The notes beneath the pieces were generated by a model, which saw only the letters and a program-made list of their open reading frames with translations, made no database searches and was not told the origin of the DNA. A program made the position numbers and the translations under genes. 42,942 nucleotides of DNA, from positions 1 to 42,942 of the IMG/VR virus record IMGVR_UViG_3300045999_003241. One strand, written 5' to 3'. This document shows positions 1-42,942 of the stretch, piece after piece. The first letter of the stretch is position 1. The number at the start of each line of letters is the position of its first letter. Origin of the DNA: a virus (Duplodnaviria > Caudoviricetes).

Positions 1-26
1 CCTATTAACAATTCTCATGCGTGTAG

Positions 27-436
27 TGACTCGTAAGTGAGTCATCCTATGCAAAGTGTTACTCCTTTGACTTTGCAGCTTGTTCCTAACGCAAAACTAG
101 CGGCTTTCATCTGTAAGCGTAGAGTCAATCTTGGTTAGTGCTTGACACCACTAGCTAGCTATTTACTCAGGCACTAGCTCCCTTGTTGCTCAACCACTTA
201 TCAGCTCTGGCCCCATAAAGCAGGGTTCTTTCCTTTCAGCGAGTTACTTTGGTATCAATGTTGTCGTTAGTAGCTAACACTCAACGACATGCCAAAGCTG
301 ATAAGTGGTTAGTCTGGAACCGCGAAACCAGACTACATTTGCTTTGCTCCATGCATAGAGCATTGCGCGATATTTAGAGCCTTCCTATCCGTGGGTTCAC
401 AGCTCGATTTCGGATTCATACCAAGTCAGGAAGGCT
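27..436 (-). ncRNA. Candidate structured leader RNA of the pL transcript
   Basis: No ORF >=60 aa here. Chain of inverted repeats including a perfect 15-bp pair (192-206 / 296-310), AGCCTTCCT/AGGAAGGCT (~378-436), TAGTCTGG/CCAGACTA (310-335), GCAAAGT/ACTTTGC (51-76) and TGACTC/GAGTCA (27-44). Lies directly downstream of pL. Confidence 0.45.
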
Positions 437-475
437 TATCTTGATTCGCGGTGTTTTGCGTTTCTCGATGTATGC

Positions 476-504
476 ATAGTAGCAAACGCTACGATCAAAT
501 GCAA
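476..504 (-). promoter_or_regulatory. pL, leftward early promoter
   Basis: Minus strand TTGCAT-N17-TACTAT with extended -10 TGn; an operator lies in the spacer. Confidence 0.75.
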
Positions 505-520
505 TAGCAAACGCTACGAT
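479..520. promoter_or_regulatory. OL operators (2 x TAGCAAACGCTA)
   Basis: Direct repeat TAGCAAACGCTACGAT at 480-495 and 505-520. The TAGC-N4-GCTA dyad matches the sites between cI and cro. Confidence 0.8.
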
Positions 521-581
521 TTATTAAAATATTTTTTGTGCGGTGCGATGTGTGGTTTTTACTGATAATTTACAGAATTTA

Positions 582-615
582 TTACGTGTAAAATTTACGT
601 GTAAGTTACGTGTAA
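582..615. repeat. Three copies of TTACGTGTAA (TTAC-N2-GTAA dyad)
   Basis: Exact copies at 582-591, 595-604 and 606-615. Confidence 0.85.
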
Positions 616-641
616 AGAATTGAAGGGGAGTGAATGGGCGT

Positions 642-668
642 AAAAAAACCCGCATTGCGCGGGTCTTT
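642..668 (-). terminator. Rho-independent terminator of the cI operon
   Basis: ACCCGC-N5-GCGGGT stem followed by T7 on the minus strand, just past the 686..889 gene. Confidence 0.85.
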
Positions 669-685
669 AATGGTGATTCTAATGT

Positions 686-889
686 TTATTCTTTTCTGCG
701 GGTTACTTCTACATATACGCCTTGATACATTAGCTCGACACTTCCAGTCCATCGATCTAACTTATAAGCTGGCGCGTGATTTCCTTCACCTCCTGCATTG
801 GCAGGAATAACCGTATATCTAAACAGGCACGCAAAAGTCACAAGCATGACTACTAATATGGATATTAATTGTATGGGTGTTAGTTTCAT
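686..889 (-). CDS. Small single-TM membrane protein co-transcribed with cI (candidate superinfection exclusion or lysogenic conversion)
   Basis: Hydrophobic N-terminus and a DRWTG motif; starts 16 nt after the cI stop and is followed by a terminator. Confidence 0.65.
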   Translation of the reverse strand: MKLTPIQLISILVVMLVTFACLFRYTVIPANAGGEGNHAPAYKLDRWTGSVELMYQGVYVEVTRRKE

Positions 890-905
890 TGTTATCTTTG
901 TTGGT

Positions 906-1640
906 TTAAAAATCGGTGCTTTCCCAAACTTTAATTACTCGCGCCAAAACTTCAAACTCCATGTCTTTAGTAATGGTCCACGCTTCATACTTCTTATTCT
1001 CTGAAATTGCGCGTATTCCTACGCCCGGGATTCTCTGCAATGTCTTAATAAATCCTTCTTCTCCAATTCTGAAAAAATAAACCCCATCAAAATCAATTGT
1101 TTTAACGCCTGAATCGACTAGCAGAGGATCGCCGGGGTTATACATTCCACGCATTGAGTCGCCAAAGCCGGTAACGATGCATAGATTTTGAATTGATGAA
1201 TAGTGCCTTACATTTTTTCTTACCCATTCTTCATTGACGCGAATGCTTGATATTTCACCTGGCTGATCTTGCAGAATAAGTCCTCTCCCCATTGATCCAG
1301 CCACATCATTGTATTGAGTAATAACAATGTCATTAGGCTGATTGTTTATGTCTAACTCCTGATTATCAGGATATTGCATGTTAGCAATTTTGATGCCAGT
1401 AGCATCATCTTTGGGCAACACATCGGCACTGCCAAACCAATTATTGAACTTCCTGATTGAAGTAATTTTATCGACAGTCTTTTCAGAAATTGGCCTGCTA
1501 CCAGAGAGCATTTGCCTCACAAACGCACCATCCTTATAGCCTAAAAATTTTCCAAGCTCATCTTTTTGGCCGTTGAAATGGGTATCTAAAAGCGATTTAA
1601 GCCTATCAATACGCGCAAGATTTTTATCTTTAGTGTTCAT
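906..1640 (-). CDS. cI: CI-type phage repressor (HTH + S24/LexA-like peptidase)
   Basis: N-terminal HTH, GSMGRG cleavage loop, GDSM catalytic Ser and FIKTL catalytic Lys; divergent from cro. Confidence 0.92.
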   Translation of the reverse strand: MNTKDKNLARIDRLKSLLDTHFNGQKDELGKFLGYKDGAFVRQMLSGSRPISEKTVDKITSIRKFNNWFGSADVLPKDDATGIKIANMQYPDNQELDINNQPNDIVITQYNDVAGSMGRGLILQDQPGEISSIRVNEEWVRKNVRHYSSIQNLCIVTGFGDSMRGMYNPGDPLLVDSGVKTIDFDGVYFFRIGEEGFIKTLQRIPGVGIRAISENKKYEAWTITKDMEFEVLARVIKVWESTDF

Positions 1641-1675
1641 GGATAAATACTAACAAAACAAAAAATAGCATTGGC
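1641..1675 (-). promoter_or_regulatory. PRM-like promoter (leaderless cI mRNA)
   Basis: Minus strand TGtTAGTAT followed by 6 nt and the cI ATG; weak -35 overlapped by an operator; no SD. Confidence 0.6.
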
Positions 1676-1711
1676 TACTAAAAAACGGTTGCATATCGTA
1701 GCAATTGCTAC
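1666..1711. promoter_or_regulatory. OR operators
   Basis: TAGCATTGGCTA (1666-1677) and the perfect palindrome GTAGCAATTGCTAC (1698-1711). Confidence 0.8.
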
Positions 1712-1717
1712 TAAAAT
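1689..1717 (+). promoter_or_regulatory. pR, rightward early promoter
   Basis: TTGCAT-N17-TAAAAT with an operator in the spacer; same -35 as pL. Confidence 0.8.
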
Positions 1718-1724
1718 GTTTTTC

Positions 1725-1973
1725 ATGAACCTGAAAACATATTTCTCCCAAAAAATTTCTAAGTCGATTAACGAACTTTCTCAAGAGATTGGCGTTAGCG
1801 CGGCGCAACTTCGCCAATGGGTACACGGCTACCAAAATAGACGACCAAGCCCTGAGAACTGCGTAGCAATCGAATATGCCACTAACAAACAAGTGACTCG
1901 CAAAGATTTGCGTCCTCACGACTGGCAAAAAATCTGGCCTGAACTACAGGAGCTAAACCCATGTGACACCTAA
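1725..1973 (+). CDS. cro: Cro-like HTH repressor (YdaS family)
   Basis: HTH (LSQEIGVSAAQLRQW) and C-terminal VTRKDLRPHDWQKIWPEL. Start moved to ATG 1725 because the longer ORF-track start would overlap OR/pR. Confidence 0.88.
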   Translation: MNLKTYFSQKISKSINELSQEIGVSAAQLRQWVHGYQNRRPSPENCVAIEYATNKQVTRKDLRPHDWQKIWPELQELNPCDT

Positions 1974-2025
1974 CTAAAACACTCAAAACACCGAAAGCCT
2001 GCAACAAATTTAAAGGAAAAACATC

Positions 2026-2304
2026 ATGAAAAAAAATAGCGATATTTGGTTAAAAGTCGGAGTCAACGCAGATCAATATTTAGAAGCGTCCGATTTCTGC
2101 GAACAGCACGGTTTCAATATGTCTAGCTTGGGGCGAGTCGCAATACTCAAAATGATTCGACCTAATTTAGAAGAAGTAATTTTGAAGCCGCATGTAAATA
2201 GTACCTCTCAAGTCCATCAAAAACGAAGTCCTGAAAAAAGCCAGAAAGTGGCTATGCAAAGCCATCGAGTTCACGAACATAGACGGTTAAAAATGCTTCG
2301 GTGA
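2026..2304 (+). CDS. Putative ribbon-helix-helix regulator in the cII position
   Basis: AAAGGA SD; beta-helix-helix pattern (IWLKVGV...ASDFCEQHGFNMSSLGRVAI); synteny. Confidence 0.5.
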   Translation: MKKNSDIWLKVGVNADQYLEASDFCEQHGFNMSSLGRVAILKMIRPNLEEVILKPHVNSTSQVHQKRSPEKSQKVAMQSHRVHEHRRLKMLR

Positions 2305-2338
2305 ATAGATCGTTTAAAAACCAACAAAGGAACAATCA

Positions 2339-2509
2339 ATGGATCAGGCAGAAATAAAACTGACGAACTCAAGCATTGAAATGCGAAAGACAGAGAGAGA
2401 AATGATTGCTGATAAAGACAGTAAAGAGAAAAAGCAAGCCTACCTTAAAGCAAAATTAGTGTGGCGCGATGCGGCTGACGTAATGATTAAGCGCGGGGCG
2501 AATCCATGA
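2339..2509 (+). CDS. Hypothetical protein, 56 aa (MDQAEIKL...RGANP)
   Basis: AAAGGA SD; ATGA overlap with ninB; below the ORF-track size cut-off. Confidence 0.7.
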   Translation: MDQAEIKLTNSSIEMRKTEREMIADKDSKEKKQAYLKAKLVWRDAADVMIKRGANP

Positions 2510-2916
2510 CAAGCCTATACCGTGAATTCCCATTACGCCAGCCGAGCGCATGGACGAATTTATTCAACTTTGTCAAAGCTAATTGGCAAGCCTTCGCGGA
2601 TCGTGGCGAGTATCTAAGGGTAATCGTCACGAGCGACGAAAAGAAACGCTCAAACGAACAAAACAAGTTTTTTCATGGTCCTGTTCTGGATCAAATAACA
2701 GCACAAGCATGGTGGGACGGTAAGCAATATCCAAAGGAATTTTGGAAGGAGTATTTCCGTCAACGCTTTTTGCTCAAGTCTGAATTTACAACGCCAACTG
2801 GCGAAGTAATCAATACCTATTGGAGTACCGCAGATTTATCTGTTGGCGCTATGTCCGACTTTTTGAATAAGGTTCACGCAGAAGCAGCTTCCGAGTGGGG
2901 AGTGTGTTTCGAATGA
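2506..2916 (+). CDS. ninB: NinB/Orf-family recombination protein
   Basis: KRSNEQNKFFH and STADLSVGAMSDFL motifs. Confidence 0.8.
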   Translation: MTSLYREFPLRQPSAWTNLFNFVKANWQAFADRGEYLRVIVTSDEKKRSNEQNKFFHGPVLDQITAQAWWDGKQYPKEFWKEYFRQRFLLKSEFTTPTGEVINTYWSTADLSVGAMSDFLNKVHAEAASEWGVCFE

Positions 2917-3545
2917 GCTTTCAACGAATCAAACCGACCAAACCAAAGATGTGCAAGGTTTGTCACAAAAATCCTGTCTTTTCATTTGGTGCAAAAGTAT
3001 GCGGCGCAGAGTGTGCAACTAACTACGCTGTATCCCTACGTGCTAAGCAAGAACGGATCGAAACAAAGCGACTTGCAGCAATTGATCGCATCAACACCAG
3101 GACTCGCAAAGATGCTTTGAAATCTATTCACGAATGGATAGCGGAAGCACAGAAGGCTTTTAACGCCTATATCCGATTGCGTGACGCTGATCTTCCTTGC
3201 ATCTGCTGTGCAAATGACACTGTGACTAATCGTAAAGGTGAAATTATTGGATGGATTTCTGGCGGCGAGTTTGATGCTGGTCATTATCGTAGTCGCGGAA
3301 GTGCTGGGCATCTTCGATTCAATGAGGACAACTGCCATAAGCAGCGCAAGCAATGCAATCGCTATGCATCTGGTAACGCTGTCGAGTATCGCATTGGACT
3401 GATTAAACGCATCGGCATTGAACGAGTTGAAGCGCTTGAAAGTGACAACAAGCCGCACAAGTGGACTATCGAGGAACTTAAAGAAATCAAGGCTCGATAC
3501 ACAAAGAAATTCAAAGAATTAACAGCAGTAAAAACAAAACCCTGA
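2913..3545 (+). CDS. ninG: NinG/Rap-family endonuclease
   Basis: CxxC zinc motifs, AQKAFNAYIRLRD, DAGHYRSRG and LRFNEDNCHKQ; ATGA coupling to ninB. Confidence 0.9.
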   Translation: MSFQRIKPTKPKMCKVCHKNPVFSFGAKVCGAECATNYAVSLRAKQERIETKRLAAIDRINTRTRKDALKSIHEWIAEAQKAFNAYIRLRDADLPCICCANDTVTNRKGEIIGWISGGEFDAGHYRSRGSAGHLRFNEDNCHKQRKQCNRYASGNAVEYRIGLIKRIGIERVEALESDNKPHKWTIEELKEIKARYTKKFKELTAVKTKP

Positions 3546-3637
3546 CCTGCGCGAACAGTTCAGGGCTTCTATCAACACACTAACCAAGGTAATACGATGA
3601 GTAATCAAATTATAGACGAATACCATAAATTTGTAGA
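3531..3637 (-). ncRNA. Candidate oop-like antisense RNA (~3602 to ~3531) with its promoter and terminator
   Basis: Minus strand TCTACA-N17-TATAAT (3637-3609); hairpin 3540-3565 followed by TTTTGTTTTT on the minus strand. Confidence 0.55.
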
Positions 3638-5915
3638 ATCAAAGCGGATTTTATCAAAATATCATGGAATTGACGTGCCAATTGCGGATATTAGCAACGA
3701 ATTATTCGATTTTCAAAAGGTCATTGTTCAATGGGCATTGAAACTTGGACGTGCTGCTATTTTTGCAGATACGGGATTAGGAAAAACAGGTATGCAATTA
3801 ACCTGGGCCAGACACATTGCGAATCATACGAACGGCAATGTTCTTATTTTGGCCCCTTTGTGTGTCGCTCATCAAACAGTAAGTGAAGGTAAAAAATTCA
3901 ACGTAGATGTGAATTATTGCCGGTCCCAAGATCAAGTTAAATCAGGGGTCAACATTACCAACTACGAAATGTTGAAAAACTTTGATGTTTCGACTTTTAC
4001 TGGAATTGTCCTCGATGAGTCGTCAATTTTGAAGAGCTACATGGGAAAGACTAAGCGCGAAATTATTGAAGCATGCCAGTCGGTCGAGTATCGACTAGCA
4101 TGCACGGCAACGCCTTCCCCTAATGATTATCTTGAACTTGGTAATCATGCCGAATTTTTAGGCGTAATGCCATCCAATGAAATGATTATGCGGTTCTTCC
4201 AGAATGACACTATGGAAGCGGGGACTTACGTTTTAAAAGCGCATGCGGCTACGAAGTTTTGGGAATGGTGTGCAACTTGGTCGATGTGCGTTTCAAATCC
4301 TGCCGATCTTGGCTTTGACGGATCTAAGTACATTCTGCCAGGGATTCATCAGGAATTTATTGAAGTAAGCACAGATGGACTTCCTCCAGCAGAGGGTGAG
4401 CTTTTTAGAACCGTCACAATCAATGCAACATCAATACACAAAGAAGGCCGAATCACAATTGAAAGGCGAGCAGAGGAGGTAGCAAAGCTGGCAAATAGCA
4501 ATATGGAGCAATGGCTTGTTTGGTGTAACACCAATTACGAGGCTGATTCGCTCAAAGGGCTTATCCCTGATGCCGTTGATCTGCGAGGATCAGATTCTAT
4601 TGAGAAAAAGGAATCTGCCTTGAATGGGTTTATTGACGGGTCTATTCGAGTTCTTATCACTAAGCCTTCAATCGCTGGAATGGGGCTAAATCTACAGAAC
4701 TGTAGAAATATGGCATTTGTTGGGCTGTCATATTCCTATGAAGATTACTACCAGGCTATTCGCCGTTGCTATCGCTTTGGTCAAAAACGACAAGTTAATT
4801 GCTACGTTATGGCAGCAGATTCCGAACGATCAATTTTAAAAATAATCCAAGAAAAAGAAAGTGCCCACAACAAAATGAAAACGGAAATGACAAAAGCAAT
4901 ATCTGACGCGCATCTTAGAACAACGATGATTAACGATCAACCTTACCACGGATTTGAGCAAGGCGAAGATTTTACTTTACATCACGGCGACTGCGTGAAT
5001 GTCGCATCAAAAATTGAATCTAATTCAATCGGTTTTTCAGTCTATTCACCTCCTTTTTCAAACTTATATATTTACTCGGACAGTGAATATGACATGGGCA
5101 ATTCATCCGATGATGGTCAGTTCATGGCGCATTACGCCTACTTAGCAGAGGAATTGTTCCGAATTACAAAACAAGGCCGACTAACTGCCATTCATTGCAA
5201 AGATTTGCCTATGTATAAAGGCCGAGATGGTGCGGCTGGTCTGCGCGACTTTCCGGGCGAAATTATCAAGATGTACGAGTCAAAGGGTTGGCAATTTCAT
5301 AGCCGGATAACTATTTGGAAGGACCCCGTCATAGAGATGCAGCGCACCAAAAACCACGGGCTTCTTTACAAGCAACTCTGCAAAGATAGCGCAGCATCAA
5401 GACAAGGAATGGCAGATTACTTAATCGTGATGCGCAAGTGGGATGGCGAGAACGAATGGGAGTCTGTAACTCGTGACGGTGGCGAAAGGTTCTTTGATTA
5501 TATTGGATCATCGGCGCACGGACCAACGGCAAAAGACCTCGTGCGAGCTAGGAATGATAAAGAGCGCGAACGGCTGTATTCAATCGCGGTTTGGCAACGA
5601 TATGCATCTCCAGTTTGGTTTGATATTGACCAGACTAACGTCCTTAACTATCAACTGGCGCGTGAGAATAATGAGGAGCGCCACATTTGCCCATTACAAC
5701 TAGATGTTATCGAGCGCGCAATTGAGCTTTGGTCAAATCCAGGCGATTTAGTTTTTAGCCCATTTACAGGCATTGGATCAGAAGGCGTTGTCGCATTAAA
5801 AATGGGACGAAAATTCGTCGGGTCCGAGCTAAAAAAATCTTATTTTGATATTGCCAAGCGCAATCTGCACGATTCTAAGAGGGTCACAAAAGACCTTTTT
5901 AGCGATGCAGCTTAG
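3597..5915 (+). CDS. SNF2/SF2 helicase fused to an amino-DNA methyltransferase (beta class, SPPF)
   Basis: Helicase motifs DTGLGKT, LDESS, TATP and QAIRRCYRFGQ; MTase motif IV SPPF followed by motif I PFTGIGSE. Confidence 0.9.
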   Translation: MSNQIIDEYHKFVESKRILSKYHGIDVPIADISNELFDFQKVIVQWALKLGRAAIFADTGLGKTGMQLTWARHIANHTNGNVLILAPLCVAHQTVSEGKKFNVDVNYCRSQDQVKSGVNITNYEMLKNFDVSTFTGIVLDESSILKSYMGKTKREIIEACQSVEYRLACTATPSPNDYLELGNHAEFLGVMPSNEMIMRFFQNDTMEAGTYVLKAHAATKFWEWCATWSMCVSNPADLGFDGSKYILPGIHQEFIEVSTDGLPPAEGELFRTVTINATSIHKEGRITIERRAEEVAKLANSNMEQWLVWCNTNYEADSLKGLIPDAVDLRGSDSIEKKESALNGFIDGSIRVLITKPSIAGMGLNLQNCRNMAFVGLSYSYEDYYQAIRRCYRFGQKRQVNCYVMAADSERSILKIIQEKESAHNKMKTEMTKAISDAHLRTTMINDQPYHGFEQGEDFTLHHGDCVNVASKIESNSIGFSVYSPPFSNLYIYSDSEYDMGNSSDDGQFMAHYAYLAEELFRITKQGRLTAIHCKDLPMYKGRDGAAGLRDFPGEIIKMYESKGWQFHSRITIWKDPVIEMQRTKNHGLLYKQLCKDSAASRQGMADYLIVMRKWDGENEWESVTRDGGERFFDYIGSSAHGPTAKDLVRARNDKERERLYSIAVWQRYASPVWFDIDQTNVLNYQLARENNEERHICPLQLDVIERAIELWSNPGDLVFSPFTGIGSEGVVALKMGRKFVGSELKKSYFDIAKRNLHDSKRVTKDLFSDAA

Positions 5916-6117
5916 ATGTGTTTTTTGCGGTAGGGCGATGGATAAGGCTGAATTTTTTATTGGACCTTATCCAGTTGGCCCGACATGCGCAAGAAACAAG
6001 GGATTAACTGCATCGAGCGAAAAATCAACAAAGTCGATTGCAGTTAGGAACGATCAATTAGATTTATTTGGTGGCGAAAATGACGAGAAAACGAGTTCTA
6101 ACGAACGATCAAGTTAA
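5905..6117 (+). CDS. Small zinc-finger protein (CxxC...GPTC; DUF6011-like)
   Basis: MQLRCVFCGR...GPTCAR; overlaps the MTase stop. Confidence 0.65.
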   Translation: MQLRCVFCGRAMDKAEFFIGPYPVGPTCARNKGLTASSEKSTKSIAVRNDQLDLFGGENDEKTSSNERSS

Positions 6118-6241
6118 AGAAATTCGATCTAAATATTTGGCTTACGTGGTGGGCTATGCGCAATTAGCCAGAGAGTACGGCGTAGGCGAATCAACAATCC
6201 GTGATGTTGTGAAGTATTGGTCTTATGCGGGGGTTGCATGA
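6080..6241 (+). CDS. Small HTH DNA-binding protein, 53 aa
   Basis: MTRKRVLTNDQVKEIR...YAQLAREYGVGESTIRDVV is a clear HTH; GGTGG SD; not in the ORF track. Confidence 0.75.
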   Translation: MTRKRVLTNDQVKEIRSKYLAYVVGYAQLAREYGVGESTIRDVVKYWSYAGVA

Positions 6242-6357
6242 ATCAGTTAATGAAAATGGCGCAAAACGTCAAAAAACTAAACTCGCAAGACGCAAAGGGC
6301 CGGCAGGTTCATTTGTTACTAGCGTCACTGGCTGCAATGCTGAAAGCGGGGCGGTAA
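6238..6357 (+). CDS. Hypothetical protein, 39 aa
   Basis: ATGA overlap upstream and TAATG overlap with the initiator downstream. Confidence 0.55.
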   Translation: MNQLMKMAQNVKKLNSQDAKGRQVHLLLASLAAMLKAGR

Positions 6358-7088
6358 TGCATTACTACAAGCGCAATCTTGGCGATTATGCGAAGAAGGC
6401 GGGGCGGCTATCCATGCTTCAACACGGTTCGTACACGCTTTTGCTTGATTCGTGCTACGACCGTGAACAATTTCCTACGCTTGAGCAGGCCATTGAATGG
6501 ACTTGGGCATCCTCAACAGAGGAAATTGAAGCTATTAAATTTGTGCTTTCAAAGTTTTTTGTGCTGAGTTCTGACGGCACTTATGTTCAAGAGAGAGTAA
6601 AGCAAGAACTTCTTGAGTATCAAGCAAAAGCAGACACAAACAAACGAATCGCTATAGAAAGAGAAACGAAGCGTAAAGAGAAAAGCACGAACCGTGCACA
6701 ACACGTGAACGAAACGCCACCTAACCAAGAACCACTAACCACTAACCAAGAACCAATAGTAAAAGCTCTCGTCATTAGCCAAGCTAACGACAAGCCTGAC
6801 TGCCCACATCAGGAAATTATCGCTATCTATCATGAAGTCTTGCCGCAATGCCCAAAGGTTAGAGATTGGACGCAAGCAAGGCAAACGCAACTGCGCACAA
6901 GATGGAACGAAAGCGCAGATCGTCAAAACCTTGACTACTGGCGAAGATTTTTTAAATACGTTGGCGAATGTGACTTTCTGACAGGCCGCACACCAAAGCC
7001 GTTCTTTGCCGACTTGGAGTGGATCACCAAAACAGCCAACTTCACAAAAATACGTGAAGGAAAATATGAAAACAGAGGTGCAGCATGA
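6357..7088 (+). CDS. Replication initiator (DUF1376/YdaU-type)
   Basis: MHYYKRNLGDY...HGSYTLLLDSCY N-terminus and FADLEWI...KIREGKY C-terminus; upstream of DnaB; true start at ATG 6357. Confidence 0.85.
   Translation: MHYYKRNLGDYAKKAGRLSMLQHGSYTLLLDSCYDREQFPTLEQAIEWTWASSTEEIEAIKFVLSKFFVLSSDGTYVQERVKQELLEYQAKADTNKRIAIERETKRKEKSTNRAQHVNETPPNQEPLTTNQEPIVKALVISQANDKPDCPHQEIIAIYHEVLPQCPKVRDWTQARQTQLRTRWNESADRQNLDYWRRFFKYVGECDFLTGRTPKPFFADLEWITKTANFTKIREGKYENRGAA
6644..6755. repeat. Probable replication origin (iterons) inside the initiator gene
   Basis: ACGAANCG at 6644, 6666, 6687 and 6709 (21-22 bp period), then five tandem 7-mers (CT/AG)AACCA at 6721-6755. Confidence 0.7.
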
Positions 7089-8428
7089 ATCACGAAATAC
7101 AAGCAGAGTTTTCAGTCATCGGCGCATTACTTCTCGATAACAATGCAATTGATCGAATCCAAGATTTACTGCCAGATCATTTTTACAACCACGACAACCG
7201 GACATTCTTTATTGAGATTTGCAGACAGATCGCAGCAGGTAATCGCGTCGATGTCATCACAGTATTTGACGAACTCAAAACGAAGATAACGGATTGCTTG
7301 CAGCAGTTAAATTCAATTGCTAATTCGGTCGGTAGTTCAGCAAACATTCAAAGGTATGCGGAAATAATCACCGACAAGGCTATTAAACGGGCTTTGGTGG
7401 CGATTTCTAACGAAGTTAATGACATTGTGGCTACAGGTCAAAAAAGTGGCGTATGCGTCGATTTAGTGGCTTCTAAGGTTGAAGCATTGGCTCAACGTAA
7501 AACATCAACTGAGCCAAAGCGATTAAATGACCTTCTGACTGGCTATGTTGGCACGATGGAGGACCGTGAAAGCGGCAAGATCAAACCAATCGAAACGGGA
7601 TTTGTTGACCTTGATGAAAAGCTAGGCGGCGGCATCGATAGGGGAACTCTAACCGTGGTTGCTGGTCGCCCTGCTATGGGTAAGACAGCATTTGGTTTAG
7701 GCGTGGCTCGCAACATATCGCATGAACAAAGTTCGTTATTCCTGTCGATGGAGATGGTCAAGGAACAAGTAATTGATCGGAATATTGCAGCGATCGGAAA
7801 AATTCCTTTGTCCTGGTTGCGGGTCCCTACAAGTCACTCGCCAACAGATCAACAAAACTGGAACAACTTAACGGCGGCATTTGCAAAAGCGCAGGATTTG
7901 AACTTGTTCATTGACGATCAAACATCGCTCAACATGCTTTCAATTCGCAATAAATCACGTCAAGTCAAGAGAAAACACGGCTTAGATTGTTTGGTCATAG
8001 ATCAACTGTCTTTCATCACTGGCGCACAGTCTGAAAAGTCTTATGAAGCTGCTGGCGAGTACACAAGAGGACTTGTTCAACTCGCAAAAGAGTTAAACAT
8101 TGCAGTCGTTCTTTTGTGCCAGTTAAACCGCGAACTTGAAAAGCGCCCAAACAAGCGCCCGATGATGTCTGACTTAGCAGTATCAGGATCGATCGAACAA
8201 GACGCATCAACAATCATTTTTCTGTACCGCGATGAAGTCTATAACCAAGACTCTCAAGATAAAGGCGTGTGCGAGGTGATTATTGGCAAGCAACGTCAAG
8301 GCGCACCAGGCATGGCAGGACTCGCATACATCGGGGACCAGACGCGATTCGAAGATTTGCAGCGAGGTTGGCAGCCTTCACAGCCAAAAACCTATCCAAA
8401 ACGGGGAAGCCTAGCAGATGGTTTGTGA
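7085..8428 (+). CDS. dnaB: Replicative DNA helicase, DnaB family
   Basis: AGRPAMGKT Walker A, FLSMEM, LCQLNR, SGSIEQDA and KQRQG. Confidence 0.95.
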   Translation: MNHEIQAEFSVIGALLLDNNAIDRIQDLLPDHFYNHDNRTFFIEICRQIAAGNRVDVITVFDELKTKITDCLQQLNSIANSVGSSANIQRYAEIITDKAIKRALVAISNEVNDIVATGQKSGVCVDLVASKVEALAQRKTSTEPKRLNDLLTGYVGTMEDRESGKIKPIETGFVDLDEKLGGGIDRGTLTVVAGRPAMGKTAFGLGVARNISHEQSSLFLSMEMVKEQVIDRNIAAIGKIPLSWLRVPTSHSPTDQQNWNNLTAAFAKAQDLNLFIDDQTSLNMLSIRNKSRQVKRKHGLDCLVIDQLSFITGAQSEKSYEAAGEYTRGLVQLAKELNIAVVLLCQLNRELEKRPNKRPMMSDLAVSGSIEQDASTIIFLYRDEVYNQDSQDKGVCEVIIGKQRQGAPGMAGLAYIGDQTRFEDLQRGWQPSQPKTYPKRGSLADGL

Positions 8429-8612
8429 ATGGTGCTTAGTCGATTCTTGCAGAACTCACGCAAAACAAGAGTGTTGCCTGATTCGACGACTAGCAAAGAT
8501 GCCAAACGCACAGTTAATGCAGTACGCAAAAAAATGGACTACGGGCGAGAAAGATTACTACCGACCGTTAATTGTTAAAGAAAAATTGAGATTAAAGGAA
8601 ATTAGAAGATGA
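8418..8612 (+). CDS. Hypothetical Cys-rich protein
   Basis: Overlaps both neighbours; CxxC...CC pattern. Confidence 0.6.
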   Translation: MVCEWCLVDSCRTHAKQECCLIRRLAKMPNAQLMQYAKKWTTGEKDYYRPLIVKEKLRLKEIRR

Positions 8613-8941
8613 GCGCAGATACAGAATTGGCAATCGCAGTTTTAGAGCATCTACAGAACAACAGCAACAAGCGTTACAAGACCTATCAATTAACCAGAAT
8701 TTTCAAGGTCACGACAACGGCAATCAACAAAGCATGTGAAGCCTTGCCGATAAAAAGCAGCATAGAGGGAAGGGATCGAGTTTGGTATTTCGAATCGGAA
8801 GAAGATAAGGCAAAAGTGGCGACAAGACCAAGATTGCACGAGATACAGAAGCCAAAGCGAGATAACCGATTAATGGCGATAGCGATGGAAAGAAGTAAAG
8901 AAGCATATCCAAACGGCGGCAATTTTAAATCTATTTGTTGA
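8609..8941 (+). CDS. Hypothetical protein, possible winged HTH
   Basis: AAGGA SD; helix pattern KTYQLTRIFKVTTTAINKAC followed by a beta hairpin. Confidence 0.6.
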   Translation: MSADTELAIAVLEHLQNNSNKRYKTYQLTRIFKVTTTAINKACEALPIKSSIEGRDRVWYFESEEDKAKVATRPRLHEIQKPKRDNRLMAIAMERSKEAYPNGGNFKSIC

Positions 8942-8952
8942 GAGAGGTGAGC

Positions 8953-9273
8953 ATGGAAAATTTTGACCCAATAACAGACTCAATCAGCCGTGCATCAGGG
9001 ATTCATTGCCGCGCAAAAGACACTTACGCACTGTATTTCTCAAATGGGCGCATTGCTTCGGTCATGCAGACTTCACCGCACTTTATTTCAAGAATTGGCG
9101 CAAGCGGTAAAAACGTCGTAGGGATTTATCGAAAAAACGTAGATTTTCGAATGGTCATTGAAGATATTGAGTTTTTCTACAAAGAACTCAAAAAATCACA
9201 AAGTGAAGATTACGCCAACTTAACGAAAAAAAGAGAGAGAAAAAATGCCAAAGAGCAAAGCGAAACGGTGTAA
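8953..9273 (+). CDS. Hypothetical protein
   Basis: GAGGTG SD before ATG 8953. Confidence 0.6.
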   Translation: MENFDPITDSISRASGIHCRAKDTYALYFSNGRIASVMQTSPHFISRIGASGKNVVGIYRKNVDFRMVIEDIEFFYKELKKSQSEDYANLTKKRERKNAKEQSETV

Positions 9274-9748
9274 GAAGCATCGTCCAATCGAAGTTAAGAC
9301 CAATGCAGTTGAATGGGCGATAGGCGGGGCATTTACCTTTCCCATAGAAACCCAAAAGAAGATCATGAAAGAGCCATTGGCGGCGTTTGAAGTGCTTAGA
9401 GAGGGCAAAGCAAGCCGCGAGGACTGGAACATGATCTGCCAGTCTTTAAACGTTGGAGAAGCGCTTTGCGAATTTAACATCTGCAATAACCGACTAGATG
9501 ACTTTCACAAGGGGCATGAAGCCTTGCATCAAATTGCTTTGCGAATGTTAGCCGGTAAATCGTCAACGTGTTACGCGCATGAGCTTGCAGCAGTCAAAGA
9601 AGCGATGGATATGCACCAGATTCAGCTTAAATTTTGCAGCCAAGGCGAGTTTTCGAGAGCGGTTAAGCGGGTAACGAATTTATTAAAAGGCGGCGCACAG
9701 GATGATGTTGCTATGACTTACGCAAGACTTAATGGGGCGGTGATATGA
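9245..9748 (+). CDS. Hypothetical phage protein
   Basis: 167-aa ORF in a coupled operon. Confidence 0.7.
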   Translation: MPKSKAKRCKKHRPIEVKTNAVEWAIGGAFTFPIETQKKIMKEPLAAFEVLREGKASREDWNMICQSLNVGEALCEFNICNNRLDDFHKGHEALHQIALRMLAGKSSTCYAHELAAVKEAMDMHQIQLKFCSQGEFSRAVKRVTNLLKGGAQDDVAMTYARLNGAVI

Positions 9749-9918
9749 ATACAATTTTCTGGTTATCAGTAGTTTTTGGATGTCTTAGTTTCGGCGTGAT
9801 TGTTTTAATGATTATCGAATACTCAAATCTGTCCGAGTTTCAAAAATTATATATCGAAGTTCCTTTCTGGCCCGTACCGACATTTATAGCTTGTGTTGTT
9901 ACAGCACTAACAATTTAA
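9745..9918 (+). CDS. Small 2-TM membrane protein, 57 aa
   Basis: MNTIFWLSVVFGCLSFGVIVLMII...PTFIACVVTALTI; ATGA overlap; not in the ORF track. Confidence 0.65.
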   Translation: MNTIFWLSVVFGCLSFGVIVLMIIEYSNLSEFQKLYIEVPFWPVPTFIACVVTALTI

Positions 9919-9927
9919 GGTGGCAGC

Positions 9928-10167
9928 ATGAATCAAAACAAAATAGACAGCATGGAAGCAGTTGGAGAATTGCCAGACTTGGGCAACTTACTTTTGCGCG
10001 AGGGAGGTTTTCCACATCTCCCGAATCCGCGATTTGTACCAGAACCAAAGAAAAAATATATCAGGATTGAAGGTAACAATGGTTGCTATGACTGCGTAGG
10101 AAAAGATGATAGGGATCTTTGCCATAAATTACCTTCATGTGTTGAACATGCTACGCTTTTCATTTAG
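9928..10167 (+). CDS. Hypothetical Cys-containing protein
   Basis: AAGGTGG SD; GCYDC...C...C pattern. Confidence 0.6.
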   Translation: MNQNKIDSMEAVGELPDLGNLLLREGGFPHLPNPRFVPEPKKKYIRIEGNNGCYDCVGKDDRDLCHKLPSCVEHATLFI

Positions 10168-10181
10168 CGCGAGGTGCAGCC

Positions 10182-10412
10182 ATGAAAAAGCCAAAATTAA
10201 CAAAGTGGTTTGATGGAAGTGTAAAGCCTGTGCGGGATGGGGTGTATGAACGTAAATATCCTGGTGAGAAATCTGCCGTTTACAACAAATTTGCGAATGG
10301 CAAGTGGCATGTAGGAGGATGGACAATTGAACAAGCAGACTTTAAAAGTGGAATTTCCGATTATCAAAACGATCCTTGGCGCGGCCTTGCAAACAATCCA
10401 GAGGTTAAATGA
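10182..10412 (+). CDS. Hypothetical phage protein
   Basis: GAGGTG SD; WFDGSVKPVRDGVYE...WRGL. Confidence 0.7.
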   Translation: MKKPKLTKWFDGSVKPVRDGVYERKYPGEKSAVYNKFANGKWHVGGWTIEQADFKSGISDYQNDPWRGLANNPEVK

Positions 10413-10732
10413 TGAACAAAGACAACGCAAAAGACTTTCTGCCTTTGGTGCAGGCATTGGCAGAAGGTAAGACGATTCAGTTTAAAGGGATCGATAATGA
10501 TACTTTTGAAGATATTGTTGGCGAGCATTGGTTTGATGATGAAGCTACCGAGTATCGAATCAAGCCAGAACCAAAGAAAGAATGGATTCGTGTCGGGAAA
10601 TGGAATGTAGGAACATCTATGCGTTGTTATGCATCTTGCGAAGAAGATGAAACAAGATTACAGAATATAGAATATTTTGGCGGCTGGATAACAGACCGCA
10701 TCGAATACGAACTACCAGAGGGGGAAGTATGA
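10409..10732 (+). CDS. Hypothetical protein (GKTIQ...YRIKP module), paralog of the next gene
   Basis: GAGG SD; N-terminus shared with 10729..11142. Confidence 0.7.
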   Translation: MMNKDNAKDFLPLVQALAEGKTIQFKGIDNDTFEDIVGEHWFDDEATEYRIKPEPKKEWIRVGKWNVGTSMRCYASCEEDETRLQNIEYFGGWITDRIEYELPEGEV

Positions 10733-11142
10733 ACGCAACGCAAGCAAAAGAATGGCTGCCATTCATCCAAGCTGTAGCCGATGGCAAGACAATCCAAGTC
10801 AATATGAGTGGCGGGTGGGTCGATATTAGCGATGTATTAGGTTACTTAGATTGTGGCGTAGAGCATTTGCGCATCAAGCCAAGAGAGTTTAAGAACTTCT
10901 CTTTGCCTTGGGAGTACATTGATAAGACGCTGAACTTTGCAACGTATAGAGATGGTGATAACGGTACCGTATTCTACAGAGACAAGCCAGTTTTTAAAGA
11001 GCATAATACCTCGATAGGCTCAATACTCTCTTGGCATTCGGACTATGCAACATGTCTCGCGATACGCCCGATTGACGAAGGAGTGAACGAATCTGAATAC
11101 CTAGCCTGCCGTAATCCAGACGATTTACAAGGAGAACTATGA
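10729..11142 (+). CDS. Hypothetical protein (GKTIQ...LRIKP module)
   Basis: ATGA overlap; paralogous N-terminus. Confidence 0.7.
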   Translation: MNATQAKEWLPFIQAVADGKTIQVNMSGGWVDISDVLGYLDCGVEHLRIKPREFKNFSLPWEYIDKTLNFATYRDGDNGTVFYRDKPVFKEHNTSIGSILSWHSDYATCLAIRPIDEGVNESEYLACRNPDDLQGEL

Positions 11143-11336
11143 AAACGCAAACAGAAGCAGCAGAAGAAGGATTAAGGGCATCAATAGACGATCAGCCTAT
11201 GTTTATGAATCCTTACACGCCGAATCAACAGCCATTCCCGCAACTGTTCGTTGCATGGTTCTCAGGGTGGTGCGAAGGCGAGAGAGAAAAGTATTTTAAT
11301 GAAAATCCAGATAAAATGAGATTTCCTACTCAATAG
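11139..11336 (+). CDS. Small protein with an Rmf-like motif
   Basis: AAGGAG SD; EG.RA...NPY...AWFSGW..G pattern. Confidence 0.55.
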   Translation: MKTQTEAAEEGLRASIDDQPMFMNPYTPNQQPFPQLFVAWFSGWCEGEREKYFNENPDKMRFPTQ

Positions 11337-11361
11337 TTTAGTCAACAGACTTTTCTAAAAG

Positions 11362-11398
11362 AAGCCCTGCATCTTAACCGGTGCGGGGCTTTTTCTTT
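11362..11398 (+). terminator. Rho-independent terminator ending the early-right operon
   Basis: AAGCCCTGCATC / GGTGCGGGGCTT stem followed by a T run. Confidence 0.85.
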
Positions 11399-11403
11399 AC
11401 GCC

Positions 11404-11469
11404 TTCACTTCAATTCTGCGTTTCACTCTACACGATCACTTTGCACAAATCTGTTGCTAGTATCGGCGC
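11404..11469 (+). promoter_or_regulatory. Probable late promoter (extended -10, leaderless terS)
   Basis: TGcTAGTAT (11455-11463), then 6 nt and ATG; no canonical -35; TCACT repeated three times upstream. Confidence 0.5.
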
Positions 11470-11991
11470 ATGACTAAAGACACATCAAAGACTGCTAAGA
11501 CTAAAGGTAATCCAACTAAGCCAGTAGCGGCTAAGAAGGCGACAACTATCGCGCCTGCGCGCACGATAAAGCCAAGAATTACATTTTCCGAAGAATTGAT
11601 TTCAACAATATTCAATCGGGTATCAAATGGCGAGTCTATCAATAAGATTTGCAGCACGCCTGATATGCCATGCAGAAATTCATTCTTTGAGTGGGTTGAT
11701 AAGAGTGAAGATGTTCAGCGCAGATACCAGTTAGCCATTATTGCGAGAACAGACTTTTATGCGGAAGAAATCATTGCAATTTCAGATGATGGCTCGAAGG
11801 ACACATACCTTGATGGCGATGGCAACGAGAGAACAGATAACGAAGTAGTTGCAAGGGCAAAGCTGCGCATTGATGCGCGTAAATGGTTTGTTAGCAAGAT
11901 GAACCCGAAGAAGTACGGCGACAAACTGGAATTGTCTGGTGATCCAACTTCACCGCTTGTTGTAGTCAAGGATTTTAGCGGTACGAAGTAA
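11470..11991 (+). CDS. terS: Terminase small subunit (Sf6-like HTH)
   Basis: GESINKIC...MP...FFEW HTH and RAKLRIDARKW...PKKYGDK. Confidence 0.9.
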   Translation: MTKDTSKTAKTKGNPTKPVAAKKATTIAPARTIKPRITFSEELISTIFNRVSNGESINKICSTPDMPCRNSFFEWVDKSEDVQRRYQLAIIARTDFYAEEIIAISDDGSKDTYLDGDGNERTDNEVVARAKLRIDARKWFVSKMNPKKYGDKLELSGDPTSPLVVVKDFSGTK

Positions 11992-12060
11992 TACCACTTA
12001 GCCGAAAAGTAGCCTAAAAACGGTGTTTTAACCGAATAGCGATAGAACCAGCAAGGAAAT

Positions 12061-13485
12061 ATGGCACAAAACAACGCATCTTATGAAATACGCATGAAGC
12101 CACAAGGCGCAGTCCTTGACGCTTACATGCTGAGTCGTAAGCGCGTTAGTTTCATTATGGGTCCATTGGGTAGCGGCAAGACTTACCAGAGTTGCCAAAA
12201 GATTTTGAAGTTGATGATTGAGCAAAAGCCTACCGAATTAGGCATTCGCAAGTCACGGTGGTATGCAATCCGTAATTCCTACCCTGATTTGATGACCACG
12301 ACCATTAAGGATTGGCTTGATCTGTTCGGTGATTTGGGCGTTTTCAAGGGTGGGGGATCAGAACCGCCAACGCATAGGCTGAATTTCAGGCTTGAGGACG
12401 GTACTAAAGTCGAATCAGAAGTCGTTTTCTTGGCGTTAGATCGTGAAGATAGCGTTAAGAAGCTACGTGGTGCGCAGGTAACAGGCTTTTGGCTGAATGA
12501 AGTCAAAGAGTTGAAGAAGGGCATCATCGACATGGCTGATTTGCGTCATGGGCGGTATCCGTCAGCGATGGAAGGTGGTTGCACTTGGCACGGCATGATA
12601 GGCGATACAAATGCACCTGAACACGGTCACTGGTACTACAACCTAGCGGAGAACGACAAGCCCGATGGGTGGGATTTCTTCAAGCAGCCAGGCGGTGTAT
12701 TGCGTCAAGGATTGAAGCAGGACGGCAAAGTTAATTGGGTGCCGAATCAGTTTGCAGAGAACATTAACAATCTGCCAGAAGGCTATTACAGCCGCGGCAT
12801 GGCGGGTAAGAGCGACGAATGGATTGCAACGAACTTAGCCAATGAGTACGGTTCATTTGTCGATGGCGCGTATTACTCGGTGCAAATGGCTGATTTACGC
12901 AGGCGCAACGCTATTGGTGAAGTTGCCTACGATCGTGGCTTGCCAGTTAATACGTTTTGGGACTTGGGGCGTAACGATGCGATGGCGATATGGTTTCACC
13001 AGCGCCACGGATCACAGAATAGGCTTATCGACTACTTTGAAGGTACGAACGCCGGCTTTGATGTCTATGCCAAGATGATGAAGGACAAAGGCTACCTTTA
13101 TGGCGTGCATTACATGCCGCATGACGCAGCAGTAAGGGACTTGGGACCAGGCTCACTAAGCCGCACAGAACATGCAGAGAACTTGGGCATTAAGCCGATT
13201 GTGGTGGTTAAGCGTCCTCGCAACATCGAAGAAGTCTTAGATGCAATCGAATCAACGCGCAGATTTCTATCGACATGCGTGATCGATGAAACGATGTGCC
13301 GGCAGGGAATCATCAACTTAGACAACTATCGACGCGAGTTTAACGAGACGCTAGGCATATTTAAGTCACAGCCATTGCATGACAAGCACAGTAACGGCGC
13401 AGACGCACTGCGCACAGGTGCAACCGGCTTTGCAGTAGCGCAAATGGTACGCGAAACCGATTTATATCCTGAACACGTAGGGTAA
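12061..13485 (+). CDS. terL: Terminase large subunit
   Basis: GPLGSGKT Walker A, WLNE Walker B, WDLG, MPHDA and HSNGADALR nuclease motifs. Confidence 0.93.
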   Translation: MAQNNASYEIRMKPQGAVLDAYMLSRKRVSFIMGPLGSGKTYQSCQKILKLMIEQKPTELGIRKSRWYAIRNSYPDLMTTTIKDWLDLFGDLGVFKGGGSEPPTHRLNFRLEDGTKVESEVVFLALDREDSVKKLRGAQVTGFWLNEVKELKKGIIDMADLRHGRYPSAMEGGCTWHGMIGDTNAPEHGHWYYNLAENDKPDGWDFFKQPGGVLRQGLKQDGKVNWVPNQFAENINNLPEGYYSRGMAGKSDEWIATNLANEYGSFVDGAYYSVQMADLRRRNAIGEVAYDRGLPVNTFWDLGRNDAMAIWFHQRHGSQNRLIDYFEGTNAGFDVYAKMMKDKGYLYGVHYMPHDAAVRDLGPGSLSRTEHAENLGIKPIVVVKRPRNIEEVLDAIESTRRFLSTCVIDETMCRQGIINLDNYRREFNETLGIFKSQPLHDKHSNGADALRTGATGFAVAQMVRETDLYPEHVG

Positions 13486-13489
13486 AGAC

Positions 13490-13654
13490 ATGGCAGATAC
13501 AACGACAACAGAAAAAAGCTGGTCCGAACTGGTCAACGAGATTGAGGGCGACAGACAGCGCGAGAAACCGATCGCTTATGAGTTCAACGGTGGACGCAAG
13601 ATATTTAAGAGCCGTGAACAATTCGGCGGCGTTTATGCGGAGTCAGAAGAATGA
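13490..13654 (+). CDS. Hypothetical protein, 54 aa
   Basis: MADTTTTEKSW...AESEE; fills the gap after terL and overlaps the next gene by ATGA. Confidence 0.65.
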   Translation: MADTTTTEKSWSELVNEIEGDRQREKPIAYEFNGGRKIFKSREQFGGVYAESEE

Positions 13655-13968
13655 TGCAGGCAGACACTACAACAAGAGATAACTTACTCGATGCGCTAGA
13701 TCGTGCATATCCTGCATTTAACGGCTATTGGCGTGCAGATGTAGATCCTATTGGCGGCGTGGTGCAAATCACGAACATGCTTCTTTCTGGTAAATGGGGG
13801 TTCCTTATGCATCTAAACAAGATTGATCCAGAAGGCAAAAAGGTAGTGCGTAACGCAGGCGAATTGCTAGAGCGTTTCCGTGTATCGCGCAATCCTAATG
13901 CCGATATTTACTCAATTTTAGGCATGGAACGCGACAAGCGCGGCGAACTTTTGGTGGATAAGTCATGA
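13651..13968 (+). CDS. Hypothetical protein
   Basis: Coupled to the portal; AGELLERF motif. Confidence 0.7.
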   Translation: MMQADTTTRDNLLDALDRAYPAFNGYWRADVDPIGGVVQITNMLLSGKWGFLMHLNKIDPEGKKVVRNAGELLERFRVSRNPNADIYSILGMERDKRGELLVDKS

Positions 13969-16157
13969 ACGAAAACGAAAACATCGACACAGCAGCGGCA
14001 GAGCATGACGAATCAATGAATAGTTGGTTGATGTCTGCGCGTGATGCGTATGAATCATCATCGACTTGGTTTGATGCAAGCGTAAGGCGCACAACTGAAA
14101 AGGCGATGGCGCACTTCTCAAACCGTCATGCACCAGGCTCAAAATACTATTCTGATTCGTATAAGTACCGTGCTAAAGGCTTTAGACCGAAAACACGCGC
14201 AACGATTCGACGCAATGAAGCAGCGGCGGCAATTGCCTTCTTTAGTACGCAAGACATGGTTGCGATCACGCCAGAAAATCAGGCAGATGATGCGCAAGTC
14301 GTTTCTGCTGCTGTGCTTAGTGAGTTGCTCAATTATCGATTAACGGACTCTATTCCTTGGTTTCAAGTGGCAATCGGCGCATACCAAAGCGCTATGAATG
14401 TCGGGGTAGTTATCTCGCATCAAGGTTGGGAGTTCGAAGAAGAAGAGCAAGAGTTCCCAAGTTTTGATGAGTTTGGCGGTCAGATTGTTGATGAAGAAGG
14501 CAATCCAATCACACAGACGATGCGCAGAACGATCACAGATAAGCCTCGCATTGATCTAGTCGCAATTGAAAACTTCCGTATTTCACCGGCAGCGGATTGG
14601 ACTGATCCAGTCGGCACAAGCCCATTCACTATCGAAATGATCCCGATGTTTATCGGTGACGTTAAAGAAAAGATGGCAAGCGGTGTATGGAAACAGTACG
14701 AAGAAGGCGCAATTCAAGGTGCGGCGCAGAATCAGTACGACTCAATTAGGGCGGCGCGTGATGGTCAAAAGCGCGTAGATGGTGTTGATGTAACGTATGC
14801 CACAAGTGATTTTGATACCGTGTTTGTTCATCGCAATATCATTCGCAAGAATGGCAAAGACATGATCTTTTACACGCTCGGCACGCATTTGATGTTGACT
14901 GAGCCAAAGCCATTACAAGAAGAATATGCACACTTAAAGCGCGGCGAACGTCCCTATGTGATGGGTAGTTGCATTATTGAAGCGCACAAGACCTATCCAG
15001 CGGGATCGAATGAGCTTTTATTCGGCCTGCAAGAGAACGCCAACGAGATCAGCAATCAGCGCCAAGATAACGTGTCATTAGTGATGAATAAGCGTTACTT
15101 CGCTAAGAGAACGGCTAATGTCGATTTCAAATCATTAACGCGCAATGTACCTGGCTCAGTGACACTCGTTGACGATATTCAATCCGATATTCGTTGGGAC
15201 TCGCCACCAGACGTTACAGGCTCAAGTTATCAGGAACAGGATCGTGTATCGCTAGACTTTGACGAATTGGCGGGTACGTTCTCGCCTGGTTCAGTTCAAA
15301 GCAATCGTCAGACAGGCGACACAGTTGGCGGCATGAATTTAATGTCAGCAGATGCCAATACTTTGACCGAGTACCAGTTGCGCGTTTTCTCTGAGACGTG
15401 GGCAGAACCAGTGTTGAAGCAACTTGTACGCATGGAACAAGCCTACGAAACAGATGAAATCATCATGGCGATTGCGGGTGAGCGTAGCAAGATGATGCAG
15501 AAATTCGGCATCGACAAGATCACAGACGAAATGATTCAAGGCACTGTCAATGTGAACGTCAATATCGGCTTTGGTGCGACTAATCCGCAGAAACGAATCG
15601 AGAAGTTGACGATGGGCTTGAATACCATTGCAGGCTTTGCGCCTAACTTGATTCAACGGATGGATACAAAGGAAGTCGTTGCAGAGATATTCGGTGCTTT
15701 AGGCTGGAAATCAGCAGATAGATTCTTTCCGTCATTGGGTGAAGATAAGCAGCAGGACCCACAAATGCAGGCGATGCAGCAGCAGATACAGCAGTTGCAA
15801 CAAATGATCGAGACTGAAAAAGTCCAGTGGGACGCACGCAAAGAAATCGCAGCGATGAACAATCAAACGAAAGAGCAGATTGTCGCATCTCAATTGCAAG
15901 TCAGAAGCGAAGATGACAACGCAGATCGAGAGTTTGCACGATGGGCGAAAGAGATTGATGCGCAGTTGGCAGCCGCAGGATTATCGGCAGAAGAGCGCGT
16001 TTCACTCAACAACGCCAAAGTTACGCTTTCTGGTATTAGTATGAAGCTCAACGCACAACAGCGCCTAGCAGCATCGAACGGAAAGGGCCCACAGTTGATT
16101 ACTCCACCGAATGAACCAGCAGGCAGAGCACCAAACGGACAGGCATATCAAGCATGA
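13965..16157 (+). CDS. Portal protein (podovirus, P22-like with coiled-coil tail)
   Basis: 730 aa, follows terL, typical helical portal pattern and Q-rich C-terminal barrel. Confidence 0.88.
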   Translation: MNENENIDTAAAEHDESMNSWLMSARDAYESSSTWFDASVRRTTEKAMAHFSNRHAPGSKYYSDSYKYRAKGFRPKTRATIRRNEAAAAIAFFSTQDMVAITPENQADDAQVVSAAVLSELLNYRLTDSIPWFQVAIGAYQSAMNVGVVISHQGWEFEEEEQEFPSFDEFGGQIVDEEGNPITQTMRRTITDKPRIDLVAIENFRISPAADWTDPVGTSPFTIEMIPMFIGDVKEKMASGVWKQYEEGAIQGAAQNQYDSIRAARDGQKRVDGVDVTYATSDFDTVFVHRNIIRKNGKDMIFYTLGTHLMLTEPKPLQEEYAHLKRGERPYVMGSCIIEAHKTYPAGSNELLFGLQENANEISNQRQDNVSLVMNKRYFAKRTANVDFKSLTRNVPGSVTLVDDIQSDIRWDSPPDVTGSSYQEQDRVSLDFDELAGTFSPGSVQSNRQTGDTVGGMNLMSADANTLTEYQLRVFSETWAEPVLKQLVRMEQAYETDEIIMAIAGERSKMMQKFGIDKITDEMIQGTVNVNVNIGFGATNPQKRIEKLTMGLNTIAGFAPNLIQRMDTKEVVAEIFGALGWKSADRFFPSLGEDKQQDPQMQAMQQQIQQLQQMIETEKVQWDARKEIAAMNNQTKEQIVASQLQVRSEDDNADREFARWAKEIDAQLAAAGLSAEERVSLNNAKVTLSGISMKLNAQQRLAASNGKGPQLITPPNEPAGRAPNGQAYQA

Positions 16158-16444
16158 TATTTGACGATGACAGCGAAGATTTGAAGTTAGCGCGACTTGG
16201 CATTGATGCGGAGAGTTTTCTCAATTCGCCTTTAGGGATTCACCTAGCTACGAAAGCGCAGGGTGAAATCGAAGAAGCGACACAAGCATTGATTAAAGCT
16301 AAGCCAAGCGACATTGAAAGTAACACAGCATTACGCAATCGAATTTATGTAGCAAACCAAGCTATGACTTGGATAGTGCAAGCAGCAGCAGAAGGCAGGG
16401 CGGCACATGACAGGATTCGAGAGCAAGAAGCACAGGATTATTAA
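16154..16444 (+). CDS. Small head-associated protein
   Basis: Position between portal and scaffold. Confidence 0.7.
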   Translation: MIFDDDSEDLKLARLGIDAESFLNSPLGIHLATKAQGEIEEATQALIKAKPSDIESNTALRNRIYVANQAMTWIVQAAAEGRAAHDRIREQEAQDY

Positions 16445-16483
16445 CAACTGCATATCCGCAAGGACTGCGCGAAAGGGCATTAA

Positions 16484-17482
16484 ATGAGTATCGAGAATGA
16501 AGAATTAGAAGTCGCCAACGTGGAAATCATCGCTGAAAAGCCAGTGATCGAACGAGCGCCAGAAGATGAAGAATTAGATTTAAACGATCCACGGGCAGCG
16601 ATTTACGCCAAACGTGATGCTCAGTTAAAGGCTCAAGCAGAAGGTGAAGCGGCTAATTCAGCGCCAGCACCGACAGTTGTAGCAGAAACAAAGACCGATG
16701 AAGTAACAGTTGTTATCAACGGCAAGGAAAAACTTGTATCTCAAGCACGGATTGACGCAGCAGGCGGTGTTGTAGCGTATCAAAAGCAAGCAGCAGCGAG
16801 CGAATTGCTCAATCAGGCCAGTGCAGAAGCGCGGCGAGTGCGAGAACAAGAGGCGCAGATTATCGAACGTGAGCGGCAATTGTCGTTACGTGAGCAAGAG
16901 ATTCAGAATCAAAGTTTTAGAACACCAGCGCCATCCAACACGGACGCGCTAAGCACGGCAAAGGAGTATCACGAAGCAATACTTGATGGCGACATGGATA
17001 AAGCCAGTCGCTTACTTCTTCAAATTCAAGCAGCGCAATCAGTTGCTACTGTTGATAAGAATGAAGTGGCGAATGAAGCAGTCCGTCGGGCTAGACAAGA
17101 GCTAGAAATGGAACGAGCGCGGCAAGAGCAGCAGCAGTTTGAGATTGAGCGACAAGAAGCAAACTTCGATTTTGAAGCGCGTTTCCCATTAGTTGCCGAT
17201 GATCCCAAACTTCGCGCATTAGCGAATCAGGAAACGATCGCTTTGCAGGCAGCTCATCCAACGTGGACTCCAAAAGAAATCATTACCGCAGCAGCGCAAT
17301 CAGTTCAGAACTGGGCATCGGAACGCTTAGCTATTTCGTCCACAGATCAGAAATTGGCAGCAAAGCGCGGCACAAGCAACATTCGCGGGGGTTCGGTAGT
17401 AGCTGCACAGCGGCAAGCACCAGCACCACAAACCAAAAGTAACTATGTAGAGCAACTACGCAAAGCGCGTGGGCTTGAATAA
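16484..17482 (+). CDS. Capsid scaffolding protein
   Basis: Acidic coiled coil with VVINGKE motif and basic C-terminal helix; precedes the capsid gene. Confidence 0.8.
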   Translation: MSIENEELEVANVEIIAEKPVIERAPEDEELDLNDPRAAIYAKRDAQLKAQAEGEAANSAPAPTVVAETKTDEVTVVINGKEKLVSQARIDAAGGVVAYQKQAAASELLNQASAEARRVREQEAQIIERERQLSLREQEIQNQSFRTPAPSNTDALSTAKEYHEAILDGDMDKASRLLLQIQAAQSVATVDKNEVANEAVRRARQELEMERARQEQQQFEIERQEANFDFEARFPLVADDPKLRALANQETIALQAAHPTWTPKEIITAAAQSVQNWASERLAISSTDQKLAAKRGTSNIRGGSVVAAQRQAPAPQTKSNYVEQLRKARGLE

Positions 17483-17494
17483 AGGAGAATCAAA

Positions 17495-18442
17495 ATGGCA
17501 GGTCAAGTATGGGGCACGAACTCAGCAGGCGGCTTTATGTACGCCGATCAACTCACGACTGTATTGCGTACAGCATTGCAGCCAATGAGCCGTTTTCAAC
17601 AACACTGTGACGCTGATGATTTCAGCGACAAAGGCTACAACAAGGGCGACACATTCCGTTGGAACGTGTATAGCGACGTTGGCACTCAAGGCGGTCGATT
17701 GAGCGAAACTTCGGTTATGCCTGAAACCAACTTCACAATCACTCAAGGTAGCGGCACGATCTCAGAATTTGGTAATTCTGTACCGTACTCCGGTGTATTG
17801 GATGATTTGAGCGCACAACCAGTTAAACAAATTATTCACAAAGCGTTGAAAAACGATGCGAATAAGGCGTTTGAAGCGGAAGCACGCGCACAGTTCGCCG
17901 CTACTAAGTTGACGGTCACACCAGTATCAGGCACTAGCACCACAGCTATCACGCTCGAAACAACTGGCACTGCGACTGCAACTAATAACGTGGCAATGAA
18001 CACTGCTCACGTTAAAGCGATCGCGGATCAAATGAAAGAGCGCAACATTCCAGTGTATGCCGATGGTAACTATCGCGCTATTGGTCGTCCTAGCACTTTC
18101 CGCCAAGTTAAGAATGATCTGGAAGCAGTCCATTCTTATACGCAAGAAGGCTTTGGCATGATCTTGAAAGGCGAAGTCGGTCGTTCTTATGAAGGCATCC
18201 GCTTCTTTGAACAAACCACAGTGGCATCACGCGCATGGACTAATGCTAAGTCTGACGAAGCATTCTTCTTCGGTGAAGATACCGTGATTGAAGCGATCGT
18301 ATGCCCACCGGAAATTCGCGGCAAATTGCCTGGCGATTATGGCCGTGACAAAGGTGTTGCATGGTACGCATTGGAAGGTTTCGCCTTGGTACACACAGCA
18401 GCAGCACAAGCCCGAATCATCAAATGGGCTTCCGCAGCTTAA
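17495..18442 (+). CDS. Major capsid protein
   Basis: AAGGAG SD; EFGNSVPYSG and GEVG..EGIRFFE motifs; synteny. Confidence 0.88.
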   Translation: MAGQVWGTNSAGGFMYADQLTTVLRTALQPMSRFQQHCDADDFSDKGYNKGDTFRWNVYSDVGTQGGRLSETSVMPETNFTITQGSGTISEFGNSVPYSGVLDDLSAQPVKQIIHKALKNDANKAFEAEARAQFAATKLTVTPVSGTSTTAITLETTGTATATNNVAMNTAHVKAIADQMKERNIPVYADGNYRAIGRPSTFRQVKNDLEAVHSYTQEGFGMILKGEVGRSYEGIRFFEQTTVASRAWTNAKSDEAFFFGEDTVIEAIVCPPEIRGKLPGDYGRDKGVAWYALEGFALVHTAAAQARIIKWASAA

Positions 18443-18469
18443 TCACTCAAAAGACAAGGAGAAAACGAA

Positions 18470-18859
18470 ATGTCTTACTCACAACCGCAACAAATCACCT
18501 ATACAACAGGTGCAATCACTACGACAGCAGGCGCGGCAACATTGCCTATTCGTGGTCCTAAAGGCAAACAGGGCCGTGTTGTTGACATCATTGCTCGATG
18601 CACGACAACGCATGTCCTCGGTTCAACGCCAACTAAGTTAGAAGTTGGTGTATCTGGCACGGTAGGCGCGTATGCAACGTTCTTGCCTGCTGCGATGACT
18701 GCGCCAACAGCGGCAACCTTGACTGATTTACCTGGCGCTTCTGTACTCACTACGACAGTGATTCCAGAAAATACGCAGGTTATCTTGACCACGACTGCAA
18801 ATGCTGGTGGTTCGCCTGCTGGTGTCATCACGTATGACGTAATCATTAATTGGTTCTAA
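18470..18859 (+). CDS. Putative capsid decoration/cement protein
   Basis: Thr-rich beta protein immediately after the capsid gene; strong SD. Confidence 0.6.
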   Translation: MSYSQPQQITYTTGAITTTAGAATLPIRGPKGKQGRVVDIIARCTTTHVLGSTPTKLEVGVSGTVGAYATFLPAAMTAPTAATLTDLPGASVLTTTVIPENTQVILTTTANAGGSPAGVITYDVIINWF

Positions 18860-18870
18860 GGAGAACGAAC

Positions 18871-19062
18871 ATGCAACACGCAAAAATGAAAGAAGTTAAG
18901 GCTTCTAAATCCTCTGATTCCGCTTCTGAATTGGGCTTGGTATCCAAAGAAAAATTGGATTACAAAAACATTCGTGGCGAAACAAGCGAAGAAACACAGC
19001 GCCCAATGCACAAAGAAACGTCTGAAAAGACTGATCGCGGTACTTTCCAGTACAAGGGCTAA
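18871..19062 (+). CDS. Hypothetical protein
   Basis: TAAGGAG SD before ATG 18871. Confidence 0.65.
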   Translation: MQHAKMKEVKASKSSDSASELGLVSKEKLDYKNIRGETSEETQRPMHKETSEKTDRGTFQYKG

Positions 19063-19075
19063 CAAGTAGTAACAC

Positions 19076-19107
19076 TCCCGCCGGTAGAAATGCTGGCGGG
19101 ATTCTTT
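19076..19107 (+). terminator. Probable terminator/attenuator after the capsid module
   Basis: TCCCGCCGGTA-GAAA-TGCTGGCGGGA followed by TTCTTT. Confidence 0.6.
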
Positions 19108-19118
19108 AGGGGGGATTT

Positions 19119-19316
19119 ATGAGCAATAAGCGATCACCTGCAACAGATTCAAGCATGAACTCAATGAACGATCAGCGTATGTGTTGCGATGAAAAATACA
19201 CATTGCCGACTGATTATTCACTCAACATGAACCGACCATATACGAAGCAAGACGCGACACCAACAAATGTCGATGCAGCTTTTAATGCTGGCTTGGTACT
19301 ACGTCAAAAACTCTAA
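19119..19316 (+). CDS. Hypothetical protein
   Basis: G-rich SD; in operon. Confidence 0.55.
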   Translation: MSNKRSPATDSSMNSMNDQRMCCDEKYTLPTDYSLNMNRPYTKQDATPTNVDAAFNAGLVLRQKL

Positions 19317-19327
19317 TTGGTGAAACC

Positions 19328-19648
19328 ATGACACTAGAAGAACTCAAGGCAACGCATTGGGCCACATTAAAAAAAATGGTTGAAGATGCCGGTGGCACGT
19401 ATGAGGACAAAGAAAGCTCAATTCAATTCCTCATTGATGCAAACGCAGTAACCACAGTTGATTCACCAGTTGAAGATATTCCGACTGTAAAACTCGATGC
19501 GCCTGTATTGGTTGCAAATAAGAAGTCATCTATCACGCTAGATAAGTCGCGTCCATTCGGTGAAATCTTCGGTGAAGTCGAAGGCTATCCAAATGCACGA
19601 TATACACAAGGCGATCACATTTTTAATTCTCTAGGCGAGAAAATCTAA
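19328..19648 (+). CDS. Hypothetical protein with an N-terminal helix-extension-helix-like module
   Basis: LEELKATHWATLKKMVEDAGG; abuts the adaptor gene. Confidence 0.6.
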   Translation: MTLEELKATHWATLKKMVEDAGGTYEDKESSIQFLIDANAVTTVDSPVEDIPTVKLDAPVLVANKKSSITLDKSRPFGEIFGEVEGYPNARYTQGDHIFNSLGEKI

Positions 19649-20341
19649 ATGGCAAAGTCCACATTCCTCGAATTATGTAAAGCGGCGCGGCGTGCTTGCG
19701 GCATCACTGGCACCGGTCCGACTACTGTCACAGGTAACACTGGCGACTATGAAAAACTCGTGGAATGGGTTGCTTTGGCAGATCAAGAACTGCAAAGTCG
19801 CTGGTTTGATTGGGATTTTCTGCACGTTTCAACATGGTCCACATCGACTATCGTAGGAGTGCCGACAGTCATAGCACCGGACAATATTGGCTCATGGGAT
19901 ACAGATTCGTTTTATCTGAATTACACATTGCCAACAGGTACAAAGCTCACGTCAATGGACTACAAAGAGTGGCGCAAAACGTTAAGGCAAGGCACGCAAA
20001 CAAATCAGCGACCAACTGTAATAGTTGTTAAGCCCGACTTATCGTTAATCCTTCAATCGCCGCCTGACGCCGTTTATACATTGACTGCCGACTACTGGAA
20101 AAAACCAGCGAAGATGACCGCCAATAACGATACGTCGCCAATTCCAGAAGAATATGAACGCATTATTATTGCGCGCGCCAAGATGATGTATGCCGAAGAT
20201 GGCGGTTCGATGGTGTTGCTACAGTCTGCGCAAATCGAGTATGACGATCTACTTGATAAGTTGGAAGCCAAGTATTTACCGTCTCAGCGCAACATGAAAA
20301 GAATGTCTGATGCTGGCATGTTAGTTGTGAGACCTGAATAA
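19649..20341 (+). CDS. Head-tail adaptor (tail tubular A-like)
   Basis: TFLELC, WDFL and PDAVY...IPEEY motifs; synteny. Confidence 0.8.
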   Translation: MAKSTFLELCKAARRACGITGTGPTTVTGNTGDYEKLVEWVALADQELQSRWFDWDFLHVSTWSTSTIVGVPTVIAPDNIGSWDTDSFYLNYTLPTGTKLTSMDYKEWRKTLRQGTQTNQRPTVIVVKPDLSLILQSPPDAVYTLTADYWKKPAKMTANNDTSPIPEEYERIIIARAKMMYAEDGGSMVLLQSAQIEYDDLLDKLEAKYLPSQRNMKRMSDAGMLVVRPE

Positions 20342-22422
20342 TGGGTCGCATCGTTCCTAACAAGCGGCAACGGGCGCCAAACATCGAACAGACAAGCACC
20401 GAGTTCGTTAAGTTCAATGGTGGCGTGGATCAGGTAACACCGTCAATTGCGATTCCTGCTGGTGCTGCTATCACTGCGCAAAACTATGAGCCTGGCATGC
20501 TTGGCGGGTTCAAGCGTATTGACGGTTACGAGATTTACAGCGGCAAGCCTTCACCCTCATCTGCTATTTACTTGTATTGCACCGTCAATTTAAGCGGCGC
20601 CGTGGCAGTTGGCGACACAATCACAGGCTTAACAAGTGGCGCGACTGGTAAGGTCATTGCCATGAGTACGGGCGTATTGATCGTTACTAAGGTCACAGGC
20701 ACGTTTTCATCCGCGACTGAATCATTCCAAGTTGCAGCGGTCACAGTTGGCGCGATGACTTCATTGCCTACGCCTAGAGGATCACCGACAGGCTATGAAG
20801 ATGCGGTTTACATGAACGCAGCAGCAGATGATTATCGGGCAGATATTGCGGCACCGTCAGGCAGTGGGGCTATTCGTGGCGTGGCTTTGCTTCGTGGCGT
20901 GCTTTACTGTTTCCGAGACAATGCAGGCGGCACGGCGGGGCAGATTTATAAGGCGACATCAAGTGGATGGTCTTTAATCACTCTCTATAGTTCAATCAAT
21001 TTTAGTGCTGGCAATGCCTATATTGCAGACGGTACGACTGTTACGCAGGTAACATCTGGCGCAACTGGCGTTGTTAAAAGACAGGTATTAGAAACTGGAT
21101 CATTCGGCAGTAGTACCGCGACAGGTAAGCTCATTCTTACATCGGTAACGGGAACTTTCAACGCGACAGATGTATTGCAGGTTGGTGGCGTGACTAAAGC
21201 AACAGCATCAAGCCTATTGACTGCAATCACGATTTCACCGGGCGGCAAGTACGAAACGACACAATACAACTTTGCAGGCTCGCAAGATACGATGCGGCTT
21301 TATGGTTGCGACGGTGTAAATAAGGCTTTCGAGTTTGACGGTGATGTTTATATCCCGATTACTACCGGCATGAGTCCCGATACGCCTAGTCATATCATCA
21401 CGCATAAGAAAATGCTGCACTTGTCATTCCGTGCATCGTTACAGAGCTCAGCTATTGGCTTTCCGTTTCAATGGACTGCAATATCTGGTGCTAATGAAAT
21501 CGGCATGGGCGAAGATATTAGCGGCATGTTGACGCAGCCGGGCGATGTCATGGCGATTGCTACGCGCAACAGTACGAATCAGTTGCAAGGTTCCTCTGTC
21601 GCTAGTTTCGTCCTCGCGTCTATCTCGCCTGAAATTGGCGCTATTCCATACAGTATGCAAAACTTAGGTGTAGCTTATTGGCTGGATGATCGCGGTGTCA
21701 TTCAGATTACCCGAAGCCAGAACTACGGTAACTTCGACAATGCGACAGTCAGCCGCAAAGTACAAAAGATGATTGACGCGATACGGGCTGTCTTTGTGAC
21801 TTCTACCGTGTATCGAAACCGCAATCAAGTACGCTTTTACGGTAGCGATGGTACAGGCATCATCATGGCTGTGGTGGACGGTGCGAACGGGCAAGAGCAT
21901 CACTTTTCTAGTTTCAAATATCCGATCAATGTCACTTGCGCAGTATCGGGCGAAGATGCGAATGGGCGTGATGTAGTCTTTCTCGGTGCGAGTAATGGCA
22001 AGGTCTATCAAGCGGATCGTGGAAGTAGTTTCGACGGTGAAGAAATCGAAGCCTTTGTGCGTACTTCATTCAATCATTCCAAGTCGCCAAGTTTCATCAA
22101 GCGATACCGCAAAGCGACACTAGAAGCATCGGCAGACAACTATTCGACAATACGCATTCACCCTGATTTTTCTTATGGTGAACCTGGTGTCAGTCAGCAT
22201 TTAATTCAAAACACAGAGATACAAGGATCGGGCGGCGTTTATGACGTGTCGTTCTATGAATCCTGCTACTACGACAGCCGTGTAGTTTCATCGCCTGAGA
22301 TCAGTATTGACGGAACAGGGACTAATATAGGCTTTGTTTTATACAGTAAATCAGACATTGATTTAGGCCACATTCTGCAAGGTATCACTACGCATTTTTC
22401 GCCACGTCGATTAAAAAGATAA
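20341..22422 (+). CDS. Tail nozzle/stabilisation protein (tail tubular B / P22 gp10-like)
   Basis: FNGG N-terminus, beta-rich propeller-like body, KRYRK near the C-terminus; follows the adaptor. Confidence 0.75.
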   Translation: MGRIVPNKRQRAPNIEQTSTEFVKFNGGVDQVTPSIAIPAGAAITAQNYEPGMLGGFKRIDGYEIYSGKPSPSSAIYLYCTVNLSGAVAVGDTITGLTSGATGKVIAMSTGVLIVTKVTGTFSSATESFQVAAVTVGAMTSLPTPRGSPTGYEDAVYMNAAADDYRADIAAPSGSGAIRGVALLRGVLYCFRDNAGGTAGQIYKATSSGWSLITLYSSINFSAGNAYIADGTTVTQVTSGATGVVKRQVLETGSFGSSTATGKLILTSVTGTFNATDVLQVGGVTKATASSLLTAITISPGGKYETTQYNFAGSQDTMRLYGCDGVNKAFEFDGDVYIPITTGMSPDTPSHIITHKKMLHLSFRASLQSSAIGFPFQWTAISGANEIGMGEDISGMLTQPGDVMAIATRNSTNQLQGSSVASFVLASISPEIGAIPYSMQNLGVAYWLDDRGVIQITRSQNYGNFDNATVSRKVQKMIDAIRAVFVTSTVYRNRNQVRFYGSDGTGIIMAVVDGANGQEHHFSSFKYPINVTCAVSGEDANGRDVVFLGASNGKVYQADRGSSFDGEEIEAFVRTSFNHSKSPSFIKRYRKATLEASADNYSTIRIHPDFSYGEPGVSQHLIQNTEIQGSGGVYDVSFYESCYYDSRVVSSPEISIDGTGTNIGFVLYSKSDIDLGHILQGITTHFSPRRLKR

Positions 22423-22434
22423 GAAGGAAAAAGT

Positions 22435-25035
22435 ATGTCAACTTATAACAGTCCGATCGATGTAGTCGCGGCTACGCTGGTTCGCTCATCGAACATTAAT
22501 GATCTTGATGCAGCAACGGCAAATGCTTTTGCGTTACTGCCAGATGAAACCTTACTAAAGCAAGGTAAGGTCATGTATGCGGAAGATACAGGGACCGCAA
22601 ATACTTACATTGCGACTTTGCCAGTATCGCCTGTTGGCTATGTTGATGGACTAGCTTTAACCTTCAAAGCAGACAATGCCAATACAGGCGCATGCACGGT
22701 CAACGTCAATACTCTAGGAGTGAAAGCGATTGCGCGTGAGGATGGTACTGATTTAGTTTCTGGTGACATCGTTGCAGGTCAAATGTGTACGATTCGCTAT
22801 AGCACGACATCGGGTAAATTCCAATTGGAAGGCACGAACGCATCTAGCAGTGCATCAGCGGCGGCAGCATCAGCAGCTACAGCGACGACAAAAGCAAGTG
22901 AAGCAGATGCAAGCGCAATTGCTGCGGCTTTAAGTGAATCCAACGCAGCATCAAGCGCAGGATCAGCATCGACTAGCGCGGGAACGGCGACAACGAAAGC
23001 CAGTGAAGCCAATGATAGCGCGATTGCGGCAGCAGCGAGCGAAGCAGCAGCAGCGGCAAGTTATGATTCTTTCGATGATCGCTATTTAGGCGCAAAAGCA
23101 TCTGCGCCAACTGTTGATAATGACGGAAACGCACTGATCACAGGCGCTTTGTATTTCAACACCACAACGAATTACACGTATGTCAGAACGGCTGGCGGCA
23201 CATGGCAACTAATGACGCAAGTTGCAGGTGTTTCAAGTCTTAACGGGGAGACAGGCGATTTGACATTAAACGGTGGTGCCGTTGCAGATTTTCTTGCGTC
23301 AGGGACTTACACAGTACCGACCACGGCAACATTTGTCGAAGTTCACGCTTATGGCGCGGGTGGCGGCGGTGCTTCTGGTCGCCGTGGTGCATCTTCATCT
23401 TTGCGTACTGGCGGCGGTGGTGGTGGTGGCGGCGCTTTGGTTACTCGCAGATTTAAAGTATCTGAAATCACATCGACTGTCGCGGTAACGATTGGCGCGG
23501 GTGGCGCGGGTGGCGCTGCGGTTACGGCAGATAGCACGAACGGCAACGCTGGATCAGTAGGCGGAAATTCTACCTTTGGTAGTTACGTTACTGCTTATGG
23601 TGGCGGTGGTGGTGTTGGTGGCACATCTAGCACTGCAAACGGTGGCGGCGGTGGTGGAGTTTCAGGGGCAGGCGCAAGCAACGGTAATGGCGGCAGTCCG
23701 TTAGTAACAGCTGCATCAACTACGACACAGCAGTTTGGTGGTGGTAGTGGCGCAGCATCTAGCGCAGAGGGTAAAAACTCAACTTATGGCGGTGGTGGCG
23801 GCGGCTACGAAGATATGACAAATCAAGCAGGTGGAACATCGGTTTTCGCTGGTGGTGGCGGGGCTGGCGGTGCTGGTATTAGTACGTCAAATACCATTAT
23901 CGTGACAATGAGCGCAGGCGGTACCAATGGCGCGGCTTCGACAAATACATCAAATCAACTTGCAATCAATGGTGTTGCAGGCGCGGCATTTACGGGCGGT
24001 CAGGGTGGTAGTGCTGTAGTTTTGAATACCTCACTTGCATTTACTCAAGTCGCGTTTGGAAACTCAAAGTATGTGGCATTGTCTTTAGTGGCTGGTACTG
24101 GCAACTATCTAATATCTACAAGCACAAACGGCACTACGGGTTGGGGCGTTCAGCCTTTACCAACGACTACGTTTATACCGACAAATCATTTTTACGATGG
24201 GTCAAAGTGGGTTTTTTACGGTGCAACTCAAATCTACACAACAACGGATTTAGTTAATTTCACGTTAAGAACGGCACCATTTGCCAATCTTAATCATATT
24301 GCTTTTGCTGGGGGGGTGTATGTCGCGGTTGGTGCTGGCGGGGTAATTAGCACATCAACCGACTTAACTACTTGGACTTCAAGAACATCTGGCACGGCGC
24401 AAAATATAGCTGCTGTAATTCACAACGGAACAAAATGGATTGCGGTTGGTAGCACTGGCGTAACCTTAACATCGACAGACGCAATCACATGGACGCTAGT
24501 AACTGTATCTGGCACTCCGTCATTTTATTCTGTTGCTGCCAATGGCGCATCACTCGTTGCGCACTCTGGTACATCGCCATTTGCCCACTACTCGACCGAT
24601 ACAGGCGCAACATGGACTGCTGCAACAACAGTATTGGCAAGTGGTGCCAGTGTAACTAATAACAAAGGCCTGATCTACGCAGGCGGCAGATTCGTTTGTA
24701 TTTCAGGCTCAGCTTTGTACACGTCAACAGATGGCGGCATCAATTGGACTACACAGACTGATGGAACGACAGATACATATTCTGGCATTGCCCACGACGG
24801 AACGACCTATGTCGTGGGCAGTAATACGGCAAACGGTAATGTATGTATTAGCTCAACAGATGCGGCGGCATGGACTGCGCGAACATTCACGGACGGTAGA
24901 ACTCATGCGGCTGGTGCTGGTGGTGCTGGCGGTATCGCGGCTGGTGGCGGTGGTGGCGCGGCTTCTATCAATGGTACAAATTCTGGTGCTGGTGCTGCTG
25001 GCGGCAATGGCTTTATTCGCGTTTTCTCATGGTGA
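22435..25035 (+). CDS. Tail fibre/receptor-binding protein (Ala-rich stalk, Gly-rich domain with inserted beta-propeller)
   Basis: SFDDRYLGAK...GALYFN, GAGGGG repeats, STDxxTWT Asp-box-like repeats and terminal GGNGFIRV. Confidence 0.85.
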   Translation: MSTYNSPIDVVAATLVRSSNINDLDAATANAFALLPDETLLKQGKVMYAEDTGTANTYIATLPVSPVGYVDGLALTFKADNANTGACTVNVNTLGVKAIAREDGTDLVSGDIVAGQMCTIRYSTTSGKFQLEGTNASSSASAAAASAATATTKASEADASAIAAALSESNAASSAGSASTSAGTATTKASEANDSAIAAAASEAAAAASYDSFDDRYLGAKASAPTVDNDGNALITGALYFNTTTNYTYVRTAGGTWQLMTQVAGVSSLNGETGDLTLNGGAVADFLASGTYTVPTTATFVEVHAYGAGGGGASGRRGASSSLRTGGGGGGGGALVTRRFKVSEITSTVAVTIGAGGAGGAAVTADSTNGNAGSVGGNSTFGSYVTAYGGGGGVGGTSSTANGGGGGGVSGAGASNGNGGSPLVTAASTTTQQFGGGSGAASSAEGKNSTYGGGGGGYEDMTNQAGGTSVFAGGGGAGGAGISTSNTIIVTMSAGGTNGAASTNTSNQLAINGVAGAAFTGGQGGSAVVLNTSLAFTQVAFGNSKYVALSLVAGTGNYLISTSTNGTTGWGVQPLPTTTFIPTNHFYDGSKWVFYGATQIYTTTDLVNFTLRTAPFANLNHIAFAGGVYVAVGAGGVISTSTDLTTWTSRTSGTAQNIAAVIHNGTKWIAVGSTGVTLTSTDAITWTLVTVSGTPSFYSVAANGASLVAHSGTSPFAHYSTDTGATWTAATTVLASGASVTNNKGLIYAGGRFVCISGSALYTSTDGGINWTTQTDGTTDTYSGIAHDGTTYVVGSNTANGNVCISSTDAAAWTARTFTDGRTHAAGAGGAGGIAAGGGGGAASINGTNSGAGAAGGNGFIRVFSW

Positions 25036-25040
25036 TCGAT

Positions 25041-25565
25041 ATGAAAAAATTTGCAGTAATTGAAAATGGGATTGTTTCAAATGTGATTGTGGCAGAGGAT
25101 GACTTTGCGCAATCGATTGGGGCAATCTTGATTAGCGGTGATGTTGTGATCGGTGATTTGTGGAATGGCACGTCATTTACTAAGCCTGCGCCAACTCCTT
25201 TTGATCGTGGCGCGGCTGTTAAGTCGATTGATAAGGCTGTGATGGCAGTGTACGAGAAGCCAATTGTGTTGGGCGATGAGTACAAGTTACGAGAAGCGGG
25301 AGCTGATGCATACAAAGCCGCAAACTATACGGGTACAGTTCCTTTGATTGTTCAGGGATTTGCGACACCGGCAGGATTAACGGCACGGGCAGCCACGGAT
25401 TTAATCCTCTCTCAGTCTGCGCAACTCCGCGGCGCACTATCTCAATTGGGCAATCTGCGTATGCAAAAGTACGCAGTAAGCACGGCATCAGCAGACGATC
25501 AAGCCAAAGCGATATTTGATTCGACAATGGCATCTATCGCGGCGATTGCTGCGGCGATTGCTTAA
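25041..25565 (+). CDS. Tail fibre assembly/accessory protein
   Basis: FAVIENGIVSNVIV...IGDLWNGTSF, typical of genes following Gly-rich fibres. Confidence 0.65.
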   Translation: MKKFAVIENGIVSNVIVAEDDFAQSIGAILISGDVVIGDLWNGTSFTKPAPTPFDRGAAVKSIDKAVMAVYEKPIVLGDEYKLREAGADAYKAANYTGTVPLIVQGFATPAGLTARAATDLILSQSAQLRGALSQLGNLRMQKYAVSTASADDQAKAIFDSTMASIAAIAAAIA

Positions 25566-25567
25566 TC

Positions 25568-26053
25568 ATGTTGGTCGCTCACTACATAGGCGATCACGCA
25601 AAGGATACGCTTTTAGTTCGGGCAGGCTGGTTTCTCACTAGACTTGCTCAAAAGGGCGAATACAAACACGTTACCCATTGCGAAGCGATCCACAAAGAGC
25701 ATTCCGATGGATCAGTCACAATCGCCAGTTCTTCACTCCGCGACAATGGCGTGAGGACAAAGCGCGTTAAGCTCAATCCTGCGCACTGGATGATCGTTGA
25801 CGTTCCTCAGTGGGACGTTAGACAGTCCATTAAATTCTTCAAAGAGCATGACCATGTTTTGTATGACATTCGCGGTGCATTGGCGACAGTGTTACCAGGT
25901 CGCGAGGATTCAAGCCGCATGTTTTGTAATGAGTCTGTCGGTGCATCTGTCGGACTAAAGACGCCACATTGTTTTCAGCCTGCGCAATTCGCAGCAATCA
26001 GCCTTTCTATTGGGTATGACGTGACTGAAAACTTCTTTAAATCAAGGAAATAA
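25568..26053 (+). CDS. Permuted papain-like (NlpC/P60, YiiX-like) hydrolase
   Basis: His (THCE) precedes Cys (FCNE), with a YD motif between them. Confidence 0.7.
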   Translation: MLVAHYIGDHAKDTLLVRAGWFLTRLAQKGEYKHVTHCEAIHKEHSDGSVTIASSSLRDNGVRTKRVKLNPAHWMIVDVPQWDVRQSIKFFKEHDHVLYDIRGALATVLPGREDSSRMFCNESVGASVGLKTPHCFQPAQFAAISLSIGYDVTENFFKSRK

Positions 26054-26055
26054 AA

Positions 26056-28995
26056 ATGCCAATTAACGACCTTACAGCAGACACACCACAATCCAACGGC
26101 TTAATCAATCCAACACCGTCGAATAATGGCGCGACTGTTGGCGCTTCTACGTGGAATGTGACACCAGATCAAACGGTAGAAGGTCGGGTAGAAAGCATTA
26201 CCAAGAAAAATTCACCGTTAATGCAATTGGCAGAGACACGCGCAGCGCAAAAGATGAATGAGCGCGGTCTATTGAATAGCTCAATGGCGATCGGTGCGGG
26301 CCAAACTGCATTGTATGAAGCTGCCTTACCAATGGCACAGCAAGACGCGAATACCTTTGCGCGCGCGGGCGAGTTCAATACTAGCCAGAAAAATCAATTC
26401 GGACTGCAAGCGAATGACCAAGTGAATGCATTGGGTCGATTGGATAAGCAGCAAGGCTTTGATGTTGCCAAGATTGGGCTACAGCAAAACAATGACCTAG
26501 CGAAAATGGGTGTTCAGCAAGGTTATACGCAAGCAAACATGGCTACGCAACAGGGCTATGACGTTTCCAAGATGGGAATTGACCAGCAGAATATCCTTAA
26601 CCGTATGACGGTTACGCAGCAAAACGACTTAGCTAAACTCGCTACAAGTCAAGGCTACACGTTGCAGAACATGACAGCGCAGCAGATTAACGACCTGCAA
26701 AAGATGACTGTAGCGCAGGGATTTGACATCACTAAAATGGGATTAGAGCAGCAGAATATCCTTAGTCGGATGACTGTCGATCAGCAGAACAAAGTCGCAC
26801 AGATGGCGATTAGTCAGGGTTACGACTTGACTAAAATGAGCGCGCAACAGATTAACGATCTGGCAAAAATGGCTCAAGCTCAAACATTCGATCTAGCGAA
26901 GATGGGTGTCGATCAGCAAAATGTTCTCAGCCGTATGACTGTGGATCAGCAAAACAAAGTCGCGCAAATGGCTATCAGTCAAGGTTACAACTTGGAAACC
27001 TTGAGTGTTCAGCAAATCAATGACTTGGCGAAGATGACACAGGCCCAAGGATTTGACCTTACTAAGATGGGCGTTGAACAGCAGAACGTATTAAGCCGCA
27101 TGACCGCACAGCAGCAGAATGATGTTGCGAAGATGGCTGTCGCGCAAGGATATGACCTCACAAAAATGTCAGTCCAGCAAATCAACGACCTTGCAAAAAT
27201 GTCTCAGGCGCAGGCTTTCGACATTACGAAGATGGGCATTGACCAACAAAATGTGTTGGGTCGGATGACAGCGCAACAGCAGAACGACATTGCGAAGATG
27301 GCAGTCAGTCAAGGGTATGACTTGACGAAGATGAGCGTTCAACAGATCAACGACTTGGCTAAAATGAGTCAGGCACAGACGTTTGATATTGCCAAGATGG
27401 GATTGGAACAACAAAACATTCTAGGCAGAATGACTGTTGACCAACAAAACAAATTGGCGACGATGGCAGTAAGTCAAGGCTACGACTTAGCCAAGATGAC
27501 CGCACAGCAAATCAATGATCTATCGAAGATTGCAGTCACACAAGAGAATCAATTAAAGCTCTTAGGCGAACAATACAAGTTTGATGTCGCAAAAATGGGC
27601 GTTGATACTGCCAACACGTTAAGCAAGATGTCAGTACAGCAGCAACAAGACATTGCGAAAATGGCGATTAACCAAGGTTATGACATCGCCAAAATGTCAG
27701 TCGATCAGATCAACAAAGTCGCATTGACCAACCTGCAAAACGACAACCAGATCAAAACACTTGGCATTCAAAACGGCTTTGATGTCTCCAAGATGAATCT
27801 TGATACGGCATTGACCATTCAAAAAATGGGAGTGCAGCAACAGCAAGACTTAGTAAAACTGGCGACTTCTCAAGGGTACAACCTCGAAAGTATGTCTGTA
27901 GCGCAAGTCAATGACTTGGCTAAGCTCAATCTGCAAAGCGACAATCAATTGAAAACGCTCAGTGCGCAGTATGGCTTTGACGTAAAGAAAATGAGTCTTG
28001 ATACTGCTTTGACACTGCAAAAAATGGGTGCAGAGTATCAAAACGAAGTCGCAAAAATGGCAGTAAGTCAGGGCTACAACCTGCAAAACATGAGTGTCGA
28101 TCAAGTCAATAAAATGGCATTGACAGTGCTTCAAAGCGACAATCAACTCAAGGCATTAAGTGCGCAGTTCGGTTTCGATGTTCAGAAAATGAACGTTGAT
28201 ACAGGCTTAACGCTGCAAAAAATGTCTGCGCAACAGCAACAAGACATCGCTAAGATGGCGATCAATCAAGGCTACGACCTTACTAAAATCTCTGCGCAAC
28301 AGGTCAATGATCTAGCGAAGATGTCTCAGTCACAGGAATACACCGAGAAGAACGCAGCAACAGCGGCACAAGTTCAAAAGGAACGTGACCAAGTTGCGAT
28401 TCAAGCAGACAAGGATACCGCGGCGACATTAGCCAAAACAACGGCTGATCGTGATGCTTTTGCAGTCAATGCAGCCAAAGACACAGCGGCAAAACTGGCA
28501 GAGACGCAGCAGAAATACGCCGACGTGCAGATTGCAGCGAACAAGGCGAGTGCGTTATTTAGTGCCAATGTTCAATCTGAATTGGCGCAATTAAACAATG
28601 AAAACTCAGCAATCCTGAATAAATCGAATTACGCAGTCGGGGCAATGTCTAAATACAGCGATGCGCTCAATAACATCGCTATGAGCACCATGAGCCAAGA
28701 AGCGAAGAATCAAGCGCAGGCAAACGCTTTCACGGCTTATAAGGATCAATTGCGATTGGTTAGTTCGCTCGGCAACGTGCAAGACCTTTCTACTTTGCTG
28801 AACTTCTCGCCAACGGAAACGCCGCCTAGTGGTCCTACTGGCCCTTCTTTGGTCGCAACAAACGATGCGCCAACACAAGCGCCTAACGGCACGTTCACGA
28901 CAAATACACCAGACAAAGGATTGATCTACACGCCTTATGGTGGCGGCAGTACCAAAGGCTTAATCAATCCAGACTCACAAACCTATTACGCTTAA
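26056..28995 (+). CDS. Probable ejection/internal virion protein with 57 tandem 11-aa repeats
   Basis: N-terminal MNERGLLNSSMA...DA domain, Q/N/M-rich hendecads; position among ejection genes. Confidence 0.75.
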   Translation: MPINDLTADTPQSNGLINPTPSNNGATVGASTWNVTPDQTVEGRVESITKKNSPLMQLAETRAAQKMNERGLLNSSMAIGAGQTALYEAALPMAQQDANTFARAGEFNTSQKNQFGLQANDQVNALGRLDKQQGFDVAKIGLQQNNDLAKMGVQQGYTQANMATQQGYDVSKMGIDQQNILNRMTVTQQNDLAKLATSQGYTLQNMTAQQINDLQKMTVAQGFDITKMGLEQQNILSRMTVDQQNKVAQMAISQGYDLTKMSAQQINDLAKMAQAQTFDLAKMGVDQQNVLSRMTVDQQNKVAQMAISQGYNLETLSVQQINDLAKMTQAQGFDLTKMGVEQQNVLSRMTAQQQNDVAKMAVAQGYDLTKMSVQQINDLAKMSQAQAFDITKMGIDQQNVLGRMTAQQQNDIAKMAVSQGYDLTKMSVQQINDLAKMSQAQTFDIAKMGLEQQNILGRMTVDQQNKLATMAVSQGYDLAKMTAQQINDLSKIAVTQENQLKLLGEQYKFDVAKMGVDTANTLSKMSVQQQQDIAKMAINQGYDIAKMSVDQINKVALTNLQNDNQIKTLGIQNGFDVSKMNLDTALTIQKMGVQQQQDLVKLATSQGYNLESMSVAQVNDLAKLNLQSDNQLKTLSAQYGFDVKKMSLDTALTLQKMGAEYQNEVAKMAVSQGYNLQNMSVDQVNKMALTVLQSDNQLKALSAQFGFDVQKMNVDTGLTLQKMSAQQQQDIAKMAINQGYDLTKISAQQVNDLAKMSQSQEYTEKNAATAAQVQKERDQVAIQADKDTAATLAKTTADRDAFAVNAAKDTAAKLAETQQKYADVQIAANKASALFSANVQSELAQLNNENSAILNKSNYAVGAMSKYSDALNNIAMSTMSQEAKNQAQANAFTAYKDQLRLVSSLGNVQDLSTLLNFSPTETPPSGPTGPSLVATNDAPTQAPNGTFTTNTPDKGLIYTPYGGGSTKGLINPDSQTYYA
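26449..28329 (+). repeat. 57 x 33-nt coding repeat with 165-nt and 198-nt super-periods
   Basis: Units such as SQGYDLTKMSV / QQINDLAKMSQ, counted by hand with no indel in register. Confidence 0.9.
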
Positions 28996-29010
28996 AAAGG
29001 GAATTAAAAA

Positions 29011-29418
29011 ATGGCACAAGATAATTTGATGCAGGGCTTGAAGAACTTTCAACGACAGTTCCCGCAAGAAGCGCAAAAGGCAAAGATGGAAATCAAGCGC
29101 GTGATCGATGAAGGTGGCGCACCGTCCCCCGAAGAAATGCAAGAGATCGTCAAGATCATTGGTGAATTGCAGAAGAATCCCGCAGCTTGGGCAAGGTTAC
29201 GACCAGAACTAGAAGCCGCAGGTATGCCGCAGGAAATGCTTCCACCGCCGAACGCCACTAAGGAGCAATTAACAAAGATAATTGGGGTATTGATTATCAC
29301 TGTTTATCTCATTGGGCAGGGCCCAGATGAAGGCAACGAAGGCGCGGCACCACAAGAGCCAACAAGTCCAATGATGGCGCAACAGCCTCAAGGCTTAATT
29401 AATGCAGGGGGTATGTGA
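29011..29418 (+). CDS. Hypothetical virion/ejection-associated protein
   Basis: Helical with one hydrophobic segment; ends QQPQGLINAGGM. Confidence 0.7.
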   Translation: MAQDNLMQGLKNFQRQFPQEAQKAKMEIKRVIDEGGAPSPEEMQEIVKIIGELQKNPAAWARLRPELEAAGMPQEMLPPPNATKEQLTKIIGVLIITVYLIGQGPDEGNEGAAPQEPTSPMMAQQPQGLINAGGM

Positions 29419-30185
29419 TGGGGTTCTGGAAAAAACTAGGTAAGGTTATCGGTGTTGTAGTTGCTGTCGCGGCAGTGGTTTTTGCTGGTCCAGCAATTGC
29501 AGCAGTGGCAAGCACGATTGGCGCAACTAGCGCGGCAGGCATGGCGGTAGCAGGCGGCCTTTACGGGGCGGCGGCTGGCGCGGTGGCTGGTGGACTATGG
29601 ACCGGCAACTCTAAAGGCATGGTCAAAGGTGCTGCCATTGGCGGCTTAATCGGTGGCGCAGCGGGCGCGGTCGGTGTTGGATCATCGGGCGGCGCTTTTG
29701 GTTCTGGCATTGGTTCTAGTGGTGTTGCACCAGTTGCGGCTGGACCTGCACCAGTAGCAGCACCATCTACAACTGGATTAGCACCACCACCAGCAACGCC
29801 AACAGTAACGCCAACACCGCCAGTAACACCAGACGTAGTGAATCCATTAGTTAATGGTGGTGCAGGTGGTGCAGGTGGCAGCGGTGGCGCAGCAGTAAAG
29901 AATTTAACGGCACTAGAACAAGCGGCACAAACAGGCAAATACATGGCCTACGCCGAAGGCATCAAGCTAGTCGCTGGCGGTATCTCTGGTGCAGCAGCAT
30001 CGAAAGAACGTGCATCTGAACTTGAAGCCGCTAACGCTAAAGACGAAGAAAACAAAAAGAGCCGTGATTACCAGCCAATCTACAAATCAAACACGATATT
30101 TGCAGGCAAGAAGCAAGGCGACGAAACACGTAGAACATTCAATGAAAACGGCTTATTAAATCCAATGCAAACGAAGGGGGCGTAA
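29418..30185 (+). CDS. Membrane-inserting ejection protein (glycine-zipper; P22 gp7/T7 gp14-like role)
   Basis: GFWKKLGK followed by a TM segment and GxxxG zippers; TGATG coupling. Confidence 0.7.
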   Translation: MGFWKKLGKVIGVVVAVAAVVFAGPAIAAVASTIGATSAAGMAVAGGLYGAAAGAVAGGLWTGNSKGMVKGAAIGGLIGGAAGAVGVGSSGGAFGSGIGSSGVAPVAAGPAPVAAPSTTGLAPPPATPTVTPTPPVTPDVVNPLVNGGAGGAGGSGGAAVKNLTALEQAAQTGKYMAYAEGIKLVAGGISGAAASKERASELEAANAKDEENKKSRDYQPIYKSNTIFAGKKQGDETRRTFNENGLLNPMQTKGA

Positions 30186-30646
30186 TGAATCCTTTATTAA
30201 AGCAAGTCGTTGATAGTGTCGATCAGATTGCATCCGATCCAGCCGACAAAGAACAGTACGATCGTATTGTGTTGGCTGGTAAGAAAATCATGTTTGATAA
30301 GGCGACACACGACAAGATTTCATGGTTGCAAGATGCCGAAGATTTGTCTGTCTTGGTTAATGGCGTTTTCGATCTAATCACAATCATCACTGAATTAAGC
30401 GGCAATGCGGTTAAGCCCGATCCACTACACGGCGCAGCAGTAATTCTGGTTATGGAAGCATTAGACTTTGCATCGAGAGTAAATGAAATCGAAATTACAC
30501 CAGACGTTGCACAAGCCGCAGTACAGGCCATTGACGAAAAGATGAGTGAATTAAACCAAGGTGCGGCAAGTGCGCCAACGAGTGAGCCAATGCCACAAGC
30601 GCAGCCACAACAGCCGCAAGGTTTGATCGACAGTAAAGGAATGTAA
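30185..30646 (+). CDS. Hypothetical virion/ejection-associated protein
   Basis: TAATG coupling; ends QQPQGLIDSKGM. Confidence 0.7.
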   Translation: MNPLLKQVVDSVDQIASDPADKEQYDRIVLAGKKIMFDKATHDKISWLQDAEDLSVLVNGVFDLITIITELSGNAVKPDPLHGAAVILVMEALDFASRVNEIEITPDVAQAAVQAIDEKMSELNQGAASAPTSEPMPQAQPQQPQGLIDSKGM

Positions 30647-30648
30647 TC

Positions 30649-31989
30649 ATGGGTATTTTAGCTGGCTTTATTGGCGGTGCTGCACGGGCAACAGGTCAAA
30701 TAGCAGATCAACGCATTGCACGCTACACAGCCGAAGAAATCCAACGGCAGCGCGACTTGATGGATCAAGAACGCGAAAGACGCATTGAAGAAGCGCAGAT
30801 TGCACGCGAGGGCAGGGCGGTGGCTCAGCGTGACAAAGAGCGTACAGATACCGTTGCTCGTATTGATAATGAATCGCAGAACATCGCTAAAAAAACAGTT
30901 GATAGCGAGAGTGGATTGATCTACTCGAAACAACATCTGCTAGAGCAAACACCTGAATGGCAAGAACAAACAGATAAGGCATTAGAGCTAAAGCGCCAAT
31001 CAATCGCAAGCAATGCCGATACCAGGTTTCAAGCCGCTATCAATACGGGTGATATTTCTGCTAAAGATGCCCAAGTCTTATTGGATAGCAGAATGCGCAT
31101 AGAAGCCGCAGACAGACAGCAAGGCCTTGCAGCTAAAAACGCAGAAATGCGCGATGCGACTGAAAGATATAAGGCTGACTTAAAAGCAAAGTCGGATGAA
31201 GCGAAAGATGCGACAGCAAATAAGCGTCTTGAAGTAATGTTTTCTTCTATAAGTGGCGGCGGTAGCGGAGGAACTAAGGAGCTAATGGGGATTTTAAGAG
31301 AAACGCGAGGGTCATTAAATGACGAATCGAAGCGATTAAATGACCAAATGAGATCCGAGTTGGAAGATGCTAAGTATGACCCTGACGCAGCAGCAAGAAT
31401 CAAAGCTCAATACAAGCCGAAATTTGATGATTTAGAAAAGCAGCAAAAGAGAAATGCTGCGGATTTAGACTTTGCAAGAACGAAGTTTGGACTGCCAAAA
31501 GACGAGCCTGATTCTAGTGTGCAGTCTGGAGTTGCGGCACCATCGCCAAAAATGAACGGATGGGATTCCGACACTGGCGACGTCTATGCTGGCGGCAAGA
31601 AGATAGGCACAGCAAAAACAGTTGACGATGCGCGTAGTTTGTACTCGCAGGCGCAAAATTCTAGCCCACAGCCAGAAGCAAGGAAAGAAGTGCCATCGTC
31701 TAAAGGCTTGATACTTCCAAAGCAATCACTAGCAAATGTTCTTTCTGATGGGTCGTCGGATAAATCAGTTCTTGATCTTAATTCTAAAAATGCGCAAAGA
31801 ATACAGTTGGCAACAGATGAAGTTAAGCGCGCATCTGAGGTATTTGCAGCAGCATCAAAATCTGGCGATCCCAAAGTAATCTCGTCTTACAAAGATAAAT
31901 TGAATGAAGCAAAAAGAAACTTAGATTTACTTTTAAAAGACATGAGTCCACAGAAGCGGGACGCTGTTTATCAAATGACCGGAATGTAG
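30649..31989 (+). CDS. Coiled-coil ejection protein
   Basis: MGILAGFIGGA N-terminus and long charged helices; precedes the giant protein. Confidence 0.7.
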   Translation: MGILAGFIGGAARATGQIADQRIARYTAEEIQRQRDLMDQERERRIEEAQIAREGRAVAQRDKERTDTVARIDNESQNIAKKTVDSESGLIYSKQHLLEQTPEWQEQTDKALELKRQSIASNADTRFQAAINTGDISAKDAQVLLDSRMRIEAADRQQGLAAKNAEMRDATERYKADLKAKSDEAKDATANKRLEVMFSSISGGGSGGTKELMGILRETRGSLNDESKRLNDQMRSELEDAKYDPDAAARIKAQYKPKFDDLEKQQKRNAADLDFARTKFGLPKDEPDSSVQSGVAAPSPKMNGWDSDTGDVYAGGKKIGTAKTVDDARSLYSQAQNSSPQPEARKEVPSSKGLILPKQSLANVLSDGSSDKSVLDLNSKNAQRIQLATDEVKRASEVFAAASKSGDPKVISSYKDKLNEAKRNLDLLLKDMSPQKRDAVYQMTGM

Positions 31990-32022
31990 CAGCTAACCCC
32001 AATAGTACAAATAAAGGTAAAT

Positions 32023-35000
32023 ATGTCATTTATAGACTTTGATTCCCCAAAAAAACCGAAGGGCTTTATAGATTTTTCGCAGCCAATAGAGCCAAAGGCG
32101 GCGCCACAGAGCCGCAATGCTTTTGCGGTGGCTAACGATACCATTATTGAATTTGCCAATGCTGCTGCTAGTGTAGTTGGAGCAATTGGTGATTTTGTTT
32201 CTCCCGGCAACAGAGTATCTGAATCAATTAAAGAGTTCACGCAGTACGGCGAAGAAAAGCAAAGTGATATAGTAAAAGCAGGCAAGCAATCTTTTAGATC
32301 AAATCTTGAAGAATCTAATGGGATTAGTGATGATCTTTCCGCAGTATGGTCATATCTCAAAGAAAATCCTTTACAGGCCGCAGCACAGGCAGGCGGTAGT
32401 TTTGCCGGCCCAGGTCTTATCACATCAGGAACTAGGCTTGCACTTGGCGCGGCTGGAGCAACAGCTAAAGTTGCAACAAATACCGCTAGAGTCGCAGGTG
32501 TCGTAACTGGTGGCGCGGCTGGCGGCGGTGATGCTGCTGGTGATGCCTATTCTCTGGTTTCTCAAACTCCTGATAATATTTTATTGAAGAATAAAGAGGT
32601 TGCAGAGCTATATGCAAATGGTATGTCAATGGAGGACATACGGCATAAAGTAGCTACAACAGCAGCACGGCAAGCAAGTATATTGCCTGCGTTAGCTGGC
32701 GGTTTGTCCGGTGCATTTGGTGCTGAAAAGTTACTTGCTGGTTCTGCTGCAAAGCGCGGTATAGGTGCGGCACTTAAAGTTGGCGGTGTTGAGGGTGCAG
32801 GCGAAGCCTTTGAGGAAGGGTTAGCTCAATTTGAAGGGCAGCGCGCCGCACAAGAATACGACCCTTCCATAGTCCCAACAAAAAATGTAATGGCTATGGC
32901 TGCTATGGGCGGCATTATGGGCTTTGGTACGGGCGCAGGGATTCATGCGGCTACCAACAAGCCAGAAGAAAAGATTGAACCACCGAAAAACATCATGGAC
33001 CAAACCGACATTGATAGCGTTATCAATGCGGCAGAGAACAGCATAAACCAAGCGCCAATACAGCAAAGAGAGTCAACACCGATTGACGATCCAATGCGCT
33101 TAGAAGTTATCAATCAATTGCCTGAATCGGTGCGCGATACTGCTATTCGTGCGTATAACCTCATTATCGATGATGCGACACCAAAGGGATTAAAGAAGTT
33201 CAATCAAAGACTTCTTGACGATATTCTTGAGCAAGCTGCAAGTGAAATGCAGGCAACTACTGCGCCGATTGTTGAGTCAACGATTGAACCGCCAAAAGAG
33301 TTGGAACCGTTTGAGCAGATTAAGCAACTGCAATCAAAGGTTAGTGACCTTGAAGCCAATAATCCATTTGAGCAAGATCACATGGATTCGATCGCTGAAT
33401 TAGAAGCGGCAGTAGCGAATTTCACGCTATCAAAGATTGAGTCTGGCGAAATGCCGGTGTTCTCTAACAATGGCATTGTTACGGTAGTTACTCCATCTGC
33501 AAAGCAAGAAGGATTGTTTCAAGTTACCCGATACAACAAAAACGGGATATTTGGCGATACTGAATATGCGAGTATTGCGGAAGCAGTTGATAAAGAAGGA
33601 CTAGCTTACATTGCGCCATTGGGTAACGATGAAGCCAATACTGTATTGACTAAGGTATTAGATGCAGAGTCATCCTTTCAAAGCCGACTAGCTGAACAAA
33701 AGCAAGTTGAAAGCAATCGTGTATTGGCTGACATTGAAACAACTGATAATCGCGTGGCATTTGAGCAAGAGAAGTCACGGGTAAATCAGCGTAATGCAAT
33801 CATCGATTCAATCCTATCGAGTGATGCGGCTGTCGGTATGCGCCCTGCGCAAATCGCGGATATGGTCAAAGTCTCGATGGCTGAGCAAGGCTATGCAAAT
33901 CCAGTCTTGAACGATTCTGAGTTTGCACGAATCAAGCGATTTAATGACATTGCTAAAGCGGAACCAGTTGCAGAGACAATAGACGAATCGAATTTAGAAG
34001 GACAAGCACCGTCAAGCAATCTGTCTGAACTTGTACCAGAAAGAAAAATTGATTCAAGTAAATCCAATGTGATCGCCACGGCATTGCCTGCGGATTTGAT
34101 TAGTGCTGCGCAAGAGTCGGAAACCAATAAAGACTTTTGGAAGGCATTAACTGCTCGTAAAGTTCCATTGGGCGCCGAACGTAATGCACTAATGGCGGCT
34201 TACAAAGAACTGAAAAAGAACATTGAAGCAGCGCCTAGCAATCCTACTGTCACGAATGAAGCCGAGATTGCAAAGACTGTTGCACCTGAAAGCAAACAGG
34301 AAGTCGCGCCTACTGCAATTCCAGCTACAGTTACAGGCGTAACACCTACTGAAATTACTAAGTCGGCAATTCAAAACAGTGCGTCAAGCGTAACGGCTAC
34401 AGAGATACCAAACAGCGCGTCAACTATCAGCACGACTGCAATTCCAAAGACCGAGATTGCAAGCAGTGCAACGAGCATTGCGCCTACTACGATACCTGCC
34501 AGCGCATCAAGTGTTGCGCCTACAGCCATTCCAGAAACGACGATGCGCGACAATGGCACACTAAGCATAAAAGGCGAAACAAAAGCCCTGCAAACGCAAC
34601 TGAAAGAAGCGGGAATACCAAGTATTCCAAGCAATGACGGTGTGACTGTTGGCGCTAAGAATGTCGAGAAGGCGCAGGCGTTTATTGCGTCGATGGAAAC
34701 ATCATCAGATGACAATAGCAGCACTCCGAAGATTGAGGTTTATGAAGGAAAGGGGCTTATTAAAGGCAAGTACATGGCAAGTATTGATGGCGATACCGTA
34801 CCAAATGGCCCTTTTAATACGCAAATTGAAGCGCAAGACGCCGCCACAAATTGGATCGCATCAAAAGAAAAGGCATCACAAGCAAATAAGTTGGAGAGGG
34901 AATTAAAAGATTCTTACATTACAGCTTTGCGCAATGGCGAAAGTCTGAACAGCAAACAGATTGAATCGTTAAATCTGCGTGATGGCTATAGTGATATGCG

Positions 35001-38000
35001 ATGGTTTATTGGGGCGGCTGCCGATCTTTTCCAAGTTCCGTCTCGCCAGATTCGACCATACGTTAATGAGATAATTAAAAAATCATATAACGACATGGGA
35101 ACCGAGCGCGAGTTAGTGCCGACAAACACAGCATTAAAAGCAATTGCACAGAGTTTAAATTTATCCAATCCAGCACAGCCAACAGCACAGAAAAACGGTT
35201 TAACAGTCCCATACAAGAAGGGCAAAACAGGCGCAGAGACAGCACGCAACAAACTCGCCTATGAAAATCCATTCCTATCATTCTTGGCGACTCATGGCGT
35301 ATCTATTCAAGACCGTGCAGACGTTGGCGGTGAGAAGGGACGCGCTAAGTTGATACCTGGTCACGGTCCACTATTCAGAAAGAACGGTATTCGTTTGGAT
35401 GAATTGGCACAATTGGCACTCGAAAAAGGTTTTATCACGCAAGCGCAGATGGATAGCGAAACCGATAACGGCGGAGTAAATGCCTTGTCTGAAATGATCG
35501 GCAAAGCATTGCGTAATGAAGTCGTTACCGGTGTTAAAGATGTCATTGCAAACCGAGACATTGACCAAGAATTAATGCAAGAAGCGTCAAGCATCGGCAT
35601 TGATATTGCTGGTAAAAATTCTGATGAAGTGTATGATCTTGTGAAAGAGTATTACGACGAGAAGGCTTATCAAGAAGCGATTGATTTGCTTAATGAGTTA
35701 AATGAAGATGCTAAGATTTCATCGCAAGAAAACAATTTGCGAGAGCTAGATTTTGCAATTGAGGAATTAAATAATGCAGACGAAAATGACACCAGAAGCG
35801 AAAGCCAGACTAGCAGCACTGCCACGAGAGGAGAGGGACAAGCTACAAGCAGCAGTCAAAGCACTCCTGAAACTACCACCGAGCAAGCGCAAACAAGCGA
35901 TGCAGGCGGCGGGAATGAAAGTTTCAGATTAACAGGCGAAACCGCACAAGAAGCGCGGGATCGCATCGCACAGCAAGAACGCGAAGCGCAAGCACGCACC
36001 GAGGACGAAGCACGTTTAGCAGCAGCGGAACGTGATAGCACCGTCCAAAGAGAAATAGATAACCGTCAAGATGTGCTTGCAGATAGCTTTTCATTGACTG
36101 CCCAAGTCAACGATCAAGCGCAGCAAAAGAAAAACGACGATCAGACATTCCAGAATCAATTGGCGGGGCAGGCTGATATTTTCTCAAGCAATCCAAACGA
36201 AGCCGCAAAAGAACAAATCCAATCATCCGACTTAACGCCTGCTGAGAAGTTGGCAAACATTGCTGCGATCAATCGCGGTGATGTGTCGCCTGATGATGTT
36301 GCACAGGCTTTGGGAACCGAGCAGACTAGCGATGCTAAGCCTAATAAAATTGGCGATTTTGGCGAGAAGATAGGCGGGGCAAAGAAAGATGTTTGGTCTG
36401 GATTCAAAGACAAGATGGATACCGCGAAGGCGCTAGACATTACATCCGAACCATTATCTAAGTCATGGCCTGAACCTGATTACCAAGCATTGCTAGACAA
36501 TGGCGCTGATTCTTGGGCGGTTGGGTTTATGCACTCAGCACGCGATGCAGTACCACGTAAGCCGACTAAATCATACAAGCTAAAGGCATGGGCAGATGGT
36601 GTAAAAATACTGCGCAATTTTGCGGCAGACATAGCAGACGGTACGATTTCAACAGAAAAAGTTAAAGCGGAAATGCAGAGGTTGGCAGGTTTCCATTCTC
36701 CTTTCCATTGGGATGAATTATTAACTCGCATTGAACTGTATCAAGCAGTCGGACACTCTAAATCATTGGCAGATATTCGCATTAGTTCGGGCGAATACAA
36801 CATGCTAAACGGTGTTTTATACAATCCTGCAAAATTGATTTGGACGGTTGAAAAGAAAGCCGCTGCAACAGCATTTTCAAATTTCCCACAGCAACTTGCA
36901 CAAGGGGATACCAAGCAAGAAGCTATTGATGACTTCAAGGAAAAGTTTTCAAAGTTAGAGACAGCAAAGCCGGCATCAAAAGAAGTTAGCTTTGATGTGT
37001 ATTCAACTCAAGGGCAGGCAGGCTTTAAGGTTGGCAAGAAAGTAGGCCGCAATTTCATCGAGTTGGCGGGTCCATTTGATACCGTAAAAGAAGCGAGAGA
37101 GTACAAATCAAACAATCAAGATGCACTGCTTGAAAAGCTAGAAAAAACAAAGGAAATACCACGAGAACGCCGCGACATTAATAATCCTCGCGTTGGCGAA
37201 GATATGCGCAATGGTGAAGATGTAACGCCTGAAATGTTCAGTGATGCGTTTGGTTTCCGTGGTGTCGAGTTCGGCAACTACGTTGAACAAGGCAAGCGCC
37301 AATCTGATTTAAACGAAGCCTATGATGCGCTAATGGATATGGCGGCATTGCTTGGCGTACCTCCTAAGTCGATCTCTCTTAATGGGTCGCTTGGGCTGGC
37401 CTTTGGTGCGCGCGGCACTGGTGGCAAACTGGCAGCGGCCGCACATTACGAACGCGATAAAATAGTCATTAATCTGACAAAAAAATCAGGTTCAGGCAGT
37501 CTTGGGCATGAATGGTGGCACGCACTAGATAATTATTTTAGCCGCTTAGCCAAGAATCCAAGCGATATGATGACCGATCGCACAGATGTTTCATTGGCTA
37601 GTCGTGAATCAAAGTATATCTATCGTGATGAAGGTGTGCGCAAAGAAATGATTGATGCGTTTGGATCAGTCATGCGGTCTATTCGATTGACAGCGATTAA
37701 AGCCAGGTCATCAAAACTAGATGCGAAGCGTACAAAAGAGTATTGGACCACTGACGTTGAAATGTCTGCGCGCGCGTTTGAGTCTTACTTAATATCCAAA
37801 CTTCAAGATAACAATGCGTCAAATGATTATCTAGCAAATATCGTTGATCCTGATACGTGGGCGGCGGCTGAAAAATTGGGATTTGAATTAGATGATTCTT
37901 ACCCATACCCGACAGCAGGGGAAATTCCTGCTATTCGTGCAGGCTTTGATAAATTCTTTTCCGTCATTGAAAGTAAAGAAACTGATAAAGGCGTTGCGCT

Positions 38001-41000
38001 TTACAGCAAATCAAATGCAAATGAAACCAACACCGACAATGGCCTAGGCGATGTAAAAATAGTCCCTGCGGTTATCGTAGAGAAGAATGTAAAGGCTATT
38101 CTCGCAGAAGAAGGCGCGGTTCAAGTTAATGTCTCAGGGGGGAATGTAGATGTACTCAAGCAAATTGCTGAACGGTTTGGTAAAAAGATCGTATTCTTCC
38201 GAAACGTGGAAACTGATCGACCACAGAACAAGGGAATGGGCTTATCCACTGGAAGCACTCAATCTAACGCCGACACAAATGAAGGAAGCGACAGCGCACA
38301 GGGCGAGAATGGAAGCGATGAAATTACAAACGGATTCGTCACACCAAGACAGCCTAAACTTGTGTTTCTCAACATTGATGGGGCAAATCCCCTAACGTTC
38401 ATTTTAGGTCATGAATTAGGGCACTCATTAAAAATAGATGATCCTAAGTTGTGGGCTGAAATGACTGTTCAATTGCAGCCGCTTGTCCGAAAGTTTGGCA
38501 AGTATCGCGCAGATTACGGGCAAGGATTAGCCAAAGACGTTGATGTCTTGGAAGAGCTTGTAAGCGATGTTATTGGCGATAACTTCCTAAATAACGACTT
38601 CTGGCAGGACATGGCGAAGCAAAGCCAATCACTGTTCAAGCGTATCGCTGACAAGGCTATTGCACTACTCAATAAGTCAATCCGTTTAATGGTCGGGCGT
38701 GATGTGTCTATCTTCATTTCAGACATGGAAAAGGCACGTTCTATCATTGCGGGAACAATGGCTAAGTATGCCGAAGGTGCGGCGAAGGGGCGGTATGAGT
38801 CTATTGTCAATGGTACGGCACAGCGCCAAACCGATACGGCAGAGTTTAAAAAATGGTTTGGCGATTCTAAAGTGGTTGATGCTGATGGTAAGCCGCTGGT
38901 TGTTTATCATGGAACAAGTGCTGATTTTAATGAATTTTCACTGTCCAATGGTGGTGCTAAAGGAATGACGCAAGGAACGGGGTTCTATTTTGCATCTAGC
39001 GGTGAAAGAGCATCAATGTATGCTGGTGATAGTGGAAGCGTTATGCCTGTTTATTTGAATGCAAATAATCCGTTCCAATGGGGGGCTGAAAATCTAAACT
39101 TGGATGCGTTGATTTCTGGTGTTATGCCAGATTCAATTAAGGCATTAGTTAGAAGGGAGGCAGGAATCCCGTTTGTTAAGAATGATGCGGCCTATCCAGA
39201 TGAAAAGATAGCGAGAATTTTTTCTGATGCAGTAACAACTGTTTTGCAAAAAAAGGGTTTTGATTCGATTATTGCCAATAGAGGATTAGGCAGTAAAACC
39301 TTTATAGTTTTCTCTCCAAATCAAATCAAATCCGCAACAGGCAATAACGGCAAGTTTGACGGTGGCAATTCGGATATTCGCTACAGCAAATCGAAAACAG
39401 GCGCAGCCAATCCGCACTCATGGGATTCGCCAGAACAAACAAAGTTCGATGACTTGCTTTACAAGTTCCAAGACAAGCACATCGACACTAAGCGCGTCAT
39501 TGATGCGATCGACAAGAATATTTCCGATGATCTGAATGTGTACGAGAAAGAAGAAGCGTTTCACAATCGCGCAGCATCACGAACAAAGGAATTTATCAAT
39601 AAAGAACAGCGCCCATTGCTTGATGCGATGCGCGAGCTTGATATTGATATGCCGACACTTGAAGAATACTTGCACGCGAGAACAGCAGAAGAAACAAATA
39701 TTCTGATTGCTTGGCGTAATCGTGATACTGGAATCTTGCAAGATGGCGGTTCTGGTATGAAAACAGCCGATGCAAGAAAGTATCTTTCAAGCCTGGCACC
39801 AGCACAGCGCAAGAACTTGGAAGCCATTGCAGCTAAGGTTGATGCGATCGTTGAAGGCACTCGTCAAATGTATGTTGATTACGGCTTAGAGTCAAAGAGT
39901 ACGGTTGACGGTTGGCGCGATATGTTCGATCACTATGTTCCTTTGATGCGCGAACAGGATAGTGATGTTCAAGGAATGGGCGCAGGTCAAGGCTTTAGTG
40001 TTAAAGGTAAAGAAGTTAAAGGTCGCACAGGTTCTACCCGTAAAGTCGTGGATATTTTTGCCAATATCGCTATGCAGCGCGAGAAGGTGATTGTTCGTGG
40101 TGAGAAAAACAAAGTTGCTTTGTCCCTATTGGGCTTGGCGAGTGCTAATCCTAATCCTGAATTTTGGAGTGTCGATAAGCCAGAAACAAAGCGTGTTTAT
40201 AATCCTGATACTGATTCAGTCGTTGAGCAGGCTGATCCATTATTCAAGTCTCGCGCAAATGTAATCGTTGCGAAAGTCAAAGACAGCAAAGGCAAGATTG
40301 AAGAAAAAGCCGTTATCTTTAACGAGGATAACGCACGCGCAATGCGCATGTCAGAAGCATTGAAGAACTTAGACACTGTTCAAATGAATGGTTTCATGGG
40401 CGGCATGGCGAAGATTACGCGCTACTTCTCTGCAATCAATACTCAATACAATCCGATTTTTGGCGTGGTCAACTTCATGCGCGATTTCCAAGGCGCGATG
40501 ATTAACTTAACCAGCACGCCGTTAAGCAATCACAAGGCAGAAGTGGCAAAACATACGCTGTCTGCTTTGAAAGCGATTTACTTGGATGAGCGTGCAGGTA
40601 GAAAAGGAAAAGAGAACAATTCAGAAATGGCGGCATTGTGGCGCGAGTTTGAATTAGAAGGCGGTCCAACTGGCTACCGCGATATGTTCGCCAATAGTCA
40701 AGATCGTGCAGATGCCATTGAAAAAGAATTGAATCCGACTAAATGGATGGATAGTCCATTGGGCAAAGTCTTTACTGCAAACGGTATGCTGAAAGTCCCA
40801 ATGGCACAGGCGCAAAAACAAGCATCTGGCATGTTTGGAGTGCTTAACGACTACAACAACGCAATGGAAAATGCTATTCGTTTGGCTGCGTATAAGGTTG
40901 CCAAAGACAAGAATTTTGGTAATTTAAGCAACCAAAAAGCAGCAAGCCTAGCGAAGAATCTAACCGTCAACTTCAATCGTAAGGGGCAAGTTGCGCAGCA

Positions 41001-42096
41001 GGTAGGCGCGTTATACGCTTTCTTTAATGCATCTATGCAGGGTTCAGCGCGACTCAGTAAGACACTATTCACAATCGAGAATGGCGATGTCAATACAATC
41101 CGTTTAAGCAGTACCGGCAAGAAGATTGTTTATGGTGGTGTCATGCTTGGCGTGGTTCAAGCCTTAATGCTTTCTGCTGCTGGATTTGATGATGAAGAAC
41201 CGCCTGAATTTGTGCGTGAACGTAGCTTGATTATTCCGACCGGTGGGAAGTCGTACATAACAGTACCAATGCCGCTTGGCTTGCACGTCCTCCCTAACTT
41301 GGGGCGCATACCAACTGAGTTTGCTTTAGGTGGATTTAAACAACCAGCGAAAAAGTTGGTTCATTTGATGGGCTTAACTGTTGGCGCATTTAATCCAACT
41401 GGCGGCGGTGCATCGTTATTGCAAGCGGTTTCACCAACGGCAATTGATCCTCTTGCAGCTCTTTCGGAAAACAAAGATTGGACCGGCAAGCCAATTGCCA
41501 AGGAATCGCACAATCAAGCGTTACCAGGTCATGCATTGACAAAAGACACGGCAAGCTATGTATCAAAGGTGCTTTCTGAGGGAATCAATTATATGTCTGG
41601 TGGCACCCAATACACAGCAGGCGTATTAAGTCCGACACCGGACCAGATTGATTATATCTTTGGTCAAGTAACGGGCGGCGTAGGTAGAGAAGCGATTAAA
41701 GCACAGCAATCAATATCGACTGTATTCACTGGCGAAGATTTACCAATCAATAAAATTCCATTGGTGGGCAGGTTCTACGGAAATACAGAATCACAGTCAT
41801 CACAAGCGAATCGTTTTTATACAAATCTGAATCTCTTGAATGAGCATGAGACAGAGATCAAGGGAATGATGAAGGATCGCAAAGGCTTAGAAATTGCGCG
41901 ATACATGAGAGAAAATCCAGAAGCGCGAATGTACGAAGCTGCAAACAAAGTTGAGCGAGATATTCAGAAATTGCGACAGCAAAAACGCGACTTACTGAAA
42001 GCCGATGCGGATCCTGCGCGAATCAAGATGATCGACAATCAAATCAAAATGCGGATGACTCGATTTAATGAAACATTAGACTCAGTTAGCAAGTAA
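32023..42096 (+). CDS. Giant polyvalent internal virion protein (LPD5-like, LPD1/zincin, second zincin, ART-PolyVal-like, LPD38-like)
   Basis: DFGEKIGGAKKD; RGVEFGNY...HEWWH...EMSARAFE; HELGH; WFGDSKVVD...YHGT...QIKSATGNNGKFD; NFNRKG...FFNASMQG C-terminal region. Confidence 0.88.
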   Translation: MSFIDFDSPKKPKGFIDFSQPIEPKAAPQSRNAFAVANDTIIEFANAAASVVGAIGDFVSPGNRVSESIKEFTQYGEEKQSDIVKAGKQSFRSNLEESNGISDDLSAVWSYLKENPLQAAAQAGGSFAGPGLITSGTRLALGAAGATAKVATNTARVAGVVTGGAAGGGDAAGDAYSLVSQTPDNILLKNKEVAELYANGMSMEDIRHKVATTAARQASILPALAGGLSGAFGAEKLLAGSAAKRGIGAALKVGGVEGAGEAFEEGLAQFEGQRAAQEYDPSIVPTKNVMAMAAMGGIMGFGTGAGIHAATNKPEEKIEPPKNIMDQTDIDSVINAAENSINQAPIQQRESTPIDDPMRLEVINQLPESVRDTAIRAYNLIIDDATPKGLKKFNQRLLDDILEQAASEMQATTAPIVESTIEPPKELEPFEQIKQLQSKVSDLEANNPFEQDHMDSIAELEAAVANFTLSKIESGEMPVFSNNGIVTVVTPSAKQEGLFQVTRYNKNGIFGDTEYASIAEAVDKEGLAYIAPLGNDEANTVLTKVLDAESSFQSRLAEQKQVESNRVLADIETTDNRVAFEQEKSRVNQRNAIIDSILSSDAAVGMRPAQIADMVKVSMAEQGYANPVLNDSEFARIKRFNDIAKAEPVAETIDESNLEGQAPSSNLSELVPERKIDSSKSNVIATALPADLISAAQESETNKDFWKALTARKVPLGAERNALMAAYKELKKNIEAAPSNPTVTNEAEIAKTVAPESKQEVAPTAIPATVTGVTPTEITKSAIQNSASSVTATEIPNSASTISTTAIPKTEIASSATSIAPTTIPASASSVAPTAIPETTMRDNGTLSIKGETKALQTQLKEAGIPSIPSNDGVTVGAKNVEKAQAFIASMETSSDDNSSTPKIEVYEGKGLIKGKYMASIDGDTVPNGPFNTQIEAQDAATNWIASKEKASQANKLERELKDSYITALRNGESLNSKQIESLNLRDGYSDMRWFIGAAADLFQVPSRQIRPYVNEIIKKSYNDMGTERELVPTNTALKAIAQSLNLSNPAQPTAQKNGLTVPYKKGKTGAETARNKLAYENPFLSFLATHGVSIQDRADVGGEKGRAKLIPGHGPLFRKNGIRLDELAQLALEKGFITQAQMDSETDNGGVNALSEMIGKALRNEVVTGVKDVIANRDIDQELMQEASSIGIDIAGKNSDEVYDLVKEYYDEKAYQEAIDLLNELNEDAKISSQENNLRELDFAIEELNNADENDTRSESQTSSTATRGEGQATSSSQSTPETTTEQAQTSDAGGGNESFRLTGETAQEARDRIAQQEREAQARTEDEARLAAAERDSTVQREIDNRQDVLADSFSLTAQVNDQAQQKKNDDQTFQNQLAGQADIFSSNPNEAAKEQIQSSDLTPAEKLANIAAINRGDVSPDDVAQALGTEQTSDAKPNKIGDFGEKIGGAKKDVWSGFKDKMDTAKALDITSEPLSKSWPEPDYQALLDNGADSWAVGFMHSARDAVPRKPTKSYKLKAWADGVKILRNFAADIADGTISTEKVKAEMQRLAGFHSPFHWDELLTRIELYQAVGHSKSLADIRISSGEYNMLNGVLYNPAKLIWTVEKKAAATAFSNFPQQLAQGDTKQEAIDDFKEKFSKLETAKPASKEVSFDVYSTQGQAGFKVGKKVGRNFIELAGPFDTVKEAREYKSNNQDALLEKLEKTKEIPRERRDINNPRVGEDMRNGEDVTPEMFSDAFGFRGVEFGNYVEQGKRQSDLNEAYDALMDMAALLGVPPKSISLNGSLGLAFGARGTGGKLAAAAHYERDKIVINLTKKSGSGSLGHEWWHALDNYFSRLAKNPSDMMTDRTDVSLASRESKYIYRDEGVRKEMIDAFGSVMRSIRLTAIKARSSKLDAKRTKEYWTTDVEMSARAFESYLISKLQDNNASNDYLANIVDPDTWAAAEKLGFELDDSYPYPTAGEIPAIRAGFDKFFSVIESKETDKGVALYSKSNANETNTDNGLGDVKIVPAVIVEKNVKAILAEEGAVQVNVSGGNVDVLKQIAERFGKKIVFFRNVETDRPQNKGMGLSTGSTQSNADTNEGSDSAQGENGSDEITNGFVTPRQPKLVFLNIDGANPLTFILGHELGHSLKIDDPKLWAEMTVQLQPLVRKFGKYRADYGQGLAKDVDVLEELVSDVIGDNFLNNDFWQDMAKQSQSLFKRIADKAIALLNKSIRLMVGRDVSIFISDMEKARSIIAGTMAKYAEGAAKGRYESIVNGTAQRQTDTAEFKKWFGDSKVVDADGKPLVVYHGTSADFNEFSLSNGGAKGMTQGTGFYFASSGERASMYAGDSGSVMPVYLNANNPFQWGAENLNLDALISGVMPDSIKALVRREAGIPFVKNDAAYPDEKIARIFSDAVTTVLQKKGFDSIIANRGLGSKTFIVFSPNQIKSATGNNGKFDGGNSDIRYSKSKTGAANPHSWDSPEQTKFDDLLYKFQDKHIDTKRVIDAIDKNISDDLNVYEKEEAFHNRAASRTKEFINKEQRPLLDAMRELDIDMPTLEEYLHARTAEETNILIAWRNRDTGILQDGGSGMKTADARKYLSSLAPAQRKNLEAIAAKVDAIVEGTRQMYVDYGLESKSTVDGWRDMFDHYVPLMREQDSDVQGMGAGQGFSVKGKEVKGRTGSTRKVVDIFANIAMQREKVIVRGEKNKVALSLLGLASANPNPEFWSVDKPETKRVYNPDTDSVVEQADPLFKSRANVIVAKVKDSKGKIEEKAVIFNEDNARAMRMSEALKNLDTVQMNGFMGGMAKITRYFSAINTQYNPIFGVVNFMRDFQGAMINLTSTPLSNHKAEVAKHTLSALKAIYLDERAGRKGKENNSEMAALWREFELEGGPTGYRDMFANSQDRADAIEKELNPTKWMDSPLGKVFTANGMLKVPMAQAQKQASGMFGVLNDYNNAMENAIRLAAYKVAKDKNFGNLSNQKAASLAKNLTVNFNRKGQVAQQVGALYAFFNASMQGSARLSKTLFTIENGDVNTIRLSSTGKKIVYGGVMLGVVQALMLSAAGFDDEEPPEFVRERSLIIPTGGKSYITVPMPLGLHVLPNLGRIPTEFALGGFKQPAKKLVHLMGLTVGAFNPTGGGASLLQAVSPTAIDPLAALSENKDWTGKPIAKESHNQALPGHALTKDTASYVSKVLSEGINYMSGGTQYTAGVLSPTPDQIDYIFGQVTGGVGREAIKAQQSISTVFTGEDLPINKIPLVGRFYGNTESQSSQANRFYTNLNLLNEHETEIKGMMKDRKGLEIARYMRENPEARMYEAANKVERDIQKLRQQKRDLLKADADPARIKMIDNQIKMRMTRFNETLDSVSK
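35774..35932 (+). CDS. Candidate overprinted 52-aa helical protein (+1 frame) inside the giant protein
   Basis: GAGGA SD 8 nt before ATG; MQTKMTPEAKARLAALPREERDKLQAAVKALLKLPPSKRKQAMQAAGMKVSD. Confidence 0.6.
   Translation: MQTKMTPEAKARLAALPREERDKLQAAVKALLKLPPSKRKQAMQAAGMKVSD
38150..38395 (+). CDS. Second candidate overprinted ORF (+1 frame, 81 aa)
   Basis: G-rich SD; its protein-like core coincides with a G/S/N-rich insertion in the host frame. Confidence 0.35.
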   Translation: MYSSKLLNGLVKRSYSSETWKLIDHRTREWAYPLEALNLTPTQMKEATAHRARMEAMKLQTDSSHQDSLNLCFSTLMGQIP

Positions 42097-42243
42097 AAAT
42101 TTGATGCCATAGTAAAGCAATGTGATGACCGAGCAGGCCCACATTGCCGCCCAAGTCAACGCCAGTAGAACTTTTGTAAGTTCTTCTGGTGCATAATAAA
42201 TGTAAGCATAAAACAATGCGAAAACGACTATAAGCGCAGCCAT
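42082..42243 (-). CDS. Small 2-TM membrane protein, 53 aa, antisense to the late operon
   Basis: MAALIVVFALFYAYIYYAPEELTKVLLALTWAAMWACSVITLLYYGIKFLLAN; AGGT SD; overlaps the giant gene's 3' end by 15 nt. Confidence 0.6.
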   Translation of the reverse strand: MAALIVVFALFYAYIYYAPEELTKVLLALTWAAMWACSVITLLYYGIKFLLAN

Positions 42244-42276
42244 TGGATAACCTAAATTAAAGACGAAGGGATGACT

Positions 42277-42372
42277 ATGAAATTTTCTAATATCGGTGGC
42301 GACATGCCAAAAAAACCGCCAACAAAACCGACACCAGGTAATGCAAAAACGCCTGCAAAACGGAAATGCTAA
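42277..42372 (+). CDS. Short Lys/Pro-rich peptide, 31 aa
   Basis: GAAGGG SD; MKFSNIGGDMPKKPPTKPTPGNAKTPAKRKC; stop overlaps the next start. Confidence 0.5.
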   Translation: MKFSNIGGDMPKKPPTKPTPGNAKTPAKRKC

Positions 42373-42809
42373 GTCGTTTTAAATTACTAGCAATCTTGGT
42401 TTTATTTCAGGTTGCTAGTTCCTTTATTTTGTCTCGCTTACCGAATGGGGATTATTTCCACTTCACTATTCTAGGCGAGGAATTATCAATTAGCCCAATC
42501 ATATATTTTTATGTTGCAGGGGCGTTTTCATTCGCGATACTTCCAATAATTGCGGCAGTCGGAAAAGATCAATTGGTCATCGATATTCTAGGGCTGGCAT
42601 TGATTATGCTTGTTTTTCAGTTCATCGGTTTAATTGTTTATAAGTTTGATCTACTTGCCGAGTTTTATCAATGGCCAATTCGTGGCCTAGTTATGCTGCA
42701 ATTTATTAGGCTGCTAATCGTGAAGGAAAAAGATGGGCTGGATAGACATACTAATTTCGTGCATCTATTTTGTAGCCCTAATTTTAAACGGGGTGGCGAT
42801 CTATGCTAA
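42366..42809 (+). CDS. 4-TM membrane protein upstream of the holin
   Basis: Four hydrophobic segments. Confidence 0.75.
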   Translation: MLSRFKLLAILVLFQVASSFILSRLPNGDYFHFTILGEELSISPIIYFYVAGAFSFAILPIIAAVGKDQLVIDILGLALIMLVFQFIGLIVYKFDLLAEFYQWPIRGLVMLQFIRLLIVKEKDGLDRHTNFVHLFCSPNFKRGGDLC

Positions 42810-42942
42810 GTGTAAACAACGCAAGCGCGAAAGAGCTGGCAAGCGAAATAGCAAGTCGGGCGGTGGAGAGTAAAGTTGTTGCTGCTGCGGTGGCTGGCTC
42901 GACTGCCGCACTCGGTATGTCAGATATTCAATCGTATGCGCA
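42803..42942 (+). CDS. Putative holin, truncated by the window edge
   Basis: GGGGTGG SD; MLSVNNAS...KVVAAAVAGSTAALGMSDIQSYA; position after the virion genes. Confidence 0.5.
   Translation, partial: MLSVNNASAKELASEIASRAVESKVVAAAVAGSTAALGMSDIQSYA

Follow-up and report, generated by a model that had tools for sequence, protein, structure and literature searches.

A small gene missed by annotation is very probably nested, out of frame, inside the gene for a giant polyvalent phage protein, as judged from sequence comparisons among relatives. The window, i.e. the whole stretch of DNA analysed, was one phage contig of 42,942 bases in which terminase, portal and major head genes are present. The host gene (32023..42096, + strand) encodes a protein of 3357 aa, with LPD5, LPD1, ART-PolyVal and LPD38 domains and HExxH motifs read off the translation; with several LPD, ART and peptidase domains in one large protein, and virion genes around it, it belongs to the polyvalent proteins. 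The hidden ORF (35774..35932, + strand; TAA at 35930-35932) comprises 52 codons in the +1 frame over main-frame residues 1251-1303, and lies wholly within the other gene, in a different frame, with its own start and stop. Nested out-of-frame genes as such are already known; what is new is a small-protein family in a recurring linker slot. Elsewhere in the window, a 979-aa protein with internal repeats and weak Nif11/PepSY-like matches (26056-28995) and a 772-aa SNF2-like helicase fused to an N6/N4 DNA methylase (3597-5915) were recorded.

The arrangement described in the first-pass annotation, GAGGA followed after eight nucleotides by an ATG and 52 codons in the +1 frame, was found again in the sequence. 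The Shine-Dalgarno-like (SD) GAGGA (35761..35765, + strand) is separated by an 8-nt spacer from the ATG at 35774 and has a pairing energy of -6.2 kcal/mol, which falls among the values of the 13 ordinary gene starts examined; this ATG had the lowest opening energy and the best combined score (rank 1) among the 144 out-of-frame ATGs of the host gene. No notable promoter or terminator was detected in the surroundings of the ORF. The coincidence of the ORF with a low-complexity stretch, also remarked on in that annotation, was borne out: the two are coextensive, the main-frame linker (35773..35931, + strand; residues 1251-1303) being S/T/Q/G-rich and modelled as disordered by AlphaFold2 (modelled-region residues 189-234, pLDDT under 50). 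Directly upstream is a main-frame module (35242..35772, + strand) made up of an unnamed helical domain followed by an acidic 70-residue stretch, residues 1181-1250, which is the most acidic of that length in the 3357-aa protein (net charge -15). The conserved helical domain, at 35242-35560 on the 5' side of the slot, gave neither a Pfam hit nor a PDB fold match. The downstream main-frame module (35923..36186, + strand) is a long charged helix with G-Q-x-D-I-F at its end, and was the landmark of the slot in relatives. In many relatives this end, at 36160-36186 in the window, reads G-Q-x-[DGS]-[ILM]-F, which presumably resembles a sliding-clamp-binding motif.

The peptide encoded by the ORF is basic (pI 10.4), without Cys and without a signal sequence. 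A core was conserved at its residues 21-43 (R-x2-[IVL]-x2-A-[VL]-x2-L-x-[KR]-L-[PTS]-P-x2-R-x2-[VLI]-[LI]), and the hydrophobic face, R21, K33 and R39 were kept across the family. Two LP-capped amphipathic helices had been proposed; the helical character and the hydrophobic face held, and the helix count was corrected, the model giving three helices (7-15, 18-33 and 36-45; mean pLDDT 77, pTM 0.42). No significant family or fold match was obtained in Pfam, PHROGs, PDB or BFVD (at most a sub-threshold DUF3106 in 2 of 50 members), and Foldseek searches with the peptide model and the main-frame region gave no match at E <= 0.001. When the window peptide or region was used directly as the query, no homologue was detected in viral contigs, the protein database or GenBank phages, ESM Atlas returned a low recognition score for the window peptide with no usable match or only sub-0.9 ones, and tblastn with two called family members against plasmids and phages yielded nothing, or chance matches at E 3-5.

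The low ESM Atlas score and the absence of a close homologue by direct search fit the view that there is no gene, the open and protein-like +1 frame being a by-product of linker composition, as does the codon-shuffle control that had been proposed with the ORF. Not one of 500 synonymous shuffles closed the +1 frame across the linker, 22% created an SD-led ORF locally, and 28-46% had an SD-led ORF of at least 50 codons, out of frame, somewhere in the gene. Openness by itself is no more than chance, and SD-led ORFs per whole gene were not above the null; it is in its peptide sequence, conservation and start site that the ORF goes beyond chance. Basic charge does not count as independent evidence, because the linker composition dictates that the +1 frame be open and K/R-rich, and the SD sequence itself favours acidic main-frame residues directly upstream. 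Recoded linkers, however, reproduced neither the peptide, nor the SD, nor the frame-flipped substitutions described below, and a mere by-product is considered very unlikely. When the giant gene of the window was scanned for SD-led out-of-frame ORFs, only the one at 35774 was credible. A second SD-led +1 ORF (39965-40087, 41 codons), over a region that is not of low complexity, is probably due to chance.

Relatives were reached through the surrounding main-frame region, which retrieved 22 proteins (the window's own included), whose alignment led to 12 DNA loci. A +1 ATG ORF of 40-61 codons beginning at the linker was present in eight of these, and the remaining four (two of them the same contig) had neither linker nor ORF. 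The aligned peptides from L002 and L012 (Comamonas odontotermitis) were 38% and 49% identical to the window peptide; family-profile scores were 12-13 bits for L007 and L009, about 5 for L001 and L010, and none for L003 and L008. A DNA pattern ending at the ATG detected seven viral loci, four of which repeat loci already in the set, and all seven carried a 40-51-codon ORF bearing the family motif; the ATG was part of the pattern, so its conservation in these loci is circular, and the ORF body lay outside the pattern. A main-frame search of 401 genomes gave five matches, namely the seed, two with the linker and two with the downstream helix only; both new linker-bearing genomes encode an SD-led family peptide, whereas the two helix-only genomes lacked the ORF. 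The check suggested at the outset, of whether SD, ATG and open +1 frame are conserved in homologues, thus came out in favour of the gene, an SD-led peptide being kept at the same slot in related phages and prophages.

With profile A5, built from eight relatives with the window excluded, the window ORF ranked first among 984 six-frame segments (E 1.6e-6), and its peptide, at 33.9 bits, scored above 2000 of 2000 synonymous linker recodings (best 20.3). Over 401 whole genomes the window peptide scored 24-26 bits against a helical background of up to 28 bits, and because of this overlap its family membership rests on position and score together. Among 1.84 billion called proteins, the family profile picked out 43 clusters, most of them of 43-62 aa and matched from the start; seven were longer repeat proteins with several matched stretches, which are probably unrelated. 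The called-protein profile applied to the 63 loci below was only partly independent, as its members were found by a profile containing the window peptide. Longer called proteins carried the hairpin at the N terminus with differing extensions after it. One called protein of 246 aa (P0031) joins the +1 upstream text, the family peptide and the main-frame downstream text, which suggests an indel or a frameshifted allele. A scan with seven called proteins produced one further locus, likewise nested in the +1 frame at the slot. In class- and order-wide genome samples only the seed genome was recovered (1 of 400 scored, with one unscored, and 1 of 401). All the family members for which DNA was obtained were nested at this single slot, and loci without the ORF tended to be linker-less too. 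In line with the prediction that gene callers would miss the ORF, GenBank MW202426.1 has at the slot a 47-codon SD-led ORF that is left without annotation and scores weakly on the family profile (7.5 bits, the best of 10 candidates).

A collection of 86 viral loci was fetched with the main-frame motif of the downstream helix, a criterion that takes no account of the +1 frame. Six seed-contig loci, one truncated locus, loci with main-frame stops and near-duplicates were removed, which reduced the 86 to 63 and, under a stricter scheme, 77 to 33 clusters. An SD-led +1 ORF was located directly upstream of the helix motif in 41 of the 63 loci (null 17.6 +/- 3.5, maximum 27 of 100), a set that still contains related loci, and a strong-SD ORF in 16 of the 33 clusters (null 5.4 +/- 1.9, maximum 12 in 2000). 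Together with the first rank of the window ATG among 144, the latter count places the start signal above chance; the presence of an ATG-ORF alone was not clearly above the null (24 of the 33 clusters versus 17.8, maximum 26). Family-profile matches of at least 8 bits were obtained for 10 of the 63 loci in the +1 frame, for none in any of the other five frames, and for 0.47 on average in 30 recodings. At the loci without the ORF the main frame was more hydrophobic at the slot (0.24 vs 0.14, p 0.005), a comparison that is partly circular.

The same slot also held at least five other, unrelated families of small basic peptides, each tied to one upstream main-frame cluster (loci L069-L071, L120, L147 and L150; L072-L074, L089, L100 and L102; L081, L083 and L085; L086 and L101; L121 and L134). 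One pair among these had a significant frame flip. The presence of several unrelated families fits a convenient site as well as it fits a partner. A bolder proposal is that the linker is a fixed cassette slot whose low-complexity sequence shadows small basic genes. Lineages would exchange these genes, and each would supply a built-in partner for the acidic module next to it and be shielded from loss by the host frame; the slot would then be a second exchangeable gene layer and a natural case of alternate-frame insertion, a scheme that we regard as rather doubtful. Over other low-complexity linkers of a giant gene, SD-led +1 ORFs of 92 and 67 codons (L007:6426-6701; L007:3390-3590, the latter also in L009 and L010 at 3390) had protein-like composition and no Pfam or PHROG match, and protein-like SD-led +1 ORFs of 69 and 42 codons were noted over other polyvalent-gene linkers (L059:10069-10275, - strand, and L008:3420-3545).

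Substitution patterns provided the evidence for selection on the +1 frame. In a clade of four loci (L012-L015), three of which had been found by the peptide search but also by the upstream DNA pattern, the variable columns fell on main-frame codon positions one, two and three as 18/9/62 upstream, 14/4/2 within the ORF and 8/6/29 downstream. Within the ORF, pN/pS was 0.15 in the +1 frame and 2.42 in the main frame (Fisher p 6e-7 for the flip), as expected from the earlier claim that selection acts on the other frame. The frame flip was significant in two of seven further clades (p 0.001 and 1.4e-5, the latter being another peptide family) and was not in the other five. Among near-identical relatives of the window, the three point differences in the ORF were all silent in the +1 frame, two of them altering the main protein, whereas six of eight flank differences were silent in the main frame. 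The four-locus clade, the two further clades and the window variants all point to purifying selection in the ORF's own frame. In an 18-base loose end (run X5, hand-read and ungapped), 3 of 6 residues of the +1 frame were kept via silent changes, versus 1 of 5 in the main frame. Whether the relatives P0003-P0013 could encode the peptide was also examined at the protein level only, but this test did not discriminate, as a similar excess was seen in the flanks. The first-pass annotation had described the ORF as overprinted on a linker; the nesting stands, and the direction may be reversed, with the linker as a shadow of the small gene.

The SD and ATG were kept more widely than any single peptide family. 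This would suit a reading in which internal translation itself is what is conserved, as a means to tune or protect the long mRNA, or one in which a +1 frameshift terminates the giant protein in a basic tail; +1 shifts can be stimulated by SD-like sequences. The amino-acid-level purifying selection in the +1 frame and a core conserved over 50 sequences nevertheless exceed what internal translation alone would need. As to a frameshift, a +1-frame TAA at 35768..35770 (+ strand), one codon ahead of the ATG, leaves almost no room for entering the ORF in this way; a stop at this position recurred in three of the 16 other loci, and the 60 nt upstream were free of listed slippery motifs in all 17 loci. 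Both forms of this explanation are considered unlikely.

For the product, our preferred reading is that of a partner of the acidic module. The small gene would be translated from an internal ribosome-binding site on the likely late mRNA of the giant gene, its predicted product, a small basic helical hairpin, would bind the acidic helical segment encoded directly upstream, to neutralise or chaperone it, and the main-frame linker would be largely a by-product of the small gene. This reading is favoured because the structural neighbourhood is constant while the enzyme cargo changes. The 70 residues upstream carried a charge of -13 to -17 in 8 of the 10 sites examined, and at the slot loci the median upstream charge was -10 against a background of -2. 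The conserved hydrophobic face and R21, K33 and R39 of the peptide also speak for a partner. The charge of the peptide did not co-vary with that of the upstream segment (rho -0.08, p 0.62), nor did loci with and without the ORF differ significantly in upstream acidity (p 0.10). The complete mechanism, with the peptide as a partner of the acidic module in late expression and packaging, is accordingly offered from sequence as a tentative proposal, short of an even chance.

Partnership with the acidic module is only slightly more likely than an independent role, late or nucleic-acid-binding. The gene would then be real, with a product acting independently of the giant protein, such as a late protein that binds nucleic acid or targets the host, and the linker a merely tolerated place on a late transcript; we hold this to be possible. 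The unrelated peptide families at the slot, the lack of charge correlation with the flank and the longer called proteins in which other extensions follow an N-terminal hairpin are all in keeping with it, as is the function of ComS, which according to the available text of PMC12915044 is separable from its host gene srfAB. An independent product sits less well with the nesting of every member with DNA at one slot, no free-standing copy of the family having been detected in any of three genome samples (about 400 genomes apiece), and with the lack of a fold or family match to a DNA- or RNA-binding protein.

The first-pass annotation had favoured an inhibitor or immunity protein that silences the peptidase or ART domains in the producing cell and stays linked to the effector when domains are shuffled. 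The window's host gene does have ART-PolyVal and HExxH motifs, and an HExxH motif occurred in 7 of the 8 relatives' hosts examined, but this co-occurrence says little: in the available text of PMC5512222, no domain of polyvalent proteins is more frequent than the peptidase, for which a role chiefly in self-processing is proposed. Of nine host genes scanned in relatives, two of which are cut by a contig or locus end, only three had ART-PolyVal, one 1166-aa host had neither a Pfam hit nor HExxH, and other relatives' host genes contained RadC, InPase or LPD39. The ORF occupies a fixed place beside non-catalytic helical modules, several hundred residues away from the peptidase and ART domains, and would therefore not travel with them in shuffling, contrary to the proposed effector-antidote linkage; in the window, the ART-PolyVal domain (38878..39357, + strand; residues 2286-2445) is about 1000 residues from the hidden ORF and is inherited separately from it. 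The ORF is thus neither adjacent to nor co-inherited with one effector domain, as an immunity protein or antitoxin would be, and an antidote is thought improbable.

These results add an undescribed small-protein family, and indicate that what looks like a "low-complexity linker" in a widespread class of giant phage proteins has a coding role in a second frame. The fixed sequence landmark of the slot makes systematic mining possible, and since a change of the start codon can be silent in the main frame, function is directly testable. Were the acidic-module partner model true, it would suggest how very large acidic virion-associated proteins stay folded or quiet in assembly.

Among phages, lambda Rz1 is a +1-frame gene nested in Rz, whose product partners the Rz product; Rz1 is a lysis lipoprotein, whereas the hidden peptide has neither Cys nor a signal sequence and is encoded in a linker of a giant virion-associated protein. 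The host gene shares LPD5, LPD1, ART-PolyVal, LPD38 and HExxH, in a setting of virion genes, with the polyvalent proteins that Iyer et al. 2017 (PMC5512222) described from phages and conjugative elements, and the main text of that paper has no occurrence of "overlap", "frameshift", "linker" or "disordered", nested genes being undescribed in that text. The literature searched, which covered few subscription papers, held no description of nested genes in polyvalent proteins. A similar architecture is that of comS, a gene for a small protein that lies in another frame wholly inside the giant multidomain gene srfAB of Bacillus subtilis (available text of PMC12915044); both cases consist of an out-of-frame small gene within a giant multidomain gene, but comS is chromosomal, a single known case with a tested function and with no sequence relation shown, while the slot recurs in phages and holds several families. 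Overlaps in linker frames are also described for eukaryotic viruses in the available text of PMC8227390, where the movement protein of apple stem grooving virus lies over a polyprotein linker and the hepatitis B S gene under the polymerase spacer. As here, the nested protein is conserved and the overlapping linker drifts, and in hepatitis B the linker frame is said to be the more recent of the two; those viruses have small genomes, whereas the present case is a tailed phage with a Shine-Dalgarno-led internal start. Finally, an "overlapping, alternate-frame insertion" has been engineered synthetically (available text of bioRxiv 10.1101/2024.11.07.622342), and the hidden ORF locus would be its natural counterpart.
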